DNA of 64,000 nt from Clostridia bacterium (GTDB taxonomy: Bacteria; Bacillota; Clostridia; UMGS1883), in the NCBI GenBank assembly GCA_045656645.1, contig JAZORN010000080.1, positions 2,845 through 66,844 of the forward strand, written 5' to 3'. Below the pieces are notes generated by a model. The model was not told where the DNA came from, ran no database searches, and saw nothing but the letters and a program-made list of their open reading frames with translations. Both the position numbers and the translations under genes were made by a program. Below are positions 1 to 64,000 of this stretch, one piece after another. How positions within the stretch are numbered: the stretch's first letter is position 1; each line of letters opens with the position of its first letter.

Positions 1-12
1 TATTTTTATTCA

Positions 13-810
13 TTACCACAGCCCCCCTCTTGAAGTATGCTCCTCCTCAGTTTCTGTGCAGAAAGAGCCAAAAGCAATAATTAAAAGCATAATAAGTGCA
101 ACAAGGCTTCCTATATGCCACAGTCCCTGGTCGAAATAAAGCTGAATACTGTTACCGATGAGGGAAATTTTACGCTCACCCATAACGTCGCTGATTACGT
201 AGCTGCTCATAGTCGGCATAAATACCATTGTAGCTGCCGACACTATCCCCGGCATTGTCATAGGAAGTATAGTAAGGAAAAAGGTTTTAACCTTGTTTGC
301 GCCAAGGTCATACGATGCCTCGATAAGGCTATAGTTCATTTTTGTCATTGTGGTATAAAGCGGCAGAATGACAAAGGGCAGGTAGTTATACACCATACCT
401 ATCATTGTAGAAAAATAGGGGTGCTCACCGCCTTTTATTCCCATCGCAAAAAGAAGGTCACGTGTTGCCGCAGTACGCAGTACAAAATTTATCCACATCG
501 GCATAACGAAAAGAAGAACGGTTGCCTTGCCGAAATTCATATTGCGTTTTGCCAGGATAAATGCCGCAGGATAGCCTAAAAGAAGGCATATTGCCGTATT
601 TAAAAAGCCTATAAAAATACTGAACATCAATGTGTTAATGTTATGTGCGCCCGAAAAGAACGTGCGGAAATTTGAAAGTGTTATAGCACCACTCTCGTCA
701 GTAAAAGCGTATGCAATTATAAGAAACAGAGGAATAAGCACAAATAAAATAAGAAATACGGCATAGGGAAACGCTAAAATCTTTCTCGAAAAAACTTTAT
801 TTTTTCGCAT
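13..810 (-). CDS. potB: ABC transporter permease, spermidine/putrescine PotB-like
   Basis: 265-aa polytopic membrane ORF with a binding-protein-dependent permease pattern. Its start overlaps the stop of the upstream PotA-like ATPase by 14 nt (797-810), which is typical potA-potB coupling. Confidence 0.75.
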   Translation of the reverse strand: MRKNKVFSRKILAFPYAVFLILFVLIPLFLIIAYAFTDESGAITLSNFRTFFSGAHNINTLMFSIFIGFLNTAICLLLGYPAAFILAKRNMNFGKATVLLFVMPMWINFVLRTAATRDLLFAMGIKGGEHPYFSTMIGMVYNYLPFVILPLYTTMTKMNYSLIEASYDLGANKVKTFFLTILPMTMPGIVSAATMVFMPTMSSYVISDVMGERKISLIGNSIQLYFDQGLWHIGSLVALIMLLIIAFGSFCTETEEEHTSRGGLW

Positions 811-2284
811 ATTTCTTTGCCTCCCCCTTTAAGGTGAGCTTTATATCCTCCGCCTTAACAGATAGACCTACAAGGTCATTTTCATCATAAGTGTACTCTG
901 TATCAAGGACGAAATCCTCATCCTCGCCTGTACGGATGGTAAGTTGATAATGGTCGCCCTTGTAGATTATGGAGACAATTTCACCCCTTACAGTACCAGC
1001 CTCATCATCGTCAAGTATTTCAATCTTGTCAAGACCGATTGTGGCAATAACATCAGCATCGGTAAAGTCATAGCGAACTCCGTCAGGACCTACCACATAA
1101 CCGTCTTCATCAATAGTAGAACCCGGTACAAGAGAGGTTATATCACATTCAAATGCACTCTCTGAAATAACAACACGGTTATTTTTATCAATATATGCAT
1201 CGTTATAAATATTTGCGGTAAGCTCCTTTTTCATAATATGTATACCGTCAGGCTCAATATCAAAACCATAGTTTTTATCAACCTCAAGATTGCGGGTATC
1301 AACAATAACAAGCTCATTTCTGCCGACCATCATTATGTATTCGTAGTGAATACCCTTGAAAATCTTGCTGACAATTCTGCCGTTTGCCATACCCTCGCCC
1401 TCTTTTGTGATATGAACATCCTCGGGACGGATAACAACGTCAACCTTTTCGTTTTTCGGAAATTCGTCAACGCAGTCAAAGGTATGGTTAATAAAGCGAA
1501 CCTTTTTGTCGCCCGTAACTGTACCGCTGTATATATTACTCTCGCCAATGAAGTTTGCAACAAAGGCGTTTTTCGGCCCATTATAAATATCCTCGGGTGT
1601 GCCGATTTGCTGTATCATACCGTCCTTCATAACAACAACTGTATCTGAAAGGGTGAGAGCCTCCTCCTGATCGTGTGTAACGTAAATAAAGGTTATTCCG
1701 AGCTTTTTATGCATTTCCTTAAGCTCGAGCTGCATATCCTTACGCATTTTAAGGTCGAGTGCACCAAGCGGCTCGTCAAGAAGCAGAATTTCAGGCTCGT
1801 TTACAATTGCACGTGCAATCGCAATTCTTTGCTGCTGACCGCCTGAAAGGGTGGAAATATCCCTTGTTTCATATTCCTCGAGGTCAACTATTTTGAGTGC
1901 ATTTTTTACTTTTTTATCAATTTCCTTTGTGGTAAGACGGCGCATTTTGTCCCCGTCAGGCACTCTTTTAAGCTTGAGCCCGAATGCGACGTTGTTATAT
2001 ACGTCGAGATGCGGGAAAAGCGCATATTTCTGGAAAACTGTATTTACAGGGCGTTTATATGGAGGGAGAAGCGTAATATCTTTCCCGTTTAAGAGAATTT
2101 GTCCCTCCGTAGGCAGTTCGAAGCCTGCAATCATCCTGAGTGTAGTGGTTTTACCGCACCCGCTCGGACCTAAAAAGGTTATAAATTCCCCTTTTTTAAC
2201 GTAAAGGTTGAAATTGTCTACAGCATAGGTCTGGTCAAAATGCTTCGACACGTTTTTAAGTTCGATGATTATGTTTTCTGCCAA
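797..2284 (-). CDS. potA: ABC transporter ATP-binding protein, PotA-like, with long C-terminal extension
   Basis: Walker A GPSGCGKTT, ABC signature LSGGQQQR, Walker B LLLDEP, H-loop VTHDQ. At 495 aa it has an extra acidic C-terminal region after the usual regulatory domain. Confidence 0.8.
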   Translation of the reverse strand: MAENIIIELKNVSKHFDQTYAVDNFNLYVKKGEFITFLGPSGCGKTTTLRMIAGFELPTEGQILLNGKDITLLPPYKRPVNTVFQKYALFPHLDVYNNVAFGLKLKRVPDGDKMRRLTTKEIDKKVKNALKIVDLEEYETRDISTLSGGQQQRIAIARAIVNEPEILLLDEPLGALDLKMRKDMQLELKEMHKKLGITFIYVTHDQEEALTLSDTVVVMKDGMIQQIGTPEDIYNGPKNAFVANFIGESNIYSGTVTGDKKVRFINHTFDCVDEFPKNEKVDVVIRPEDVHITKEGEGMANGRIVSKIFKGIHYEYIMMVGRNELVIVDTRNLEVDKNYGFDIEPDGIHIMKKELTANIYNDAYIDKNNRVVISESAFECDITSLVPGSTIDEDGYVVGPDGVRYDFTDADVIATIGLDKIEILDDDEAGTVRGEIVSIIYKGDHYQLTIRTGEDEDFVLDTEYTYDENDLVGLSVKAEDIKLTLKGEAKKYAKK

Positions 2285-2466
2285 TTAAAAAACACCTCGC
2301 CATTATATAATATTGCAAGATATATTTTAAATTATGAGGGGCTTCTTGTCAATAGCAAATTCGCCAAAATTCGAGCGGGAAGTTTTTTATGCCAATTTTA
2401 AAATAACTGTTGCTATTTAGACAAAAAAAGTATAAAATTATATAATAGGCGAAAGGAATTGATAAA

Positions 2467-3762
2467 ATGTTACATACCAATCTTGATATTAATGAAAAAG
2501 GAAATCTTACATTTGCAGGCTATGACACGGTTGAGCTTGCAAAGGAATATAAAACACCGCTCTACCTTCTTGACGAGGAGCGTATCCGTGAAAAATGCAG
2601 AACATACCTTGGTGCAATGAAAAAGCATTTCGGGGAGGGAAGCACTGCCCTTTATGCAAGTAAAGCATTAAGCCTTAAGGAGATATACCGCATTGCAAAA
2701 GAGGAAGGTATGTCTGTTGATGTGGTTTCAGGCGGAGAAATATATACCGCAAAGATGGCGGGCTTTCCAATGGAAAATGTGTATTTCCACGGCAATAACA
2801 AGACAGATGATGAAATAGAATATGCTATAGAGTGCGGAATTGGCTATTTCGTTGCAGATTGCAGGGAAGAGCTTATTGCAATTAATTCTTTTGCGCAAAA
2901 GAAAAATATTGTGCAGAAAATAATTCTTCGCCTTACCCCGGGAATTGATACGCATACGTATGAGGCTGTGCGTACAGGACAGGTTGATTCCAAATTCGGT
3001 ACGGCTATTGAAACGGGGCAGGCAATAGAAATAACTAAGTTTGCTCTTTCTCTTTCAAATATCAGCCTTGAGGGCTTTCACTGCCACGTAGGCTCGCAGG
3101 TGTTTGACGGACAGACTTTTTGTGACAGTGCCGATATAATGCTTGACTATATAGCCCTTGTGAAAGAAAAGCTTGGGTATGAGGCGAAAATCCTTAACCT
3201 CGGCGGTGGCTACGGAGTACGTTATGTTGAAAGCGACCCGCACCTTGATATAGAAAAAAGCATCGGTGAGGTAAGTGTGCATATTAAGGAAAAATGTAAT
3301 AAAAACGGTATTAATATGCCTAAAATTTTAATGGAGCCCGGAAGAAGTATTGTCGCAGATGCGGGGCTTACTCTCTACAGTGTGGGCAGTGTGAAAACAA
3401 TAACAGGTTATAAAAGCTATGTGGCAATTGACGGCGGTATGACCGATAATCCGAGATATGCCCTTTATAAATCAGAGTACAGCAGTATTATTGCAAACAA
3501 AGCAGGAAATCAGGCAGATTTTTGTTGCAGTATAGCAGGAAAATGCTGTGAAAGCGGTGACCTTATTGCAGAGGATATAATGCTGCAAAAACCCGAGAGG
3601 GGCGATATACTTGCAGTGATGGTTACGGGTGCATACAACTATTCAATGTCATCAAACTATAACAGAATCCCACGTCCGCCCGTTGTAATGCTTTCAAAGG
3701 AAGGAAGCAGGGTTGTTGTAAAGCGTGAAAGTTATGAGGATATTGCAAAAAATGACCTTTAA
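2467..3762 (+). CDS. lysA: diaminopimelate decarboxylase
   Basis: Fold-III PLP decarboxylase motifs YASKA (PLP Lys), HCHVGSQ, EPGRS and CESGD. CESGD is the DAP-decarboxylase form of that motif. Confidence 0.85.
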   Translation: MLHTNLDINEKGNLTFAGYDTVELAKEYKTPLYLLDEERIREKCRTYLGAMKKHFGEGSTALYASKALSLKEIYRIAKEEGMSVDVVSGGEIYTAKMAGFPMENVYFHGNNKTDDEIEYAIECGIGYFVADCREELIAINSFAQKKNIVQKIILRLTPGIDTHTYEAVRTGQVDSKFGTAIETGQAIEITKFALSLSNISLEGFHCHVGSQVFDGQTFCDSADIMLDYIALVKEKLGYEAKILNLGGGYGVRYVESDPHLDIEKSIGEVSVHIKEKCNKNGINMPKILMEPGRSIVADAGLTLYSVGSVKTITGYKSYVAIDGGMTDNPRYALYKSEYSSIIANKAGNQADFCCSIAGKCCESGDLIAEDIMLQKPERGDILAVMVTGAYNYSMSSNYNRIPRPPVVMLSKEGSRVVVKRESYEDIAKNDL

Positions 3763-3774
3763 AGGAGGTATCCT

Positions 3775-4464
3775 ATGATTATAAAAATTGCAGGGCTGTT
3801 AATTGACGTAAAAAATAAATATTCATATTTTGGTCAGATGGCACGTGGCTTTGAGGCGGAGGGAAAAGCAGATTTTTCTGTGGAAGTCCCCCAAAACGTA
3901 ATTGAAAAAGCCATAGCAGAAAATCCTGAATATTCAGAAGGATACGTAGAGTCGCTTGAAATTTACAGAATAATATGCCGTAAAATCCTTGAATACGATG
4001 CTATGCTGATGCACTGTGCGGCAATCTGCGTGGATGGGGAGGCGTACCTCTTTACCGCCGTAAGCGGTACGGGCAAGACAACGCATATTTCTCTGTGGAT
4101 GGAGAAATTTAAAGAAAGATGCTTCGTTGTAAACGGGGATAAGCCAATCCTCCGTATGGTAGACGGAAAATTTTATGCCTGCGGAACGCCGTGGAGGGGT
4201 AAGGAAAATTACGGGACAAACCTTAATGTGCCGATAAAGGCTGTGTGTATTCTTGAACGTGGCGAAAAAAATGAAATAGAAAAAATCCCTGCACACGAGG
4301 CGATTTCCACCGTTATAACGCAGACGCTTCGTACAAATGATATGTATGAAATGGAAAAGATGCTTACGCTTTCGGATAAGCTTCTTACAAGCGTTCCATT
4401 TTACCGACTTAAATGTAATATGGAAAAAGAAGCGGCAGACGTTTCGTACGAAGGAATGAGATAA
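3775..4464 (+). CDS. HPr-kinase/PEPCK-like P-loop domain protein (function unknown)
   Basis: 229-aa ORF with an aaggagg RBS just upstream. The P-loop AVSGTGKTTH is followed by VVNGDKP, the layout of the HPr kinase C-terminal kinase fold. No finer assignment is possible by eye. Confidence 0.5.
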   Translation: MIIKIAGLLIDVKNKYSYFGQMARGFEAEGKADFSVEVPQNVIEKAIAENPEYSEGYVESLEIYRIICRKILEYDAMLMHCAAICVDGEAYLFTAVSGTGKTTHISLWMEKFKERCFVVNGDKPILRMVDGKFYACGTPWRGKENYGTNLNVPIKAVCILERGEKNEIEKIPAHEAISTVITQTLRTNDMYEMEKMLTLSDKLLTSVPFYRLKCNMEKEAADVSYEGMR

Positions 4465-4481
4465 AGGACGGTGCAAAAAGC

Positions 4482-4694
4482 GTGCTTTTTAAAAAGTTAA
4501 AGGAAAATGATTGCTGCAGGTATTGCAAGAATGCAAAAGCAGACGGCGAAGAGTACATATGTAAATATAAAGGGAATGTAGAGGCATCCTATGTGTGCAG
4601 AAGATATGTTTTTAACCCGTTTGCACCACGTGTTAAGCGTGTGCGTACACTTGACACAACGATGTTTGACCCGCTTGATTTTAAAATTGACTGA
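4482..4694 (+). CDS. small Cys-rich hypothetical protein
   Basis: 70-aa ORF with a GTG start and a weak RBS. It has five Cys (CCxxC...C...C) and a basic C-terminal half. No family recognised. Confidence 0.35.
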   Translation: MLFKKLKENDCCRYCKNAKADGEEYICKYKGNVEASYVCRRYVFNPFAPRVKRVRTLDTTMFDPLDFKID

Positions 4695-4708
4695 GAAGGT
4701 GAAAAAGT

Positions 4709-5167
4709 ATGCAGCCTGAAAAAATAGCAAGCTTTACTGTGGACCATAATAAGCTTAAAGAGGGAATATATATTTCACGTACAGACGGCGATATAATAAC
4801 CTATGATTTGCGTACACGCAAACCAAATCAGGGTGATTATATGGACAATCTTACGATGCATTCGGTAGAGCATATGATTGCGACATATATACGCAGCTCA
4901 TCTATCGGGGAAAGTATTATATACTTTGGACCAATGGGTTGCCAGACGGGCTTTTATCTTCTTGTAAGAGACGAAAAGCCCGAGAATGTTTTAAATGTAC
5001 TTAAAGAAACACTTGAAAAAGTAATAAATCACGAGGGTGAAATGTTTGGTGCATCGGCTATAGAGTGCGGAAATTATAAAAACCTTGATACAGATGCGGC
5101 AAAGACAGAATGCAGGCGCTATCTTGAGGTGTTAAACGGATATACCCCTGATTTTAAATACGAATGA
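4709..5167 (+). CDS. luxS: S-ribosylhomocysteine lyase
   Basis: LuxS metal-site motif HSVEHM and conserved GPMGCQTGFY. The size (152 aa) is typical. Confidence 0.9.
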   Translation: MQPEKIASFTVDHNKLKEGIYISRTDGDIITYDLRTRKPNQGDYMDNLTMHSVEHMIATYIRSSSIGESIIYFGPMGCQTGFYLLVRDEKPENVLNVLKETLEKVINHEGEMFGASAIECGNYKNLDTDAAKTECRRYLEVLNGYTPDFKYE

Positions 5168-5180
5168 CGGAGGCTGGGAA

Positions 5181-5858
5181 ATGATAGGAATTATCGGTGC
5201 AATGAATGTGGAAATTGACCGCATTACGGCGCAGATGACAAATAAATCTGTGCAGAAATTTGGTGGGGTGACCTATACCGAGGGTGACATAGGCGGAAAG
5301 AGGGTTGTTGCGGCAGTTTGCGGTATAGGAAAGGTTTTTGCCGCAATTTGTGCGCAGACAATGATACTTAAATATTCTCCTGAGGTTATTATTAATACAG
5401 GCGTTGCAGGTACACTTACAAAAGAGCTTAACATCCTTGACACTGTTGTTGCAAGTGCCCTTGTACAGCACGATATGGATACAACATATTTTGGTGACCC
5501 GAGGGGAATGATTTCGGGAATAAATATCGTTGAGTTTGCGTGTGACGAAGAATGGTCTGAAAGAATCTGTAAAAATATTAATTCAAAATATATTCGTGGT
5601 ATTATAGCATCGGGTGATGCTTTTATAGCAGATGAAAATAAAAAAAGAGATATAAAAGAAGCCTTTAATGCTGTTTGCTGCGAAATGGAGGGCGCGGCAA
5701 TTGCACACGTATGCTATGTTAACGATGTAAAGTGCACCGTTGTGAGAACCATTTCAGACGGAGCTGACGGTGACAAGGAAATGAGTTATGAGGCTTTTTG
5801 TGAAAAAGCCGCCCAAAAATCGGCACAGATAATTATAGATACAATTAATAAAAAATAA
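5181..5858 (+). CDS. mtnN: 5'-methylthioadenosine/S-adenosylhomocysteine nucleosidase
   Basis: N-terminus MIGIIGAMNVE and catalytic-region motif CEMEGAA. It is adjacent to luxS (activated methyl cycle). Confidence 0.9.
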   Translation: MIGIIGAMNVEIDRITAQMTNKSVQKFGGVTYTEGDIGGKRVVAAVCGIGKVFAAICAQTMILKYSPEVIINTGVAGTLTKELNILDTVVASALVQHDMDTTYFGDPRGMISGINIVEFACDEEWSERICKNINSKYIRGIIASGDAFIADENKKRDIKEAFNAVCCEMEGAAIAHVCYVNDVKCTVVRTISDGADGDKEMSYEAFCEKAAQKSAQIIIDTINKK

Positions 5859-5872
5859 TAGGAGGAACAAAA

Positions 5873-6613
5873 ATGAAAAGTGTAGTTTTAGCGGCAGGAT
5901 ATGCTACAAGACTTTATCCGCTTACAGAAAATTTTCCAAAACCTCTTCTGGAGGTTGCGGGAAAGAGTATTTTGGACTGGCTTCTTGATGACATTGATAA
6001 CATAAAGGGAATTGATGAGCATATTATCATATCAAACCACCGTTATGTGGAGCATTTTGAAAACTGGAAGAAAAATTCAAAGCTTAAAAACCCCATAACA
6101 ATCATTGATGATGGCTCTATGTCAAACGAAACACGTCTTGGTGCGGTAAAGGATATTCAGTTTGCGATAGATACCTTAAACCTTGATGATGACCTTTTTA
6201 TAGTTGCAGGCGACAATATGCTTGATTTCTCGTTTCAGTCGTTTGTAGATTTATTCCACGAGAAGAATGCGGCAGTTGTAATGTGTAACTATGAAGAGGA
6301 TGTAAATACACTTCGCAGATGCGGAGTAATGATACCTGACAGTGATTTCCGTGTCGTGTCTATGGAGGAAAAACCTCAGGACCCCAAATCAAACTGGTGT
6401 GTAGGTCCGTTCTACATATATAAAAAGGATGAGCTTCATCTTATAAAGCAGGGGATTGAGGATGGTTGCGGAACAGATGCACCGGGAAGCTTTGTATGCT
6501 ATCTTTGCGAAAAAACAGATGTTTACGCACTTAAAACTCCGGGTAACAGATATGATATAGGAACACTTGAAAGCTACGAAGAGGTTAAGAGAATTTTTGA
6601 AAAGCAGGCATAA
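5873..6613 (+). CDS. sugar-phosphate nucleotidyltransferase family protein
   Basis: N-terminal nucleotide-binding loop LAAGYATRLYPLT...KPLL of the NTP_transferase fold. Substrate not assignable. Confidence 0.7.
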   Translation: MKSVVLAAGYATRLYPLTENFPKPLLEVAGKSILDWLLDDIDNIKGIDEHIIISNHRYVEHFENWKKNSKLKNPITIIDDGSMSNETRLGAVKDIQFAIDTLNLDDDLFIVAGDNMLDFSFQSFVDLFHEKNAAVVMCNYEEDVNTLRRCGVMIPDSDFRVVSMEEKPQDPKSNWCVGPFYIYKKDELHLIKQGIEDGCGTDAPGSFVCYLCEKTDVYALKTPGNRYDIGTLESYEEVKRIFEKQA

Positions 6614-6627
6614 AACTAAACAAATAT

Positions 6628-6664
6628 AACTTTAAAGGAGGTGCAACGCACCTCCTTTAAAGTT
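6628..6664. terminator. bidirectional intrinsic terminator hairpin between convergent genes
   Basis: Perfect inverted repeat aactttaaaggaggtgc / gcacctcctttaaagtt. It lies between the nucleotidyltransferase stop and the tex stop. Confidence 0.6.
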
Positions 6665-8804
6665 ATATTTTCATTGTAAGTGATATTCTCTTTTTCTCTT
6701 TATCTACATCAAGGACTTTTACCTTAACTATATCGCCCACGCTTAAAACATCTGTGGGATGCTTGATAAATTTATCAGAAATCTGCGAAATATGCACCAG
6801 TCCGTCCTGATGCACACCAATATCCACAAACGCACCAAAATCAATTACATTTCTTACAGTACCCTCTAAAATCATACCGTTTGTAAGCTCTTCAAGAGAC
6901 ATACAACCGCTGCGAAGAAGCGGCTTGGGAAGCTCGTCACGCATATCACGTCCGGGCTTTGCAAGGGTATCACAAATATCACGAAGTGTAAACATACCTA
7001 TGTTAAACTCTGCACATATTTTTTCTGCAATTTCCTTTGTAATGCGTTTCGAAATGTCTGAAAAATCACCTTTGGCACTTTCTTCAATGCTGTAGCCACA
7101 CTGCGAGATAAGCGCCCTTGCGGCATCGTAGCTTTCAGGATGAACAGACGTATTATCCAAAAATTCCTTACCACCCGGTATGCGCATAAAGCCTGCACAC
7201 TGAATAAATGCTTTGTTTCCAAGCTTGTTAACCTTCAAAAGCTCCTTTCGTGAAGAGAAAGAGCCGTTTTCTTCACGGTAATCGACAATGTTTTTTGCCA
7301 CTGCTGATGAAATGCCCGAAATATAACCAAGAAGCGATGCCGATGCAGTATTAAGGTCTACGCCTACATTATTTACGCAATCCTCAACAACTCCGCCAAG
7401 GGCACCTGAAAGCTTTTTCTGATTACAGTCGTGCTGATACTGCCCTACACCGATAGAGCGCGGGTCAATCTTTACAAGCTCTGCAAGAGGGTCCTGAAGT
7501 CTGCGTGCAATTGAAACGGCACTGCGTAGTGAAACGTCAAAATCGGGAAATTCCTTAGCGCCAAGCTCGCTTGCACTGTAAACCGATGCGCCCGCCTCTG
7601 AAACCACCATATACTTTATGGGTTTATTCATTTCGCCTATAAGAGAGGAAATAAATTTCTCACTTTCTCCCGTGGCAGTACCGTTACCGATTGATATAAG
7701 GGAAACATTGTTTCTTTCAATCATTCCCTTTATCTGTTTTTTAGCCTTTTCCAGATCGTGATGCTCGAGAGTGAAGTATCCGACACCCGTTTCAAGCACC
7801 TTACCCGTAGCATCAACTACGGCAAGCTTGCATCCCGTGCGGTAGCCGGGGTCAACACCAAGAACTGTAAATCCCTTTACGGGCGGTGTCATAAGCAGAT
7901 TTTTAAGATTAACACTGAAAAGACCGATTGCACCATTTTGCGCACGCTCGGTAAGAGTGTTACGTATTTCGTTTTCTATGGATGGCGCAATAAGCCTTTT
8001 GTAAGCGTCCTCAACCGCAGAAGTTACAAGAGTTGAAAGCGCAGAGTTATCCTTTACAACCTCTTTGCATAAATAATCAGTAATAATTTCTGTTTCAATA
8101 TCTATTTTTACGCTGAGAACTTCCTCTTTTTCACCACGGTCAATTGCGAGGATTCTGTGGTCGGCAACCGTTTTAACAGGCTCTGAAAATTCATAATACA
8201 TCTGATAAACGGCATTTTCGTTCTTTGTAATCTTGCTTTGGAGACTTCCGTTCATATAAGTAAGGCGGCGTATGTTTTTGCGGTAATCAGCATTATCGCT
8301 TAAATCCTCCGCAATAATGTCAAGTGCACCTTGTATAGCTTCCTCTGAAGAAAGAACACCCTTTTCCTCATTTATATATTTTTCAGCCTCTTTTTCAATG
8401 TCACCTGAAAATTCCTGCAAAAGGATAAGTAAGGAAAGCGGCTCCAGTCCCTTTTCACGTGCGACACTTGCACGTGTCTTACGTTTTGGTCTGTAGGGGC
8501 GGTATATGTCCTCAAGCTCGGTTAAAGTTTTTGCGTTTTCGACCGCCTTTGTAATCTCTTCGGTAAGCTTTCCCTGCTCGTCAATAAGACGGATAACCTC
8601 CGCCTTGCGCTCCTCTATAGCGCGAAGTGCCTCAAGTCGCACAGAAATACTGCGCACAAGCTGGTCATCCATATTTCCCGTAAGCTCCTTACGGTAACGT
8701 GCAATAAAGGGGATTGTATTTCCCTCGTCAAGAAGATTTATGACGTTTTGCGTTTTTGTTTCGTCTGTGTTAAGCTCTGCACACAGTTGCTTTAAAATAT
8801 CCAT
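6663..8804 (-). CDS. tex: Tex-like transcription accessory protein (S1 RNA-binding domain)
   Basis: 713 aa. N-terminal Tex pattern (IPFIARYRKE) and C-terminal S1 domain (EGTVRNVIDFGAFVDIGVHQDGLVHISQ). Confidence 0.9.
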   Translation of the reverse strand: MDILKQLCAELNTDETKTQNVINLLDEGNTIPFIARYRKELTGNMDDQLVRSISVRLEALRAIEERKAEVIRLIDEQGKLTEEITKAVENAKTLTELEDIYRPYRPKRKTRASVAREKGLEPLSLLILLQEFSGDIEKEAEKYINEEKGVLSSEEAIQGALDIIAEDLSDNADYRKNIRRLTYMNGSLQSKITKNENAVYQMYYEFSEPVKTVADHRILAIDRGEKEEVLSVKIDIETEIITDYLCKEVVKDNSALSTLVTSAVEDAYKRLIAPSIENEIRNTLTERAQNGAIGLFSVNLKNLLMTPPVKGFTVLGVDPGYRTGCKLAVVDATGKVLETGVGYFTLEHHDLEKAKKQIKGMIERNNVSLISIGNGTATGESEKFISSLIGEMNKPIKYMVVSEAGASVYSASELGAKEFPDFDVSLRSAVSIARRLQDPLAELVKIDPRSIGVGQYQHDCNQKKLSGALGGVVEDCVNNVGVDLNTASASLLGYISGISSAVAKNIVDYREENGSFSSRKELLKVNKLGNKAFIQCAGFMRIPGGKEFLDNTSVHPESYDAARALISQCGYSIEESAKGDFSDISKRITKEIAEKICAEFNIGMFTLRDICDTLAKPGRDMRDELPKPLLRSGCMSLEELTNGMILEGTVRNVIDFGAFVDIGVHQDGLVHISQISDKFIKHPTDVLSVGDIVKVKVLDVDKEKKRISLTMKI

Positions 8805-8818
8805 AGTTTAAGTCCTTT

Positions 8819-9391
8819 CTAAAGTGAAAAAATCGCCCCTGCTACACCTGCAATTATTATATAAAAAATCGGGTGCAGTTTTATTTTGTTTGTAAAAAAG
8901 AGAAGAAGGGCAAAAAGTACTGCCGACTTTATATTAAGTGCGGAAAGAAAATTCCCCCCGTTTGTGAAAATACCGCTTTTTATCATCATAACTGCGGCAG
9001 AGGCAATCATTCCCGTAACGGCAGGGCGAATTGCGTAAAAGGAACGCTCCACAATCTTATTTTCCTTAAATGCCGCAAGAAGTCTTGCCACAATTAAAAT
9101 TACGATAACACTCGGCATAACAAGCCCTACTGTCGCAATAACACTTCCCAATAGTGCGCCCACAGCACCCAAATGGTCGTAGCCTACGGTAAATCCAACA
9201 TATGTTGCCATATTTACACCGATAGGCCCTGGTGTCGATTCGCCCACGGCAATCATATTGCCGAGAAGCTTTTCATCAAACCATCCGTATGATGCCCCCA
9301 TTGCTTTAAGAAAGGGGATGGTTGCAAGACCGCCGCCTACTGAAAAAAGACCTGTTTTGAAAAACTCCCAGAAAAGTCTTAAAAAAATCAT
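8819..9391 (-). CDS. chromate transporter (CHR) family protein, second half-size subunit
   Basis: 190-aa hydrophobic ORF with the CHR motif FSVGGGLATIP. It overlaps the upstream CHR half-gene by 4 nt. Confidence 0.8.
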   Translation of the reverse strand: MIFLRLFWEFFKTGLFSVGGGLATIPFLKAMGASYGWFDEKLLGNMIAVGESTPGPIGVNMATYVGFTVGYDHLGAVGALLGSVIATVGLVMPSVIVILIVARLLAAFKENKIVERSFYAIRPAVTGMIASAAVMMIKSGIFTNGGNFLSALNIKSAVLFALLLFFTNKIKLHPIFYIIIAGVAGAIFSL

Positions 9392-9930
9392 TTTTCAGCG
9401 CCCCCTTTTTTTGCGATATTACCGATAAGTGCCGCCGCAAGGACAATGAAAACGGGTGATACAGAGGGGAAAATAACGCAAACTCCAAAGGATAAAACTG
9501 CTAAGGCTACGCATAGCTTATCCTTAATTGCTTTTTTTCCCATTGTAATAACTGCGTTTATAATTAAAACTGCAACGGCTACACGTATTCCGCCAAAAAT
9601 ATGCTGCAGAATTTCATACTGCATAAAATTCTGCAGCACTGCCGCTATAACGGAAATTATTATGAGGGAGGGGAATATAACTCCCGCCGTTGCAAAAATT
9701 GCGCCTAAAGTTCCCTTTTGCTTATACCCCACAAAGGTAGCTGTATTTACCGCAATAACGCCGGGGGTACACTGTGCGACGGCATAGTAGTCAAGAACCT
9801 CTTCATCAGTTGACCACTTTTTATTTTCAACAACCTCACGCTGTATCAGCGATAGCATTGCATAGCCGCCGCCAAAGGTAAATGCACCTATTCTGAAAAA
9901 GGTACAGAAAAGGTCAATAAGAGTTTTCAT
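9388..9930 (-). CDS. chromate transporter (CHR) family protein, first half-size subunit
   Basis: 180-aa hydrophobic ORF with the CHR motif FTFGGGYAMLSLIQ. Paired half-size CHR genes are a known arrangement. Confidence 0.8.
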   Translation of the reverse strand: MKTLIDLFCTFFRIGAFTFGGGYAMLSLIQREVVENKKWSTDEEVLDYYAVAQCTPGVIAVNTATFVGYKQKGTLGAIFATAGVIFPSLIIISVIAAVLQNFMQYEILQHIFGGIRVAVAVLIINAVITMGKKAIKDKLCVALAVLSFGVCVIFPSVSPVFIVLAAALIGNIAKKGGAEK

Positions 9931-9957
9931 AAAAAATCACTTCCAATAATGTTAAAG

Positions 9958-10137
9958 GGGGATTGTTAAGGGGTCCCCTCTTAACGTATAATCCGTCAAA
10001 ACCGGGGGCGTGTACCTCGGTTTTGACTCCTTACAAGGGCTGGCACGGTGAGTGCCGCGCGAGCGAAAGCCCTTACCTCGCGACGAAATATTTTCTTTAG
10101 AAACTTTTCGTCGCGAAAGGATGACTTTGTCATCCTT
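9958..10137. repeat. structured intergenic repeat, family A, copy 1 (about 180 nt, 5 hairpins)
   Basis: Near-identical to 28488-28667 over a central core (gggctggcacggtgagtgccgcgcgagcgaaagccc). The flanking hairpins differ by compensatory base-pair changes. Confidence 0.85.
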
Positions 10138-10386
10138 CTAATTGTTTTCAAGAACTGTGTAAAGCGATGCCGCATCGTTTTTGAGGGTATGCTCCTTTAT
10201 ATCCTCAATTCTTACCTTTATCAGCCTTTCGCCAAAACGGATTTCCACAATATCTCCGCACTTTATTTCAGCAGATGCCTTTGCTACCTTGCCGTTAATG
10301 CTGACACGTCCTGCATCGCACGCCTCATTGGCAACGGTGCGGCGCTTGATTATTCTGGAAACCTTCAAAAATTTATCTATTCGCAT
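10138..10386 (-). CDS. RNA-binding S4 domain protein
   Basis: S4 motif MRIDKFLKVSRIIKRRT...GRVSINGK. I prefer the internal ATG at 10386, which avoids overlap with the upstream gene. The ORF extends to 10413. Confidence 0.75.
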   Translation of the reverse strand: MRIDKFLKVSRIIKRRTVANEACDAGRVSINGKVAKASAEIKCGDIVEIRFGERLIKVRIEDIKEHTLKNDAASLYTVLENN

Positions 10387-10399
10387 AAAATCAATCCTT

Positions 10400-11773
10400 T
10401 TATATGTTTTCACCGAAAAATACGTGGAATGCTCTGTATGTCATATACACGTCAAGCTTTGACACCACTTCGTACGGTGCGTGCATACTGAGCACTGACA
10501 CACCGCAGTCAACCGTTTCAACGCCTAAGTTTGCAACATACTGTGCTATCGTACCGCCGCCACCTGCATCAACCTTGCCAAGCTCTGCAACGTGCCATAA
10601 AATGTCATTATTATTGAAAAGGGTGCGGATTTTTGCCATAAGCTCTGCTGAAGCATCGCTCGAACCGCTTTTTCCGCCTGCACCCGTATATTTTGCCACT
10701 GTAATACCGTAGTTCGTCTTTCCTGCATTGCGCTTTTCGTAAGGTGCAGGGAAGTTGGGGTCAAATGCCGCACTTACATCGGCACTCAGACAATAGCTTT
10801 TATCAAGTGCACGCAAAAGATTAAGCTCTGTCGCACCTTCGCCCGTTTTATCCATGATTTCCATCAGGATAAGTTTCAGGAAATCGCTCCTTGCACCGGT
10901 ATTACCCATACTGCCAACCTCTTCCTTATCGGTAAGAAGACATACGGCAGTTTTTTCGCACGCATCTGTTGTAAGAATTGCCATAAGGGCAGGGTATGCG
11001 CAAACTCTGTCGTCATGACCGTATGCACCGATAAGACCACGGTCAAAGCCTACATCCTTTGCATTTGCAGAGGGTACTATTTCGAGCTCCGCACTGAGGA
11101 AATCCTCTTCACAGATGCCGTATTTCTCATTAAGAATTGTAAGAATGTTTGTCTTTACCGCATCTTTTTCCTCTTCCCCGGCAGGGATTGAGCCGATAAG
11201 AAGATTAAGACTTTCGCCCTCGATTATTTCCGTGGCAGGCTTTTTCATCTGCTCACGTGCAAGATGGGGAAGTAAATCTGTAATAACAAAGGTAATATCG
11301 TCACCCTCGTCACCAATTTTCACATTAACTGTTTCTCCGTTTGTTTTTACAACAACACCGTGCAGTGCAAGGGGGAGTGCCGTCCACTGATATTTTTTAA
11401 TACCGCCGTAGTAGTGTGTTTTAAAATAGGCAAGCTCTCCATCCTCGTAAAGGGGATTGGGTTTTAAATCAAGTCTGGGTGCATCAATGTGTGCGCCTAC
11501 TATATTAACGCCCTCCGACACCTCTTTTTCACCGATTACGGCGAGGATAATTCCCTTAAGCTTGTTTATGGCATAAACCTTGTCGCCCTCTTTAAGGGTA
11601 GCGTAATCTGAAAGGGGTTTAAAACCGCAACTTTGGGCAAGGCGTACAATTTCGCTTACTGCCTCCCTCTCTGTTTTTGCAATGTCGAGAAAGCTTTTAT
11701 ACCCCTCGGAAAACTTAAATACTATTTCCTTGTCAACATCTATTGTCCAACCGTTTTTAAGCTCGTATTTCAT
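10400..11773 (-). CDS. M18-family aminopeptidase
   Basis: 457 aa. Metal-site region GAHIDAPRLDLKPNP and overall M18 (aspartyl aminopeptidase-like) pattern. Confidence 0.8.
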   Translation of the reverse strand: MKYELKNGWTIDVDKEIVFKFSEGYKSFLDIAKTEREAVSEIVRLAQSCGFKPLSDYATLKEGDKVYAINKLKGIILAVIGEKEVSEGVNIVGAHIDAPRLDLKPNPLYEDGELAYFKTHYYGGIKKYQWTALPLALHGVVVKTNGETVNVKIGDEGDDITFVITDLLPHLAREQMKKPATEIIEGESLNLLIGSIPAGEEEKDAVKTNILTILNEKYGICEEDFLSAELEIVPSANAKDVGFDRGLIGAYGHDDRVCAYPALMAILTTDACEKTAVCLLTDKEEVGSMGNTGARSDFLKLILMEIMDKTGEGATELNLLRALDKSYCLSADVSAAFDPNFPAPYEKRNAGKTNYGITVAKYTGAGGKSGSSDASAELMAKIRTLFNNNDILWHVAELGKVDAGGGGTIAQYVANLGVETVDCGVSVLSMHAPYEVVSKLDVYMTYRAFHVFFGENI

Positions 11774-11788
11774 AATAAAAGTCCTTTC

Positions 11789-12790
11789 TTAATAAAAATT
11801 ATATTCGGCAATAATCGTTTCAAGTGCCGCCCATCCGCCAATTTTACCCTGCTTGATGTTCTTGTCACTTTCCCAGCAGAGGGAAATAAGCGTCTGTATA
11901 TTCTGAACCTTAATTTTTTCAGCCTTGCGTGTGCTTTTTTCAGCGCCGTACCCACCGCCAAGAATAGATACTGTCTGCGAGTGGCTTTTTCCTTCTAATA
12001 ATAAAAGCTTTGCCTTGTAAATCGTAATAAGCTGTCCCGAAAGAAGTGAAAGCACATTTACAGGCTCCTGCTTTAAAGAGCGCAGTGCATAGAGCAGGTT
12101 ATAGCAGATTTCACGTCTGCCCTCAAAAATTGCGTCTATAAGCCCGAACACATTTTCCATTGCAGGCTTTACAATTACACTGTCAATATCCTCCCTCGTT
12201 ATCTGCGGAGATTTTGAAAAAGATATGATTTTTTCAAGCTCCGTTTTAATTGGACGCATACGCCTTTCAAGCGAGTTTACAAGATAAAGTGCATTTTTCT
12301 GGTCAATCGTTTTACCGCTTGCCGCCGCATTTTTGATAACCCATGATTTAAGAACGCTTTCCGTTCTTAAGGGAAACTCAACCGTAACTGCACCGCCATT
12401 TTGTGCACTTTTCTGCACAGAAGATGCTTTTTTCCCTTTGTCGGGGGAGGGTTCCCATATTACAACACAGCAAAAATCAGGCACAGACGAAAAAAGTGCC
12501 TCCCACTGCGCCTTGTTTTTAATATTCCCCGAAAAAAGCCCGCATTTTCGAAAAATGAGTAATTTTCTATCACTCATTACGGGGAGGGTTTCCATAAAAT
12601 CCTGCGCCTCGGAAAATGGCGGAAGTTCTGCATAACTCTTAAAATTCATCATTTCCGACCACGGCTCAACAAGTGCCTTTTTAAGCTCCCCAAGGCAGAA
12701 TTCAATCAAAAAATCCTCCTGCCCCTCAAAAATATAAAGCGGAGAAATCTTACCGTCTTTAATTGAAGAACGAAACTCCTCGTAAGTCAT
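11789..12790 (-). CDS. holA: DNA polymerase III subunit delta
   Basis: 333 aa. HolA-like N-terminus (PLYIFEGQEDFLIE) and an alpha-helical C-terminal half. Confidence 0.75.
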   Translation of the reverse strand: MTYEEFRSSIKDGKISPLYIFEGQEDFLIEFCLGELKKALVEPWSEMMNFKSYAELPPFSEAQDFMETLPVMSDRKLLIFRKCGLFSGNIKNKAQWEALFSSVPDFCCVVIWEPSPDKGKKASSVQKSAQNGGAVTVEFPLRTESVLKSWVIKNAAASGKTIDQKNALYLVNSLERRMRPIKTELEKIISFSKSPQITREDIDSVIVKPAMENVFGLIDAIFEGRREICYNLLYALRSLKQEPVNVLSLLSGQLITIYKAKLLLLEGKSHSQTVSILGGGYGAEKSTRKAEKIKVQNIQTLISLCWESDKNIKQGKIGGWAALETIIAEYNFY

Positions 12791-12925
12791 AAAATCTATC
12801 TCCGTACAAATAAAATTCCAATATATATATTACCATATATTGAAATATAATTCAATATAAATATCGAGAAAGGGTTGATTTTAAGACAAGGTTTAATATA
12901 TACTGAAATAAAGGGTGGTTTTATT

Positions 12926-14086
12926 ATGAAAAGAGTGTTTTTAATTGTGCTTGACAGTGTGGGTGCAGGCGCACTCCCCGATGCACACCTTTATGGGGAT
13001 AAGGATGCACATACCTTAAAAAGCATAAGTAAATCTGAAAAATTTAACATACCAAACCTTATAAAACTGGGTATTGGAAATATAGAGGGGCTAAGCTTTC
13101 TTGAAAAAAAGCCTTTAATAAGCAGCACTGTTGCAAGATTATGTGAAAAATCAGCAGGAAAAGATACCACAACGGGGCACTGGGAAATAGCAGGTGTAGT
13201 TCTTGATAAGCCTTTCCCGACATTCCCCAATGGATTTCCAAAAGAAATTATTGATGAGTTTTCACGCCGCACAGGGCGGGGCGTTCTTTGTAACAAGCCG
13301 TATTCAGGAACGCAGGTTATAAAAGATTATGCAAAGGAGCATATGGAAAGCGGAAGCCTTATTGTATATACCTCGGCAGACAGTGTGTTTCAGATAGCAG
13401 CGCATGAGGAGGTTGTGGATAGAGCGGAGCTTTATTCATATTGCCGTATTGCCCGTGAGATACTGACGGGTGAAAACGGAGTTGGCAGGGTGATTGCCCG
13501 TCCTTTTAATGGAGAGGCACCTGATTTTTACCGCACTGACGGAAGACATGATTTCTCTCTCGAGCCACCGAGTGATACGCTTCTTGACCTTATTATAAAA
13601 AACGGGGAAAGTGTAATTTCCATTGGAAAGATAAGCGACATTTTTGCATCAAGAGGTATCAGCGAAAGCCATCCTACGAAAAACAATGATGACGGATGTG
13701 AAAAAATTCTTGAAGCTTTGCAAAAGGATTTTGAGGGGCTTTGTTTTGCCAATTTAGTTGATTTTGATATGGTTTACGGGCACAGAAACGACACGGACGG
13801 ATACGCAGCGGCACTGAGCCGTTTTGATAGCTTTATTCCCGAATTTATTGAAAAAATGCGTGATGATGATTTGCTCATAATTACGGCAGACCACGGCTGC
13901 GACCCTGATTTTTCAGGTACAGACCACACCCGTGAATATATACCGATGATTATTTATTCAAAGAAGATAAAGGGTGTAAATTTAGGGACAAGGGACGGCT
14001 TTTCAGATATTGCCGCATCTGTGGCAGAGTATCTTGATATAGAATATCCGCTGAATGGAAAAAGCTTTCTGGAGGAGATTATATGA
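12926..14086 (+). CDS. deoB: phosphopentomutase
   Basis: Motifs LIVLDSVGAG and ITADHGCDP. ATG at 12926 is chosen (RBS aagggtgg). The ORF opens at 12875. Confidence 0.9.
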   Translation: MKRVFLIVLDSVGAGALPDAHLYGDKDAHTLKSISKSEKFNIPNLIKLGIGNIEGLSFLEKKPLISSTVARLCEKSAGKDTTTGHWEIAGVVLDKPFPTFPNGFPKEIIDEFSRRTGRGVLCNKPYSGTQVIKDYAKEHMESGSLIVYTSADSVFQIAAHEEVVDRAELYSYCRIAREILTGENGVGRVIARPFNGEAPDFYRTDGRHDFSLEPPSDTLLDLIIKNGESVISIGKISDIFASRGISESHPTKNNDDGCEKILEALQKDFEGLCFANLVDFDMVYGHRNDTDGYAAALSRFDSFIPEFIEKMRDDDLLIITADHGCDPDFSGTDHTREYIPMIIYSKKIKGVNLGTRDGFSDIAASVAEYLDIEYPLNGKSFLEEII

Positions 14087-14478
14087 CAAAGAATGAGCTT
14101 ATTAAAAAAGCTACAGAAGCTATGAAAAATGCATATGCGCCGTATTCAAAATTTACGGTGGGGGCGGCGCTCCTTTCAAAAAACGGAAAGGTATATACGG
14201 GATGCAATGTTGAAAACAGCTCATACGGTGTTACAAACTGTGCGGAGCGTACGGCACTTTTCAGTGCAATTGCAGATGGCGAAAGGGAATTTTGTGCAAT
14301 TGCAATTGTGGGCGGAGAAAAAGGCGAAATAGCTTCTTTTTGCCCGCCGTGCGGAGTGTGCCGTCAGGCACTTTCCGAGTTTTGCGGTGAAGATTTTAAA
14401 ATATATCTGTATAACGGAAAAAAGATAAAGGAATATAAATTATCTAAAATTTTGCCGTTACAGTTCGAATTGAGGTAG
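14083..14478 (+). CDS. cdd: cytidine deaminase
   Basis: Zinc motifs CAERTA and PCGVCRQ. 4-nt overlap with deoB. Confidence 0.9.
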   Translation: MTKNELIKKATEAMKNAYAPYSKFTVGAALLSKNGKVYTGCNVENSSYGVTNCAERTALFSAIADGEREFCAIAIVGGEKGEIASFCPPCGVCRQALSEFCGEDFKIYLYNGKKIKEYKLSKILPLQFELR

Positions 14479-14482
14479 AGCT

Positions 14483-15778
14483 ATGTATAATATTATACGT
14501 AAAAAGAGAGACGGGGGAGAGCTTTCGCATAATGAAATTCTCACAATGATGAAAGACTATACCGAAGGGACAATCCCCGATTATCAGATGTCGGCATTTC
14601 TGATGGCAGTGTTTTTTAACGGAATGAGTGATGATGAAATAAATTTTCTCACTCAGGCAATGGCAAATTCCGGAGACAAGATTGATTTATCCTGCTTTGG
14701 AAACGAGACGGCAGACAAGCACAGCACAGGCGGTGTCGGGGATAAGACATCGCTTATCACAGTGCCGATTGCCGCATCACTTGGATGCAAGGTTGCCAAG
14801 ATGTCGGGCCGTGGTTTAGGGCATACGGGCGGAACGGTGGATAAGCTTGAGTCAATCCCTGGGTATAAAACCACCCTTACAAAAGAGGAATTTATAACGC
14901 AGACAGAGAAGGTCGGCATTGCCATTTGCGGACAGAGTGCAAACCTTGCCCCTGCAGATAAAAAGCTTTATGCCCTGCGTGACGTAACGGCAACGGTCGA
15001 CAGTATCGGTCTTATTGCATCAAGTATTATGAGTAAAAAAATAGCCGCAGGCGCAAAAAACATCGTTCTTGATGTCAAGGTCGGCAGCGGTGCGTTTATG
15101 AAGGATGAAGAAAGTGCACGTGCACTCTCAGAGTGTATGGTAAACATAGGAAAAAGCTGTGGCAGAAACATCCGTGCACTTATTACAAATATGGATATAC
15201 CTCTTGGAAATGCGGTGGGAAATTCCCTTGAGGTTATCGAGGTAATTGATATTTTAAAGGGAGGCGGAGATAAAAACCTGCGCACAGTATCGTGCGCTCT
15301 TGCCGCACAAATGGTGTCTATGGTGCAAAATATCCCTTATGAAGAGGCTGTAAAAATGGCAAATGATGCAATCGACAACGGCAAGGCACTCGGGAAGTTT
15401 TGCGAGTGGATAGAAGCACAGGGCGGCGATGCAAGAATAGCGGAAAATACCGATTTATTTAAAAAGGCATCAATAACTAAAGAAATTTATGCATCAAAGG
15501 ATGGCTATATTACCCATATGAATGCCGAAAAGATAGGCGGCATATGTGTAGATTTAGGTGGCGGACGAAAGAAAAAGGATGACATTATTGACCATAGTGC
15601 AGGAATAATCCTTGCCAAAAAGACTGGCGACAGTGTGAAAAAGGGTGACGTCATTGCCACTGTGTATACAAATGATGAAAAGTCCCTTAATGGCGCAATC
15701 TTAGATTTTGAAAGTGCCGTTACGATAGAAGAAACCGCACCTCAGAGAAAACCGCTGATATATGATGTGGTGGGATAA
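14483..15778 (+). CDS. pdp: pyrimidine-nucleoside (thymidine) phosphorylase
   Basis: Signature DKHSTGGVGDKTS. 431 aa. It completes a deoB-cdd-pdp nucleoside salvage operon. Confidence 0.9.
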   Translation: MYNIIRKKRDGGELSHNEILTMMKDYTEGTIPDYQMSAFLMAVFFNGMSDDEINFLTQAMANSGDKIDLSCFGNETADKHSTGGVGDKTSLITVPIAASLGCKVAKMSGRGLGHTGGTVDKLESIPGYKTTLTKEEFITQTEKVGIAICGQSANLAPADKKLYALRDVTATVDSIGLIASSIMSKKIAAGAKNIVLDVKVGSGAFMKDEESARALSECMVNIGKSCGRNIRALITNMDIPLGNAVGNSLEVIEVIDILKGGGDKNLRTVSCALAAQMVSMVQNIPYEEAVKMANDAIDNGKALGKFCEWIEAQGGDARIAENTDLFKKASITKEIYASKDGYITHMNAEKIGGICVDLGGGRKKKDDIIDHSAGIILAKKTGDSVKKGDVIATVYTNDEKSLNGAILDFESAVTIEETAPQRKPLIYDVVG

Positions 15779-15803
15779 GAAAATAACCTTTGTGGGAATA
15801 AAA

Positions 15804-15852
15804 AGAGAGTGCGTAAAAGTCGATGTTTGACTTTTACGCACTCTCTTTTTTG
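15804..15852 (+). terminator. intrinsic terminator of deoB-cdd-pdp operon
   Basis: 18-bp perfect stem agagagtgcgtaaaagtc / gacttttacgcactctct followed by tttttt. Confidence 0.85.
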
Positions 15853-15869
15853 CAATTTCATAATATCGG

Positions 15870-15898
15870 TTGACAAAAACGAATTTTAGCTGTATAAT
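15870..15898 (+). promoter_or_regulatory. orphan consensus sigma-70-type promoter (TTGACA-17-TATAAT)
   Basis: ttgaca at 15870-15875, exactly 17 nt of spacer, tataat at 15893-15898. There is no plus-strand ORF downstream. A 9-bp hairpin (15955-15985) plus a T-rich tail follows about 60 nt later. Confidence 0.5.
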
Positions 15899-15944
15899 GA
15901 ATATAGAAAAAGGCAAGACCTCAAACGGTTATGCCTGAATACGA

Positions 15945-16076
15945 CTAAATATTACAATAGCCGACCTTGGCAGAGGCGGCTATTGTGCTTTTATGGGGAA
16001 TAGTATCATCGAGATGATAACTATAAAAAATGCTATGAGCAATTTTTTTGCCACAAATGCAATGCTTACTTTTCAT
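15945..16076 (-). CDS. possible 43-aa small ORF (MKSKHCICGKKIAHSIFYSYHLDDTIPHKSTIAASAKVGYCNI)
   Basis: An aggagg RBS lies 8 nt upstream of the ATG at 16076. The ORF is below the ORF-track cutoff, matches no family, and could be fortuitous. Confidence 0.2.
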   Translation of the reverse strand: MKSKHCICGKKIAHSIFYSYHLDDTIPHKSTIAASAKVGYCNI

Positions 16077-16245
16077 AAGCATCCCCTCCTTCCATAGACT
16101 CGGCACAAGTACCTGTATGTAAAGGTGGGCATATCTGCCGGTGGATAAATCCTCCGTTAAGAAAGTCTTGCCTTATCGGATTGCTCCGACGAAGCTATTA
16201 TACACCATAATTATACCGTCTTCAAGACCTTTTGATAAAATTACG

Positions 16246-17025
16246 TTAATTTATAAACTTAAGATTTCGTAAAATTACATTCTTACCGCGCCATGAAAAG
16301 GCGCTGTTTTTGTATTTGCGCATAAATTCTTTGTTTGAAAGATTTTCGATATCCTCTATATTAAGAAAATGTATTAAATCCTCGGTAAATTCTTTCATTG
16401 GCTTTGGCGTAATATTATTATGCGGACAAACTCGCTGACACATGTCGCAGCCAAAGATTAGTCCTGATTTTTTAAGTATATCAATTTCGCCCTCTGTAAG
16501 CTCTCCCTTTTTCTGGCTGATGTGGGAGGCACAGTTTGAAATCTCAAACCCGCTTTTGAGCGCCCCACCCACACACGCATTGATGCAAGCATTGCATCCA
16601 ATACAGCTTTTATCAAGCGGTTTATCAAGGCTTAACGGCAAATCGCACAGAATGTAACCGATAAAAAAGTAGCTCCCGAAGTCATCGTTTATGAGCATCC
16701 CGTTTTTTCCGTAAAAACCAAGTCCTGCGTCATATGCAAGCTCTCTTTCAATATGGGGACCAATATCGGCAAAATTTTCACAAGTGCTTTGGGGGGAAAG
16801 GGTGCGGATAAACTCTGTAAGAGCCTCTAATTTTTCCCTGATAATCAAATGATAATCAATACCCCTTGCGTAAAGGGAAAGATTTCCGTCATAATACCCC
16901 TGAAAATACGGAAAAAGGCAGACTATGGCACTTTTTCCGTTATAACGGGTAAAACCGCATTTTTCAATTCCTAAAGACTTAGCATAGGTGCGGATTTTCT
17001 GTTCCATAGTCTGTCTCCTTTCCAT
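16246..17025 (-). CDS. queG: epoxyqueuosine reductase (QueG-like) 4Fe-4S protein
   Basis: Two ferredoxin-type clusters, CIGCNACINAC and CDMCQRVCPHN, in a 259-aa QueG-like frame. Confidence 0.6.
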   Translation of the reverse strand: MERRQTMEQKIRTYAKSLGIEKCGFTRYNGKSAIVCLFPYFQGYYDGNLSLYARGIDYHLIIREKLEALTEFIRTLSPQSTCENFADIGPHIERELAYDAGLGFYGKNGMLINDDFGSYFFIGYILCDLPLSLDKPLDKSCIGCNACINACVGGALKSGFEISNCASHISQKKGELTEGEIDILKKSGLIFGCDMCQRVCPHNNITPKPMKEFTEDLIHFLNIEDIENLSNKEFMRKYKNSAFSWRGKNVILRNLKFIN

Positions 17026-17726
17026 TAATCATCAATTTTTATTTCTGCAACGGCAAGATATACTCTGTCAAAGCCCATCCTTTTAAGTAGCATTGAACAG
17101 TGGTTTGCAGTAGAGCCTGTCGTGTAGATATCATCTGTCAGAAGAACTGTTCCCGAAAACTTTTTGTCAAGCGGGAAATAGCACTTCTTTACATTTTCCC
17201 TGCGTTCTTTAGCACTTAATGTTGCCTGCTTTTTGCCGTCATTTGTTCTGTAGAGCGTTTCTATGCACTCTACGTTTAAAAGCTTTGAAAGCTCCTTTGC
17301 AATAAGCTCTGACTGATTATAGCCACGGTTAAATCTTGATTTACGGTTTTGCGGAACATACGTTATATAGTCAAAAGGCACAAACTCTTCCGAGGATAAT
17401 ATTTTATCTGCAATAAGGTATGCAAATGCCTTTGCATAATACGGATGATGTCCGCTTTTTAGTGCAAGAAGTGTATCCCTTGCATTTTCTTTATAGATAA
17501 GAGGTACAAAGGAATGTTTGTAGCTTATCTTGTTGCTGCGGCACGATGCACATATATTGTGCGAAAATTCGCCCGTCGGTCTTCCGCAAATACTGCAGGC
17601 ATTTTCATCTGTAAAGGGAAGTAATGAAAAGCAATCTCTGCAAATCGGGACAGAGCTTTCAAGTATTCTTTTGCAAAAAGGACACTTCGGCGGAAAAATA
17701 ATATCAAGGAGTTTATTTAGCATCAC
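17025..17726 (-). CDS. comFC: ComF family protein (phosphoribosyltransferase-like)
   Basis: N-terminal zinc-finger Cys pairs (CPFCKR...CRDC) and C-terminal PRTase motif VLLTDDIYTTGST. Confidence 0.8.
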   Translation of the reverse strand: MMLNKLLDIIFPPKCPFCKRILESSVPICRDCFSLLPFTDENACSICGRPTGEFSHNICASCRSNKISYKHSFVPLIYKENARDTLLALKSGHHPYYAKAFAYLIADKILSSEEFVPFDYITYVPQNRKSRFNRGYNQSELIAKELSKLLNVECIETLYRTNDGKKQATLSAKERRENVKKCYFPLDKKFSGTVLLTDDIYTTGSTANHCSMLLKRMGFDRVYLAVAEIKIDD

Positions 17727-19920
17727 TGTACAGCTCCTTCAGCCTTCGTTTTAATCCCGTAAAGCGCATCTGTATCTTGTTGTTATTTATCATTGTACGA
17801 ATACTCTCCTGACTTCCTACAAGGATTACGAGAAGCCTTGCCCTTGTAACTGCGGTATAGAGAAGATTTCTCGTCATCAGCATAGGAGGGAAGGAGCATA
17901 CGGGAACGATAACTGCGCTCCACTCACTGCCCTGACTTTTGTGCACGGTGAGGGCATATGCAATTTCTAAGTCCTCAACAGAGGAAAAGTCGTATTCAAC
18001 AATTTTGTTGTCGTCAAAAAGTATGGAGAGGGTTTTGTTCTTCGCTGAAATATCAAGAATTGTTCCTATATCACCGTTATAAATTCCAAAACCGTCCTCA
18101 CTGCCGTCAGGCGTTGACCATATCATATCGTAATTGTTGCGTGTCTGTATAACCTTGTCCCCCTCGCGGAAAATCCTCTCACCAAAAGCTTTTTCCTTTT
18201 TATCTTTAGATGGGGGGTTAAGACGGCTTTGCAGTACACGGTTAAGATTTACTGTACCGACAATTCCTTTTCGTGAGGGGGAAAGCACCTGAATATCGTT
18301 TATTGAATCAAAGCCGTATGCCTTATTAAGTCTGCCCGAGCAAAGCTCGCAAATTGTCTCAAGTGCCGCCTCGCTCGTTCTTCCCATAAAGAAAAAGTCT
18401 GTCTTACTGTCATTTTCAAGGGGCATTTCACCTTTATTAATTCTGTGCGCGTTTGTTACAATGCGGCTTTCGCCTGCCTGACGGAAAACCTCGTCAAGCT
18501 TTACAGACGGTATAACACCGCTTTCGAGCATATCAAGAAGTACGTTTCCTGCACCTACTGACGGAAGCTGGTCGGCATCGCCTGCCATAATAAGTGTACT
18601 GCCCCTTTTCAGTGCCTTTAAAAGCGAGCCGAAAAGAACAATATCCACCATACTCATTTCGTCAACGATTACAATGTCAGCATCAATGGGGTTATATTCA
18701 TTTCTTGCAAAACGCTGATTTTCAGCATCATTTACTTCAACCTCTAAAAGGCGGTGGAGTGTCTTTGCCTCCATACCGCACGATTCGCCAAGTCTTTTTG
18801 CCGCCTTGCCCGTCGGGGCACAGAGTGCAATTTTATATTCGTTTGAGAGGAAAAGCTCCATTATAATTTTCATTATGGTGGTTTTTCCAGTTCCGGGACC
18901 GCCTGTAATTACAAGAACACCGCCATCATTTGCCATCATAACCGCCTTTTCCTGCATAGGGGAAAGGCTTATTGAATGAGTATCACAAATGCGCTTTATA
19001 TTTGCCTGAAGATTATCGGTAAGCGGCTTTTTTATATACATAAGGTCACAAAGTCTGCGTGCCGCCGTAACTTCCATATTGAAATAAAGGGGGAGATATA
19101 CAAATTCCTCCTCAAAAATAAGCTCACCGCTTTCTCTGAGGGAGAAAAGTGATGCGGTAATGTCCTCATTTTCGCAGCCTAAAAGAGAAGCGCAGTAAGG
19201 CACAAGCTCTGCCGCTTTAAGGCACGTATGCCCTGAAAGAGCCGCATTTGACAGTGCATATTTTATACCGCTGGCAATTCTGCCGGGATGGTTTTTCGAA
19301 ATATTCATTTCGCCTGCAATACGGTCAGCCGTTTTAAATCCTATTCTTTCAACACTGTCGCAAAGTATATACGGATTTTCCTTTATAAGGTCAATTGCCT
19401 TTTGTCCGAAAATTTTGTGTACACGCAGTGCAAGATTTGGTGTTACGCCGTATTCCTGCAGAAAAATCACAGTTTGTGCCGCATCCTGACGAATGAGGAA
19501 GGATTCCGATATTTTTTTTGCACGTGCAGGCGATATACCACGTATCGCCGCAAGCTTTTCGGGGGTTAGCGCAATAACTTCAAGTGACTCTTCTCCAAAC
19601 TTGTCCACAATTTTCCTTGCAGTAGATTCCCTCACACCGCTTATAATTCCCGAGGCAAGGTAGGAGAGTATTGCACTCGTCTTCTTGGGCAGTGTGCGTT
19701 CAAGCGAAGACACGGAAAACTGTTCACCGTAATCAGGGTGTGTTACCCATTTTCCGTAAAGGCGCACCTCTTCCCCGGGGGCAATAAAGGGCATATGACC
19801 GCATGCCGTTACAAGGGAGTGGTTATAATTTATATCGCATACGGTATACCCGTTATCCTCGTTCTGATATATAATTTCGTAAATTTCACCTTCAAGAATT
19901 GTCGGCTCCTGAGTGTTCAT
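17713..19920 (-). CDS. recD2: SF1B RecD2-type ATP-dependent DNA helicase
   Basis: Walker A GGPGTGKTT, motif II VDEMSMVD, C-terminal YALTVHKSQGSEW. ATG at 19920 (MNTQEP...) is preferred. The ORF opens at 19971. Confidence 0.85.
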   Translation of the reverse strand: MNTQEPTILEGEIYEIIYQNEDNGYTVCDINYNHSLVTACGHMPFIAPGEEVRLYGKWVTHPDYGEQFSVSSLERTLPKKTSAILSYLASGIISGVRESTARKIVDKFGEESLEVIALTPEKLAAIRGISPARAKKISESFLIRQDAAQTVIFLQEYGVTPNLALRVHKIFGQKAIDLIKENPYILCDSVERIGFKTADRIAGEMNISKNHPGRIASGIKYALSNAALSGHTCLKAAELVPYCASLLGCENEDITASLFSLRESGELIFEEEFVYLPLYFNMEVTAARRLCDLMYIKKPLTDNLQANIKRICDTHSISLSPMQEKAVMMANDGGVLVITGGPGTGKTTIMKIIMELFLSNEYKIALCAPTGKAAKRLGESCGMEAKTLHRLLEVEVNDAENQRFARNEYNPIDADIVIVDEMSMVDIVLFGSLLKALKRGSTLIMAGDADQLPSVGAGNVLLDMLESGVIPSVKLDEVFRQAGESRIVTNAHRINKGEMPLENDSKTDFFFMGRTSEAALETICELCSGRLNKAYGFDSINDIQVLSPSRKGIVGTVNLNRVLQSRLNPPSKDKKEKAFGERIFREGDKVIQTRNNYDMIWSTPDGSEDGFGIYNGDIGTILDISAKNKTLSILFDDNKIVEYDFSSVEDLEIAYALTVHKSQGSEWSAVIVPVCSFPPMLMTRNLLYTAVTRARLLVILVGSQESIRTMINNNKIQMRFTGLKRRLKELYSDAK

Positions 19921-20092
19921 ATAAATTCCTGCTCCAAATCTGAATAATAGTGTCATCGGAAAGTGTATCAATTATTGATGCAAGCTCCGACTTTTTTAAA
20001 ATCAGAGAATGACTGCCGCATCTTTGTGCCTTGAAAATCACAAGGGCTATCATCACGGCAGTTATTACAAGTGCAAATATTGCGCCATACAT
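19892..20092 (-). CDS. possible small membrane-anchored protein
   Basis: 66-aa ORF (MYGAIFALVITAVMIALVIF...) with one N-terminal TM helix and a ggggtg RBS 7 nt upstream. Its 3' end overlaps the recD2 start. No family recognised. Confidence 0.3.
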   Translation of the reverse strand: MYGAIFALVITAVMIALVIFKAQRCGSHSLILKKSELASIIDTLSDDTIIQIWSRNLYEHSGADNS

Positions 20093-20137
20093 AAACAAAC
20101 ACCCCGATATATCATATGAATATCGGGGATGTATGTG

Positions 20138-21334
20138 TTACAGATACCTTTTAAGGGTATCAACCATATCAAGTCTTTCCCAGGGAAGATTAAGCTCGTT
20201 TCTGCCGAAATGACCGTAAGCAGAAGTCTGTGTGTAGATAGGTCTGCGTAAATCGAGCGTCTTAATAATAGCTGACGGACGAAGGTCAAATTCCTTATTT
20301 ACAATTTCGCTTAATTTATCATCGCTGAGCTTTCCTGTAGAGAATGTATCAATTCTTACCGAAACGGGGCGTGCAACACCGATTGCGTATGCAAGCTGAA
20401 TCTGACATTTATCTGCAAGAGAAGCGGCAACAATATTCTTTGCAATGTAGCGTGCCATATAGCAGGCACTGCGGTCAACCTTCGTCGGGTCTTTTCCTGA
20501 GAAAGCACCGCCGCCGTGCGGAGCGTATCCGCCGTATGTATCAACGATAATCTTTCTTCCCGTAAGACCGCTGTCACCTTGCGGTCCGCCTATAACAAAA
20601 CGGCCTGTGGGGTTAATAAAATACTTTGTATCTTCATCAATAAGGGAGCTATCAAGCACGGGCTTAATTACGTGCTCTATCATATCCTGACGGATTTGCT
20701 CCTGCGTAACCTCGGGGGAATGCTGAGTGGAAAGAACAACGGTGTCAATCCTTTTAACCTTATCACCGTCATATTCAACCGTAACCTGCGTTTTCCCGTC
20801 GGGACGAAGGTATGGGAACTTTCCGTTCTTACGAACCTCTGTAAGCTTTTTCGCCATTTTCTGTGCGTAGTAGATGGGGGCAGGAAGATATTCGTCAGTT
20901 TCATTTGTTGCGTAGCCAAACATCATACCCTGGTCGCCTGCACCGATTTCAAAACCGTCATCCTCACCGTTTTTGGTTTCAAGCGATTTATTAACACCCA
21001 TAGCGATATCAGGTGACTGCTCGTTAAGTGTATTTAAAACGGCTATATTATTGTAGTGGAAACCCATTTCGGGGTCGGTGTAGCCGATATCCTTAACAGT
21101 ATTTTTTACAATTGCACGGATATCGCAGGTGTGTGTAGTGGTTATTTCACCAAAAACCATTGCAAGCCCCGTAGCAACGCAACACTCACACGCAACCCTT
21201 GCCTCGGGGTCGTGTGCTAAAATATCGTCAAGCACCGCATCGGAGATACGGTCACAAACCTTGTCGGGATGCCCCTCCGTTACCGATTCAGAAGTAAAAA
21301 ATTTCTTGTTTGTATTCATTGGTAAGTCCTCCAT
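20138..21334 (-). CDS. metK: S-adenosylmethionine synthase
   Basis: Signatures [12 protein letters not shown] and [16 protein letters not shown]. Confidence 0.95.
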
Positions 21335-21346
21335 AATCCTTTGTTA

Positions 21347-21874
21347 TCAAAAAATAAGTCCGAGTAATCCGTAAGAAAAAATGCTCATAATAATACCTGC
21401 CGTAATTACGCCGCAGATAATTGAAATAAGCGCATCCTTAAATTTAAAATCAAGGAAGCTTGCAATCAGTGCACCTGTCCACGCACCTGTTCCGGGAAGC
21501 GGAATTGCAACAAATAAAAATAAGCCCAAATTAGCGTATTTAGTAACCTTTTCACGGTTTTTCTCAACCTTGCGTTCAAGAAAGAGGGGAAGCCACGAAA
21601 AAAGCCGTGTTTTTTTAAGGTAATTGCAAACGGGTGTGATAAGAAGCAGTATAAAAGGCACGGGCAAAAGATTTCCCGCTATTGAAACTATAAACGACGC
21701 AAGTGCGGGAAGCCCCAGTGCAAAAGCTACGGGAATAGCCCCCCTCAGCTCAATAATAGGGAGCATTGAAATAATAAGTACATAGACATAATTTGCAAAT
21801 GCCTCTGAAAGTCCGACAAGACCTACAAGGTAAACTGCAAGGGAATGAACTGCATTTTTAACCGTTTCTATCAT
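21347..21874 (-). CDS. small membrane protein, COG2426-like (putative small multidrug export protein)
   Basis: 175-aa four-to-five-TM ORF with the ELRGAIP motif. Its stop is only 12 nt upstream of the metK start. Confidence 0.5.
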   Translation of the reverse strand: MIETVKNAVHSLAVYLVGLVGLSEAFANYVYVLIISMLPIIELRGAIPVAFALGLPALASFIVSIAGNLLPVPFILLLITPVCNYLKKTRLFSWLPLFLERKVEKNREKVTKYANLGLFLFVAIPLPGTGAWTGALIASFLDFKFKDALISIICGVITAGIIMSIFSYGLLGLIF

Positions 21875-21906
21875 AAACTACCTCCGTGCATTACTACACA
21901 TTATAT

Positions 21907-21935
21907 ATTTTAAACAATTTATTCCGTTTTGTCAA
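21907..21935 (-). promoter_or_regulatory. putative promoter of membrane protein-metK operon
   Basis: On the minus strand: TTGACA (21930-21935), 17-nt spacer, TAAAAT (21907-21912). The leader is only about 30 nt. Confidence 0.45.
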
Positions 21936-21969
21936 CCTAATATATTAGAGATAAGTCTATTTTATGAAT

Positions 21970-22005
21970 AAAAAGGGGATGTAAAAACTTACGTTTTACA
22001 TCCCC
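21970..22005 (-). terminator. intrinsic terminator downstream of the dehydrogenase gene
   Basis: Stem ggggatgtaaaa / ttttacatcccc with a T-run on the minus strand. Confidence 0.75.
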
Positions 22006-22019
22006 TGAAAAAATTAATA

Positions 22020-23054
22020 TTAAAAACATTTACCGTCCTTGCAATCAGCGGCAGTTCCGTGTCTGTAGCAAAGCTCGTTTGCGCATTGCCCCGTAGCGAA
22101 AAATCCCGTGATATTTTCCACTGTGGTCTGCGCAATATTTGAAAGAGCCTCTTCTGTCAAAAATGCCTGATGCGATGAAACTATAACATTGGGCATTGAT
22201 ATAAGTCGTGCCAGGGTGTCATCCTCTATAATGTGCCCTGAATAGTCCTCGAAGAAAATATCGGATTCCTCCTCGTAAACGTCAAGACACGCCGCACCGA
22301 CCTTGCGTGATTTTATCCCTGCAAGCAGTGCCTCCGTATCAACAAGTCCGCCCCTTGAAGTGTTAAGGAGAACTACGCCACGCTTACATTTAGCAAGGGA
22401 ATCTTCATTAATAATATGCTTTGTATCATCTGTCAGCGGACAGTGCAGGGAAATAATATCGCTGTTATAGAAAAGCTCTTCAAGCGGTACATAACGGATA
22501 GTGTCTCCGTTATCAAGCCCCTCGTAGGGGAATTTATCATAGGCAAGCACCTTCATTCCGAAGCCGCGGCAAATATCAATAAATACACGGCCTATTCGTC
22601 CTGTTCCTATTACACCCACCGTTTTTCCGTGCAGGTCAAAGCCTGTCATTCCGTTAAGGCTGAAATTAAAATCCCTTGTACGGATATACGCCTTGTGAAT
22701 ACGCCTGATAGAAGTAAGGAGCATTGCCATAGTATGCTCTGCAACTGCATAGGGGGAGTAGGCAGGAACACGCAGAACGTGAATTTTGCCAAAGGCATAT
22801 TTCATATCCACATTATTAAAGCCTGCGCATCTTAAAGCAACAACCTTTACGCCCATGGCGCAGAGACGGTCAATTACAGCGGCATTTACCGTATCGTTAA
22901 CAAAGACACACACACCGTCAAAGCCGTGTGCAAGCTCTGCCGTATCCTCGTTAAGCTTTGTTTCAAAATATTTGAATTTAACATTATATTGTGCACCAAA
23001 CTTTTCAAAAGAAGGCTTGTCATACGGTTTGGTGTCAAAAAAAGCAATTTTCAT
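22020..23054 (-). CDS. D-isomer-specific 2-hydroxyacid (D-lactate) dehydrogenase
   Basis: NAD-binding loop GVIGTGRIG and a D-2-hydroxyacid dehydrogenase catalytic-domain pattern. It has a short Cys-containing C-terminal tail. Confidence 0.8.
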   Translation of the reverse strand: MKIAFFDTKPYDKPSFEKFGAQYNVKFKYFETKLNEDTAELAHGFDGVCVFVNDTVNAAVIDRLCAMGVKVVALRCAGFNNVDMKYAFGKIHVLRVPAYSPYAVAEHTMAMLLTSIRRIHKAYIRTRDFNFSLNGMTGFDLHGKTVGVIGTGRIGRVFIDICRGFGMKVLAYDKFPYEGLDNGDTIRYVPLEELFYNSDIISLHCPLTDDTKHIINEDSLAKCKRGVVLLNTSRGGLVDTEALLAGIKSRKVGAACLDVYEEESDIFFEDYSGHIIEDDTLARLISMPNVIVSSHQAFLTEEALSNIAQTTVENITGFFATGQCANELCYRHGTAADCKDGKCF

Positions 23055-23113
23055 ATAAATCCCTCCAGTATTTAACTATTATATCATAAACGATTATGAT
23101 AAAACAACCTTTT

Positions 23114-25471
23114 TCACCTTTTTGTAAGGTCATTTATACATATATCTGCAAGCTCTGATGCATATTCCATAGAATAGCCGTGGCTGATTACGTTTATGAC
23201 CGATTCGTTTTTCTTTGGCACAATAAGCACCCATCCGTTGTCGAAGGAGATTTTGAGGGCATCAGAGGTATCATTTTTTTGAGGATGAACGGCATAAAGA
23301 CGCTGCATAATTTCACTTTGCTCCTTTATACTGCAGCTAAGTGAAGTTGTCACAATGTTTGAGGGCGGTATCTCATGAATAAGAGAGGAGAGAGTTTCAT
23401 TATGAGTGTAAAGGAAATCAAGTAATAAAATTATTGCGCCCACAGCATCAAAACGGTAAACAAACTGATTCATAAAAAGCTCACGCCCGCCTTTTGAAAG
23501 CTCGTTCATAAGGTGCGGAGGGCTGATTTTTCCTCGGTGAACTGTTGCCCCGTATTTCTGTGCCATTACCTCAATGCTTTCAGGGGAAGAAAGCGGAATA
23601 TAAAGTGAAGCAGCAGGATATGTCTTCATAATTATAAGGGAGCACAGTGCAGAATAATCATATTCGCTTAAAATAACACCCTCATTCGTTACAAGGGTAA
23701 GTGTTTCGCATTTATAGTCGCATATTGCGCCTATGTCATAACTGCCGCTTACTACCTCTTTAGCAAAATTTTCTTTATCGCAGGAAGAGGTGAATGTGAA
23801 AACACACCCCAGATCGCTTGCGGCACTTTTTAAAAGCTCTGAAGCCCATTGTGAAGGACAGTGGATAAGAAGCTTTACACCAAGGGCTTTTTTTGAGGTG
23901 GAGTTTATAAGCTGTTTAAGGTAATAAAGCTTATATTCAAACATAAATTCATTTTCGGGAATACAGAGGGCGGATTTCCTTTTTGCCGTAGAGCTTGTTA
24001 TAAGCTTTTCTATTTTTTCAAGCCCGTCATCCTCAATATCAGCACCCAGGGAGTTAATTATATCAAGAGAAGCGTAGATAACACCGCTGCGCTCAAAGGT
24101 GCTCAGCGCAATACCGCCGTCAAGGTTATAAAACCGCACACCGCTTCGTGTGATGGGGAGAGGCTGTTCGCCAAAATCATAGGCTGTACCGCCACCTGAT
24201 GCCACCCCTGCGGCAAGGGCATTTTTAATCATATTACCGCTTCCTCCGCCGTCGCACGAAACGGCAATCTTGTCGCCCATAAGCGTGACAACTGCCCTTG
24301 CGAGCATTGATGCAAATTCAGGGGTAATTTCCCTGTTCATTACGCCGTATGCACCGCCATCTGAAAGAAGGGAACGAACACCCGCACTTTCCCATACGAT
24401 GTTTTCGCTGATACAGCTTTCGTCCTCAATATATTTATCGGGCCAGATGTGTACTCCCGTGCGGATTACGCAGTGCTTTCCGATTTTTGTGCCTTCGCCG
24501 ATTACACTGCCCTCGTATGCTGCGCTTTCAATTCCAATTTCGCCTTTTCTTCCTATAATTGCACCCCGTACTGATGCACCCTCGTATATATATGAATTAT
24601 CCATTATTGTGCTGCGCTTTATTCCTGCAAGACAATCGACGGTAACGTTATGACCAATCTGGGAGTAGGACTCTATTCTTGCCCCACGGTTTATCGTGCT
24701 GCCGCTTCCGATATAGACGGGCGGCATAATAACTGCACCCTGCATAATTGTGGCATTTTCATCAATCCACACCCCGGGCGCTCTTTCGTCGCAGGGGAAG
24801 GGAAGATTTATTTTTTTGTCAAAAAAGTCACGGATAACTCTGCGATAGCTTTCAAAATCAGATATATCCCTGATATATCCTTCTGCAAAAAATGAATATA
24901 CGGGTATCTTTTTTTCGCATAGCTTTTCTGCAAGCACTGTTATATCGGAGCAGTCACAAAGCTCTGCCCCTTTTGAAACGATAGCTATGGCGGCAAAGGA
25001 AAAGCCTGACGGATACGCAAAATCAGGCGAGCGCTTATATCCTCTTACAAGACCTTCTGCACCAATATCTAAAACACCGTATTCATATGCAGGAGTGCCC
25101 TTTTGTACGGCAAGTGTTGCACCGATGCCCTTCTGGGTATGAAAGGAAATCATTTTTTCAAGGTCTGTGTCTGTAATGACACTTCCGCTTATAAAAAGAG
25201 TGTCATCCTCCTTAAAAAAGAATTCGAGATTTTTAGGAGAACAAATTTCAATTTGCGCCTTATCGTGCGAAAAGGACGCAAAATGCTTTTTTATTTCTTC
25301 GCTATGCTGCGCTTCAATTATTGTAATGTTGTCAATGTTGTGGCGCAGCAGGAGGCGCACCGTATGTTCAATTACAGGTCTTCCCATAACGGGAAGCATA
25401 CTTTTGGGAAGTGAACAGGTAAGGGGACGAAGACGATTACCCTCTCCGTGTGAAATAATTACAGCCTTCAA
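23114..25471 (-). CDS. bifunctional-type sugar nucleotidyltransferase / phosphohexomutase-like protein
   Basis: 785 aa. N-terminal NTP_transferase loop (SHGEGNRLRPLT), a central left-handed beta-helix hexapeptide region, and a C-terminal phosphogluco/phosphomannomutase-like half. Confidence 0.7.
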   Translation of the reverse strand: MKAVIISHGEGNRLRPLTCSLPKSMLPVMGRPVIEHTVRLLLRHNIDNITIIEAQHSEEIKKHFASFSHDKAQIEICSPKNLEFFFKEDDTLFISGSVITDTDLEKMISFHTQKGIGATLAVQKGTPAYEYGVLDIGAEGLVRGYKRSPDFAYPSGFSFAAIAIVSKGAELCDCSDITVLAEKLCEKKIPVYSFFAEGYIRDISDFESYRRVIRDFFDKKINLPFPCDERAPGVWIDENATIMQGAVIMPPVYIGSGSTINRGARIESYSQIGHNVTVDCLAGIKRSTIMDNSYIYEGASVRGAIIGRKGEIGIESAAYEGSVIGEGTKIGKHCVIRTGVHIWPDKYIEDESCISENIVWESAGVRSLLSDGGAYGVMNREITPEFASMLARAVVTLMGDKIAVSCDGGGSGNMIKNALAAGVASGGGTAYDFGEQPLPITRSGVRFYNLDGGIALSTFERSGVIYASLDIINSLGADIEDDGLEKIEKLITSSTAKRKSALCIPENEFMFEYKLYYLKQLINSTSKKALGVKLLIHCPSQWASELLKSAASDLGCVFTFTSSCDKENFAKEVVSGSYDIGAICDYKCETLTLVTNEGVILSEYDYSALCSLIIMKTYPAASLYIPLSSPESIEVMAQKYGATVHRGKISPPHLMNELSKGGRELFMNQFVYRFDAVGAIILLLDFLYTHNETLSSLIHEIPPSNIVTTSLSCSIKEQSEIMQRLYAVHPQKNDTSDALKISFDNGWVLIVPKKNESVINVISHGYSMEYASELADICINDLTKR

Positions 25472-25513
25472 TATAAAACACTCCTTGTAGAATAGTTTAT
25501 GTCTGTCAGTGGA

Positions 25514-26185
25514 CTACTCTCGTATCTGTATTACGAGCTTTTTTTCATCGGTTATGCTTAAAAATATAATGTCCTTATAATCACTGATGTTATAGCGTTG
25601 AAGCTTTCTTTTAAGCCACTCTTCACTTACTCCTGCACCCTCGAGGTTTTTTTTGCGAAGCTTACCGTCAGATACAACAGTATGCGGAACGTGGGTTTGC
25701 GGCGGGGAAAGGTTCATATCAGCGCAGGTTAAGGGACGCTCTGTTTCTTTTGGAATTACGGAAAGCTGACCGTTTGTCTCTATAATCGCACTGTCAATCT
25801 GCGAAATGGAGCTGTAGCCTGCAAGGCGGAGCTGCTCCATAACATCATCTATACATATACGAAGATTGCGAAGCCTTTTAAAAAGAAGCTTACCGTCCTT
25901 TATTATCTGCACAGGCGATCCTGTAATAATGCGGCGCAAAAATTCGCTTTTGATTACAAGCAGAGAGAACAAAAGCTCCATCAATACGAGAGCAACTATG
26001 GGAACTACACCGTGTAAGAATGGTCTATTCTGTGTATCAATTGGAATTGTGGCAAGCTCTGATATCATCAGTGCAATTACAAACTCCGACGGCTGCAGTT
26101 CGCCAAGCTGACGTTTGCCCATAATGCGCATTGCCGTAACAACGCACAAATAGAGCAAAATTGTGCGGTAAAATATTGTAAGCAT
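25514..26185 (-). CDS. DUF421 (YetF-like) membrane protein
   Basis: 223 aa. Three N-terminal TM helices followed by a soluble domain, with a YetF-like sequence pattern (MGKRQLGELQPSEFV). Confidence 0.7.
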   Translation of the reverse strand: MLTIFYRTILLYLCVVTAMRIMGKRQLGELQPSEFVIALMISELATIPIDTQNRPFLHGVVPIVALVLMELLFSLLVIKSEFLRRIITGSPVQIIKDGKLLFKRLRNLRICIDDVMEQLRLAGYSSISQIDSAIIETNGQLSVIPKETERPLTCADMNLSPPQTHVPHTVVSDGKLRKKNLEGAGVSEEWLKRKLQRYNISDYKDIIFLSITDEKKLVIQIRE

Positions 26186-26232
26186 TGCGTCCTCCTTTTT
26201 GCTTGCAGATTTTGATATTTATTATTTGCATT

Positions 26233-26270
26233 AAAAAAAAAGAAATTCCCAATTTGAGAATTTCTTTTTT
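26233..26270. terminator. AT-rich bidirectional terminator hairpin
   Basis: aaaaagaaattc / gaatttcttttt inverted repeat flanked by A and T runs. Confidence 0.5.
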
Positions 26271-26361
26271 AAATACAAAACTTCTTTATCTTGTCTGAAC
26301 GTTTAAGAAAACAGCAAAATGTTTTAGAACAGGTGAACTGAACCAATTAAAGCCATAGATA

Positions 26362-26425
26362 AAGATTTTTTGCTTTGCAAAAAATCCACCAACACTTCGC
26401 ATTTCGAACTTCGCATTTCGAATTT
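26362..26425. repeat. intergenic repeat family B, copy 1 (64 bp)
   Basis: Hairpin ttttttgc-ttt-gcaaaaaa, then ccaccaaca, then a tandem 14-mer ttcgcatttcgaaN x2. Near-identical to 37996-38059. Confidence 0.85.
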
Positions 26426-26445
26426 GCTGTGCTAAACATCCCCTT

Positions 26446-28431
26446 TTAGCTGATATCGGTCAGCTCAATATACTGCTTTCCGTTTTCGGCAATGAAATCC
26501 TTTCTGCCCTGCAGATTGTTACCAAGAAGCAAATCAAACATCTGTGCCGTTTTTTCCGCTTCCTCACTCATAACCTTGATAAGACGACGACTTTCCGGGT
26601 TCATAGTTGTCTGCCACATCATATCAGGCTGGTTTTCACCAAGACCTTTACTGCGCTGAATTGAAACACCCTTTTCAGGAAGCTGGGCAAGAATTTCTGT
26701 CTTTTCCTTTTCATTATATGCAAAGTAGGAAACGTCCTTATGAATGATTTCAAAAAGCGGTGATTCTGCAATATAAACCTTTCCCTCTTCAATAAGGGTG
26801 GGAACAAGCGTGTAAAGCATTGTCAGGATAAGTGTTCTTATCTGGAAACCGTCTACGTCGGCATCGGTACAGATAATTATTTTATCCCAACGAAGATTAT
26901 TAAGGTCAAAGGAATTCATATCCTTGTTATGCTTCGTTTTAAGCTCTACACCGCAGCCGATAACCTTTATAAGGTCGGTTATAATTTCGCTTTTAAAGAT
27001 TTTTTCAAAATCAGCCTTAAGGCAGTTTAATATTTTACCCCTTACGGGAATGATTGCCTGAAATTCTGCATCCCTGCCGAGCTTACAGGCACCGAGCGCA
27101 CTGTCACCCTCAACTATATAAAGCTCACGCCTTGAAACGTCCTTTGTTCGGCAATCGACAAATTTCTGCACACGGTTTGTAACGTCCATCGTTCCCGTAA
27201 GCTTTTTCTTAAGATTGGTACGTGTTTTTTCCGCCGTTTCACGGCTGCGCTTGTTTACAAGCACCTGATTACAGATACGCTCCGCCTCGGGACGGTTTTC
27301 AATAAAGAATATTTCCAAATTTTTGCGCAGGAAGTCTGTCATTGCCTCCTGAATAAATTTGTTGGTAATACTCTTTTTAGTCTGATTTTCATAGCTGACA
27401 ACAGTTGAAAAACAGTTCGTTACAAGTATCAGACTGTCGGATATGTCGTTAAAGGTTATTTTAGCCTCTGTTTTTGTATATTTATTATTCTGCTTTAAAT
27501 AAGCATCTATCGCACTGACAAAAGCACTTCTTGCCGCCTTGTCAGGTGCACCGCCGTGCTCAAGATAGCTTGAGTTATGGTAATACTCTATAAACTGTAC
27601 ATCATTTGAAAAGGCAAATGCCGCACTGAGCTTAACCTTGTAATCCTTCATATCCTCTCGGTCACGGCCTGTGCGCTCCCCCTCATAAAAAGCAGTGTTT
27701 GAAATACGCTTTTCATTTTCGGGGCAAAGCTCGTTAATATAGTCAACGATACCGTTTTCATAGCGGAATTCAAACTTTTTAACCTCGCCGCCGTTTTCGT
27801 GATAGGTAAGCTTGAATGTAAGACCTGCATTTACAACAGCCTGACGCTTTAATGAATCAGTGAGAAATTCAAGAGGAATATTTATGTCAGTGAAAACGTC
27901 AAGGTCGGGACGCCATTTAATTGTAGTTCCCGTAGAGCGGTACTTCTTTTCCTCTTTATAAAGACCGCCTACATTTTCACCCTTTTCAAAATAAAGCGTG
28001 TGTTCATATCCGTCACGGTTAACCGTGACGTTCATATATTCTGCACTGTACTGCGTTGCGCAAAGGCCAAGTCCGTTAAGACCGAGGGAATAAAGATAGT
28101 TCTCACCCTCGCCCTTGTCATACTTACCGCCTGCGTAAAGCTCACAGAAAACAAGCTCCCAGTTGTATTTTTCCTCTTTCATATTCCAGTCAAGCGGAAT
28201 ACCTCTGCCGTAGTCCTTTACCTCAATGGACATATCGGCAAAGCGTGTAACCTCGATAACCTTGCCGTAGCCTTCCTTAGCCTCGTCGATGGAGTTTGAG
28301 ATTATTTCAAATACGCTGTGCTCACAACCCTCAATTCCGTCAGAACCGAAAATTACGCCAGGTCTTTTACGGACACGGTCTGCACCCTTGAGGGCGGTTA
28401 TACTTTCATTACCATAGCTTTTTTTAGCCAT
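26446..28431 (-). CDS. type IIA topoisomerase subunit B (ParE/GyrB family)
   Basis: GHKL ATPase region (DYGRGIP), Toprim EGDSA, PVRGKILN, TDADVDGFQI. No A-subunit gene is adjacent. Confidence 0.85.
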   Translation of the reverse strand: MAKKSYGNESITALKGADRVRKRPGVIFGSDGIEGCEHSVFEIISNSIDEAKEGYGKVIEVTRFADMSIEVKDYGRGIPLDWNMKEEKYNWELVFCELYAGGKYDKGEGENYLYSLGLNGLGLCATQYSAEYMNVTVNRDGYEHTLYFEKGENVGGLYKEEKKYRSTGTTIKWRPDLDVFTDINIPLEFLTDSLKRQAVVNAGLTFKLTYHENGGEVKKFEFRYENGIVDYINELCPENEKRISNTAFYEGERTGRDREDMKDYKVKLSAAFAFSNDVQFIEYYHNSSYLEHGGAPDKAARSAFVSAIDAYLKQNNKYTKTEAKITFNDISDSLILVTNCFSTVVSYENQTKKSITNKFIQEAMTDFLRKNLEIFFIENRPEAERICNQVLVNKRSRETAEKTRTNLKKKLTGTMDVTNRVQKFVDCRTKDVSRRELYIVEGDSALGACKLGRDAEFQAIIPVRGKILNCLKADFEKIFKSEIITDLIKVIGCGVELKTKHNKDMNSFDLNNLRWDKIIICTDADVDGFQIRTLILTMLYTLVPTLIEEGKVYIAESPLFEIIHKDVSYFAYNEKEKTEILAQLPEKGVSIQRSKGLGENQPDMMWQTTMNPESRRLIKVMSEEAEKTAQMFDLLLGNNLQGRKDFIAENGKQYIELTDIS

Positions 28432-28487
28432 TGTATATCCTCCGTTTGTTATGTTTTTTTGGGGATAGAAACTTATAAATTCCAGAT

Positions 28488-28667
28488 GGGGATTGTTAAG
28501 GGAACTCCCTTAACATAAATTTCGTTCAAATCGGGGGCGTGTACCTCGATTTGAACTCCTTGCAAGGGCTGGCACGGTGAGTGCCGCGCGAGCGAAAGCC
28601 CTTACTTCGCAGAAGAATGTTTTTTTATAAAAAACTTCTTCTGCGAGATGATGGCATTGCCATCATC
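28488..28667. repeat. structured intergenic repeat, family A, copy 2
   Basis: Same order of five hairpins as 9958-10137. The last hairpin (28647-28667) overlaps the folD stop codon. Confidence 0.85.
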
Positions 28668-29511
28668 TTTGTATTTCGGCAGCCTTTACGGTGTTTTTCA
28701 TAAGCATTGCTATTGTCATAGGACCTACACCGCCCGGAACGGGTGTAATTGCAGATGCTACAGAAGATACACTGTCATAATCAACGTCACCGCAAAGCTT
28801 TCCGTTTTCGTCACGGTTCATACCTACGTCAATTACAATTGCGCCATCCTTAACCATATCGGCAGTTATAAACTTAGCCTTGCCTACTGCTGCAACGAGG
28901 ATATCTGCACGGCGGCAAACCTCCTTAAGGTCTTTTGTACGGCTGTGGCAGATGGTAACTGTACCGTTTTCGTGCAAAAGAAGCATTGCCTGCGGCTTTC
29001 CTACTATGTTACTTCTTCCCACAACAACACATTCCTTACCACTTACCTCAATACCAGTCAGGCGGATAAGCTCCATAACGCCTGCAGGTGTGCAGGGGAG
29101 AAAGTCAAAGTTACCAATCATAATTTTGCCCACGTTTACGGGGTGGAATGCATCGACATCCTTTTCGGGAAGAATACGAAGAAGTACCTTTTCGCTGTCA
29201 ATACCCTTGGGAAGAGGAAGCTGTACAAGTATTCCGTTTATATCCTTGCGTGCATTGAGTGTGTCGATGAGAGAAAGAAGCTCTTCCTCAGTTGTTTCTT
29301 CGGGGAGTGCGTGCTCCTCAGAATAAATTCCGCAAACCTCGCACGCCTTTTTCTTATTATTTACGTATACACGGCTTGCACTGTCATTACCTACTATAAT
29401 TACTGCAAGTCCGACATTAATGCCGTCTTTCTTTAAGAGTGCCACCTGCTCTCTTAAATCCTCTTTTATCTTTTGTGAGAGTGCCTTTCCGTCTAATATC
29501 TGTGCTGCCAT
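28663..29511 (-). CDS. folD: bifunctional methylenetetrahydrofolate dehydrogenase/cyclohydrolase
   Basis: Canonical N-terminus [16 protein letters not shown], aaggag RBS, 282 aa. Confidence 0.92.
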
Positions 29512-31309
29512 TATTAATTCTCCTTTCAGGTTTTATCAGGCAATCTCCGCCGAAACCGATAAGGTCTGTGCGGTTTGCCTTTACAAGTGCTTCGTGCACC
29601 AATTTATAATTTTCTTTTCGTGACGATTGTAAAAGTGCCCTTTGAAGTGCCTTTTCGTGGGGAGTTTTAGGCACATATACTTTTTTTAATGTGCGTGGGT
29701 CAAGCCCCGTATAAAACATTGCCGTAGAAAGTGTTCCGGGGGTGGGGTAGAAATCCTGCACCTGCTCGGGACGGATATTATTGCGCTTTAAATAAACCGC
29801 TAAATCTATCGCATCACGAAGAGTGCTTCCCGGATGGCTTGACATCAGGTAGGGAACGAGGTACTGCTCCTTACCGAGCTTTTTATTTATTTCATAAAAT
29901 TTGCGGCAGAATTTTTCGTATTGCTTAACCCCGGGCTTTCCCATATAGCGAAGAACATTGTCGCTTATATGCTCGGGCGCAACCTTGAGCTGCCCGCTTA
30001 CGTGATGCTCGCAAAGCTCATAGAAAAATGTATCGTCCTTATCACTTATAAGATAATCATAGCGTATACCGCTGCGTATAAAAACTTTTTTAACACGGGG
30101 AAGTGCCCTTAATTTACGAAGAAGCTCCACATAATCACTATGGTCAACCTCGGCATTCGGGCATACAGACGGATAAAGACACTGCCTGTCACGGCACGTT
30201 CCGCTTTTAAGCTGCTTTTTGCAGGCAGGAGCACGGAAGTTAGCCGTAGGTCCGCCCACATCGTGTATATAACCCTTAAAATCCTTGTCCCATATAAGCT
30301 TTTGTGCCTCGGCAAGGATTGATTGATGACTTCGTGACTGAACAACCCTGCCCTGATGAAACGTCAGCGCACAGAAGGAGCAACTGCCAAAACATCCCCT
30401 TGAAGATGTGATTGAAAACTTAACCTCTTCAAGTGCGGGAATACCGCCATCCTTATCATAGGATGGGTGCCACGCACGCATAAAGTTAAGCGAATAAACT
30501 CTGTCCATTTCCTTTTGAGAAAGGGGCGGTGACTGCGGAAGCTGCACAAGATATTTATCGCCGTGCTGCTGCACAAGTGTTTTTCCCCTTACACTGTCCT
30601 GCTCATAATACTGCGCCGCTGCAGCGCGTGCATAGCTTTCCTTGTCAGTGCTGACTTTTTCAAAGGAAGGGAGAACAACACTGTTTTTAGGAACTTTATC
30701 AGATATATAACAGCTACCCTTTAAATTGGTGATATGATTTATCGGAATACCGTCGGACAGCGCCTCGGCAAGTGATAAGAGCGAGCGTTCACCCATACCG
30801 AAAAGGAGCATATCTGCACCCGAATCCACAAGAATACTGCGCCGTACCTTATCCTGCCAGTAATCATAGTGGGCAAAACGGCGAAGACTTGCCTCCGTTC
30901 CACCGATAATTATGGGAATATCGCCAAAGGCACTTCGTGCCATATTTGAATATACAATAACGCATCTGTCAGGACGAAGCCCCGCCTTCCCCCCGGGGGA
31001 ATAGACGTCACTGCTTCGCCTTTTTTTTGATGCAGTATAATGATTTACCATAGAATCAATAACTCCGCCTGAAATCAGCACACCAAGTCTGGGCACACCG
31101 TAAGAGGTGAGTGCTGACGCATCATTACGGTCAGGCTGGGCACAGATGCATACTCTGTAACCGTTTGCCTCGAGTAGGCGGGAAAGAAGAGCCGTACCAA
31201 AAGAAGGATGGTCTACATACGCATCACCTGAAATAAAAAGAAAATCGTAGTAATCCCATCCTAAAGCATCCATATCAGATTTTGAAACGGGTAAAAAATC
31301 ACTGTTCAT
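29417..31309 (-). CDS. ygiQ: YgiQ-family radical SAM protein
   Basis: UPF0313-type N-terminal domain, radical SAM cluster CFGSCSFC, and a basic C-terminal tail. The last 95 nt overlap the folD start in another frame. Confidence 0.85.
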
Positions 31310-31546
31310 AGTTCTAACTCCTCAATCTATTTAATTATAATATATTATAAACTTCATTTCAAGCAAAAATTTCATTATGCATACGTAAGAATGGGAAAAA
31401 AGGCATAAAAAGCAGAAAAAAGGGGGCGAGATGCAAAAATATTACAAAATTATTATTTTTTATGCACAAGAAGACAAAGAATTGCATTGAAAATATATGG
31501 AAAATTTTGTAAAATATTTTTTGAAATATATGCAAAAAAGTGTTGC

Positions 31547-31575
31547 TTGAAATGCACTTTGTCACGGAATATAAT
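31547..31575 (+). promoter_or_regulatory. putative promoter (TTGAAA-17-TATAAT)
   Basis: ttgaaa at 31547-31552, 17-nt spacer, tataat at 31570-31575. It lies 25 nt upstream of an RBS and ATG. Confidence 0.5.
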
Positions 31576-31599
31576 GGTAAGACAGGAGGGGGAATAACT

Positions 31600-31914
31600 A
31601 TGGGTGAACCGATGTACATAAGACAGACTGAAACAGAAAGCATCCTTGGCGACAGAATAGTGCTTTACTATTTCACAACCGAGAAAAAGGAGAAAATAGG
31701 CGAAACAGAAACAATAAGATACGGAATAGGAATAGATATGTATACACAGCTTCCGTATCAGCGAACAACAAAGGAAAGAAAGGTTGTGGATGCTGTATTT
31801 CGCAGCAAACGTGATGCGCAGAAATTTATTGACGTTTTGTGCGACGGCTGCGTTACGCCTGCCACTCTCGAGGATATAATAAACGACAATCTGCAAAGTG
31901 AGTGTGTAATTTGA
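31600..31914 (+). CDS. small conserved-looking hypothetical protein
   Basis: 104 aa from the ATG at 31600, with a strong RBS (aggaggggg). The composition is balanced and non-repetitive. The ORF opens at 31540. No family assigned with confidence. Confidence 0.55.
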   Translation: MGEPMYIRQTETESILGDRIVLYYFTTEKKEKIGETETIRYGIGIDMYTQLPYQRTTKERKVVDAVFRSKRDAQKFIDVLCDGCVTPATLEDIINDNLQSECVI

Positions 31915-31933
31915 AAAAATTTGAAAAAAACAC

Positions 31934-32049
31934 TTGCAATTATATAAAGATTGTGATATAGTGCTTAGGTAAAAAGCGGTCCTCTGCATTTCTTTCGTAC
32001 GAACGCTTTATTTTTACCGCTATATGCGGGAGAGAAAGGAGAGATTTGA
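31934..32049 (+). promoter_or_regulatory. rplS promoter and structured 5' leader (possible L19 autoregulatory leader)
   Basis: ttgcaa (31934-31939), 17 nt, then TGa-tatagt extended -10 (31954-31962). The ~80-nt leader has a long hairpin ggtaaaaagcg...cgctttatttttacc. L19 leaders are known in Firmicutes. Confidence 0.4.
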
Positions 32050-32391
32050 GTGGACGTTTTAAAGGCGATTACTCAGGAGCAGATCAGAACTGACCTTCCC
32101 AAGCTTGAAATCGGTGATTATGTAAAGCTGTACGTAAAGGTTAAGGAGGGTGCAAAGGAAAGACTTCAGATGTTTGAGGGTACCGTTATCTCTAAGAAGC
32201 ATGGCGGCATTCAGGAAACATTTACTGTAAGACGTCTTTCATACGGTGTCGGTGTTGAAAGAACATTCCCTGTTAATTCACCCAGCCTTGATCACATCGA
32301 GGTTGTAAGACACGGTAAGGTTAAGCGTGCTAAACTGTACTATCTGCGTGACAGAGTTGGTAAGGCAGCTAAAGTTAAGGAAAGACTTTAA
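32050..32391 (+). CDS. rplS: 50S ribosomal protein L19
   Basis: 113 aa, GTG start. L19 pattern [14 protein letters not shown]...[10 protein letters not shown]...TFTVRR. Confidence 0.95.
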
Positions 32392-32404
32392 TAGTCAAAT
32401 GAGA

Positions 32405-32446
32405 GGGAATCTGTCACCTTTGGCAGGTTCCCTTTTCAGTTTTTTT
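32405..32446 (+). terminator. intrinsic terminator/attenuator after rplS
   Basis: Stem gggaatctg / caggttccc followed by ttttcagttttttt. Confidence 0.6.
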
Positions 32447-32461
32447 GGAGGTGCTTTGTAT

Positions 32462-33046
32462 ATGGAAGAAAAAGAGTTTAACAGTGAACTTCAGAATATA
32501 GAGGAGGAGACATCTTCTCCAAACAAAAAAAGTGCGAAGAAAGAGCTTCTTGAATGGCTTCAGGCAATAGTTATTGCCGTTGTACTGGCTCTCCTTGTAC
32601 GTAATTTTATATTTACCGTAGTGCGTGTTGACGGTCAGTCGATGGAGCCAACACTGCAGCATAATAACAGAATGATTGTATGGCGCCTCGGGTATGAACC
32701 TAAAGAGGGCGATATTGTAATTTTCAATCCTCCCGGATATGAGAAGAATGTTTACTGGGTAAAAAGAGTAATTGCGACAGAGGGACAGCACGTAGAGATT
32801 GATTATCCCTCAAACAGTGTCTATGTTGACGGTGAAAAGATAGATGAGCCGTACTTAGGTGAAAGGATGCAGAATATGGCAACCCTTACAGAAATAGATG
32901 TTCCAAAGGGATGCGTATTCGTTCTTGGGGATAACCGTAACCACAGTACCGACGGACGTGTTATAGGACCTATCAGTGAGGATAGCATTATAGGTGAGGC
33001 AGTGCTCAGATTCTGGCCCCTTACCAATATGGATATATTCAGATAA
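32462..33046 (+). CDS. lepB: signal peptidase I
   Basis: S26 motifs GQSMEPTL (Ser), KRVIA (Lys) and GDNRNHSTDGR. ATG at 32462 with a ggaggtg RBS. The ORF opens at 32327. Confidence 0.9.
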   Translation: MEEKEFNSELQNIEEETSSPNKKSAKKELLEWLQAIVIAVVLALLVRNFIFTVVRVDGQSMEPTLQHNNRMIVWRLGYEPKEGDIVIFNPPGYEKNVYWVKRVIATEGQHVEIDYPSNSVYVDGEKIDEPYLGERMQNMATLTEIDVPKGCVFVLGDNRNHSTDGRVIGPISEDSIIGEAVLRFWPLTNMDIFR

Positions 33047-33087
33047 ATTCGAAACGAAGCAATCCGATAATCAAAGGAGTATACTCT

Positions 33088-33927
33088 ATGAATATACAGT
33101 GGTTTCCCGGGCATATGACCAAAACAAAGCGTATGATAGCAGACAGTATAAAGCTGTGCGACTGCGTTATCGAGCTTTGTGATGCACGTTGCCCCGAGAG
33201 CAGCCGAAATCCTGAGCTTCCAAAGCTTATCGGCGATAAAAAGCTGCTCCTTGTAATAAATAAAAGTGATATTGCAGACCCCGTCGAGACGCAAAAGTGG
33301 CTCCAGAGGTTTAAAAAGGACGGTATCAGTGCTGTGGCGGTAAGCTGTAACGATTCAAAGGGGACACTTAAAATACTCGACAGTGTTAAAGAGCTTTTAA
33401 AGGAAAAAATTGAGCGTGATAAAAGCCGTGGATATGTCAATAAACCAATCCGTGTTATGGTGTGCGGAATACCCAATGTAGGCAAAAGCTCCTTTATAAA
33501 TAAGCTTTACGGAAAAAGTGCCGCAAAGGCGGGCGACAGACCGGGTGTTACACGCGGTAAACAGTGGATAACACTTAAAAACGGTATGGAGCTTCTTGAT
33601 ACGCCCGGCATTCTCTGGCCAAAGTTTGAGGATAAGAATGTTGCACTGCGCCTTGCCTTTACAGGGGCAATAAAGGACGAAGTGCTTGATACAGAGGAAT
33701 TATGTGCGCATCTTTGCCTCTATCTTGCAGAGAATTATCCTGAAAGACTTAAAGAACGTTATAAGATTGACCTTGAGGAAAATCTCACAGGCTTTGAGAT
33801 ACTTGAACGTATTTCAAGGAAAAGAGGATTTATAGTAAAAGGCGGCGAAGTCGACTTTTTAAGAGGGGCAAGTGTTGTGCTTGACGAATTCAGGGGCGCA
33901 AAGCTTGGCAAAATCACACTGGAGTAG
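33088..33927 (+). CDS. rbgA: ribosome biogenesis GTPase YlqF/RbgA
   Basis: Circularly permuted GTPase order: NKSD, then GIPNVGKSS, then DTPG. Confidence 0.9.
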   Translation: MNIQWFPGHMTKTKRMIADSIKLCDCVIELCDARCPESSRNPELPKLIGDKKLLLVINKSDIADPVETQKWLQRFKKDGISAVAVSCNDSKGTLKILDSVKELLKEKIERDKSRGYVNKPIRVMVCGIPNVGKSSFINKLYGKSAAKAGDRPGVTRGKQWITLKNGMELLDTPGILWPKFEDKNVALRLAFTGAIKDEVLDTEELCAHLCLYLAENYPERLKERYKIDLEENLTGFEILERISRKRGFIVKGGEVDFLRGASVVLDEFRGAKLGKITLE

Positions 33928-33934
33928 GATAAAA

Positions 33935-34558
33935 ATGAGGGAAGAAGAACTTTTAAGATTACAATCAATGTGGGAGATAGAGCATAGCCTTTTTGATAAA
34001 GGCTATGTTAATATTGCAGGCGTTGACGAGGCGGGCAGAGGTCCGCTTGCCGATGAGGTTTATGCGGCGGCTGTAATACTGCCCCACGATATATGCATAG
34101 AGGGGCTTAATGACTCAAAAAAATTAACGGAGAAAAAGCGTGAAAAGCTTTTTGACGAGATTTTAGACTGCGCACTTGCGTACGCCATAAAAACGGCGAG
34201 CGTTGAGGAAATTGATAAATACAATATACGCAACGCTACATATATTGCAATGAACAGGGCTATAGAGGCACTCTCTGTAACACCTGATTACGTTATAGTA
34301 GACGGTGACTGTATAAAGGAATGTCACTATCCGCACGAATGTGTTGTAAAGGGCGATGCAAAGAGTCTTTCAATAGCGGCGGCATCAGTGCTTGCCAAGG
34401 TCTCCCGGGACCGTCATATGATAGAGATGGCAAAAAAATATCCCGAGTATGGATTTGAGAAGCACAAAGGCTACGGCACAGCGGCTCATATTGCCGCAAT
34501 TAAGGAGTTTGGTGCGTGTGAAATTCACAGAAAAACTTTTATTAAAAAATTCATCTGA
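33935..34558 (+). CDS. rnhB: ribonuclease HII
   Basis: Motifs GVDEAGRGPLA and NDSKKLT. ATG at 33935. The ORF opens at 33872. Confidence 0.9.
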   Translation: MREEELLRLQSMWEIEHSLFDKGYVNIAGVDEAGRGPLADEVYAAAVILPHDICIEGLNDSKKLTEKKREKLFDEILDCALAYAIKTASVEEIDKYNIRNATYIAMNRAIEALSVTPDYVIVDGDCIKECHYPHECVVKGDAKSLSIAAASVLAKVSRDRHMIEMAKKYPEYGFEKHKGYGTAAHIAAIKEFGACEIHRKTFIKKFI

Positions 34559-34934
34559 TAAAAATACGGCAGTTTCCATTGGCCAGAGGGGCGAGGAAAC
34601 TGCCGTAAAAATACTCATAAAACAAGGTTACAAAATTCTTGAACGGAATTTCAGAACTAAAATGGGCGAGATTGATATAATTGCCCGTGACGGTGAATAT
34701 ACCTGCTTTGTAGAGGTGAGGCTCAGGAAAAACAATAACTTTGGTACGCCTGCCGATACAATTGATGAAAGAAAGAGGCACCGTATTATTAATACGGCAA
34801 AATATTACGCACAGAAAAAAAGAATTTACGATACCCCGATGAGATTTGACGTGGTAGTGATAAATGCCGATACTTTCGGCGCGCAGCTTTCAAATATCAG
34901 AGCGGAGGTAATAAAGGATGCGTTCAGGCTTTGA
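34512..34934 (+). CDS. yraN: YraN-family (UPF0102) endonuclease-like protein
   Basis: Pattern GEETAVKILIKQGYKILERNFRTKMGEIDIIARDGEYTCFVEVRLR. The start is uncertain: GTG at 34512 or 34518 after an aaggag RBS. The ORF opens at 34449 inside rnhB. Confidence 0.75.
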   Translation: MRVKFTEKLLLKNSSDKNTAVSIGQRGEETAVKILIKQGYKILERNFRTKMGEIDIIARDGEYTCFVEVRLRKNNNFGTPADTIDERKRHRIINTAKYYAQKKRIYDTPMRFDVVVINADTFGAQLSNIRAEVIKDAFRL

Positions 34935-35814
34935 GGTGTTTGATGCCCATTGTGATACGCTTACTCTAAAGGGACTTTCCCATACGAAAACACAGCTTAG
35001 GCTGAGGGATATAAAAAGATATAAAAAGTACATTCAGGTTTTTGCAATATGTGCAGACGAAACCCCCCCGTTTTTGCACGCAAAAAGGCATATAAAAAAG
35101 TATAACACACTCATAAAAAAATGGGGGATGGAGCGTATTGAAAACAGGTATGATTTAAAAAATACGCATTTTGGTGCAATCTTAGCCCTTGAGGGGGCAG
35201 ATGCACTTTACGGCTCATTAAGTGCTCTTGACTTTTTTTATAAAGAGGGAGTGCGCCTTTTGACACTGACGTGGAATAATAACAATGCCGCAGCATCAAG
35301 CATAACGTCTGAGGACGATAACGGCCTTAGTGATTTTGGAAAAAGGCTTGTGCGTGCGTGTAACCAAAAGGGGATAGTTATTGATTTATCGCATATTGGT
35401 GACAAGGGTTTTTATGACGTTTGCGAAATTTCGGAAAAACCCTTTGTATGCTCCCATTCAAATTCACGCACTGTTTTCGATGTAAAAAGAAACATAACCG
35501 ACAGACAGTTTACCCATATAGTAAAAAGGGACGGCGTGTGCGGTATAAATTTCTACAGTGAATTTTTGGGAGAAAAGAAAAATATAGACGGAATATATTC
35601 GCATATTGAGCATTTCTGCGCTCTGGGCGGAGAAAAAAACATAGGTCTCGGAAGTGATTTTGACGGGATAAGAAGTATGCCCGCAGATTGCAAAGGTGCA
35701 TCATATATGGAGAAGATTGCTGAAAATCTCCTTATGCACAATTACAGTGAAAAAACGGTTAAAGACATATTATGGGGAAATTTTTACAGAGTGTTTGATG
35801 AAATACTAAAATAA
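34918..35814 (+). CDS. M19-family membrane dipeptidase
   Basis: Metal-site motifs FDAHCDT and GLGSDFDG. Confidence 0.85.
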   Translation: MRSGFEVFDAHCDTLTLKGLSHTKTQLRLRDIKRYKKYIQVFAICADETPPFLHAKRHIKKYNTLIKKWGMERIENRYDLKNTHFGAILALEGADALYGSLSALDFFYKEGVRLLTLTWNNNNAAASSITSEDDNGLSDFGKRLVRACNQKGIVIDLSHIGDKGFYDVCEISEKPFVCSHSNSRTVFDVKRNITDRQFTHIVKRDGVCGINFYSEFLGEKKNIDGIYSHIEHFCALGGEKNIGLGSDFDGIRSMPADCKGASYMEKIAENLLMHNYSEKTVKDILWGNFYRVFDEILK

Positions 35815-35830
35815 TTTTGGGAGACAGAAG

Positions 35831-37924
35831 ATGAAGCTGATTATTGCCGAAAAACCGAGCCTTGCACGCAATATTGCCTCTGCAATCGGGAATATGAAAA
35901 AAACCGCAGGCTATTTTGAGGGCAGCGGTTATATTGTGACGTGGGCATTCGGGCATTTGTTTTCCCTTGCCGATGTGGAGCGCTATTCCCCCCGTCCTGA
36001 CGGAGAAAAGGGCTGGACTATGAAAAACCTCCCGTGCTTTCCCCAGAAGTTTGAATTTGAGCTTAAACGCGATAAAGATAAAAATGTTGACAGCGGAGTG
36101 CAAAAGCAATTTGAAATTATAAAATCGCTTTGTAACCGCAGTGACGTTACGCATATAGTAAACGCAGGCGACTCCGACCGTGAGGGTGAAATAATTGTCC
36201 GCACCGTTGTTATGAAGGCAGATTGTAAGGATAAGCCCTTTGTAAGACTCTGGCTTCCTGACCAGACGGAGGAAACAATCCGTGAAGGACTTTCCGAAAT
36301 GAAAGAGGAAGCCTTTTACGATAACCTTGCAAAGGAAGGTTATGCGAGAACTTTCATAGACTGGCTTTACGGTGTAAATCTTACACGCTATGCCTCTCTA
36401 AAGTCAGGCACACTTATGCGGGTAGGTCGTGTTATTGTTCCTATTGTAAAGGCTATTTATGACCGTGATACAGAGATACGCAATTTTAAGCCTGATATTT
36501 ACTATGCCCCCTATAGCCTTACAGAGCAGGGCGGCGGTGAAATAGAGCTTACAAGCAAGCAGAAGTTTAATAAAAACGAGATTGCACGTGCAAACGAGCT
36601 TTGCGTGAAATATAATAATGCTAAAGGTACAGTAGTTTCCAAAAAGACGAAAAAGGATACCCTTTCAGCGGGAAAGCTTTATTCCCTTACAAAGCTTCAG
36701 AATGCATTAGGCAAAAAATATAAAATGTCTATGGAGGAAAGTCTGCGTATTGTTCAGGGGCTTTACGAAAAGGGATATGTTACATATCCCAGAACAAATT
36801 CAGAATACCTTGCAACTGCAGAAAAGGGGAAGATAAAGCAGATACTTTCCGCAGTGGAAAAGGCAGGCTACAGTGTAAAGTTCAAAGACGGCAAGACAAT
36901 TTTTGATGACAGTAAGATTGAGTCACATTCAGCACTCACCCCGACATATAAAATACCTGCAAAAAATGCCCTTTCCGAGGAAGAGGCGAAGGTCTATTCT
37001 GCAATTATGCGCCGATTTGTAGCTGTATTTTGCAGTGAGGATTGCATAGCACAGAAAAGCGAGATGAAAATTGATGTTGGCGGTATGGAGGAATTTACAT
37101 TAAAGGGCACCGTAATTCTCGAACCCGGCTGGACAAAATATGATGACTATAATAAAAAGGATAAAATATTACCCAATTTAGAAAAGGGCGATATTATAGA
37201 TGTAGACTTTAAACCAAAGGAAAAGGAAACCTCTCCGCCAAAGCATTACACGATAGAAACGCTTAATAATTACCTCAAAAATCCTTTCCGTGAGGATAAG
37301 GCAAATGCGCAAAACGAGGATGATGAGGCGGAATACCGTGCAATATTTGAAGGACTGGAATTAGGTACAGAGGCAACAAGAACGGGGATAATTGATAACG
37401 CCATAAAAAGCGGATATATTTCCCTCAAAAAAGATGTGTATACTATTCTTCCCGACGGGGAAAACCTTATCCTTTCACTTAAAAGAATGGGAATAAGTAT
37501 GGATAAATACAAAACCTCGCTTTTAGGTCAGGCATTAAAAAAGGTGTATAAGAACGAAATCACTGTTAAGGACAGTATAGCCATAGCCCAAAGGGAGATT
37601 GAGGCGGTTTTCAAAAGAGAAGAAGCTACCCCCGAAAAAGACACTGATGACGGCTTTATTGGTGACAAAATAGGAAAATGCCCGCTGTGCGGTAAAACGG
37701 TGGTGCGTACACGGTTTGGTTACGGATGCGACGGATATAAGGATGGATGCAAATTCAGCATAAATAATGTAATCCTTGACCGTGTGATTTCTGTGTCAAA
37801 TATAAAAATGCTCCTTGAAACGGGCAGGACAAGTAAGATAGAGGGCTTTATTTCCAAAAAGACGGGAAAACCTTTTTCCGCAGTGCTTAAGCTTGATGGA
37901 GATAAAGTAAACTTTGAATTTTAA
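35831..37924 (+). CDS. topB: DNA topoisomerase III
   Basis: Toprim N-terminus MKLIIAEKPS / GDSDREGE, active-site Tyr region GYVTYPRTNSEYL, and C-terminal zinc ribbons (CPLCGK..., GYGCDGYKDGCKF). Confidence 0.88.
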   Translation: MKLIIAEKPSLARNIASAIGNMKKTAGYFEGSGYIVTWAFGHLFSLADVERYSPRPDGEKGWTMKNLPCFPQKFEFELKRDKDKNVDSGVQKQFEIIKSLCNRSDVTHIVNAGDSDREGEIIVRTVVMKADCKDKPFVRLWLPDQTEETIREGLSEMKEEAFYDNLAKEGYARTFIDWLYGVNLTRYASLKSGTLMRVGRVIVPIVKAIYDRDTEIRNFKPDIYYAPYSLTEQGGGEIELTSKQKFNKNEIARANELCVKYNNAKGTVVSKKTKKDTLSAGKLYSLTKLQNALGKKYKMSMEESLRIVQGLYEKGYVTYPRTNSEYLATAEKGKIKQILSAVEKAGYSVKFKDGKTIFDDSKIESHSALTPTYKIPAKNALSEEEAKVYSAIMRRFVAVFCSEDCIAQKSEMKIDVGGMEEFTLKGTVILEPGWTKYDDYNKKDKILPNLEKGDIIDVDFKPKEKETSPPKHYTIETLNNYLKNPFREDKANAQNEDDEAEYRAIFEGLELGTEATRTGIIDNAIKSGYISLKKDVYTILPDGENLILSLKRMGISMDKYKTSLLGQALKKVYKNEITVKDSIAIAQREIEAVFKREEATPEKDTDDGFIGDKIGKCPLCGKTVVRTRFGYGCDGYKDGCKFSINNVILDRVISVSNIKMLLETGRTSKIEGFISKKTGKPFSAVLKLDGDKVNFEF

Positions 37925-37952
37925 AGGGAATGTAAAAAAGTCCAAAGCGCAA

Positions 37953-37990
37953 AAAGGCGGTGTAAAAAATCACTTTTTTACACCGCCTTT
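37953..37990 (+). terminator. terminator hairpin after topB
   Basis: 17-bp stem aaaggcggtgtaaaaaa / ttttttacaccgccttt. Confidence 0.7.
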
Positions 37991-37995
37991 AAACG

Positions 37996-38059
37996 AAGAT
38001 TTTTTGCAAAGCAAAAAAACCACCAACATTTCGCATTTCGAACTTCGCATTTCGAATTT
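37996..38059. repeat. intergenic repeat family B, copy 2 (64 bp)
   Basis: Same hairpin + ccaccaaca + tandem ttcgcatttcgaaN x2 as 26362-26425, in the same orientation. The hairpin loop is aaa instead of ttt. Confidence 0.85.
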
Positions 38060-38079
38060 ACCATACTGTCGCTTTTCGA

Positions 38080-38649
38080 TTATCCTCTTTTTGTACATAT
38101 GTTTAGTAAATCATATGTCTTTATGTATTTTTCCATATCAACACCGTTTGTCAGGTAATAAATAAGAGCCTCTGCAGCGGCATTTGAGTCGCTTGCCGCA
38201 TTATGGTGCACAAGCTCAATTCCAAGGTAACTGCACAGTGTATTAAGCTTATGATTTGGAAGACTTGGCAGTGCCTTTCTTCCGATGGCGCACGTGCAGG
38301 CATACTTTGCGTAGCATTTCCATTCTATGCCGTAGTCACGCAGACATTTGCCAAGTACCGCCATATCAAACGGAGCATTGTGTGCAACAAGAATACCGCT
38401 ATCCATAATCGGCTCTATCATTTTCCAAAGCTCTTTAAAATTCGGTTTATCCTTTACCATTTCAGGGGAAATTCCCGTAAGAGTGATATTAAAGCTGTCA
38501 AAATGACACTGCGGGTTTACAAGGCAGTAGTATCCTTTAACAATCTTCATATTTTCAACAATCGTTATGCCGATTGCACTCATTCTGTCATTTCTGCTGT
38601 TGGGTGTTTCAACGTCAAAAATTATGTATCGTTTATTCATATGCCGCAC
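38080..38649 (-). CDS. DEDDh 3'-5' exonuclease (DnaQ/epsilon-like)
   Basis: Exo motifs FDVETPN, HNAPFDM and HHNAASD. Confidence 0.85.
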   Translation of the reverse strand: MRHMNKRYIIFDVETPNSRNDRMSAIGITIVENMKIVKGYYCLVNPQCHFDSFNITLTGISPEMVKDKPNFKELWKMIEPIMDSGILVAHNAPFDMAVLGKCLRDYGIEWKCYAKYACTCAIGRKALPSLPNHKLNTLCSYLGIELVHHNAASDSNAAAEALIYYLTNGVDMEKYIKTYDLLNICTKRG

Positions 38650-38763
38650 CTCTTTTATGCTATTATACTACAAATTACGATAAATGTCAAAACCGGAAAG
38701 AACTCGGTTTTGACATTTATAAAAAAATAGGTTTTCAATGTTACTTGCTAAAAAACAGGTCCT

Positions 38764-39711
38764 CTATTTCAACGGATAAACACTGAGCGCTGCATCGTCA
38801 AGGTCTGTACTGTAGAGATTAACGCAGTTAATTGATAAATTATCATATGTGGTATAATAATAAATCCCCTTGTCAGTGTTAACGCAGGAGGAATACTGCG
38901 TAATTTCGTATAATCCGTTTTCAAGGCGGGTAAGGCCGCGTATCTGTCTTGTACTTCCTAAAATGTGAAAAAACTGTGTGACAGCACTTTTTTCATCGTT
39001 TTCTGACACACTGTTAAGCTTTGTAAATGAAGCCCTCACGAAACGTGAGGTGGAGGATACATCCCCCGGAAGACCCATTGCACCCATCCCTCGGCTGTAG
39101 GGGGCAAGATTGATTTTTTCTGAAAAAGTATTTTGCGGGGGAGTTGCAGAAAGTGACATATAGTTATTAAGATTAAACATCTGAAAAGGAAATGGGGGAT
39201 TATTTGTCAGTACACCGACGGGGTTATTATGCACGAATATCCCCTCACGCAGTGCCTCAATTACTATGCTCTCTTTTCTGTCTGCTATAATCCAGTGCAG
39301 GGGAGATGGCGGAAGTTCGGGGCTGAAAACATCGTCTGTAATATTTATTTTTTTAATCAGCTTTTTTGCATCAGCTACGTTTTCACACTGTGACAGTACC
39401 CACGGGATGAATTCAAAGGAGGGTATGTTATCACATTCCTTATTTAAAGGGCGGTAAAATGCATTTTCAGAAAAAAGAAGTCCTGCCATACTAAGACCTT
39501 TTTCGTTTGTCGCATCAAAATATAACGGATAGTCCTCGGAAACAACCGCCATTCCTATTAATGAAAAATGTGTATTAAGAGTTTTCATATGGCGAAAGGG
39601 GAGAGGGAAATTTCTTGGCGTAATTACAATTTTTTCGCCAAAGGAATGTTCGTAATCAAGGTTTCTGCCGAAATAATGGTCTGAAACAGTATACGTTATT
39701 GCAGTGCACAT
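38764..39711 (-). CDS. choloylglycine hydrolase family (bile-salt-hydrolase-like) Ntn hydrolase
   Basis: N-terminal nucleophile MCTAITY (Cys2). 315 aa. Linear amide C-N hydrolase pattern. Confidence 0.85.
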   Translation of the reverse strand: MCTAITYTVSDHYFGRNLDYEHSFGEKIVITPRNFPLPFRHMKTLNTHFSLIGMAVVSEDYPLYFDATNEKGLSMAGLLFSENAFYRPLNKECDNIPSFEFIPWVLSQCENVADAKKLIKKINITDDVFSPELPPSPLHWIIADRKESIVIEALREGIFVHNNPVGVLTNNPPFPFQMFNLNNYMSLSATPPQNTFSEKINLAPYSRGMGAMGLPGDVSSTSRFVRASFTKLNSVSENDEKSAVTQFFHILGSTRQIRGLTRLENGLYEITQYSSCVNTDKGIYYYTTYDNLSINCVNLYSTDLDDAALSVYPLK

Positions 39712-39765
39712 AAATCCTCCAAAAAAATAGTTTTTGATAGTATGTGCATTTTAAATTATTAAAAT

Positions 39766-39940
39766 ACCAAAAAGGGAATGTAGCAAAATGTATATTTATG
39801 CAATCCATTAAGTGGGGACGGTCCTGTTTTGGAACAAAAAACATAATTTTTCGTGCCAAAAGACTTAAAAAGTCTGTCAGGAGCCGTCCCCGAATGGCTT
39901 GCATTGTATATTAATACATTTTGCTACATCCCCTTTTGGT
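39766..39940. repeat. long imperfect palindromic element (about 60-bp arms)
   Basis: Left arm accaaaaagggaatgtagcaaaatgta...ggggacggtcctg pairs with right arm caggagccgtcccc...tacattttgctacatccccttttggt. Two small hairpins sit at the centre. Confidence 0.8.
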
Positions 39941-39967
39941 ATCAAGAAAAATTTTTACGGAGTAGCA

Positions 39968-40285
39968 TTAAATAACGGGGACAAAAATCGTTTGTCCGCA
40001 GATAATGTTACAATCCTTGATACCGTTGTTAGCTGAAATTTCATAAACAAATTCACGGATATCTGTACCCTTTGGTTTATACTCCTTTGCAATTGACCAG
40101 AGTGTATCACCGGGCTCAACAACAACGGAAACAACATTGTAACCGTCCATAGCTGCATCCTGCTTTGAAAAAGCAGCGTGTGCCGCCATAATAACTGTAA
40201 TAACCAATATCATAAGAGCAGCGCTGCGCTGACGGCGGAGCTTTCTTGCCCTTTGTAATCTTCTGAGTTTGCTGCTTGTAACCAT
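39968..40285 (-). CDS. LysM-domain membrane protein, YneA-like candidate SOS cell-division inhibitor
   Basis: Basic N-terminus, one TM helix, C-terminal LysM (VEPGDTLWSIAKEY). ATG at 40285 with a ggagg RBS. Two LexA boxes lie upstream. Confidence 0.8.
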   Translation of the reverse strand: MVTSSKLRRLQRARKLRRQRSAALMILVITVIMAAHAAFSKQDAAMDGYNVVSVVVEPGDTLWSIAKEYKPKGTDIREFVYEISANNGIKDCNIICGQTIFVPVI

Positions 40286-40297
40286 ATATATAACCTC

Positions 40298-40311
40298 CAA
40301 ACATTTGTTCG
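40298..40311 (-). promoter_or_regulatory. LexA (Cheo) box 2
   Basis: Minus strand reads CGAACAAATGTTTG, close to the Firmicute consensus CGAAC-N4-GTTYC. It overlaps the RBS region of the LysM gene. Confidence 0.65.
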
Positions 40312-40331
40312 ACTTACACCTATAATATAAC

Positions 40332-40345
40332 AGAACATCTGTTCG
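40332..40345 (-). promoter_or_regulatory. LexA (Cheo) box 1
   Basis: Minus strand reads CGAACAGATGTTCT, a full match to CGAACRNRYGTTC. It lies just upstream of a -10-like tatatt/tattat. Confidence 0.75.
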
Positions 40346-40475
40346 AAGTCAATACTTTTTTGAAAAATTTTCCTAAAAATTTTCAAAAAGAAAATACCGA
40401 AGTATAGTTTAAAACCATACTTCGGTATTTTGTACTCCCGTTATTACCGGGAAAGGATAACACAGGTTATCCTTT

Positions 40476-40667
40476 TTATTTCATTGACTGCTCGTATGCA
40501 GAAATCATTTTCTTAACCATCTGTCCGCCTACGCTGCCGTTCTCTCTGCTTGTCTTGTCTCCGTTGTAACCCTGGTTAAGTGTTACACCAACTTCGTTAG
40601 CGGCTTCCATCTTAAAACGGTTAAGTGCCTCTCTTGCTTCGGGTACTAAAACTTTTGATCTGCTCAT
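40476..40667 (-). CDS. alpha/beta-type small acid-soluble spore protein
   Basis: SASP signatures EAANEVGV and GSVGGQMVKKMI. The second ATG (40667) is best spaced from the aaggag RBS. Confidence 0.9.
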   Translation of the reverse strand: MSRSKVLVPEAREALNRFKMEAANEVGVTLNQGYNGDKTSRENGSVGGQMVKKMISAYEQSMK

Positions 40668-40856
40668 TTTCATTTTCTCCTTTTAATTTTTTTTAATCTT
40701 TTTTTAAGCAAAGGCTCTTTTTCAGTGCCAAAGCTTACGTTACTATTTTTCTACGCACAGAAAAATATATTCAGCCAATGTTTGGCTATAAAAGGAGAAA
40801 AAGTAAGCTTTAAAAATTTAAAAAATTTATTTGATTGTTATACTCCGATATATGCG

Positions 40857-41825
40857 CTAAACCAAGATGGTTTCCTTTTCTTTTTTCTGTGTTTTCATAG
40901 CGGGTATAACAAAATTAATTCCGTCTTTTATAATTTCAAATTCGGTTTTTTCTGCATCTGAAATTTCCCCGTCAGCACAAAGGCGCATTTTCCCGTCAAG
41001 GGGTGTTATAACCGCCTTTTTACATTTTGTTGTAAATATTACGTTCTCAATCTTGCGTAAATTTATGTGTGTTCCTTTCATATAGAAAGGAAGCTTGGTA
41101 AGGAAATTAAGGCGTGAAATATTATAAATTATATTAACGTTTATAAATCCGTCCTTTATTGAGGCAAGAGGATTGCTTTTTATACCGCCGCCGCAATAGC
41201 TTCCGTTTGCCAGAGAGGTAAGAAGAAGAGGACCGCAATGCTTTTTCTTGCCGTCAAGCTCAATTAAAAGCTTTGCGCCTTTCTTTTTTATAAGCACTAC
41301 AAAAATAGATAAAAGGTAGGCGAGAGAGCCTGAAATAAAAGGCTTCTTCTTCATACTTGCGGTCATATCGGCTACATTACAGTCAAAGCCGATATTAAAC
41401 ATATTAACGCAGTAACCCGTCTTTTCCTTTCCGTTTAATGTTGTACGGTAGCGTATAACGTCGCACTTTGTGCTTTCGCCCTCAATTTGTGCGGCAATGC
41501 TTGAAAAATCACCACCTTGTGCAAAATTTCTGCAAAAATCATTACCCGTGCCAAGCGGTATGACGCCAATCTCGGAATCAGGACACTCCGATGCTCCGCT
41601 TACTACTTCGCCAAGTGTTCCGTCTCCTCCGCACGCAATAAAACGTGCCGCACCGTGAATTTCACAATATTCTTTCACAAAACACTCTGCATCACCGGGG
41701 GCGGAAGTAACGTGTAATCCAATATCTTCATTCAGAAATAAAGAAACCTCTTTAATTTTGTCAATCAGCTTTTCGGTGTCAGTTCCCTGACCTGCCATAG
41801 GATTTATTATAAAAACAGTTTTCAT
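40857..41825 (-). CDS. diacylglycerol-kinase-family lipid kinase (YegS/BmrU-like)
   Basis: N-terminus VFIINPMAGQG and the catalytic GGDGT motif. ATG at 41825 with a gaggtg RBS. Confidence 0.85.
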   Translation of the reverse strand: MKTVFIINPMAGQGTDTEKLIDKIKEVSLFLNEDIGLHVTSAPGDAECFVKEYCEIHGAARFIACGGDGTLGEVVSGASECPDSEIGVIPLGTGNDFCRNFAQGGDFSSIAAQIEGESTKCDVIRYRTTLNGKEKTGYCVNMFNIGFDCNVADMTASMKKKPFISGSLAYLLSIFVVLIKKKGAKLLIELDGKKKHCGPLLLTSLANGSYCGGGIKSNPLASIKDGFINVNIIYNISRLNFLTKLPFYMKGTHINLRKIENVIFTTKCKKAVITPLDGKMRLCADGEISDAEKTEFEIIKDGINFVIPAMKTQKKEKETILV

Positions 41826-41887
41826 AATAAGCACCTCGCCAAAATCTTCCTATAAAAGACAGTTTAACACAAATTCTGACAAGGTGC

Positions 41888-41930
41888 AAGAAAATAGGGT
41901 GTAAAAAACTCGTATTTTTACACCCTATTT
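41888..41930 (-). terminator. intrinsic terminator after PTS gene
   Basis: 16-bp stem aaatagggtgtaaaaa / tttttacaccctattt with a T-run on the minus strand. Confidence 0.75.
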
Positions 41931-41938
41931 TCTGATGT

Positions 41939-44077
<2,139 letters not shown>

Positions 44078-44145
44078 CTAATAGTTGTATCGTGCCACCA
44101 CTTTGCACAAATTATCCAAAAAAAGAAAGAAGTATAAAATTTTTC

Positions 44146-44184
44146 ATAATAAAAGCGGCACCCTCATAAGGATTGCCGCTTTTG
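44146..44184 (-). terminator. intrinsic terminator after GGDEF gene
   Basis: Stem aaaagcggca / tgccgctttt followed by a T-rich run on the minus strand. Confidence 0.7.
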
Positions 44185-44214
44185 CTATGAAAATTTGCAT
44201 TAATCAAGACATAA

Positions 44215-45324
44215 TTAAATATGTTCTTTTTTCTTTTGTTGTTTGTTGGAATACATAAGTGTATCAGCCTTTTTATAGGCTTCCTCAAATGGTTTTGTAT
44301 CATTGAAATCTACCATGCAACAGCCATAAGACACTGTAATGCCGTTTAAGGTATATAAGTTTTTATTCATTTTTCTGATTTGGTTTTCAACGTCTGATAA
44401 TTGTATGTTTTTGAACAGTAAAACGAATTCATCTCCGCCAATTCGGAAACTCCTACACTCAAATTGTTCAAAGTGTTCCTTAATGACAGAGCCTACACGT
44501 TTTAGTATTTCATCACCTGCCGCATGCCCATTTGTATCATTGATGCTTTTAAACCCATCAATATCCATCATTACAAATATAAAAGATACATCATTACTGT
44601 TCCTGTGATTAAACACCAGTCTTTTTGTATGTTTCATATATGCTACTCTGTTTTGCATATTTGTAAGAACATCTATGTATGCAATTTTTTCAAGTTCAAC
44701 ATTTTCATACGTTTTTTTATTCATTAAAGAAATACTTTTTACTGTATCAAAAATCAAAATTAAAGTTGAATAAAAAATGATGCTGAAAATCACAAAATCA
44801 ATAGCAATAACCCTTGCTTTATTTCTTTCAATAACACTAAAAGCATATTGATTTACAAACTGTATTAAAAAGAAAACTAATATAATATTAAGTTTCCACC
44901 AGCCTGAATTAAAAAATATTTTATATTTTCGATAGGTAGGAATTAAAAACTTATATAAAAATATATGCATTAATATTACTGTGATTGTTGTATAAATATA
45001 CAAATGAGAATTGCTCTCTAAAAAGACTGATAAAATCAAATTTGCACCAATACAAATGCAAAATGAATTTGAGTATGTCAAAAAAAGAAAAAGGTTTTCG
45101 CCAACAGAACCTATTGACGTTAAGTAAAAGAAGATAGCCTGCATAAATAGCGTACCCCAAAAAACGTATACCGCATTTTTTTGAAATATCATAAGGCACA
45201 CAGAAAATAATGCGTATATCCCCCAAAAACAAGCTGTCAGTAGTTTATTGTATTTCTGTTTTTGAAGATATAATGCTCCTGTAATATGAGATAAAAGTAT
45301 TGTTAATATGCCAAAGTAATTCAT
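44215..45324 (-). CDS. membrane-anchored diguanylate cyclase (GGDEF)
   Basis: About 200 aa of multi-TM N-terminal region, then a GGDEF domain with an intact FRIGGDEF. ATG at 45324 is preferred. The ORF opens at 45387. Confidence 0.85.
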   Translation of the reverse strand: MNYFGILTILLSHITGALYLQKQKYNKLLTACFWGIYALFSVCLMIFQKNAVYVFWGTLFMQAIFFYLTSIGSVGENLFLFLTYSNSFCICIGANLILSVFLESNSHLYIYTTITVILMHIFLYKFLIPTYRKYKIFFNSGWWKLNIILVFFLIQFVNQYAFSVIERNKARVIAIDFVIFSIIFYSTLILIFDTVKSISLMNKKTYENVELEKIAYIDVLTNMQNRVAYMKHTKRLVFNHRNSNDVSFIFVMMDIDGFKSINDTNGHAAGDEILKRVGSVIKEHFEQFECRSFRIGGDEFVLLFKNIQLSDVENQIRKMNKNLYTLNGITVSYGCCMVDFNDTKPFEEAYKKADTLMYSNKQQKKKEHI

Positions 45325-45465
45325 ATAGTAATTGTTTTCCCCCAGTTGCTTAAATCGCCAACAAAATTGCAGAGACTTGCGATGCAAACCTCTCAGCCCT
45401 TATTATTACAAGTTTTTTAATTATCAAGAAAAATACGATTTTTATTACATAGAAATTGCGTCTGA

Positions 45466-45963
45466 TTAAAACATTTTTGTCTTTTCAAATATTTTTATAA
45501 GTATTATTCCAATAATAATACCTGCAACACCCTGAACTGCATTTGGGGGAATGTTTATAAGCGACGGTGCAAACCCGTATAAAAATCCTTCGAAAACAAA
45601 ATATCCCAAAATCATTGCGATTTCTGCAAAAATACCGCCGATAACTCTTGCGGGCGTATTTCCAAATTTGTTACTAAAACATTTCTGGCACAAATACGCA
45701 ATGATTGCCATAATCCCCTTAATTACAAAGGTTGCAGGGGCATACACAACATAACCTGAAAATATATCTGCAAGTGCAGAGCCTGTCCCCGCACAAAGAA
45801 ATGCATACATCGGGGAAAGGAGCCATCCTGAAAGCAGTACCACACAGTCACCAAGATTTATGTATCCTTTCAGCGGAGAAGGTATTTTGATAATCATTGT
45901 TGCCGTGCAGCAAAGCGCTGCAAGCATTGAAGCAATTACAATTTTTTGCGTTTTTGTTTTCAT
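45466..45963 (-). CDS. ECF-transporter S component (substrate unknown)
   Basis: 165-aa six-TM protein with a typical S-component N-terminus (IASMLAALCCTATMIIKIP). It is divergent from a MocR/PdxR-type regulator. Confidence 0.65.
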   Translation of the reverse strand: MKTKTQKIVIASMLAALCCTATMIIKIPSPLKGYINLGDCVVLLSGWLLSPMYAFLCAGTGSALADIFSGYVVYAPATFVIKGIMAIIAYLCQKCFSNKFGNTPARVIGGIFAEIAMILGYFVFEGFLYGFAPSLINIPPNAVQGVAGIIIGIILIKIFEKTKMF

Positions 45964-46054
45964 TTTTAAAACCTCTTTACAAAATTTTTTGTTTATTATA
46001 TAATAAATCTGAATATATTACAATTACCAATTAAGGAGTTTTTAATATAACCAG

Positions 46055-47143
46055 ATGAAATACTCAATCAATCTTAATTCTAAACAAAAGGCATATGTGC
46101 AGCTTTATAAACAGCTCAGAACCGATATAATAAACTCAGTTTATAAATACGGCGACAAGCTTCCTTCCAAGCGTATTCTTGCAGAGGAAACATTGACAAG
46201 TGTTATTACTGTAGAACACTCATATGCCATACTGCGTGATGAAGGATATATAGAATCCAAGCAACGCAGCGGATACTTTGTTACATATCGAAAAAATGAT
46301 TTTGTACCTATAGTCGAGAATGAAACTTATGATATATTCCCTGATCACCACAATTATCATACAGATGAATTACCCTTTTCTGTGCTTGCAAAAACAATGC
46401 GCAATGTAATATCAAAATACGGCAAAGAGATTTTAATAAAATCTCCGAATGCAGGTTGCAGCCAACTCAGAAAGGCAATTTCTGATTATCTTGCAAGAGG
46501 AAAAGGAATTAATGTTTCGTATAATCAGATTGTAATTGGTTCCGGCGCTGAATATCTCTACGGGCTTATCGTACAGTTTTTAGGACAAGATAAGATATAT
46601 GCACTTGAAAACCCGTCTTACGAAAAGATACACTCTGTATACAGAGCAAACGGAGCCCAGTGTGATTTGTTAAATCTTGGAAAGGACGGAATTCTTACAT
46701 CACAACTTACCAAAACCAAAGCATCAGTCTTACATATAACCCCATTTCGAAGCTTCCCAAGCGGTGTCACTGCAAGTGCCTCAAAACGAAATGAGTATAT
46801 TAAATGGGCAACAGATAGAAACGGGGTTATTATTGAAGATGATTTTAATTCGGAGTTTACTGTATCCATGAAGAACGAGGATACAGTTTTTTCGCTCGAA
46901 CCCAGTCGCAGTGTTATATATGTGAATACCTTCACAAAGACAATTGCTCCCTCTATGAGAATAGGATATATGGTTTTACCCGAGGAGCTTGTTAAGCCTT
47001 TCTTTGATAAGATGGGATTTTACTCCTGCAGCGTTCCTGTATTTGAGCAGTATGTTCTTGCAGAGTTTATTGCGGGCGGTGATTTTGAAAGGCATATAAA
47101 CCGAACAAGGAGAAAACTTCGCCAGATGCTGAAAAAAAAGTAA
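46055..47143 (+). CDS. MocR/GntR-family regulator (wHTH + aminotransferase-like domain), C-terminally short
   Basis: GntR wHTH (LPSKRILAEETLTSVITVEHSYAILRDEGYIESKQRSGYFV) and a fold-type-I PLP Lys motif TFTKTIAPSMRIGY. The protein ends about 60 aa after the Lys. Confidence 0.75.
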   Translation: MKYSINLNSKQKAYVQLYKQLRTDIINSVYKYGDKLPSKRILAEETLTSVITVEHSYAILRDEGYIESKQRSGYFVTYRKNDFVPIVENETYDIFPDHHNYHTDELPFSVLAKTMRNVISKYGKEILIKSPNAGCSQLRKAISDYLARGKGINVSYNQIVIGSGAEYLYGLIVQFLGQDKIYALENPSYEKIHSVYRANGAQCDLLNLGKDGILTSQLTKTKASVLHITPFRSFPSGVTASASKRNEYIKWATDRNGVIIEDDFNSEFTVSMKNEDTVFSLEPSRSVIYVNTFTKTIAPSMRIGYMVLPEELVKPFFDKMGFYSCSVPVFEQYVLAEFIAGGDFERHINRTRRKLRQMLKKK

Positions 47144-47176
47144 AGTGCAGATTTATGCTGTACTTTACTTTTTTTA
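47138..47176. terminator. terminator hairpin between convergent MocR gene and thiC
   Basis: Stem aagtaaagtgcag / ctgtactttactt (one mismatch) followed by tttttt. Confidence 0.65.
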
Positions 47177-47269
47177 CCGTATAGGAAACCAAATTGCGTA
47201 AATCAAGACGCATGAAACTATGGTTGCATAAAGCCGGAGTGAGATATGAGTGCAGGCTCAGCCTGCTTT

Positions 47270-48574
47270 TTACAGAATGTCTATGTGCTCGCCGTTTAAT
47301 GCCTTGTTCATACTTCTGACTGCACAGAATTTTCCGCACATAGAACAGCTTTCATCAATTTCAGGTTTTCTGTCATTGCGGATTTTCTCTGCTGTTTTGG
47401 GATCGAGCGAGCATTCCCACTGCATATCCCAATCAAATTTTCTTCGTGCATCAGCCATTTTATCATCAATATCCCTTGCGTGTGGAATATGCTTTGCAAT
47501 ATCCGCAGCGTGTGCCGCAATTTTTGATGCAATAATACCTTGTTTTACATCTTCGACATTGGGAAGTGCAAGATGCTCTGCAGGTGTCACATAGCAGAGA
47601 AAAGCCGCGCCCGATGCCGCAGCTAAAGCGCCACCAATAGCAGAGGTTATATGGTCATAACCTGGAGCAATGTCAGTTACAATAGGTCCTAACACATAAA
47701 ACGGTGCTCCCATACAGATTGTTTGTTGTAGTTTCATATTTGCCTCAATCTGATCAAGCGGCATATGCCCGGGACCTTCTACCATAACCTGAACATCCTT
47801 TTCCCAAGCTCTTTTTGTGAGTTCTCCGAGACGTACAAGTTCCTCAATCTGACATACATCACTGCTGTCCGCAAGACATCCGGGACGGCAAGCATCCCCA
47901 AGCGAGATTGTGACGTCATATTCACGGCATATATCAAGTATTTCATCATAATACTCATAAAACGGGTTTTCATTTCCTGTCATACTCATCCACGCAAATA
48001 CAAGAGAGCCGCCACGAGAGACAATATTCATTTTTCTTTTATGGTTTTTAATCTGCTCAATAGTCTTTCTTGTAATTCCGCAATGCAGCGTAACAAAGTC
48101 CACACCGTCTTCAGCGTGAAGTCTTATAACATCAATAAAATCTTTCGCAGTAAGCGTATCTAAATCTCTTTGGTAATGAATAACACTGTCATATACAGGA
48201 ACAGTGCCAATCATAGCTGGACATTCTTTGATAAGCTTTTGTCTGAACGGTTGAGTGTTTCCGTGAGAAGATAAATCCATAATTGCTTCAGCACCCATAT
48301 TCACTGCTGCCATTACTTTTTCCATCTCAATATCGTAATCCTTGCAATCTCTTGACACGCCGAGATTAACATTGATTTTCGTTCGGAGCATTGAGCCTAT
48401 TCCATTTGGTTCAAGACAAGTATGCAGTTTGTTCTTGCAGATTACAACCTGACCTTTTGCTACGAGGTCTCTTATTTCTTCCTCACTTCTGTATTCCTTT
48501 TTTGCCACAGATTTCATTTCAGGTGTTATAATACCTCTTTTTGCGGCATCCATCTGTGTAGTATAATTTCTCAT
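47270..48574 (-). CDS. thiC: phosphomethylpyrimidine synthase
   Basis: 434 aa. ThiC pattern with the C-terminal Fe-S motif CSMCGKFCA. Confidence 0.95.
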
Positions 48575-48587
48575 TTTACTCGTCCTT

Positions 48588-49403
48588 TCAAACTATGTAT
48601 TTTGGCTTTAAATCAAAGTTATGCATAAGCGGTCCTGAGCCATTTCCCAAATCAAGCCCTGCCATAAGAGCCTTAGAAATATATTCTTTTGCTTTTTCTA
48701 CTGATTTCGTAAGACTTAACCCTTTCGCAAGATTTGATGCAATGGCAGAAGAAAGTGTGCATCCCGTTCCGTGCGTGTTTGGATTATCTATTCTCTTACC
48801 GTCAAACCATATAATCCTGCCGTTTTCGCATAAAAGGTCGTTTGCATCCTTTATACTGTGACCGCCTTTTAAGAGGACACTGCACCCATAGCTTTTTTCG
48901 ATAAACTCTGCCGCCTTAATCATATCTTCCTTGCCCGCAATTTTCATATCTGACAAAATTTCTGCCTCGGGGATATTGGGCGTTACAAGAGTTGCAAGGG
49001 GCAGAAGTTTTGAAACCAATGTTTTTATTGCATCTGTTTTTATAAGAACAGAGCCGCTTGTTGAAACCATTACGGGGTCTACAACAATGTTATTTGCGTT
49101 ATAATATTTAAGTCTGTCTGCAATTACATCAATAAGCTCCTTTGATGACACCATCCCGATTTTTACGCTATCGGGAAATATATCCTCAAATACTGCATCT
49201 ATCTGTTCTTTCAGAAATTCAGGCGTAACCTCTGAAATTGCCCTTACCCCAAGTGTGTTTTGTGCAGTAAGTGCCGTAATCGCACTCATTGCATAAACAC
49301 CGTTCATTGTCATAGCTTTAATATCTGCCTGAATACCTGCACCGCCACTTGAATCACTGCCTGCAATAGAAAGTACTGCTTCCATTTTTTTCTCTTTTAC
49401 CAT
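48588..49403 (-). CDS. thiD: hydroxymethylpyrimidine/phosphomethylpyrimidine kinase
   Basis: N-terminus [19 protein letters not shown] and the ribokinase-fold motif [11 protein letters not shown]. Confidence 0.92.
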
Positions 49404-50032
49404 AGCTTTATCTCCTTTGCTTTTTCAATAAGTTCAATTGCAGCCTTTTTAGGATTTTCTGCTTTCATAATTGCAGATACCACGCAAATTCCACCGATAG
49501 GTATTCCTTTAAGAATATCAATATTATCCTTGTTAAGTCCGCCGATAGCATTAGCAGGTACAGGAACGCTATTGCAAATATCTTTTAATGTGTAGGTAGA
49601 TGTCAAAACCGTCTTTACCTTTGTTGTTGTAGGGTAAATGGCACCAACACCGAGATAGTCCGCTCCTTGTGTGTAGGCTTCCTTTGCTTGCGAAACTGTC
49701 TTTGCAGTCGCACCTACAATTTTATCTTCGCCCATAAGTTTTCTTGCAATAAAAACGGGCATATCGCTCTGTCCTAAATGAACACCCTCGGCATTGATTG
49801 CTAATGCTACATCAACTCTGTCGTCAATAATAAGCGGAACATTATATTTTTTTGTAATACTGTGGACTTTTCGGGCAAGCTCTATATATTCTCTTGTGGT
49901 CTTTTCTTTTTCACGAAGCTGTAATAATGTAGCGCCGCCTTTTAATGCTTCTTCTGTGCGGAAAAGAAATTCTTCCTCAGAGAAATTTGTACTGTCAGTT
50001 ATAAAGTATAATTTTGTATTTAATGATTTCAT
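49397..50032 (-). CDS. thiE: thiamine-phosphate synthase
   Basis: TMP-TENI pattern (LYFITD..., LLQLREK, GADYLGVGAIYPT). Confidence 0.9.
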   Translation of the reverse strand: MKSLNTKLYFITDSTNFSEEEFLFRTEEALKGGATLLQLREKEKTTREYIELARKVHSITKKYNVPLIIDDRVDVALAINAEGVHLGQSDMPVFIARKLMGEDKIVGATAKTVSQAKEAYTQGADYLGVGAIYPTTTKVKTVLTSTYTLKDICNSVPVPANAIGGLNKDNIDILKGIPIGGICVVSAIMKAENPKKAAIELIEKAKEIKLW

Positions 50033-50042
50033 TTGCTACACC

Positions 50043-51296
50043 TCACACATACAGATAATCGTTAAGCACGGGTTGTAACCCTTCATCTGCAATATCTTTA
50101 TACATCGCATCAAGGCTACGGTTATCATCAATTTCAAATTGTTCATCTCCCTGAGCACCGTCAGCTTCTTTTTTTGTATATTTGCTTTCGTGGTCACCTA
50201 TGCCCGTTGAAACACCTGCTGAAACTTTTGTTGCAGCTATTTTGACAATGCCGTTTCTGAAAGATGCGCTTTCACGGGAAGATACGGTGATACCCACAAA
50301 CGGGAGAAAAATTCTGTAAGCACATATAATCTGACAAAGCTGTTTTTCGTGAACATCAAGGGGATTTATTTTTTCGTTATTTACAATAGGCCTTAGTCTT
50401 GGGCAAGAGAGCGACATTTCTGCGTGAGGATATTTCTTTTGCAAGAAATAAACATGAAGTGCACTTGCCAAAGCATCCTTTCTGAAATCTGAAAGTCCTA
50501 AAAGCGCTGAAAATGCCACACCCCGCATGCCCGCCCTGAGTGCCCGCTCCTGGGCGTCAAAGCGGTAAGGCCATACACGTTTAGCCCCCAGCAGATGGAG
50601 CTTTTCATATTTTTCGGTATCGTATGTTTCCTGAAAAACGGTTACATAGTCAGCTCCGCACTCATGAAGATATTTATATTCATCAGTATTTACGGGATAA
50701 ATTTCAAGTCCAACCATTCTGAAATACTTTCTTGCGAGCTTGCACGCCTCGCCGATATAGTCTATATTGCTATGAGCACGACTTTCGCCCGTAAGTATTA
50801 AAATTTCCTCCATACCACTATCTGCTATAACTTTCATTTCTTTTTCAATCTGCTCTGTAGAAAGCTTCATTCGCTTGATATGGTTATAACAGTTAAAACC
50901 GCAATAAACGCAGTAGTTTTCACAATAATTTGCTATGTAAAGCGGTGTGAACAGATAAACAGTATTCCCAAAATGTTTACTTGTTTCAAGTCTTGCTTTT
51001 TCTGCCATTTGTTCTAAATAGGCTTCAGCCGCAGGAGAGAGAAGTGCCTTAAAATCTTCAATAGTACATTTATCGTGCTGAAGAGCCGTTTTTACATCTT
51101 CCTCCGTATATTTTGAATAGTCAAAGGAATTCATTTGCTCCATTACATTTTTGCACACATCAGACTCGATTATCTCCATCCCCGGAAGATATTCCATATG
51201 ATTTGTACGGGAGGACGGCTTTGTTTCTATGCGGTGCTTTTTTTCGAGTGCTTCTTTTGATAAAAATTCCGAGTCAACAAAAAATTGATTTTCCAT
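50043..51296 (-). CDS. thiH: 2-iminoacetate synthase (tyrosine lyase)
   Basis: Radical SAM cluster CENYCVYCGF. ATG at 51296 with an aggagg RBS. The longer ORF (to 51593) overlaps thiG and is rejected. Confidence 0.9.
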   Translation of the reverse strand: MENQFFVDSEFLSKEALEKKHRIETKPSSRTNHMEYLPGMEIIESDVCKNVMEQMNSFDYSKYTEEDVKTALQHDKCTIEDFKALLSPAAEAYLEQMAEKARLETSKHFGNTVYLFTPLYIANYCENYCVYCGFNCYNHIKRMKLSTEQIEKEMKVIADSGMEEILILTGESRAHSNIDYIGEACKLARKYFRMVGLEIYPVNTDEYKYLHECGADYVTVFQETYDTEKYEKLHLLGAKRVWPYRFDAQERALRAGMRGVAFSALLGLSDFRKDALASALHVYFLQKKYPHAEMSLSCPRLRPIVNNEKINPLDVHEKQLCQIICAYRIFLPFVGITVSSRESASFRNGIVKIAATKVSAGVSTGIGDHESKYTKKEADGAQGDEQFEIDDNRSLDAMYKDIADEGLQPVLNDYLYV

Positions 51297-51306
51297 AGTT
51301 TGCCTC

Positions 51307-52077
51307 CTAATCACGCAAAAATCCCGTAAGAGGGTCTGAAGCTGATGCACCACGGGTAAGAACTCTGCCAAGACCTGACAAATATGCCTTTCTGCCTGCT
51401 TCAATAGCATTTTTGAAAGCAGATGCCATAAGTGGCAGATTTCCGCTTGTTGCGAGTGCCGTATTTGCCATAATAGCGGCAGCCCCCATTTCCATAGCTT
51501 CGCAGGCCTGTGATGGCTTACCAATACCTGCATCAACAATAACCGGCAAATCAATTTCATCAATGAGTATCTGAATAAAATCCTTTGTCGCAAGACCTTT
51601 ATTTGAACCTATCGGAGAAGCAAGGGGCATTACAGCCCCTGCCCCTGCATTAACAAGGTCACGGGCAACATTCAGGTCGGGGTACATATACGGCATTACA
51701 ACGAAACCGTCATTTGCTAAAATTTCTGTTGCCTTTATAGTTTCCTGATTGTCAGGCAGTAAATATTTTGAGTCACGCATAATTTCAATCTTAACAAAAT
51801 TACCGCAACCAAGTTCACGGGCAAGCCTTGCAATTCTTACTGCTTCCTGGGCAGTTCTTGCTCCGCTTGTGTTAGGTAAAAGAGTAATTCCATCAGGAAT
51901 ATAGTCAAGTATGTTTTCTTGCTCCTTTGTATTGGCTCTGCGGACTGCGAGTGTAATAATCTCAGCTCCGGCATCTTTTACCGCTGCTTCAATAAGATTT
52001 AATGAGTATTTACCTGAACCTAATATAAAGCGGGAATTAAATTCGTGTCCGCCAATTACAAGCTTATCATTATTCAT
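51307..52077 (-). CDS. thiG: thiazole synthase
   Basis: ThiG pattern including FVKIEIMRD (Schiff-base Lys region). ATG at 52077 with an aaggaagg RBS. Confidence 0.92.
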
Positions 52078-52090
52078 AATAAAACCTTCC

Positions 52091-52726
52091 TTATTCTTCA
52101 AAATTTTCTGATATAATTCTGAGCACCATATGTGCCTGATGAGAAGCACATACACAAACTCTTGATGCCACAAGACCAATTGTGTCTTTGACATCACTTT
52201 TCTCATCACCGCAAAGATAAAAACGGTTTGAAACTTTTCTCGTTTTAATTAAATTGGCACTATGAAGTCCTGCCATTCCTGATGCGGCAACGATATATTT
52301 TTCTGGCATTTTTGTTAAAACAAAGTTAACAATATCTGCTTTTGCTTCTGCATTATCAAATGCTTCGCAGATTATATCGGCACTTTTTAAAAGCTTATAA
52401 TAATTGTTTTCATCCAAATAAGCAGTATGTATTTCTGTTTCAAGATATGGTGCAACTTCCTTGAGATTGCAAATCAGAGCTTCGGTCTTATACATACCAA
52501 TCTGTGAGGCTTTATATTGCTGCCTGTGTAAATTTGTAATATCAACCTTATCAAAATCAATCAGTATTAGTTTTCCAACACCTGCTCTTGCAAGTAATAT
52601 TGCAATGTTTGAGCCAAGACCTCCAAGACCGCAAATTGCAACTGTTGACGATGAAATTTTACTGTGCAACTCTTTACCGTGCCTTTCCTCAAGTGCCTTT
52701 ATCCATTCATTTTTATCAGGTATCAT
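52091..52726 (-). CDS. thiF: ThiS adenylyltransferase (E1-like)
   Basis: Nucleotide-binding loop [10 protein letters not shown]. 211 aa. Located between thiS and thiG. Confidence 0.85.
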
Positions 52727-52727
52727 A

Positions 52728-52922
52728 TTAACCTCCTCCTACGAAACTTACAACCTCAACGCTATCGCCGTCACAAAAGTTTGTATTTTCGTATTGTGAT
52801 TTTGCGAGAATTTCTCCGTTCAATTCTACTGCAACACGATTTATATCGTATCCTGCATCCGATAGATACTTTGCTATGCTTATGCCGATGGCATCAAAGC
52901 TTTCTCCGTTAATCTTTACCAT
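52728..52922 (-). CDS. thiS: sulfur carrier protein ThiS
   Basis: 64 aa ending in GG. ATG at 52922 with a ggaggtg RBS. Confidence 0.85.
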   Translation of the reverse strand: MVKINGESFDAIGISIAKYLSDAGYDINRVAVELNGEILAKSQYENTNFCDGDSVEVVSFVGGG

Positions 52923-52943
52923 CCTATTCACCTCCATTGCAAT

Positions 52944-53092
52944 AAAAAAAGGAAGCTACCGATTTGGTAACTTCCAATTATACATCGTTATTCCTTAGCT
53001 GTTGCTCAGGCATCCCTACGTTGGCATTATCCAAATCAGGTTCTCGGTCGAAGGTCATACCTTCCTCTCAGCCTGTAATACAAGCTCCCGTT
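52944..53092 (-). promoter_or_regulatory. TPP (THI-box) riboswitch with terminator expression platform
   Basis: Minus strand reads ...ggctgagag...gaacctgatttggataatgccaacgtagggatg..., which is the THI-box core. It is followed by hairpin ggaagttacc/ggtagcttcc plus ttttttt (52944-52975), directly upstream of thiS. Confidence 0.9.
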
Positions 53093-53262
53093 TTTTTATT
53101 TATTTTTGTATATTAAATTAAATTATTCCCACTCGCTCATGGTTTTGTAACCTCAACTGAATAAGCTAATAAATCGTGTTTCGCAGTGGTCATATTCTAT
53201 ATATTACCATAATTCTTTTGACTTTTCAATATTTTGTTGCCAAAATGTTGCCACAGCTTTTG

Positions 53263-55146
53263 CTATTTATGTTTTCGTATATATTGAAATATCAATTTTG
53301 ATAAATCTTTTATACTATCATCTAGTTCCTTAGCGGTGTTTTTATGGTCAATCAATCCGGAAGAGGAATGTGATATCGGATTAGAATTCCGCAGGTTATG
53401 TGCAGTTGATATTATAGTTTCGCTATCTTCTATTTCTGCATAAAACCCAAGAAAAGCCTTTTCTTTATAAAATCCTTTATAATTGGGCTTTTTTCCCTCA
53501 TGGTTTTCATTAAATACAAAATCCAAGTCGGCAGTTACTCTGTCAAAAAAGTTTTTATAATATGCAAATGCAGCCATGTTGTTTTTTCTCTTTGTTTCAC
53601 ACAAGTACATAAAATATAAGTATGCCGCCTTGTTATCTTTCTTAATAATATCACAAAGCCGATTGATACGATGCGGTTTTATCGAAATGACAAAACTTTC
53701 TTTGCACCCATCTGTGTAATATCTGAATAAATTTGGATGGTATTCCTTTATTATATTCAATAAATCCCAATGCTGAAATTTACTTTGTATTAAATATGAG
53801 ATAGCAATTGTTGTATCATAAGAATTCCACTTACCACTTCGATAACGAGTAAACAATTGATTCAGAAACGCTCTTATTGCTTTACCGCATTGCGTTTTCA
53901 TAATCATTACTGTTAATCTTTTTGGATCTAAATTTATGAAAGCTATACTTTGTTTGATTAACTCAAGAATTTGATTGGCTACTTCTTGTGTATGTAGCTC
54001 TTCTTCATTTTCATACACAAAATAATTAAAAACTTCATTTGGAGTAAATTCGATATCTTTTGAAGTAAAGTGTTTATCTATAAGCTCATTATACCTCTCT
54101 ACATCAACACTATCAAAAATAAGTTCATCTGATAAGTCCTGTAAAAATCTCAACAAAGCACCTTTAAACAAGTCTTCTATGTTGTGTTTCTGTCCATTAT
54201 AGTATTCGTCATACAATGATTTTTTTAGTTCCTCATTTATTTCTGATGCCTTTCTGATACAACACTTCTTCGTATTCAAGGATAAACCATATTCTTTTAA
54301 TATAGAGGAATATTCATTCCTTATTTCATTATAAGTATCTCCTAAATACATCAAAGATTTATCAGAAGCTATTAAAATATACAAATCATCCACATATCTA
54401 ACCATACGAAAAGATGTAATATCAGGAACCTTTGCATCTAAAAATTCATGTAGTTTTAAATCAACATTGTCTAAATAAACGACAGTTGACAGATACGATG
54501 AAGCAACACTATTTTCTATCAGTGGAAATCTCCCATCACCACAATATGTAAGTAACTCCTTATAAATTTGCAATTGTGTTTGCGAAAATTTAACATCAGC
54601 AGCATTACATACAGCATCAATTTGAGATATAAGTTTATCTACATTAATATTTGAGAAAAAGTTAGTAATGTCCGTTTTTATAAAATACTGATATCCGTCA
54701 ATACAAGCATTTAATTCTTTAAAGAAATTATCATAATCTTGCTTATACTTAGGGCGCATAAATTCATAATTTCCCGCATAATAAACCGAAACATTTTGTG
54801 GTCTTATGGGATTATACTCATTAAATATTTCTTTTCCAACTGACTGTAGCACTAAATATAAAATTGGTGAAATAAGCGATGAATTTCTAAAACTTCCATC
54901 GCTTTTTTGCAAATAATTTTCAGACTGTTGCATAGCATCAGGAAAAAATACTATTGACGATGTTTTTATATATCGCTCATAAAAATCTTCACTTGATATG
55001 TACCCTTTGTCTTCTCTAGAAATTTTAGTGAAGGGAAACCATTGTAAGTATGCTTTTGCAGAAAGAGTGTTTAATGAAAAATACATTTCACAAATACTTT
55101 TCCATGTATCATAACTTATACCTAACAATAGAACACCTCCACCCAC
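53263..55146 (-). CDS. AbiA-like reverse transcriptase with C-terminal HEPN-like domain
   Basis: RT motifs: SLISPILYLV (1/2), IKTDITNFFSNI (A), PLIENSVASSYLSTVVYL (B'), RYVDDLYILI (C; YVDD at 54385-54396), YGLSLNTKKC (D). The ~330-aa helical C-terminal region has LRNSNPISH (Rx6H, 53368-53391). The start could instead be the TTG at 55128, after ggaggtg. Confidence 0.8.
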   Translation of the reverse strand: MGGGVLLLGISYDTWKSICEMYFSLNTLSAKAYLQWFPFTKISREDKGYISSEDFYERYIKTSSIVFFPDAMQQSENYLQKSDGSFRNSSLISPILYLVLQSVGKEIFNEYNPIRPQNVSVYYAGNYEFMRPKYKQDYDNFFKELNACIDGYQYFIKTDITNFFSNINVDKLISQIDAVCNAADVKFSQTQLQIYKELLTYCGDGRFPLIENSVASSYLSTVVYLDNVDLKLHEFLDAKVPDITSFRMVRYVDDLYILIASDKSLMYLGDTYNEIRNEYSSILKEYGLSLNTKKCCIRKASEINEELKKSLYDEYYNGQKHNIEDLFKGALLRFLQDLSDELIFDSVDVERYNELIDKHFTSKDIEFTPNEVFNYFVYENEEELHTQEVANQILELIKQSIAFINLDPKRLTVMIMKTQCGKAIRAFLNQLFTRYRSGKWNSYDTTIAISYLIQSKFQHWDLLNIIKEYHPNLFRYYTDGCKESFVISIKPHRINRLCDIIKKDNKAAYLYFMYLCETKRKNNMAAFAYYKNFFDRVTADLDFVFNENHEGKKPNYKGFYKEKAFLGFYAEIEDSETIISTAHNLRNSNPISHSSSGLIDHKNTAKELDDSIKDLSKLIFQYIRKHK

Positions 55147-55183
55147 AATTTGTATTCAAATAATTTTGATATAGTTTTTAATA

Positions 55184-56311
55184 TCACATTTCCTTAATAA
55201 AACCTATATTATATAACTTGTCCACTAGTGCAATTATATTTTCTGTTTGCACATCATCACTATCAAAAACAACAGACGCTACATAATCAGGTTTCTGATT
55301 ACGTTCATGTGCGTTCATATCGAAAATATAAAACTTAAGTCTAAGGTCATCACATACATATCCGCCAATATGTGTTTTGTCTACGTCAAATTCAGAATAA
55401 TGTGAAATAATTGATGAACCATCCTCAGCGGAAATAGTGTAGCTATAGCTATCTTTCAAGTGCAATCTTATATAGCTGGTTTCTTTTTCATCAAATAACC
55501 GGAATAAATTTTTAAGCAGCGTAAATGCTTTAAGGAAATTATATGGTGACACAAAGAAACTAATTCTTGCACAATTGTCATGTGCAGTATGATTTGTTCC
55601 AATCGTTTTATTCTCCTTGCGGTAAATTATTTTAACACCATTAGCAACTATACAAGCGGTTCTTTCACTGTGGTATTTATCATTTCTTGAAAAAGAAATA
55701 TGATTATCTTCTAAATAACCAACAATGCTATTAAAAAATTTTTCAATATCGTATTTGATGCTTTTTCCATCTACTGTTTGTTCTCCGTATATTATGCACT
55801 CAGCTTTTTCGATTACATTTTCAAAATTAACTGTATTAAATGATTCCGCAGAAAGATTCTTAATAACTTCTAAGTAATCGTTATGTTCAAAAGCATTTGA
55901 AAAATGGTATTCAAATGTTCTATTTACAATGGTAATAAAATTATTAAGACTATCTTCTGAAGATATATTGAACCCTTGCAGCAAGTTGAGTGGCGCTTTT
56001 AATGAGCCAATATCCACACCTATTCCTACGGGAATAACTTGAATTCCTTTCGAATAAGCATAACCCGCTTCAAAATATATCCAACCCGAAGAAATAGAGT
56101 TTTCAGTTACAAAAACAAACATAATTTGTGCTGCTTGCAACCCTTCTTCTATTTTATGAATCCAATTAGTACCAAAAGGGATGCTTTGTCCATCACTAGA
56201 CATAAAAATATCCATAACTCCGCCCGTTACCGAGTCCAACTTATTTTTTATTGAAAGAATTATATCCTTATCTTTCGATGAATGACTAAAAAACAATGTG
56301 GGTTTGCCCAT
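55184..56311 (-). CDS. TIR-domain protein with uncharacterised C-terminal domain
   Basis: N-terminal TIR/ThsB-like pattern LFFSHSSKDKD...NWIHKIEEGL...MFVFVTENSISSGWIYFEAGYA, with a candidate catalytic Glu at 56069-56071. About 240 further residues match nothing I recognise. ATG at 56311 (RBS gaggtga). The ORF opens at a GTG at 56332. Confidence 0.7.
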   Translation of the reverse strand: MGKPTLFFSHSSKDKDIILSIKNKLDSVTGGVMDIFMSSDGQSIPFGTNWIHKIEEGLQAAQIMFVFVTENSISSGWIYFEAGYAYSKGIQVIPVGIGVDIGSLKAPLNLLQGFNISSEDSLNNFITIVNRTFEYHFSNAFEHNDYLEVIKNLSAESFNTVNFENVIEKAECIIYGEQTVDGKSIKYDIEKFFNSIVGYLEDNHISFSRNDKYHSERTACIVANGVKIIYRKENKTIGTNHTAHDNCARISFFVSPYNFLKAFTLLKNLFRLFDEKETSYIRLHLKDSYSYTISAEDGSSIISHYSEFDVDKTHIGGYVCDDLRLKFYIFDMNAHERNQKPDYVASVVFDSDDVQTENIIALVDKLYNIGFIKEM

Positions 56312-56352
56312 ATTTATTTGTTCACCTCTCACTTTCTAAACACGAATAAATA

Positions 56353-56949
56353 CTAACACACACAAGCCTCAAGTACTCTTATCAGCACCCTATAGTTGTC
56401 AACAGACAATATTGATGCTTCTAAGAGTTCTTCTTTATCTACATTTCCCCAATTAAGGTCATATCCCATACGCTTTGCCATAAGGCGGATAAATTCACGG
56501 ATAGAACGACCATTGCCCTCTCTGAAAGGATGTATAATGTTGAGTTCTGCCATAACATATGCCAAATTATCAAAAAACTTTTCTTCGTCGGTTTCCTTGA
56601 GCATATTTTTCTCTTTTATTTTTGCAAATACTTTATCAAGCTCTCTATCAATCAAGTTCGGCGGATAAAACATTGTATCCGCTTTACTAATTTGCTCTCG
56701 TCTGATTTTACCGGCAAACGAATAAATATCTTCAAAAATAAACTTGTGTATATTCATAAGATGCGCTTTTGAAAAGTTACCCTTTATCGGATTCTTCAAA
56801 AGTTCCATTTGCTTAATAAGTGTAATTTCTTCTTCAGCGGTTTTGAGAAGTTTATTATCTCTTATATTCAATTTATTTTTCAATATATTACTATCGGGAT
56901 AGCAATAAATTGATTGGGTAGTTGTATAAACATCGTATTTCGAAAACAT
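56353..56949 (-). CDS. Fic-family AMPylating toxin (class I type)
   Basis: Canonical Fic motif HPFREGNGRSIR (56497-56532). 198 aa. It sits directly downstream of a VbhA-like antitoxin gene. Confidence 0.85.
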   Translation of the reverse strand: MFSKYDVYTTTQSIYCYPDSNILKNKLNIRDNKLLKTAEEEITLIKQMELLKNPIKGNFSKAHLMNIHKFIFEDIYSFAGKIRREQISKADTMFYPPNLIDRELDKVFAKIKEKNMLKETDEEKFFDNLAYVMAELNIIHPFREGNGRSIREFIRLMAKRMGYDLNWGNVDKEELLEASILSVDNYRVLIRVLEACVC

Positions 56950-56951
56950 AA

Positions 56952-57323
56952 TTACACCCTCTGCATATATTTAAGCTTCAATTCTTCGATTACATCAGTA
57001 TAGCTTACTTTGCCACTATCAATTCTTTTGAGGTTTTTAATACTTTCTTCGCTAACGGTCATACTCTCTACTGCAAATGTTCCTTTTAGATTTTTTAAAT
57101 TGCTTTCAAAATCGTTAGATGCCATATCTGTTTTATTTCTCCAATCGGTATATTTACCTGATTTAATTCTCGCATCAGCAGGTTTCTCTGCATCTTTTGG
57201 TAAAAGCCAAGCGCCTGCAATTTTCTTTGCGCCAATAATTCTCCCCTCATTACACAAAACGGTAATTCTTCTTACAGAAATTCCCCACATTAAACTTGCT
57301 TCTTTTATTGTTAGTATATCCAT
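56952..57323 (-). CDS. HTH DNA-binding domain fused to VbhA/FicA-like antitoxin domain
   Basis: N-terminal MerR/excisionase-type HTH (LTIKEASLMWGISVRRITVLCNEGRIIGAKK). The C-terminal GTFAVESMTVSEESI fits the inhibitory (S/T)xxxE(G/N) helix except for the last position (Glu at 57066-57068). 2-nt gap to fic. Confidence 0.7.
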   Translation of the reverse strand: MDILTIKEASLMWGISVRRITVLCNEGRIIGAKKIAGAWLLPKDAEKPADARIKSGKYTDWRNKTDMASNDFESNLKNLKGTFAVESMTVSEESIKNLKRIDSGKVSYTDVIEELKLKYMQRV

Positions 57324-57344
57324 TTCAACACCTCATTTATAAAC

Positions 57345-57373
57345 ATTATATACCATAAATAGAATAATGTCAA
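57345..57373 (-). promoter_or_regulatory. consensus promoter upstream of antitoxin-fic-TIR-RT cluster
   Basis: Minus strand: TTGACA (57368-57373), exactly 17 nt, TATAAT (57345-57350). A gaggtg RBS then precedes the ATG at 57323. Confidence 0.6.
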
Positions 57374-57551
57374 TATATTCATAAAATTATGTGGAATTAG
57401 ACAATGATTTTTCGCAGCAAAGGTCAAACAAGAAACATCTGTTACAATGTGCCTTTATATGTCTTTAAAAAGCCACAAAAAAATGTTATAATAATTTTCA
57501 ATACTATCTTTTTGTTGCTTATATTCGTTATATATAGTAGAGATATTAAAT

Positions 57552-58109
57552 ATGAGCGTTCTAATAACGGGAAAGGAGGATTTTGTGGACATTGATTTTT
57601 TACTGATACAGAAAATGAAACGTGGCGACGAAAAAGCATTTGATATATTTGTGCATAAGTATTATGAAAGAATATTACGCTATTGTGCCTATCATTGCCA
57701 AGATGTTTCTTATGCGGAAGATTTAACGCAAGAAACTTTTGTCCGTTTCTTTTCAAAATTATCTGATTACCGTTATATAGGTAAAACCATAAACTATTTA
57801 TATACTATAGCAGGCAATCTTTGTAAGGACTATTTCAAAAAGAAAAAAGAAAGTTTGTTAGATGAACCCTCTGCAGAGGTTGAAGATAAACTAAGTCAAT
57901 CGGACACAGAAAAAATCCTCGATAGAATTACCATTGAAGCTGCGCTAAGGAGTCTGCCCGATGAACTTCGTGAGGTTATTATTCTTTATTATTTTCAAGA
58001 ATTAAAACTTACGGAAATAGCAGATGCCTTAAATATAGGCTTACCATTGGTAAAATATAGACTAAGACAAGCAAAATTGAAATTGGAAAAGTTGCTAAAG
58101 GAGGATTGA
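57552..58109 (+). CDS. ECF-type sigma-70 family RNA polymerase sigma factor
   Basis: Region 2 (YAEDLTQETFVRFF) and region 4 HTH (LKLTEIADALNIGLPLVKYRLRQAK). The true start may be the in-frame GTG at 57585, after aaaggagga. Confidence 0.85.
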   Translation: MSVLITGKEDFVDIDFLLIQKMKRGDEKAFDIFVHKYYERILRYCAYHCQDVSYAEDLTQETFVRFFSKLSDYRYIGKTINYLYTIAGNLCKDYFKKKKESLLDEPSAEVEDKLSQSDTEKILDRITIEAALRSLPDELREVIILYYFQELKLTEIADALNIGLPLVKYRLRQAKLKLEKLLKED

Positions 58110-58113
58110 TTTT

Positions 58114-58878
58114 ATGAGCTTAGATAAAAAGATTAAAGATTATAAAGAATCTATTAACGTGCTTCCCAACGAAGAAAAAATAAAAGATACTGTAACAAAA
58201 TCAATAGATGCATTTTGTTCTGCTCAGCAGCAAAAAATATTAACCTATTGGGAGTTTTTATGGACGCAATTAAAACTTATACAAAAAAAATGGTGGTTTT
58301 TCCAACTGTTGCTCCTTATTGTGTTATGGATTGCATTACCTTCCATGAAAGGTGAACAGTTTATGCCAAAAACACTTGGGGTTATTGCTTCCTTATTCGT
58401 TATTTTAATTATTCCGGAGCTATGGAAAAATAAAACAAATAAATCGATGGAGATAGAATGTACGTCTTATTATTCATTGCGACAGATATATGCAGCAAGG
58501 ATGATGTTATTCGGTATTGTTGATATTGTTTTGATTTCTCTGTTTTGTGTACTTTCTTCTCTTGTATGGGGGATTGTATTTTCAGAACTTTTGGTGCAAT
58601 TTATTCTACCAATGGTAGTAACTTCTTGTATATGTTTTGGTATTTTATGCAGTAAGTATTCATTCAGCGAAACTATTGCTGTAATAATGTGTGTCTTATG
58701 GAGTGCTATATGGCTGCTTGTTGTTTTGAATGAAAATGTATATGTTGCGATTACCTTTCCCTTATGGATTATTTTTCTTGTAATCGCCTTTGCTTTTTTG
58801 GGTTTTACAATCTATCGAACGCTTTTCTACTGTAATAATTATTGGGAGGTACCTTTTTATGGAATTGATGTTAAATAA
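58114..58878 (+). CDS. multi-pass membrane protein, probable anti-sigma/partner of the ECF sigma
   Basis: A cytoplasmic N-terminal ~55 aa followed by about six TM helices. Position immediately after the sigma gene (5-nt gap). No motif recognised. Confidence 0.5.
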   Translation: MSLDKKIKDYKESINVLPNEEKIKDTVTKSIDAFCSAQQQKILTYWEFLWTQLKLIQKKWWFFQLLLLIVLWIALPSMKGEQFMPKTLGVIASLFVILIIPELWKNKTNKSMEIECTSYYSLRQIYAARMMLFGIVDIVLISLFCVLSSLVWGIVFSELLVQFILPMVVTSCICFGILCSKYSFSETIAVIMCVLWSAIWLLVVLNENVYVAITFPLWIIFLVIAFAFLGFTIYRTLFYCNNYWEVPFYGIDVK

Positions 58879-59746
58879 TCTAACAAAAAAATTCGGGGAT
58901 TTTACAGCAGTAAAATCTATTAACATTACTATGACAAACGGTATATATGGATTGTTAGGTGTTAATGGTGCAGGAAAAACGACGCTAATGAGAATGTTAT
59001 GTACTTTATTAAAGCCTACAAAAGGTACTATAACCTGCAATGGTAAAGATATTTTCAAAATGGATGCTGATTACCGAAATTTATTAGGCTATTTGCCGCA
59101 AGATTTTGGTTTTTATCCGGATTTTACTGTAACTGACTATCTTCTTTACATCGCAACAATTAAGGGCATACGACCTGTTGTTGCTAAAAAGAGAACTAAA
59201 GAACTCATATCAAAAGTTGGACTTACTAATGTTACAAACAAGAAAATGAAAAAGCTATCGGGCGGAATGAAGCGACGTGTCGGGATTGCACAAGCAATGT
59301 TAAATGATCCGAAAATACTGATACTTGACGAGCCAACGGCAGGTCTTGATCCCAATGAAAGAATACGATTTAGAAATTTGATTAGTGAGCTTTCAAAGGA
59401 ACGTTTGGTTTTGTTATCTACTCACATTGTTTCAGATATTGAATATATCGCAAATGAAATATGGTTGATGAAAGACGGTGCTATTGTGAATAAAGGCACC
59501 TTACAAGAAACCATAAATTCAATGCCGGAAAAAGTTTGGACTTGTTTTGTCTCAGAGGGAAAACTATCTACAATTACAAAACAATATAAGGTATCTAACA
59601 TTAAATCAGGAGTTAATGGAGCAGAACTACGAATTATATCACCAAGCAAACCTTTTGAAGATGCAGTTTGTGTTGAGCCTACATTAGAAGATGTATTTTT
59701 ATATTATTTTGGAGAAAAGGTTGGTGATGATGGTGCTGCGCTTTGA
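58859..59746 (+). CDS. ABC transporter ATP-binding protein
   Basis: Walker A GVNGAGKTT, signature LSGGMKRR, Walker B ILILDEPTAGLD. ATG at 58859 with a gggaggt RBS. Confidence 0.9.
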   Translation: MELMLNNLTKKFGDFTAVKSINITMTNGIYGLLGVNGAGKTTLMRMLCTLLKPTKGTITCNGKDIFKMDADYRNLLGYLPQDFGFYPDFTVTDYLLYIATIKGIRPVVAKKRTKELISKVGLTNVTNKKMKKLSGGMKRRVGIAQAMLNDPKILILDEPTAGLDPNERIRFRNLISELSKERLVLLSTHIVSDIEYIANEIWLMKDGAIVNKGTLQETINSMPEKVWTCFVSEGKLSTITKQYKVSNIKSGVNGAELRIISPSKPFEDAVCVEPTLEDVFLYYFGEKVGDDGAAL

Positions 59747-60956
59747 GTTGAAAAAAATCTTTTCAAAATCAACTAATAAAATTGTATGTTTAATATTAGC
59801 TATAACATTAGGTGTTATTTGTTACTTTGCTGCAGGATATGTGACGTATGTTGATAGAAACGGAGAAAAAACGTCGGGATTTGTTGCAGCACAATCCTTG
59901 AAAAAAGAGAAAAATCAATGGGCGGGATATATTACCGAAGATGTGTTGACAAAAGTTATTGAAGAAAATACACTCATCAACAATTCCGAAGAATATCTTT
60001 CTAATGATGTAAAAGAAAATGAAAAAGCATATTCAAAAAAACAGGGTTTTTCCGACATAAGAGAAATGATAAATAGAGCATTTTGCAGTTTTCAAGAATA
60101 CAATTATTACCGGGCAGACAACGTCACAAAACAAGAGGTCAGTTCTTTTTATGATAGAAGAACATCCATTTTAAGGGAATGGTTAAATGCCGAAGAACAA
60201 GAACACTATTATTCAGAAAATGAAAAACAATTTTTAATTGAGCAATATGAGAAATTGAAGACGCCTCTCTATTATGAATATGCCGACGGGTGGGAAGCAC
60301 TATTGGAATATGCACCATCAATTATTATGTTATTGATGTTAATTATGGGCTTTTTAGTTTCCGGTATCTTTTCCGATGAAACACAATTAAAAGCAGATTC
60401 TATTTTCTTTTCAACTAAATTGGGAAGAAATAAAGCTATAGTAGCAAAAATAGGAGCAGGAATTATCACAATTACCTTAATTTATTGGATAACTATGTTG
60501 CTATATTCAGGAATTGTATTAACCCTATTAGGATATGACGGAGCTAACTGTGTTATACAGAGCGGATTTGCAAATTGGAAAAGCTTTTATAACATTACTT
60601 ACTTACAAGATTATTTATTGACCGTGTTTGGTGGATATTTAGGAAATTTATTTATCTTAACTTTATCTATGCTTGTATCTGCAAAAACACGCTCAAAAAC
60701 TTTGGCAGTAGCCATACCTTTCATTTTGTTGTTTATACCGTCATTTCTCAACGGAATATCTGTACTATCAGAGGTTTTAGGACTTCTACCAGACCAACTG
60801 TTGCAAATATGTACTGTAATAAAGATGTTTAACTTGTATGAAATCGGAGGGAAAATAGTAGGTTCTGTAAGTATTCTCTTTACAATATATCCAATTCTTC
60901 TTTTTGTTCTTTTGCCTTTTATATATGGTATATATAGAAAGCATCAATGCACTTGA
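59727..60956 (+). CDS. ABC-2-type exporter permease
   Basis: N-terminal TM helix, a large extracytoplasmic loop, then about five C-terminal TM helices. It overlaps the ATPase gene end. Confidence 0.7.
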   Translation: MMVLRFELKKIFSKSTNKIVCLILAITLGVICYFAAGYVTYVDRNGEKTSGFVAAQSLKKEKNQWAGYITEDVLTKVIEENTLINNSEEYLSNDVKENEKAYSKKQGFSDIREMINRAFCSFQEYNYYRADNVTKQEVSSFYDRRTSILREWLNAEEQEHYYSENEKQFLIEQYEKLKTPLYYEYADGWEALLEYAPSIIMLLMLIMGFLVSGIFSDETQLKADSIFFSTKLGRNKAIVAKIGAGIITITLIYWITMLLYSGIVLTLLGYDGANCVIQSGFANWKSFYNITYLQDYLLTVFGGYLGNLFILTLSMLVSAKTRSKTLAVAIPFILLFIPSFLNGISVLSEVLGLLPDQLLQICTVIKMFNLYEIGGKIVGSVSILFTIYPILLFVLLPFIYGIYRKHQCT

Positions 60957-61022
60957 ATATAAATGCAGATCGATAGATATAAGTATTAATTACAAGGGTA
61001 TTATAAACGACATACAAAGAGA

Positions 61023-61053
61023 AAGGTGTAGCTATGAACGGCTACACCTTTTT
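61023..61053. terminator. bidirectional terminator hairpin
   Basis: Stem aaggtgtagc / gctacacctt with T-runs on both strands. It lies between the convergent ABC operon and the helicase-side genes. Confidence 0.7.
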
Positions 61054-61066
61054 AATTTGCTTGATA

Positions 61067-61399
61067 TTATTTGCTTTCTAAAATCAGTTTTCTTGCAAGT
61101 ATAAATAAGCTATTATCCACCGATGGAATATCCCTTGAAAGAGGATCTTTCATATATTCAACATCGGGATTAAAGTTAGGGTTGACTGATTGGTAAATTT
61201 TTATACGGGCTTTGAACTCTGCTTCTGCATAAGTGATTTTGCCGGATTTATAATCTTTAATCACGGGAGCAATGATAACTCTGACTTTTTCAAGATTATT
61301 TGCATAAAACAAGGAGTACAACCTCAATTGGTTATACTCCTTAAATATTCTTTTGTTCAAATTTTCAGCAACCCACAAGCTACTTGATATTATTCCCAC
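61067..61399 (-). CDS. hypothetical 110-aa protein downstream of helicase-nuclease
   Basis: Open frame with a GTG start and no convincing RBS. No recognisable motif. It shares the terminator at 61023-61053 with the helicase gene. Confidence 0.3.
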   Translation of the reverse strand: MGIISSSLWVAENLNKRIFKEYNQLRLYSLFYANNLEKVRVIIAPVIKDYKSGKITYAEAEFKARIKIYQSVNPNFNPDVEYMKDPLSRDIPSVDNSLFILARKLILESK

Positions 61400-61521
61400 T
61401 CTAACTTGACTTGTGTTTCATAGGTGTTATAGGGTGCTTTTGGTGTTATTTCAGGTAAGTTTTTGTTACCATTTTCCACCATTCCCACCATTCCACAACG
61501 AAAGTGTTGTCAAAAGTGTTC

Positions 61522-64000
61522 TCAGAGTGAATCTACCACCGCACATATTTTCGCAATTTCTTGCTTTGGGTTCTTCCACCAATTTGTACTCCATATGCGT
61601 TGGATTCTCCATCCTCTTGATTCCAGATACTTTTGTCTGTGGTAATCACGCTCTCGTGCTGATTTGGAACTGTGATAAAGACGTCCATCACATTCTATAC
61701 CAAGAATGTAATTGCCATTCTTTTTGATAGCAAGGTCAATACTATATCCACCAATACCAACTTGTGTATCAACTTGATACCCTTTCTCAACAAGAGCATC
61801 ATATACTTGATTTTCAAAGTCGCTATCAAAAGATACCGTTTGTCCTGGCGTGCTTTCATCACCGAACGATAACAAAATCTGCTTGGCAGTATCCTCGTCT
61901 TTTTCACTTACAGCAAAAGCGTACTCCAGATATTTTTTCAAGATTCGAGGACCCTCGTTTTTCGTGTCCTCGACTTGAAGTTCGGAAGGATTGATAGATG
62001 TTACTATATGTACTTTTTGCTTTGCTCGGCTTATGGCAACATTCAGTCTGTTTTCTCCACCTTGTTGATTCAGCCAACCAAAGTTTCTAACAATTCTTCC
62101 GTTCTCGTTTTTAGCATAACCGATAGAAAAGATAATTACATCTCGTTCATCACCTTGAACACTTTCGATGTTCTTGACAAACAAACCAATATCTTCTCCG
62201 TCATGCTTTCTTCCGAGTTCGGCTCTAATTCTCGAAGCAAACTCTGGATTTTTCGCACACTCTTCATCAATCAAGTCGTCAATAAGGTCTCTTTGAGTGA
62301 TGTTAAATGTAATAATACCTATAGTTTCATCATTTTTTCTTTCCGCAAAGAAAGTCTTTAACAACTCAACTATATAGCGTGCCTCTTCTGTGTTTGCTCG
62401 ATTAACCCACATACCATTTTCAATTTTATGAACTTCAATAGGCGAACGTTCTGGTTCTTCTGTTTTAGGAGAAACATACAGCCTGCCATTATAAAAAGCA
62501 TAATTTGAAAATGCTATCAGTTCTTCATATTTGGAGCGATAGTGGAAGTTCAACAGTACATCTCTATACTTGAATCTTGCCAAATCCAAAAGGCTTTCTT
62601 CTTCAAGTGCTGCTGAAACCTCTTCGTCCTCACCCAGACTATCTTCATCATATTCAATTCGACCAGCGCCAAGATTTGACGGTCTCAACTGTTTGTGGTC
62701 TCCCGCAATTACAACCTTTTTTGCTCTCAAAATTGAGGGGATTCCTTTTTCAACAAACATTTGTGATGCCTCATCAAATATTACAAGGTCAAAAATTCCT
62801 GTTTGAAGGGGTATGATTTCCGAAACGACTTCGGGAGTCAGCAACCAGATTTTTACACTCTTGAACAACTCGAAATCAAACTTCTTAATAAACTTATTGA
62901 CACTCCACTTGCGTTTGCTTTCTATTGCTCGGAGAATTTCTCCATGTCGTTTAGAGGTGGATATGTTATACATTTCTCCAGAAAGCAACAATTCAAGTTT
63001 TTGCTTGGTCAATTTTTGCTTTTGAGACATTGAATTGCTCATCGCACGAATAATAGTGTCGAAATTGTCAATATCTTGGAACACTTCTCTGTTTTGAGCC
63101 TCGAACTGTCCGATGTGATAATACAGAATTTGATTATACAGCGCATTATTTGAATCCTGAAGTGAGTAATTACACGAACTCTTGATATTCAACATAGAGT
63201 GTAAATAAACTCGTTCTTCTTCGGTCAATCTGTCAAACAATGCTTTTGTCTCTTGATATTCAGTATAGTGGTATGTACTTTCAATCACATCATCGATGCG
63301 TTGTAAGAGGATTTGTCGCAGTTGCTCTGTTGTTGTCGAGAAAAACTCAGTCAATATTGCTGTTGCTGTTTGATTGAGTTTTCCTTTGGTAAATATCTTG
63401 GCAATAAAGTTCTTGTTGTTCCATACTTCAATCTCACCTTTAAGGTCTGTGAGTTTTTGTGCGAGGACAACGATATCGTATTCAGTAAGATTACCTTTCG
63501 TATGGAAAAGCCAATGATATGCCGACATCAACTGAACATACTTGTCCAACTTTCCTGTTGTATTATCATCTGCGAATGCTCGGTGTATTTTATCTACCAT
63601 TTCGTATTTAAGAGAGGTCAATGTCATATCCATTTTCGAGTTTATTATGGTCATTTTCTCTCTTTCGGCAGGGACAGCCAAATCAAACTTCTTGTTCTTT
63701 TGATAGAGTTTGTATGGTTCAATGCCGAACGAACTGGGAGCATATAACTTTTGAGCAATCACTTCAAGTCTTTTCACCAGAACATCAATTTCGCTTGAAA
63801 GACCGTCAAGAGAGATTTTCTCCTCTCCTACGAATCTACCTAACGAAACCATATGATGTAACTGTTTGTAGAACAAGTCCTTGTTTCCAACATCGTCAAT
63901 CAACAGAGCATATTGAGACAGATTTCCCAATCGGGAATATACAACATCAAGAGCTGTCTTTTTTTCCGAAACCATCAATACGGTTTTGTTTTGGCTAACA
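61522..64000 (-). CDS. SF1 Upf1-like helicase fused to C-terminal DUF559/Vsr-like endonuclease domain (N-terminus outside window)
   Basis: Motifs VIFDEASQM (II), VIAGDHKQLRP (III), FHYRS (IV), VQGDERDVIIFS (V), RLNVAISRAK (VI). The C-terminus DLAIKKNGNYILGIECDGRLYHSS...RDYHRQKYLESRGWRIQRIWSTNWW is restriction-endonuclease-like. The frame stays open upstream of 63978 to the window edge. Confidence 0.8.
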   Translation of the reverse strand, partial: VSQNKTVLMVSEKKTALDVVYSRLGNLSQYALLIDDVGNKDLFYKQLHHMVSLGRFVGEEKISLDGLSSEIDVLVKRLEVIAQKLYAPSSFGIEPYKLYQKNKKFDLAVPAEREKMTIINSKMDMTLTSLKYEMVDKIHRAFADDNTTGKLDKYVQLMSAYHWLFHTKGNLTEYDIVVLAQKLTDLKGEIEVWNNKNFIAKIFTKGKLNQTATAILTEFFSTTTEQLRQILLQRIDDVIESTYHYTEYQETKALFDRLTEEERVYLHSMLNIKSSCNYSLQDSNNALYNQILYYHIGQFEAQNREVFQDIDNFDTIIRAMSNSMSQKQKLTKQKLELLLSGEMYNISTSKRHGEILRAIESKRKWSVNKFIKKFDFELFKSVKIWLLTPEVVSEIIPLQTGIFDLVIFDEASQMFVEKGIPSILRAKKVVIAGDHKQLRPSNLGAGRIEYDEDSLGEDEEVSAALEEESLLDLARFKYRDVLLNFHYRSKYEELIAFSNYAFYNGRLYVSPKTEEPERSPIEVHKIENGMWVNRANTEEARYIVELLKTFFAERKNDETIGIITFNITQRDLIDDLIDEECAKNPEFASRIRAELGRKHDGEDIGLFVKNIESVQGDERDVIIFSIGYAKNENGRIVRNFGWLNQQGGENRLNVAISRAKQKVHIVTSINPSELQVEDTKNEGPRILKKYLEYAFAVSEKDEDTAKQILLSFGDESTPGQTVSFDSDFENQVYDALVEKGYQVDTQVGIGGYSIDLAIKKNGNYILGIECDGRLYHSSKSARERDYHRQKYLESRGWRIQRIWSTNWWKNPKQEIAKICAVVDSL

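Follow-up and report, generated by a model that had tools for sequence, protein, structure and literature searches.

A family of ~180-nt structured mosaic repeats placed at gene ends in gut Clostridia

Introduction

We describe an uncatalogued family of ~180-nt mosaic interspersed repeats of gut Clostridia whose fold is kept by purifying selection. Interspersed structured repeats are already known, among them REP/BIME, BOX, ERIC, Correia and bcr elements. New is the combination of three properties: a large, ordered fold with invariant loops that is under selection at orthologous sites, a near-absolute tie to the upstream gene in both direction and exact end point, and recent movement for which no mobiliser could be recognised. 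We give roughly even odds (about 50%) to the reading that the element is a co-transcribed, selected RNA module within a BIME/BOX-type mosaic repeat, located in 3'-UTRs or between cistrons and acting in a way that we infer by analogy. A search of the literature returned no description of this repeat family.

Two copies of one element in the window

The window, i.e., the whole 64-kb stretch of DNA analysed, contains two copies of the element, both with the window's minus strand as their sense strand. A preliminary description, made from the sequence alone, had pointed to two look-alikes of ~180 nt at 9958-10137 and 28488-28667. These are real copies of one element that can be aligned over ~180 nt and share no similarity outside this length. 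Their near-identical core, also described there, contains 42 nt (CAAGGGCTGGCACGGTGAGTGCCGCGCGAGCGAAAGCCCTTA) that are the same in both copies (10034-10075 and 28563-28604) and occur exactly twice in the window, against a chance expectation of 0. The arms that had been assigned to its hairpin 2 (gtcaaaaccg/cggttttgac in copy 1 versus gttcaaatcg/cgatttgaac in copy 2) and hairpin 4 (tcgcgacgaaa/tttcgtcgcga versus tcgcagaagaa/ttcttctgcga) are correct, with every difference between the copies compensated. The "invariant 13-nt loop" of that hairpin 2 had to be revised: it is mostly paired, and the true loop is the tetraloop ACAC, because divergent relatives have GG-U/ACAY/G-CC with U.G or C-G as the closing pair. 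For both copies, the folding energy lies well beyond that of shuffled sequences (z = -7.2 and -11.4 on the sense strand, z = -8.4 on the antisense strand).

Pfam confirms the identity of the four neighbouring genes, which encode an S4-domain protein, a chromate transporter, FolD and a GyrB/ParE-like topoisomerase subunit. On the sense strand, copy 1 follows the S4-domain gene immediately, beginning behind its TAG at 10138-10140, and copy 2 overlaps the folD TGA at 28663-28665. The two copies had been described as lying between co-directional minus-strand genes, upstream of chrA and of the topoisomerase B-subunit gene. The link to the downstream genes is not the informative part of this context: on the minus strand, the element starts at the stop of the upstream gene, and its tie is to the 3' end of that gene. 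The parts of the two copies are as follows.

Copy 1
About 9957-10137, minus strand: whole element, between the S4-domain gene and chrA; covariance-model match window 9955-10140 (G000:C80:12799-12984), 210 bits
10138-10140, minus strand: TAG stop of the S4-domain gene (10138-10413), adjoining hairpin P1
10117-10137, minus strand: P1, the hairpin abutting the gene end, AAGGAUGAC-AAA-GUCAUCCUU
10078-10116, minus strand: P2, a long hairpin of variable sequence with about 17 bp and a bulge of 1 nt
10035-10074, minus strand: P3 core; outer stem of 7 bp, invariant asymmetric loop UUCGCUCGCGC of 11 nt, inner stem of 5 bp, loop UCACC
10028-10034, minus strand: single-stranded P3/P4 joint GUAAGGA, which with the first G of P4 gives the Shine-Dalgarno-like AAGGAG
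9995-10027, minus strand: P4, with the A.C position, a U.G closing pair and the ACAC tetraloop
9965-9985, minus strand: P5, GUUAAGAGGGG-A-CCCCUUAAC; P5 and the tail form the optional 3' module
9957-9964, minus strand: tail AAUCCCCC, with which the element ends sharply on its 3' side

Copy 2
28488-28667, minus strand: whole element, between folD and the gyrB/parE-like gene; covariance-model match 28485-28670, 208 bits
28663-28665, minus strand: TGA stop of folD (28663-29511), inside the 5' arm of P1
28647-28667, minus strand: P1, GAUGAUGGC-AAU-GCCAUCAUC
28607-28646, minus strand: P2, assigned from sequence and fold
28564-28603, minus strand: P3 core, assigned from sequence
28524-28556, minus strand: P4, assigned from sequence and fold
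28488-28514, minus strand: P5 and tail, assigned from sequence and fold

A fold with strong covariation

Read on the sense strand, the element consists of P1 (the gene-end hairpin), P2 (the long variable hairpin), P3-P4 (the conserved core) and, optionally, P5 followed by the tail AAUCCCC. The variable stem of P2 comprises roughly 17 bp with a bulge, and its base is formed by a U.G pair or an isosteric C.A. The joint between P3 and P4 is single-stranded and Shine-Dalgarno (SD)-like, reading AAGGAG or, in other copies, AGGUG. P4, a hairpin of 14 pairs, has a pyrimidine bulge and an ACAY tetraloop whose closing pair is U.G or C-G; at one position, most copies have A.C and other copies A-U or G-C. 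An AU-rich joint then leads to P5 (UUAAGGGG...CCCCUUAA), after which the tail ends the element, with a weak 25-nt "trailer" (...CGCAAATTYCTATAC...) behind it in a few copies. P5 and tail are separable as a unit: at one orthologous locus, three species have the module and three are without exactly that piece.

The preliminary description had proposed a covariance model and a covariation check, and an alignment of 66 distinct copies (alignment A2) yielded strong covariation. It comprises six helices with 60 pairs, in which 94.8% of the cells are paired, and double (two-sided) changes in support of the fold are found in 37 of the 60 pairs (422 cells). None of 500 column shuffles reached any of the observed measures, and sliding the partners by 1-3 columns left at most 51 double-change cells. 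P1 is paired in 98.5% of its cells across the 66 copies and has double changes in five of its seven pairs. Distant relatives keep all helices with other sequences and retain the loops. Mutual information with APC correction, calculated on 82 copies, recovered the helices and the isosteric U.G/C.A at the P2 base only, and no pseudoknot or tertiary pair. Two further pairings were considered and discarded: that of the tail AAUCC with the P4/P5 joint is weak (paired in only 73%), and that of the P1 3' arm with the AAGGA joint displays no covariation among P1 variants, as judged by eye.

Copy number and spread

The window's genome (G000) is a 2.14-Mb metagenome-assembled genome (MAG), 85% complete, in 109 contigs. 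It contains 15 full or nearly full copies with 76-100% identity, one fragment and two solo first hairpins. Of the 39 genomes of the genus, 34 gave matches (1-28 copies each) in scans with a covariance model (R1) built from the 66 distinct copies. Another genus in the same taxonomic family has divergent forms, in up to 23 copies. At the level of the order, the covariance model matched 49 of 87 genomes; at the level of the class, matches were sporadic and of divergent form, in 19 of 399 sampled Clostridia from several families. The genome-wide count that the preliminary description had suggested thus gives 15 copies here and hundreds in relatives, and the element is not confined to two copies. 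The hosts on public record are MAGs of Clostridia or Oscillospiraceae from the gut of goat, deer, buffalo and human. A metagenome scan added 34 copies of the same kind and nothing new in type, and phage and viral contigs gave 0 matches.

The element matches none of the RNA families in Rfam, in agreement with the preliminary description, which had recognised none and recommended an Rfam search. With Rfam 15 at gathering thresholds, the whole window returned only a TPP riboswitch, located elsewhere in it; for copy 1 at E-values up to 10, matches were at chance level, the best reaching 24 bits against a threshold of 59.

Position at gene ends and orientation

All 15 copies of the window's genome have one orientation relative to the neighbouring gene and start at its stop codon. 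Of the 102 copies whose 5' end is intact, 95 have a long sense ORF with a stop codon that ends between -6 and +6 nt relative to the first pair of P1, a count that is robust to letting stops from -45 to +60 compete. The stop codon is a TGA inside P1 (GGA-UGA or GAUGAUGG) in 19 copies. Stops upstream of P1 comprise 64 TAA, 8 TAG and 4 TGA, compared to a genome-wide usage of 65/10/25%. Because so few TGA stops lie upstream of P1, genes that end in TGA are nearly always aligned on the element's own TGA. The idea that the element brings its own TAA was rejected, as overall usage of TAA/TGA/TAG (67/24/8%) equals that of the genome (65/25/10%).

Compact genomes might place hairpins against stop codons everywhere. 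This explanation was discarded on the basis of 1626 other genes of the window's genome, behind which hairpin starts are spread flatly from -9 to +45, with only 7% at -9 to +4; genome compactness in general thus does not explain the gene-end rule. About 99% of the copies are in sense orientation. Oppositely oriented copies occur 1-5 kb apart, each behind its own gene, so that orientation follows the gene and not the replication fork or chromosome arm. The exceptions are two copies 5-8 nt after an SRP RNA gene, one copy inverted between two genes and one copy after a terminator. The SRP RNA cases indicate that a terminating ribosome, or translation termination, is not strictly required.

Most copies are found between co-directional genes. 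Of 115 copies, at least 64 have the start of a co-directional gene within the next 150 nt, and a terminator-like hairpin follows 27; the murC insert still has the native terminator behind it. The genes beside other copies are ordinary housekeeping genes that share no common function. Named by eye from their translations, the upstream ones look like murC, dapA, atpG (ATP synthase gamma), groES, mnmA, uppP, phosphoglucomutase and others. Copies inside operons include those in what we take to be an AtpG-like/atpD-like (ATP synthase gamma/beta) pair and between a GroES-like gene and its downstream neighbour. As a separate lead, a start at gene ends recurs in two other repeat families of the window's genome, families B and C.

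Recent mobility, sharp ends and the search for a mobiliser

Among 78 sites that are filled in other species, 68 are empty in the window's genome. The murC site is filled only in the window's genome and empty in 29 other genomes of the genus, one of which has a murC 3' end of 98% identity; occupation in 1 of 30 genomes implies that the element moved recently. Paralogs at non-orthologous sites are up to 96.5% identical, and the similarity of young paralogs starts sharply at (A)GG[AC]TGAC and stops at AATCCCC. These two ends are not complementary, i.e., terminal inverted repeats are absent, and no target-site duplication was detected at the four youngest copies or in comparisons of filled and empty sites. 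The left flank displays only the A/T richness of stop codons, with no fixed target word next to the 5' end. In filled/empty pairs, the junction lies at or inside the stop codon. Some of these pairs have the last 1-2 codons replaced and the element's TGA in use (LNK-stop to LNG-stop, LQR-stop to LHR-stop), and in one pair a TAA is split into T and AA. The terminal hairpins are subterminal in placement, with P1 at the 5' end and P5 8 nt from the 3' end.

Candidate mobilisers do not accompany the element. Y1_Tnp is absent from six copy-rich genomes (6-18 copies), the window's genome and five others, and none of eight RAYT-like loci in relatives has the element within a distance of 2 kb. Y2_Tnp (IS91-type), TnpB and reverse transcriptase genes occur in 2, 1 and 12 of the 39 genomes of the genus, respectively, and none of them tracks copy number. 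Among 240 loci, there is no long copy with a gene between the two ends.

Conservation at orthologous sites

Ten pairs of orthologous filled sites allowed a comparison of the element with fourfold-degenerate sites of the gene in front: identity is 0.66-0.98 for the element versus 0.33-0.88 for the fourfold sites, and the element is the more conserved of the two in all ten pairs. At one orthologous locus, sampled in six species, P2, P3 and P4 contain compensated changes. Compensation in place, together with slow change, indicates that the fold is maintained where a copy sits and is not merely inherited from different master copies.

The preliminary description had argued for a selected structure rather than a decaying repeat, and covariation, compensation in place in six species at one locus and orthologues more conserved than fourfold sites bear this out. 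Against it, the description had set the case of a simple REP- or MITE-like repeat with many copies and no covariation. One half of that case applies, the repeat being multi-copy and recently mobile; the other half does not, since covariation is present.

Strand and molecule

Wobble pairs were considered as a guide to the strand on which the structure forms, and the outcome was ambiguous, with neither strand favoured. In a first version of the structure, the sense strand had 26 G.U versus 51 A.C cells, and the latter would read as G.U on the opposite strand. With the P4 register corrected, 52 of 66 copies have a non-standard pair at 131-143; in a typical copy this pair is A.C, which would again be G.U when read from the opposite strand. 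The sense strand has two conserved U.G pairs, at columns 27-68 (49 copies) and 134-139 (65 copies), the second of which changes to C-G in divergent relatives. G.U intermediates are rare and many switches are between transversion pairs, a pattern that also fits DNA hairpins or template-switch mutation. As far as sequence can tell, the orientation lock, the operon-internal positions, the retained downstream terminators and the two conserved sense U.G pairs would speak for RNA of the sense strand.

No terminator-like site is present on the sense strand inside either window copy, i.e., the element does not resemble an intrinsic terminator, and separate native terminators follow terminal copies. 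On the antisense strand, a promoter-like arrangement (TTGTTA, a 17-19-nt spacer and TAAAAT/TATAAT) occurs in 30 of 66 copies versus 0 of 66 shuffles; in copy 1, it lies at 9963-9992 on the plus strand. P1 of both window copies also scores as terminator-like on the plus strand. T-tracts follow the reverse complement of P1 in 32% of cases versus a background of 25-29%; in view of this lack of enrichment, the idea of an antisense terminator was abandoned.

Discussion

Several known systems resemble the element in part. Like the REP/BIME sequences of enterobacteria and pseudomonads, which are associated with RAYT transposases, it is extragenic, palindromic, multi-copy and presumably transcribed with the upstream gene, and BIMEs are likewise mosaics of modules. 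The classical role of REPs is 3'-end protection of mRNA. Many REPs are reported to be no more than about 15 nt away from a stop codon and to be able to stall ribosomes at termination. REP units, however, are single hairpins of ~35 nt with a conserved GTAG head that occur in both orientations, whereas the element described here has ~180 nt with five or six helices in fixed order and invariant loops, is ~99% in sense orientation and is much more tightly positioned (-6 to +6 nt). REP/REPIN palindromes measure about 20-40 nt and often form inverted doublets; only P1 by itself is REP-like, and solo P1 copies exist. There is also no association with RAYT: the window's genome and the five copy-rich genomes have no Y1 gene, and the RAYT-like loci of relatives are unflanked by the element.

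The BOX, RUP and SPRITE repeats of Streptococcus pneumoniae are structured interspersed Firmicutes repeats of <200 bp as well. BOX is modular (boxA-boxB-boxC), with modules gained or lost, and these repeats are co-transcribed and thought to affect mRNA stability (PMC3049150). BOX and RUP have terminal inverted repeats and target duplications, and the pneumococcal repeats are enriched between convergent genes (PMC3049150). The element differs from BOX and RUP in that it has neither inverted ends nor a duplication, lies mostly between co-directional genes and has a fixed position at the gene end; the absence of the first two also separates it from MITEs. The bcr1-type repeats of the Bacillus cereus group are about 155 nt long, have a predicted conserved RNA fold and are transcribed with their neighbours. 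For bcr1, a TTTAT target duplication and MITE-like ends are on record, and we know of no stop-codon rule for it.

Two systems of single-strand or folded-site recombination share other features. The palindrome-associated elements (PATEs) derived from IS200/IS605 likewise insert strand-specifically, have hairpins at or close to both termini and show neither inverted ends nor a target duplication. They depend on a Y1 transposase and on a conserved target of 4-5 nt that lies 5' of the left end, and neither was found here: Y1_Tnp does not track the element, and TnpB is present in only 1 of the 39 genomes of the genus. Moreover, PATE orientation follows the replication fork, whereas that of the element follows the gene. 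In integrons, the attC recombination site is folded and fixed in orientation, and it begins at the stop codon of the preceding ORF or overlaps it. It is, however, one long imperfect hairpin that moves with its gene as a cassette in tandem arrays, while here the copies are dispersed among housekeeping genes in conserved synteny, and the same orthologous genes occur with and without the element. By analogy, the element would seem to work most like REP/BIME and BOX-type repeats, being modular, structured and probably co-transcribed, yet it lacks what defines MITEs, REP-RAYT systems, IS200/IS605 elements, attC sites, terminators and the families of Rfam.

The main rival to a co-transcribed RNA module is purely selfish, non-autonomous DNA, with hairpins that would be recognised by a recombinase acting in trans, either single-strand or site-specific, in the style of IS200/IS605-PATE, REP-RAYT or IS91. 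The RNA fold would then be incidental, and position and orientation would reflect tolerated sites or DNA that is single-stranded during transcription. We regard this as possible but doubtful. It accounts for the sharp ends free of inverted repeats and duplications and for the mobility seen in the recent murC gain (1 of 30 genomes) and in paralogs that are 95-96% identical at non-orthologous sites, and it is compatible with a sense strand that has no wobble bias and almost no G.U intermediates. Yet no partner gene tracks the element (Y1_Tnp, RAYT-like, Y2_Tnp, TnpB or reverse transcriptase), and no conserved target word adjoins its 5' end. Nor does it explain that orthologous copies evolve much more slowly than fourfold sites and are compensated in place, which is unexpected of a parked non-autonomous copy, or the ~99% sense orientation, which replication-strand bias could not produce.

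The remaining alternatives keep an RNA and assign it another task. P3-P5 might be cut from the mRNA to act in trans, as a multi-copy small RNA or as a protein sponge that binds through the invariant loops (UUCGCUCGCGC, UCACC, ACAC, AAGGAG). Loops that stay invariant next to varying stems even in distant families, the many copies per genome and the conserved single-stranded SD-like joint would suit such a role; a range of 0 to 28 copies within one genus is odd for an essential partner system, and the gene-end rule would not be needed, which makes this reading improbable. We consider it very unlikely that the element is an antisense unit, with a plus-strand promoter in P5 and tail, a transcript that crosses P4 to P1 in reverse complement, and the P1 complement as terminator at the edge of the upstream ORF. 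The promoter-like arrangement in 30 of 66 copies, the terminator-like score of P1 and the sense A.C cells that become G.U on the antisense strand do point that way. However, the P5-tail module is dispensable, with orthologous copies lacking it and keeping P1-P4, T-tracts are not enriched after the P1 complement, and the two conserved sense U.G pairs turn into C.A mismatches on the antisense strand. Head-on transcription should also be costly given that most copies are operon-internal, e.g., next to the genes identified by eye as AtpG-like/atpD-like and GroES-like. A highly conserved asymmetric internal loop among several covarying helices could finally indicate a new ligand-sensing or self-cleaving RNA carried on the repeat, but such a riboswitch or ribozyme is very unlikely as well: Rfam offers no match even at E-values up to 10, mutual information revealed no covarying pseudoknot or tertiary pair, and the element lies downstream, not upstream, of the gene it follows, among neighbours with no shared function.

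According to the reading that we prefer, that of a co-transcribed and selected module, the element would be part of the transcript as a 3'-UTR or intercistronic spacer and would affect the fate of that transcript in cis. P1, abutting the stop codon, may cap the upstream cistron against 3'-to-5' exonucleases. The duplex of P2, roughly 17 bp long, is a likely site for a double-strand endonuclease, the cut of which would uncouple the two cistrons. The invariant loops of P3-P4 could bind a protein or form a tertiary fold, and P3 with the SD-like joint may protect the 5' end of the downstream fragment. For these steps of capping, cleavage and protein binding, REP, ERIC, Correia and STAB-SD elements provide the analogies. 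Should the element indeed tune mRNA ends in operons such as those of the AtpG-like/AtpD-like ATP synthase genes, the GroES-like gene and folD-topoisomerase, gene expression in abundant, uncultured bacteria of the gut and rumen would have a widespread further layer that annotations do not show.

Neither the co-transcribed module nor selfish DNA explains why the element starts within a few bases of the gene end, and a role as stabiliser leaves the position rule itself unexplained. There is a modest chance that targeting of gene ends represents something new. More specifically, insertion in gut Clostridia might be directed to the 3' ends of functional RNAs, be they mRNA stops or the mature end of SRP RNA, and place a hairpin-led module there in sense orientation, with no inverted ends or duplication. 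Such a process, which we think unlikely in this full form, could be coupled to transcription or translation or proceed via RNA, with P1 as a common adapter, and would be shared by several unrelated repeat families including two more in the window's genome. If the position rule does reflect an insertion mechanism, it would amount to a recognition of gene ends that is used by no described transposition system.

The covariance model allows annotation of these 180-nt stretches, which now inflate "intergenic" space and give rise to spurious small ORFs (e.g., 9996-10175, minus strand). A coding function was considered for the 59-aa ORF over copy 1 and rejected, as length changes of 1-3 nt in the P2 and P5 loops break it in other copies and put every possible frame out of register across the 66-copy alignment.

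Modularity and unusual placements of the family A element

Two hairpins of the P1 type, the gene-end hairpin that opens the roughly 180-nt family A repeat at a stop codon, occur alone in the genome that contains the window:

contig C62, 47079-47095, and contig C48, 10815-10831: solo P1 hairpins, GGCTGAC-AAR/AAT-GTCAGCC

Both abut a stop codon without any other part of the element, and P1 is therefore either a separable module or a footprint.

Several copies occupy unusual positions. In two genus relatives, the large SRP RNA gene (Rfam RF01854, 195-198 bits) ends 5-8 nt before an element that lacks P5, and the native terminator lies downstream of the element:

locus L040, 2130-2580, and locus L037, 1227-1676: SRP RNA-linked copies

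At another locus (L009), a tRNA-Arg(CCG) gene follows on the same strand 14 nt downstream of a copy (contig C7, 183-258, of the window's genome), so the element can separate a protein gene from a tRNA gene. The sole inverted copy seen, in the relative G002 (locus L035, 1496-1684), is antisense to both flanking genes, with 13 nt between its tail and the stop codon of a gyrB/parE-like gene.

Antisense promoter-like sequence and open reading frames

Read on the antisense strand, the P5-tail resembles a sigma-70 promoter (TTGTTA, a 17-19-nt spacer and TAAAAT/TATAAT), a reading that may be a coincidence of conserved sequence. The following features overlap copy 1:

9963-9992, plus strand: predicted antisense promoter-like sequence, also in 30 of the 66 family members
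9996-10175, minus strand: mechanical ORF, 59 aa
9963-10100, plus strand: mechanical ORF, 45 aa

We rejected both ORFs: they are repeat artefacts, which annotation would mis-call as small proteins.

Other repeat families

A second family, B ('...GGGAATGTAAAAAAAGTCCAGACCGCAAAAAGGC...'), gave 19 BLAST matches in the same genome, several of them beginning immediately past a stop codon; some of these sites are occupied by family A in other species. A third, family C (about seven copies), combines a stop-abutting hairpin with subsequent AGCGATATAAAT...TTTGCGATATAC...GCGATATG modules; in C89 this hairpin is P1-like (GGAAGAC-ATA-GTCTTCC).

family B: window 37926-37958; C30, 23776; C103, 55873 and 60166; C68, 5196; 14 more
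family C: C40, 46876-46982; C89, 7972-8031; also C38, C54, C79 and C81

Other features of the window

The only Rfam match in the window was a TPP riboswitch. Two adjoining genes likely form an anti-phage defence pair, which is unrelated to the family A repeat.

52996-53101, minus strand: TPP riboswitch, scoring 60.7 bits (gathering score 54.3)
53263-55146, minus strand: AbiA-type abortive-infection protein, 627 aa, RVT_1 and HEPN_AbiA_CTD (E = 2e-57)
55184-56332, minus strand: TIR-domain protein, 382 aa, adjoining the AbiA-type gene

Follow-up and report, generated by a model that had tools for sequence, protein, structure and literature searches.

What does a large reverse transcriptase (RT) gene encode when its product resembles neither retron nor group II intron enzymes and half of the protein has no assigned function? 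This question was raised by an initial annotation of the window, a 64,000-nt stretch of DNA from a Clostridia bacterium, in which an open reading frame at 53263-55146 was described as a standalone-type RT with a C-terminal half unassigned apart from a HEPN-like motif. The frame itself is as described, uninterrupted and on the minus strand, with 627 codons when counted mechanically from a GTG at 55146. The description of its product does not stand: the protein is AbiA, matched over its full length by models from three curated libraries. We assign it with high confidence to AbiA-large (UG/Abi class 1) and expect it to act as a single-protein anti-phage defence enzyme, its activity being attributed by homology to AbiA of Lactococcus lactis. 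The gene, hereafter abiA, is a routine full-length member of an already characterised family.

The coding sequence very probably begins at a TTG codon at 55128 rather than at the GTG, and would then occupy 53263-55128 of the minus strand (621 aa, with the stop codon at 53263-53265). A GGAGG Shine-Dalgarno sequence (55136-55140, minus strand) lies 7 nt 5' of the TTG, and the same arrangement is kept at two related loci, L001 and L018. The residue encoded by the TTG also lines up with Met1 of L. lactis AbiA and with the HMM starts, and AbiA homologs are mostly ~621-626 aa long. With this start, the gap to the upstream ORF becomes 55 nt instead of the 37 nt that were reported, and that we likewise measure, from the GTG. 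On the downstream side, the spacer given earlier as ~160 nt measures 161 nt.

Family membership was established by profile, sequence and structure comparisons. The NCBIfam model abortive_AbiA (TIGR04499) matches over profile positions 2-615 of 615 with 745.7 bits (cutoff 250), PADLOC AbiA models match end to end with 805.7 bits (positions 1-603 of 604) and 780.8 bits, and the Pfam family HEPN_AbiA_CTD (PF18732) is matched over positions 2-131 of 132 (193 bits, E=2.3e-57). After AbiA, the best RT model in PADLOC is UG20, at 52 bits. A phmmer search of the PDB returned L. lactis AbiA (8oz7) as its sole match (E=3.5e-73, residues 7-620 to 103-718), and BLASTP aligns the two proteins colinearly, 1-613 to 1-615, at 28% identity (E=3e-77). 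When the AF2 structure prediction was compared using Foldseek, as had been suggested, four 8oz7 chains came out on top (E=5e-25 to 4e-24, ~645 columns), above AbiK and above the runners-up, G2L4 RT and Abi-P2 (best E=3e-7). The quality of this model is moderate (pLDDT 68.9, TM ~0.5 to 8oz7) because the underlying alignment contained no relative below 64% identity, and it was kept out of fine structural claims. The AbiA models and the 8oz7 match confirm the earlier placement of the enzyme in the AbiA/AbiK class. Homologs at E<=1e-10 fall into 664 clusters, many of them at 65-70% identity; a 67%-identical one (P0060) carries the NCBI name "AbiA family abortive infection protein". Among plasmid relatives, the Lactococcus AbiA gene, at 28% identity, alone spans the full length.

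Other types of RT were considered and set aside. The group II intron RT model (TIGR04416), with its cutoff at 300 bits, reaches 34.8, and among retron-type RT models the best one, RT_II-A, reaches 30.7 bits against ~800 for AbiA; an Rfam search of 44-64 kb at E<=1 returned neither an intron RNA nor a retron msr/msd RNA family. The exclusion of both classes by the initial annotation was therefore sound. For the DRT2, DRT3 and DRT9 types, which combine an RT of the UG2, UG3/UG8 or UG28 clade with a conserved ncRNA upstream, no corresponding PADLOC model is present among the 25 matches listed, where the best Drt-numbered model is Drt8, at 42 bits.

The 621-aa protein is colinear throughout with L. 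lactis AbiA (628 aa; AbiA-large, encoded on plasmid pTR2030), and both consist of RT-like fingers and palm, then an alpha-solenoid helical domain, then a HEPN domain. In the present case, the RT-like polymerase domain covers residues ~1-297 (54238-55128, minus strand), with a Pfam RVT_1 match (E=1.4e-9) at residues 139-299. An RT domain had indeed been predicted, and RVT_1 and the YVDD motif support it, but its fingers start at the N-terminus and not at residue 80. It contains motif A D153, the active site R244-Y-V-D-D248 and the DNA-contact tyrosines Y27, Y128 and Y132. A flexible linker loop follows (residues ~298-318; 54175-54237, minus strand), with low pLDDT at 303-313. In the BLASTP alignment, its Y306 falls on Tyr298, a priming residue in L. 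lactis AbiA, while the second priming tyrosine, Tyr303, aligns to an Asn; Y309 and Y310 are close by.

In place of an RT thumb, residues ~319-487 (53668-54174, minus strand) form a domain that is predicted to be all-helical (from ~317 to 480) and is colinear with the helical domain of 8oz7, in which Y372 is the equivalent of the DNA-stacking Tyr363. Such an alpha-solenoid replacing the thumb is a known element of Abi/UG polymerases (PMC11077055, PMC9226505). The ~280 residues of open role that had been placed between the RT domain and the HEPN-like motif number ~170-190 and correspond to the helical domain seen in 8OZ7 (PMC11077055). The C-terminal HEPN domain (PF18732) extends over residues ~488-621 (53266-53667, minus strand) and carries the motif AHNLRNSNPISHSS: R580-NSNPIS-H587 is of the same type as RNSNPVSH at 581-588 of L. 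lactis AbiA. The HEPN-like motif that had been noticed is genuine and belongs to the HEPN_AbiA_CTD family, although it does not end the protein, since ~32 residues follow it. The C-terminal half was already explained, because the crystal structure of L. lactis AbiA published in 2024 (8OZ7; PMC11077055) covers such a region. The same paper had answered, for the AbiA family, the questions of templating, of the middle region and of the HEPN fold that were listed as open.

The residues D153, R244-YVDD248, Y306, Y128, Y132, Y372, R580, N581, N583, P584 and H587 do not vary across 37 homologs, in which Y27 is nearly invariant. Every L. lactis AbiA residue with a mapped functional or DNA-contacting role is retained, except Tyr303; the roles of the priming, DNA-contact and active-site residues come from work on the L. 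lactis protein (PMC11077055).

As that protein, at 28% identity, is the sole biochemically characterised member, we infer the activity, oligomeric state and phage range of the present enzyme from it, and with them its biochemistry, dimerisation and defence phenotype. By analogy with 8oz7, the C-terminal HEPN domain would hold two AbiA copies together as a dimer. The RT-like fingers and palm, through the YVDD motif and its D247 and D248, would make ssDNA of random sequence with neither a template nor a nucleic-acid primer. The hydroxyl of a tyrosine in the loop behind the palm, which is flexible, would serve as the primer (here Y306), and the alpha-solenoid domain at the thumb position would grip the nascent ssDNA. 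Upon phage infection, this DNA synthesis would disturb phage DNA replication.

A different enzymology would apply if the protein were a template-dependent defence RT, working in the manner of retrons, DRT2 or DRT9 with a 141-nt trailer downstream of abiA as its RNA partner. The trailer (53122-53262, minus strand) is conserved no less than the coding DNA, with 95% identity at L001 (coding DNA 90%) and 91% at L018 (coding 84-88%); it is present at L029 too, and contains promoter-like hexamers, in sites at 53229-53201 and 53151-53122. Its homology, however, stops at one and the same base (GGGAATAAT) whichever of four downstream contexts follows, which resembles the end of a mobile element. Neither the 81% subclade nor any more distant homolog has the trailer, and in the latter the downstream gap can shrink to 23-37 nt. 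The trailer is best described as the conserved end of a mobile cassette that travels with abiA. Folding of the 161-nt downstream spacer gives no structure signal (z-score -0.71), none of the 33 pairs predicted by RNAalifold on the four available trailers covaries, and a short-word blastn of both abiA flanks against 28 loci found homology at L001 and L018 only. In the 55-nt gap upstream of the gene, conservation is limited to the RBS.

The Rfam search over 44-64 kb returned, besides one chance-level match, a single element: a TPP riboswitch (RF00059, 60.7 bits for a gathering threshold of 54.3, E=6e-10) at 52996-53101 of the minus strand, next to a terminator-like hairpin at 52975-52951. This riboswitch belongs to the thiS-thiF-thiG-thiH-thiE-thiD-thiC operon, outside the abiA system, and accounts for the rest of the 161-nt spacer. 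The interval 53100-53262, proposed earlier for RNA-seq as a test for an ncRNA, thus resolves into the end of a mobile cassette and the riboswitch of the thiamine operon. On the basis of the Rfam, folding, covariation and blastn results, an ncRNA in the abiA flanks was rejected, in line with the initial remark that the flanks, which we set at 55 nt and 141 nt, leave little room for a template RNA. No retron, DRT or group II model exceeds 52 bits, compared with ~800 bits for AbiA, and polymerisation by L. lactis AbiA needs no template (PMC11077055); we consider an RNA-templated enzyme extremely improbable here.

The AbiA gene lies in a low-GC, 4.3-kb islet, HTH-Fic-TIR-abiA, that spans 53122-57388, was horizontally acquired and has inserted immediately 5' of the TPP riboswitch. 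GC content is ~0.28-0.31 across the islet versus ~0.38-0.43 across the thi operon, and a search of the islet borders for repeats or att sites yielded only short, chance-level repeats. The other three genes, all on the minus strand and identified with Pfam, encode an HTH_17 protein (56952-57323), a Fic AMP-transferase-like protein (56353-56949; VbhT-like in NCBIfam) and, between Fic and abiA, a TIR-domain protein (55184-56332; 375 aa from an ATG at 56311; TIR_2, E=3.4e-11). A putative sigma-70 promoter, TTGACA-17-TATAAT with 12/12 matches to the consensus, is located upstream of the HTH gene (57345-57373, minus strand), and the minus strand holds no terminator-like site from 57345 to 53263. This promoter possibly serves the whole string, and abiA may share a transcript with the TIR and Fic genes; these might in principle alter AbiA function. 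Defence-type genes surround abiA (Fic, a match to PDC-S04, and TIR here, restriction-modification (R-M) genes in relatives) and give indirect support to the expected phage resistance.

The TIR gene could form a two-gene system with abiA, in which an NADase-type TIR effector would be activated by AbiA's ssDNA product, or would regulate it. The two genes share a strand, are 37-55 nt apart with no terminator-like site in between, and recur as a pair in five metagenome contigs at ~99-100% identity; these contigs, however, represent one strain-level sequence. The best whole-chain Foldseek matches of the TIR protein are SPARTA TIR-APAZ proteins, which are nucleic-acid-responsive, but the matches are weak (E=8.6e-6, TM 0.22-0.28), and a profile search of the PDB gave a match limited to the TIR domain of Cat1. 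The C-terminal alpha/beta domain of the protein falls in no assigned family and bears a faint resemblance to SPARTA TIR-APAZ. Gene order argues against a partnership. A 1218-bp segment (55141-56358) with the TIR gene is missing in the closest abiA relatives, L001 (92%) and L018, and the gene occurs at 0/28 genome loci bearing abiA homologs. Conversely, TIR homologs with 83% identity adjoin a DpnII R-M cassette and have no abiA in their vicinity, while in other genomes the same cassette is followed by abiA alone. As L. lactis AbiA also acts as a single gene (PMC11077055), a TIR-AbiA system appears very unlikely. Judging from these comparisons, the TIR gene is a lineage-specific insertion, and hence context rather than a conserved partner. 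The locus also offers a glimpse of gene traffic: one R-M cassette can be followed by either abiA or TIR, and TIR has dropped in between Fic and abiA.

The HTH-Fic-abiA trio is kept at L001, L018, L029 and L039-L044, where AbiA identity is at least 81%, and in all examined relatives of this group Fic and abiA are tightly spaced (~36-44 nt). Together with the perfect consensus promoter 5' of the HTH gene and the match of Fic to the PADLOC candidate defence family PDC-S04 (E=5.6e-70), this spacing would suit a functional trio, for instance a FicT/antitoxin-like pair that regulates or backs up abiA. The trio is nevertheless confined to one shallow lineage, with HTH proteins 91-99% and Fic proteins 86-97% identical, as co-inheritance on one mobile element would produce. 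It is absent at loci with AbiA identity of 72% or less, where the neighbours are wholly different. Insertion of the TIR gene between Fic and abiA disrupted neither, and the simpler account of a Fic toxin-antitoxin pair is that it serves addiction or defence on its own. We therefore hold a functional trio to be unlikely. More generally, all-against-all ORF clustering found no conserved partner gene of abiA, no neighbour family being present in more than 4/28 loci, and the intergenic gaps beside abiA across these 28 loci are often below 50 nt. Functional coupling of AbiA, in this lineage specifically, with the TIR gene inserted beside it or the Fic module linked to it is conceivable because the genes are adjacent and co-oriented with no terminator between them, and we give it a very small chance. 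If it were true, the protein-linked ssDNA made by AbiA would possibly activate the TIR protein, making a composite polymerase-to-NADase defence operon.

Read as a single-protein AbiA, the enzyme can be compared with known systems. With L. lactis AbiA it shares RYVDD, the tyrosine of the priming loop (Tyr298/Y306), the DNA-contact tyrosines and the RNSNPxSH HEPN motif, and neither has a conserved partner gene or an ncRNA. It differs by its 28% identity, by the Asn at the Tyr303 position and by its setting, an islet on the chromosome of a low-GC gut genome of Clostridia type instead of a dairy plasmid; its gene is also part of an HTH-Fic-TIR-abiA string. AbiK (PDB 7R06/7R07) and Abi-P2 (PDB 7R08) have the RT-like palm and fingers and the thumb-replacing helical domain in common with it, as well as, by homology only, protein-primed untemplated ssDNA synthesis and anti-phage defence. 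Both lack HEPN and form hexamers or trimers instead of dimers, the helical domain of AbiK is larger, and their Foldseek matches are much weaker (E about 1e-6 to 1e-5, compared with 5e-25 for AbiA). A related RT and helical core exists in AbiA-small (Mestre et al. 2022, PMC9226505), whose PADLOC model PDLC03742 matches residues 73-476 with 107 bits. AbiA-small has no fused HEPN and has a SLATT membrane protein as its partner, whereas the window protein has a fused HEPN, and no SLATT protein is found among the four islet genes, the neighbours screened.

The discovery value of the locus is small, since abiA here is a textbook AbiA-large gene, one to which standard annotation pipelines would give the correct name. 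Its interest lies in what it adds to the natural history of the family. AbiA is common in gut Clostridia-type genomes, and the islet illustrates how defence islets are assembled. At 28% identity, this divergent natural variant keeps nearly all key residues of L. lactis AbiA, including the HEPN R-x6-H. That invariant motif of the family showed no RNase activity in vitro, yet it is strictly conserved, which keeps alive the question of a triggered HEPN activity.

Three independent curated libraries (NCBIfam, PADLOC and Pfam) assign the window protein, encoded on the minus strand at 53263..55128, to AbiA over its whole length. With TIGR04499 (AbiA family abortive infection protein), NCBIfam gives 745.7 bits (cutoff 250) over profile positions 2-615 of 615; two PADLOC AbiA models match end to end, with 805.7 and 780.8 bits; and Pfam recognizes HEPN_AbiA_CTD (PF18732, E=2.3e-57, positions 2-131 of 132) together with RVT_1 (E=1.4e-9). 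The initial annotation had treated the protein as an unclassified reverse transcriptase (RT), a description superseded by these whole-length matches, which bear out its hint at the AbiA/AbiK class. Its separation of the protein from retron and group II intron RTs also holds: the best non-AbiA UG model in PADLOC reaches 52 bits, and a group II intron RT/maturase reading is rejected, with 34.8 bits against a cutoff of 300. Among all PDB sequences the sole match is 8oz7, the crystal structure of Lactococcus lactis AbiA (E=3.5e-73, essentially full length), with which BLASTP gives a colinear alignment at 28% identity (1-613 on 1-615). In the UG/Abi classification, AbiA-large proteins with HEPN form class 1, whereas AbiA-small proteins lack the HEPN domain and pair with a SLATT protein (PMC9226505); the AbiA-small-like PADLOC model gives 107 bits against the window protein. 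A database search returned 664 clusters with E<=1e-10, more than 100 of them 64-82% identical, and NCBI already names one 67%-identical homolog "AbiA family abortive infection protein". The window gene is an ordinary AbiA-large gene, already recognised.

L. lactis AbiA is built from three domains. An RT-like fingers/palm domain has no thumb; in the thumb's place is a 12-helix alpha-solenoid, the "helical domain" of ~170 residues, which touches the single-stranded product; and through the C-terminal HEPN domain, which is entirely helical, the two subunits of the dimer meet. With neither template nor primer, the enzyme synthesises random-sequence ssDNA linked to protein, an activity that D240N abolishes. 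Its priming residue sits in a flexible 290-310 loop: Tyr298 is the tyrosine that AbiA proteins conserve, and L. lactis has Tyr303 as an alternative. Deletion of HEPN yields an inactive monomer, and no RNase activity was detected despite an RNSNPVSH (R-x6-H) motif (PMC11077055). Questions initially posed as open for this enzyme class had already been answered in print at the family level.

By pairwise alignment, L. lactis Tyr27, Tyr130, Tyr134, Asp239/Asp240, Tyr298, Tyr363 and R581...H588 correspond to window Y27, Y128, Y132, D247/D248 (within R244-YVDD), Y306, Y372 and R580...H587, respectively. Y27 is nearly invariant in 37 aligned homologs and all the others are invariant, while L. lactis Tyr303 differs in aligning to Asn311, with Y309 and Y310 nearby. 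Because of this mapping and the AbiA structure (PMC11077055), the stretch of ~190 residues from the RT to the HEPN motif is identified as the known helical domain, and the C-terminal half is not, as first thought, unassigned. The motif AHNLRNSNPISHSS is indeed present, at aa 576-589, but does not end the protein, since ~32 residues come after it. AbiA membership is accompanied in the window protein by the three-domain architecture and by conserved catalytic, priming, DNA-contact and HEPN residues. A structure predicted from the 37-sequence alignment was of moderate quality (pLDDT 68.9, pTM 0.50). Its top Foldseek matches in the PDB were the four 8oz7 chains (E=4.8e-25 to 3.5e-24, ~645 aligned columns, TM ~0.51-0.54); the next, 18 orders of magnitude weaker, were G2L4 RT, Abi-P2, DRT6, UG15/DRT4, AbiK, retron RTs and group II RTs. 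The Abi-P2, AbiK and DRT structures proposed at the outset for comparison thus fall far behind AbiA.

The ORF at 53263..55146 on the minus strand is present as first described, with 627 codons counted from GTG. We take TTG 55128 as the probable start, giving 621 aa, because it is preceded by a ribosome-binding-like arrangement (GGAGG-tgttcta-TTG) whose GGAGG, 7-nt spacer and TTG are kept in the two closest genomic relatives (L001 and L018), which diverge farther upstream; because both the PADLOC AbiA profile and the native Met1 of L. lactis AbiA begin at residue 7 of the 627-aa ORF; and because homologs are mostly ~621-626 aa long. The upstream flank, rightly put at 37 nt from the GTG, becomes 55 nt from the TTG, and the stop lies 161 nt from the next downstream feature, as estimated.

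When 44-64 kb was searched against Rfam (E<=1), the only real match was a TPP riboswitch (52996-53101, minus strand; 60.7 bits, gathering threshold 54.3). A terminator-like hairpin (52975..52951, minus strand) lies 3' of it, followed by ORFs of a thiS-thiF-thiG-thiH-thiE-thiD-thiC-type operon (47270-52937, minus strand), named from translations only; the N-terminus of a 516-aa ORF in this operon (50043-51593) looks over-extended. The abiA stop is followed directly by a 141-nt trailer (53122-53262), which L001 shares at 95% identity and L018 at 91%, and which a third locus, L029, also carries. Homology breaks off at the same base, after GGGAATAAT, in all four cases, and the sequences beyond are unrelated, a pattern that looks like the end of a mobile cassette. 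The predicted fold of the trailer is no more stable than that of shuffled sequence (z=-0.71), covariation is seen in 0 of its 33 predicted pairs, and neither the 81% subclade nor any more distant relative has it; in several of these relatives only 23-47 nt separate abiA from the next ORF, and the ORF upstream touches or overlaps abiA. Given these results and the Rfam search, nothing points to an msr/msd-like or DRT-like ncRNA, for which there is usually no room either, in agreement with the little room noted initially. Promoter-like sites in the trailer (53229..53201 and 53151..53122, minus strand) point into the riboswitch, and no terminator was found between abiA and the riboswitch, so the thi operon may be transcribed here from promoters brought by the defence islet, or by abiA read-through.

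The abiA gene is the last of a co-oriented minus-strand string that also encodes an HTH_17 protein (56952-57323), a Fic protein (56353-56949; motif HPFREGNGRSIR, PADLOC PDC-S04 at E=5.6e-70, VbhT-like in NCBIfam) and a TIR protein (55184-56332; Pfam TIR_2). A perfect sigma-70 consensus promoter, TTGACA-17-TATAAT, precedes the HTH_17-Fic pair at 57373..57345, and no minus-strand terminator-like site was found between it and the TPP riboswitch. DNA comparison delimits the islet to ~53105-53122 to ~57388, with a GC content of ~0.28-0.31 against ~0.38-0.43 in the thi genes. The islet, which carries other defence-type genes besides abiA, was horizontally acquired. No recombinase occurs within it or immediately beside it in the window; in locus L039, the HTH-Fic-abiA trio has a large serine recombinase (1-1603; Resolvase/Recombinase/Zn_ribbon_recom) just upstream, which suggests a mobile element of the serine-recombinase type as the carrier of the trio. 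The abiA homolog of L018 (8001-8987, a Clostridia MAG) is a decayed copy with an 879-bp internal deletion, equivalent to window 53363-54241, and retains HTH-Fic upstream and the trailer downstream.

HTH-Fic is linked to abiA in every examined relative with at least 81% AbiA identity (HTH 91-99%, Fic 86-97%) and is absent beside abiA homologs of 72% identity or less. We read this linkage as probable co-inheritance on one mobile element; a functional link with abiA is possible but unsupported. In the C-terminal part of the HTH protein, TFAVES may be read as resembling the (S/T)xxxE(G/N) Fic-inhibitory motif.

The TIR gene lies in a 1218-bp block (55141-56358) missing from L001 and L018, where Fic directly precedes abiA. 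Relatives of the TIR protein occur in none of 28 genome loci with abiA homologs, and the only further copies of the exact TIR-abiA pair are in metagenome contigs identical at strain level. A TIR homolog of 83% identity directly follows a DpnII-type R-M cassette (Dam-like methylase, DpnII endonuclease, N6_N4 methylase) where abiA is absent. These observations rule out the TIR gene as a conserved abiA partner. After the same cassette (80-88% aa identity), L005, L007 and L008 have abiA and L034-L038 have a TIR homolog, which clearly shows cargo being swapped at a single slot of a defence island. Since TIR is missing from relatives and alternates with abiA after this cassette, the two genes behave as independent, interchangeable defence-island cargo. 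The TIR protein has 375 aa from ATG 56311, with TIR_2 at ~aa 7-115 (aa 14-122 of the 382-aa ORF from 56332); its ~250-aa alpha/beta C-terminal domain matched no Pfam, PADLOC or PDB sequence family. Its AF2 model is good (pLDDT 85.5), and its best whole-chain fold matches, the SPARTA TIR-APAZ proteins, score weakly (E=8.6e-6, TM 0.22-0.28). With 646 clusters the family is widespread, and it is located in defence islands; the protein may be a TIR defence protein that works as a single gene and has yet to be characterised. At most 4 of the 28 loci have any one neighbour family in common; abiA has no conserved partner gene or RNA, and it is very improbable that abiA is functionally coupled to the inserted TIR gene or to the linked Fic module.

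As a family member the window gene was already known, and the observed ORF calls for only minor corrections. By analogy with L. lactis AbiA (PMC11077055, PMC13064643), the window protein would dimerise via HEPN, make tyrosine-primed, template-independent ssDNA and interfere with phage DNA replication. Phage escape mutations would be expected in genes for single-strand annealing and for Holliday-junction resolvases, and defence by this protein may not need host cell death.

Follow-up and report, generated by a model that had tools for sequence, protein, structure and literature searches.

Defence islands consist of independent modules set head to tail, which share promoters and are individually gained and lost, and lactococcal AbiA adjoins the LlaI restriction-modification (R-M) system. 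Lactococcal AbiA (AbiA-large, of the UG/Abi class 1 RTs) is carried by pTR2030-type dairy plasmids; at the reference locus, which was taken from pUCCL629C, it lies after LlaJI-type restriction genes. The structural and functional study of AbiA handled the protein as acting alone, and it works alone in both Lactococcus and E. coli (PMC11077055), while a survey of UG/Abi RTs gives only a HEPN fusion or SLATT as AbiA partners, with Fic and TIR unmentioned (PMC9226505). Class I Fic modules, such as VbhT/VbhA of Bartonella, FicT/FicA of E. coli and the candidate system PDC-S04, have a small upstream ORF that nearly abuts a Fic protein of about 200 aa, and TIR domains are found in Thoeris ThsB, the TIR-APAZ protein of SPARTA, SpbK and AbTir-type proteins.

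Relatives of all three kinds stand together in the window, by which we mean the whole 64,000-nt stretch of DNA that was analysed. Its defence islet, about 4.3 kb in size, contains four genes that are read in the same direction on the minus strand, in the order antitoxin (AT), Fic, TIR and RT-HEPN gene (AbiA):

57345 to 57373, minus strand: sigma-70-type promoter TTGACA-17-TATAAT (score 12/12), belonging to the AT-Fic module
56952 to 57323, minus strand: putative antitoxin AT, 123 aa, with an N-terminal HTH_17 domain and a C-terminal VbhA-like inhibitory segment
56353 to 56949, minus strand: class I Fic-type toxin, 198 aa, a FicT/VbhT-like adenylyltransferase
55184 to 56311, minus strand: TIR-domain protein, 375 aa
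53263 to 55128, minus strand: AbiA, large form, 621 aa, with an RT-like polymerase, a helical domain and a C-terminal HEPN domain

The domain calls of the first-pass annotation proved right. AbiA is known as an abortive-infection system that consists of one gene, and the RT-HEPN gene encodes it at full length. Like its lactococcal counterpart, it combines an RT-like YVDD domain, a helical domain and HEPN_AbiA_CTD (Pfam RVT_1 and HEPN_AbiA_CTD, 2e-57), matches the AbiA family models over its full length (PADLOC AbiA, 6.4e-243; 746 bits with NCBIfam TIGR04499, whose cut-off is 250), and comes last, with another defence module ahead of it on the same strand. It shares only 27.8% identity with the lactococcal protein, over 99% of the length. 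In further contrast, it is a chromosomal gene in gut-type Firmicute surroundings and follows a Fic toxin-antitoxin pair and a TIR gene.

The Fic protein (Pfam Fic, 1.1e-17; PADLOC PDC-S04, 5.6e-70) has the canonical HxFx(D/E)GNGRxxR active-site motif, here HPFREGNGRSIR, and nearly abuts its small upstream ORF as in the described modules; among the family models, VbhT (2.5e-41) and E. coli Fic (5e-35) match it best, each only in part and under the NCBIfam equivalog cut-offs. The AT protein is twice as long as the usual class I antitoxin because an HTH_17 domain (Pfam, 4.5e-6) is fused at its N-terminus. At the S/T-xxx-E-G motif of annotated VbhA antitoxins, its C-terminus falls into register with theirs, a weak motif alignment in which AT reads T-FAV-E-S, unlike the S/T-xxx-E-G/N of class I antitoxins; no VbhA HMM or BLAST match was obtained. 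Plasmid homologues of AT-Fic are annotated as Fic and VbhA antitoxin. AT is named a putative antitoxin from its position and this weak motif alignment.

The TIR protein (Pfam TIR_2, 3.4e-11) resembles the described TIR proteins in its N-terminal TIR fold, its invariant Glu81 within WIYFEAG and its defence-island setting. Its AF2 model (pLDDT 84.8) has the TIR-APAZ proteins of SPARTA as top Foldseek matches, although this similarity is weak (TM just 0.28), and its C-terminal half, about 220 aa of uncharacterised alpha/beta structure, has no family match. Homologues number 658 among the matches listed. Unlike the Thoeris and SPARTA proteins, the family occurs without ThsA, short Argonaute or any other conserved neighbour across 46 sampled loci, and it is a stand-alone family of defence islands.

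The intergenic gaps measure 2 nt (AT/Fic), 41 nt (Fic/TIR) and 55 nt (TIR/AbiA); the last shrinks to 37 nt if AbiA begins at GTG 55146, where the mechanical ORF starts, and not at the likely TTG, 5 nt past GGAGGTG. A terminator scan of the minus strand from 57345 to 52975 found no terminator-like site, and the folding energies of the two larger gaps do not improve on those of shuffled sequence (z = -1.75 and 0.03). The AT promoter ends 21 nt before the AT start codon and is one of three perfect TTGACA-17-TATAAT matches in the 64 kb window, where 10 matches with at most one mismatch were observed against a chance expectation of 0.88. A consensus scan found no site of at least 10/12 upstream of TIR or AbiA that is placed to drive them. 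These measurements bear out the first-pass description of four minus-strand genes with small, terminator-free gaps behind one strong promoter, which is probably the sole promoter for all four.

This promoter is borne by the module itself. It is kept in loci L047, L142 and L144-L148, with homology beginning at the -35 box, and it persists in all relatives while the DNA 5′ of the -35 box varies. A 15-nt imperfect inverted repeat lying over it is not conserved in these relatives. Moreover, L142 reads promoter-AT-Fic-terminator, with a strong terminator 14 nt past Fic, and L144 reads promoter-AT-Fic-AbiA-terminator, with a terminator-free Fic/AbiA junction and a strong terminator about 70 nt past AbiA. 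With terminators solely at the unit ends, this architecture is best read as the single transcription unit that had been proposed, and we infer co-transcription from it.

It is improbable, by comparison, that the four genes are mere defence-island neighbours, each with its own weak or non-consensus promoter, and that the antitoxin is without influence on TIR or AbiA. Promoter-like sites are frequent here because the region is only 29-33% G+C (38 observed, 40 expected), and three lie within the row:

56259 to 56288, minus strand: promoter-like site, 10/12, within the TIR ORF
55238 to 55266, minus strand: promoter-like site TTGATA-17-GAAAAT, 9/12, about 110 nt 5′ of AbiA
54088 to 54116, minus strand: promoter-like site, 11/12, within AbiA

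Weak promoters below the reach of the consensus scan, for example the 9/12 site, could drive TIR or AbiA. However, besides the terminator-free gaps and the terminator positions in L142 and L144, both genes are elsewhere joined closely to preceding genes. In L042-L044, only 19-20 nt separate the methyltransferase gene from TIR, and its stop codon is overlapped by the leader that TIR also has in the window. In the sampled loci, AbiA is usually found at the 3′ end of R-M operons: directly 3′ of type I HsdR in 16 loci, several with a 4-nt overlap with hsdR, and, in additional loci, 3′ of ResIII genes, type III Res among them, as the lactococcal archetype lies after R-M genes.

The first terminator 3′ of the defence row belongs to a riboswitch, and a conserved element lies between it and AbiA:

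53123 to 53253, minus strand: conserved 131-nt element of unassigned nature, directly 3′ of AbiA
52951 to 53101, minus strand: TPP riboswitch (52996-53101; Rfam RF00059, 60.7 bits, E 1.5e-10) with its terminator (52975..52951), the leader of the thiS-thiF-thiG-thiH-thiE operon

The 131-nt element has TGGCAAC-N4-TGGCAAC at its 5′ end and AGCGAGTGGGAAT beginning exactly 116 nt 3′ of the start of this motif, and its homology stops abruptly past GGGAATAA. It has no Rfam match and no consensus RNA fold; a promoter-like site lies in the window copy at 53229..53201. About 20 of 78 loci have the element after AbiA, and it stands at the end of many defence stacks, with diverged yet recognisable copies after TIR in L046 and after Fic in L148.

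The junctions within the row record how it was put together:

55182 to 56352, minus strand: insertion of about 1.17 kb that comprises the methyltransferase remnant, a leader with an SD and the TIR ORF, delimited by blastn
56329 to 56352, minus strand: what is left of the 3′ end of an N6_N4 DNA methyltransferase gene (YLFVFRK and stop), here non-coding, at the left insertion junction
55129 to 55181, minus strand: residual Fic-AbiA spacer, hairpin-free, with the AbiA ribosome-binding site GGAGGTG

In blastn, window positions 56352-55182 align with L042 7958-9130 (82.7%) and with L043 (80.5%); the homology is limited to this interval, with non-homologous flanks, and begins exactly past the Fic stop codon, so that the segment sits between that codon and the ancestral Fic-AbiA spacer. 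The window's translation at the left junction reads YLFVFRK between two stops, the last seven codons of a methyltransferase gene, carried in with TIR as a 24-nt tail, and YLFVFRK is the genuine C-terminus of the methyltransferase 5′ of TIR in L042 and L043; in TIR relatives, a methyltransferase gene precedes TIR in R-M operons. The TIR start ATG has GAGAGGTG before it. In the sister cassette of L047 and L144, a spacer of 35 nt separates Fic from AbiA, with no TIR between. At the level of sequence, the TIR gene is thus demonstrably a later insertion into the Fic-AbiA spacer, with its origin in an R-M operon. The locus is like general defence-island stacking in that independent modules lie head to tail behind a common promoter and are gained and lost singly; unlike general cases, its junctions are readable at base resolution, as in this methyltransferase tail and in a 47-nt stub from the AbiA start left in L145.

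The distribution of the modules was followed in 84 AbiA loci and 46 TIR loci, sampled among the matches listed and not an exhaustive census. By HMM and tblastn, the TIR family was found in 0 of the 84 other AbiA loci and AbiA in 0 of the 46 TIR loci. The first-pass annotation had treated TIR and RT as a pair that might travel with Fic in other genomes, and had named pairs lacking Fic as the finding that would speak for plain defence-island clustering. The result goes further: among the matches listed, no TIR-RT pair occurs except in contigs that share at least 98% identity with the window, and the nearest AbiA clade (81% identity) has AT-Fic-AbiA without TIR. The first-pass annotation had also offered the four genes as one composite system. 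As a new obligate system, this would comprise a sensor-regulator toxin-antitoxin (TA), TIR signalling or NADase activity and an RT-HEPN effector, and the tight co-directional row behind one promoter, present in the window and these contigs, is the only feature in its favour. The arrangement is nevertheless restricted to one near-clonal lineage, TIR is a secondary insertion, the modules occur separately in relatives, and the TIR family and AbiA are never together in 130 other sampled loci. An obligate four-gene composite, already contradicted by these distribution data from sequence comparison, is very improbable.

A true three-gene functional unit of AT, Fic and AbiA, in which the TA pair gates or regulates AbiA and TIR is a late add-on, is less improbable, though still unlikely. 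For example, a labile antitoxin could be lost in infection, derepressing the operon, or Fic activity could cooperate with AbiA. Between the -35 box and the AbiA stop, the promoter-AT-Fic-AbiA cassette is homologous to L047 and L144 at 84/86/80% nucleotide identity, with sharp boundaries, unrelated flanks and two different genomic contexts; the L144 cassette is a single promoter-to-terminator unit. Further, L101 has a fused HTH-Fic 5′ of AbiA (57% identity), a second, distant Fic-AbiA adjacency. Against this, an HMM search found no Fic within 6 kb of AbiA in 78 of the 84 sampled loci, and in L098, one of the six others, the hit is a distant Fic about 2 kb 3′ of AbiA that is encoded on the other strand. 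AT-Fic also occurs without AbiA in relatives at 85-90% nucleotide identity, and those at 89-90% stand alone with their own terminator. In particular, AT-Fic is alone in L142 and L148, has a deleted AbiA in L145 and a split AbiA in L146, and in L147 lies, with a shortened Fic, beside a transposase gene; one AT protein (P0276) occurs with an intact, a deleted or a split AbiA, or with IS genes beside Fic instead. The sufficiency of AbiA alone in two hosts weighs on the same side.

Overall, we consider it likely, though well short of certain, that three autonomous modules were stacked stepwise and are read from the TA promoter, and that they do not form a four-part system. Module 1 would be the class I Fic pair, whose HTH-bearing antitoxin comes with the promoter; module 2 the stand-alone TIR protein; and module 3 the abortive-infection polymerase AbiA, each presumably active in defence. 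A promoter-AT-Fic-AbiA cassette, still extant in relatives, would have been assembled first, and TIR from the 3′ end of an R-M operon would then have been inserted right after the Fic stop codon. Since TIR and AbiA have a ribosome-binding site, lack a recognisable promoter and are habitually last in unrelated defence operons, read-through from the TA promoter is the most likely source of their transcripts. If the HTH antitoxin is autoregulatory, it would then set their levels too, and it is plausible, as the first-pass annotation suggested, that AT represses this promoter. Given the retention of AT-Fic-AbiA as a unit with exact boundaries in two contexts, together with the L101 case, Fic and AbiA may be functionally linked in some way. 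The coupling of TIR and AbiA to a TA promoter would be a by-product of module stacking and does not speak for a dedicated four-component mechanism.

Scans for open reading frames, promoters and terminators confirm that the row has all the features of a single operon (same strand, short gaps, one promoter, no internal terminator), as the first-pass annotation had described.

Features of the row and of the region directly downstream
57373..57345 (-), promoter TTGACA-17-TATAAT, perfect match, 21 nt 5′ of the AT start
57323..56952 (-), AT, 123-aa HTH protein
56949..56353 (-), Fic, 198 aa
56311..55184 (-), TIR protein, 375 aa
55128..53263 (-), AbiA, 621-aa RT-HEPN protein, TTG start (the mechanical ORF runs from GTG 55146)
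53253..53123 (-), 131-nt element, directly 3′ of AbiA, starting TGGCAAC-N4-TGGCAAC
52996-53101 (-), TPP riboswitch (RF00059, E 1.5e-10), leading the thiamine operon

The AT/Fic, Fic/TIR and TIR/AbiA gaps are 2, 41 and 55 nt. Compared with the GTG at 55146, the TTG at 55128 gives AbiA the better Shine-Dalgarno spacing and a family-model match that begins at the first position. The promoter is one of three perfect TTGACA-17-TATAAT matches in the 64 kb window, where 10 sites with at most one mismatch are seen and 0.88 are expected from shuffles. Along the minus strand, the scan from the promoter down to 52975 found no terminator-like site, and folding of the 41- and 55-nt gaps is no stronger than that of shuffled sequence. 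Within the AbiA coding region, a sense-direction site resembling a promoter at 11/12 positions (TTGATA-17-TATAAT, window 54088-54116, minus strand) probably arose by chance, as the DNA has 29% G+C.

Comparison with relatives, whose loci carry L-numbers, indicates how the row was assembled. The closest AbiA clade (L047-L051 and L144, 81% amino-acid identity) carries AT (91%) and Fic (90%) directly 5′ of AbiA, with a 35-nt Fic/AbiA spacer and no TIR gene. Homology between the window and this clade spans the -35 box to the AbiA stop codon, with nucleotide identities of 84% for AT, 86% for Fic and 80% for AbiA, and the flanks are unrelated; the window and L047 were compared by end-free pairwise alignments and blastn, and a global MAFFT alignment misaligns the AbiA start to the TIR start. 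The TIR segment (window 56352-55182) is 81-83% identical to the TIR genes of L042 and L043, where nothing else is homologous, and its homology runs from the first base past the Fic stop to two bases past the TIR stop. In particular, the first 24 nt of the segment translate to YLFVFRK-stop, and in L042 and L043 these codons are the true C-terminus of a ~248-aa N6_N4 methyltransferase that precedes TIR in DpnI/DpnII-type restriction-modification operons. Because the methyltransferase tail was carried with TIR, the alignments indicate the direction of transfer: TIR came out of a restriction-modification operon and entered the spacer between Fic and AbiA.

The same relatives bear on transcription. 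L142 has the perfect promoter, AT and Fic, followed 14 nt past Fic by a terminator with a 10-bp stem and then by a gene with its own promoter. L144 has the same promoter, a Fic/AbiA junction free of terminators, and a terminator with an 11-bp stem ~70 nt past AbiA; in both loci, terminators stand at unit ends only. Moreover, the TIR leader in the window is the leader that overlaps the methyltransferase stop codon in the source operon, and it contains a Shine-Dalgarno sequence and, in the promoter scan, no promoter-like site. The architecture of the L142 and L144 units and this promoterless leader support the idea of a single transcription unit, in which the promoter of the toxin-antitoxin pair most likely also drives TIR and AbiA. 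AT, with its HTH domain, may in turn repress this shared promoter. The one operator-like site, a 15-nt imperfect inverted repeat over the -35 and -10 boxes in the window, is absent from L047; as it is not conserved, it was not counted as evidence for repression.

The first-pass annotation had gone further, suggesting that the four genes may act as one composite system and treating TIR and RT as a pair. The comparison supports neither suggestion. This TIR family occurs in 0 of 84 sampled AbiA loci (tblastn, HMM), and neither AbiA nor a close Fic lies near TIR in any of 46 sampled TIR loci (tblastn and HMM), so AbiA and this TIR do not co-occur in either sample. Beyond the window, the searches show Fic, TIR and AbiA in this order solely on short metagenome contigs, where the AbiA or TIR protein shares 98-100% identity with the window protein; neither the four-gene order nor TIR-AbiA was seen outside contigs with at least 98% identity. 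Across divergent relatives (sampled loci, HMM), the component genes do not keep the company expected of an obligate composite system. Plain defence-island clustering, the outcome that had been set against the proposal, is essentially what is seen, yet the clustering is operonic and the promoter-AT-Fic-AbiA cassette is conserved. Overall, the best explanation of the row is stepwise stacking of three autonomous modules, which now share the promoter of the toxin-antitoxin pair. All of its components are of known kinds, and their combination is new only trivially, as novel combinations arise in defence islands all the time.

The first module is a Fic toxin with its putative antitoxin. The Fic protein (Pfam Fic, 1.1e-17) has an intact active site, HPFREGNGRSIR, which is the canonical HxFx(D/E)GNGRxxR. 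Its best matches are VbhT (NCBIfam model, 2.5e-41, positions 3-177) and E. coli Fic; it also matches the PADLOC candidate PDC-S04 (5.6e-70), and its plasmid homologues are annotated as Fic with a VbhA antitoxin. AT has an HTH_17 domain (Pfam), its ORF lies 2 nt 5′ of Fic, and its C-terminus aligns with two annotated VbhA antitoxins such that the inhibitory motif is in register; VbhA antitoxins have [S/T]xxxE[G/N], whereas AT has T-FAV-E-S, with Ser replacing Gly/Asn. Because this motif alignment is joined by no VbhA match in Pfam, the NCBIfam HMMs, the PDB sequence search or the BLAST alignment, the antitoxin call is a reasonable inference rather than a demonstrated fact. Separately, the HTH_17 N-terminus of AT (residues 1-52) shares 48-52% identity with the N-terminus of Dam-type (MethyltransfD12) methyltransferases in restriction-modification operons with close TIR relatives (L042 4073-4228, L043 5381-5536, L044 3291-3446).

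The AT family is common at 70-98% identity (homologue search with the AT query), and at loci with AT at 91-95% identity AbiA is present, absent, deleted or split. The following loci illustrate this range.

Gene content at loci with AT-Fic relatives
L142, AT-Fic alone, then an unrelated 945-aa gene
L148, AT-Fic alone, then at once the 155 nt found after AbiA in the window (86% identity)
L144, AT-Fic-AbiA
L145 5972-6220, AT-Fic with AbiA deleted save its first 47 nt
L146, AT-Fic with AbiA split into two ORFs
L147, AT with a shorter 194-aa Fic, then directly IS3-type transposase genes on the opposite strand

An identical AT protein (P0276) is encoded in L144, L145, L146 and L147. Fic homologues from viral contigs (62-63% identity) are found with no AbiA. 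The island of L145 also holds, downstream, a Gabija-like pair of an OLD-family ATPase/TOPRIM gene and a UvrD helicase gene (8212-10372). Fic lies directly 5′ of AbiA in one narrow clade and, among the other 79 sampled AbiA loci, in L101 only. In L101 (3589-6513), a fused 298-aa HTH_17-Fic protein of the intramolecular-inhibitor type, with an internal SNAIEGN inhibitory motif, precedes AbiA by 115 nt, and this AbiA shares 57% identity with the window AbiA. L101 is a second, evolutionarily separate Fic-AbiA adjacency.

The RT-HEPN gene is, by its sequence matches, a full-length AbiA of the large form. It matches TIGR04499 (NCBIfam) at 745.8 bits, with a cut-off of 250, over positions 2-615 of 615, and the PADLOC AbiA model at 6.4e-243 over positions 1-603 of 604. 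RVT_1 (Pfam, 1.4e-9, residues 139-299) and HEPN_AbiA_CTD (PF18732, 2.3e-57, residues 496-626, 130/132 profile positions) are on the same polypeptide, and the catalytic YxDD motif, as RYVDDLYI, is present and invariant across 22 homologues. The lactococcal AbiA polymerises DNA from a protein primer and independently of a template, its activity requires the HEPN domain, and AbiA alone defends in Lactococcus and E. coli as a single-protein system (PMC11077055). Untemplated synthesis and solo resistance are thus known for the lactococcal archetype, whereas the window homologue, 28% identical to it over 99% of the length, is known from sequence. A survey of UG/Abi systems describes AbiA-large as a fused RT-HEPN gene, names SLATT as the sole partner, with the small form, and names neither Fic nor TIR with AbiA (PMC9226505).

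Its usual neighbours are of other kinds. AbiA directly follows type I HsdR genes in 16 sampled loci, and elsewhere in the sample it comes after a type III Res or another ResIII gene; a divergent Xre-type regulator adjoins it in 17, and on pUCCL629C the lactococcal archetype is preceded by LlaJI-type restriction genes of the same strand. From its positions after HsdR, Res, ResIII and LlaJI-type genes, AbiA is normally the last gene of another module's defence operon, and this TIR family likewise. In the type I restriction-modification loci L053, L054, L056, L057 and L059, hsdR ends at 5983 (or equivalent) and the ORF of AbiA begins at 5980, so that AbiA shares 4 nt with the hsdR stop region; such an overlap implies translational coupling of AbiA to a restriction subunit.

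The TIR protein has a TIR_2 domain (Pfam), with the invariant glutamate in WIYFEAG, and a C-terminal half of ~220 aa that is confidently predicted (pLDDT 84.8) and matches no family. Its 658 homologues, most of ~375 aa, occur in Firmicutes, Melainabacteria and Gammaproteobacteria; this large stand-alone family has no name, and its genes are often last in restriction-modification operons. Across the 46 sampled TIR loci (L001-L046; 41 genome loci and 5 closer relatives at 64-86% identity), no neighbour or partner family is conserved; the neighbours are methyltransferases, restriction enzymes, integrases, SLATT, other TIR proteins and HNH proteins, and in about one third of the loci TIR begins at most 45 nt after an unrelated same-strand gene. 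PADLOC systems yield nothing beyond generic TIR matches. Two known TIR systems were considered. Thoeris places ThsB beside a ThsA effector (SIR2, Macro or SLOG), whereas the window TIR adjoins Fic and AbiA; its ThsB-like matches are weak (7e-8), and with no conserved neighbour in the 46 loci, membership was rejected. SPARTA places TIR-APAZ beside a short Argonaute. The best Foldseek matches of the TIR chain are indeed TIR-APAZ proteins, but their whole-chain TM of 0.25-0.29 (~0.28) is insufficient to name the C-terminal domain; moreover, no partner gene is conserved and no Argonaute domain occurs among the Pfam-annotated neighbours, and SPARTA membership was likewise rejected.

Conservation of the promoter-AT-Fic-AbiA cassette leaves a residual chance that the toxin-antitoxin pair and AbiA are functionally linked, which we consider unlikely. 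The slot between Fic and the 131-nt element is found empty, with AbiA, or with TIR and AbiA. A still less probable proposal is that HTH-antitoxin/Fic is a promoter-and-sensor platform for promoterless cargo, with this slot as a reusable cargo insertion site. The antitoxin would hold the shared promoter repressed; when infection stops host expression, the labile antitoxin would decay, freeing Fic and derepressing the operon, and TIR and AbiA would be induced exactly at the time of need.

The 131-nt element follows AbiA in about 20 of the 78 loci with enough downstream sequence; these belong to clades of 65-68% identity, in hsdR-AbiA and Xre-AbiA contexts alike. In every intact variant found, AGCGAGTGGGAAT begins exactly 116 nt past the start of the 5′ motif and the interior differs; homology ends sharply after GGGAATAA.

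Copies of the 131-nt element
L052-L095, after AbiA
L046 9185-9320, 5′ repeats after TIR, 3′ motif diverged to CGAATTTGAAT
L148 5977-6110, 5′ repeats after Fic, 3′ motif diverged to GCGTTACGGAAT
L088 9202-9335
L231 ~5531-5667, viral contig, after restriction-like genes; 125 nt from the end of a convergent tyrosine integrase gene

In L148 and L046, which have no AbiA, the 3′ motif looks decayed; in L231, which also has none, it is intact. When viral contigs were scanned for the 5′ motif, most matches were due to chance, and the full element was present in just 1 of 120 loci (L231).

Several functions were considered for this element. A small RNA gene serving as an integration target is one; Rfam gives no match, and a structured RNA was rejected on RNAalifold consensus structures that are near nil at 9 sequences and absent at 16, with local hairpins in different registers between variants. 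A coding function was rejected on reading the sequences, which have no conserved ORF on either strand and a conserved TAG 8-9 codons 5′ of an apparent 'SEWE-stop' frame. Another is a site of recombination, with a core and arm-type repeats. An element bounded by repeats was rejected: neither end motif has a second copy in the 64 kb window, and no matching direct repeats were found in L046. An activator-dependent promoter was also considered, and several loci have a good promoter just 5′ of the element. A sigma-54 promoter fits the GG-N10-GC spacing, but not the variants whose repeats read TGACAAC and TGATAAG. Further, tandem 7-mers of other sequence with the same 11-nt period (TGATAGC, TGATAAG and TGATAAC, each N4-spaced, and TGGCTAC...) occur at L042 9128-9165, L043 9128-9160, L055, L065, L068 and L088, where they either mark the 3′ boundary of a defence gene or lie just past the 131-nt element. 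Their arrangement suggests that the tandem 7-mers are a family of protein-binding sites of differing specificity.

The first terminator downstream of the row is that of the TPP riboswitch. In window 52951-53262, no terminator lies between AbiA and the riboswitch, so that transcripts reading through from the row would run as far as the terminator of the riboswitch. The 131-nt element contains TTGAAA-17-TAATAT with a TG motif (53229..53201), a promoter-like site that may be the thi promoter. The G+C content is 38-43% in the thiamine operon and 29-34% over window 53000-61000, which covers the defence row and the adjacent ECF-sigma, anti-sigma and ABC-transporter genes; because these adjacent genes share the low value, the low-G+C, possibly acquired block may reach beyond the four genes.

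The main value of these results is corrective: a tidy TA/Fic/TIR/RT/HEPN operon that resembles a new composite immune system turns out, on comparison, to be three separately stacked modules that are known or ordinary. The row is a base-resolution example of how a defence operon grows, with promoterless single-gene systems (AbiA and this TIR family) joining the 3′ end of available defence operons, sometimes carrying a few codons of the preceding host gene, and being lost again themselves through deletion. If the antitoxin truly controls the shared promoter, autoregulation of the toxin-antitoxin pair would determine the dosage of defence genes unrelated to it. The 131-nt element, which ends many defence stacks, may point to a mechanism that moves or regulates such cassettes.
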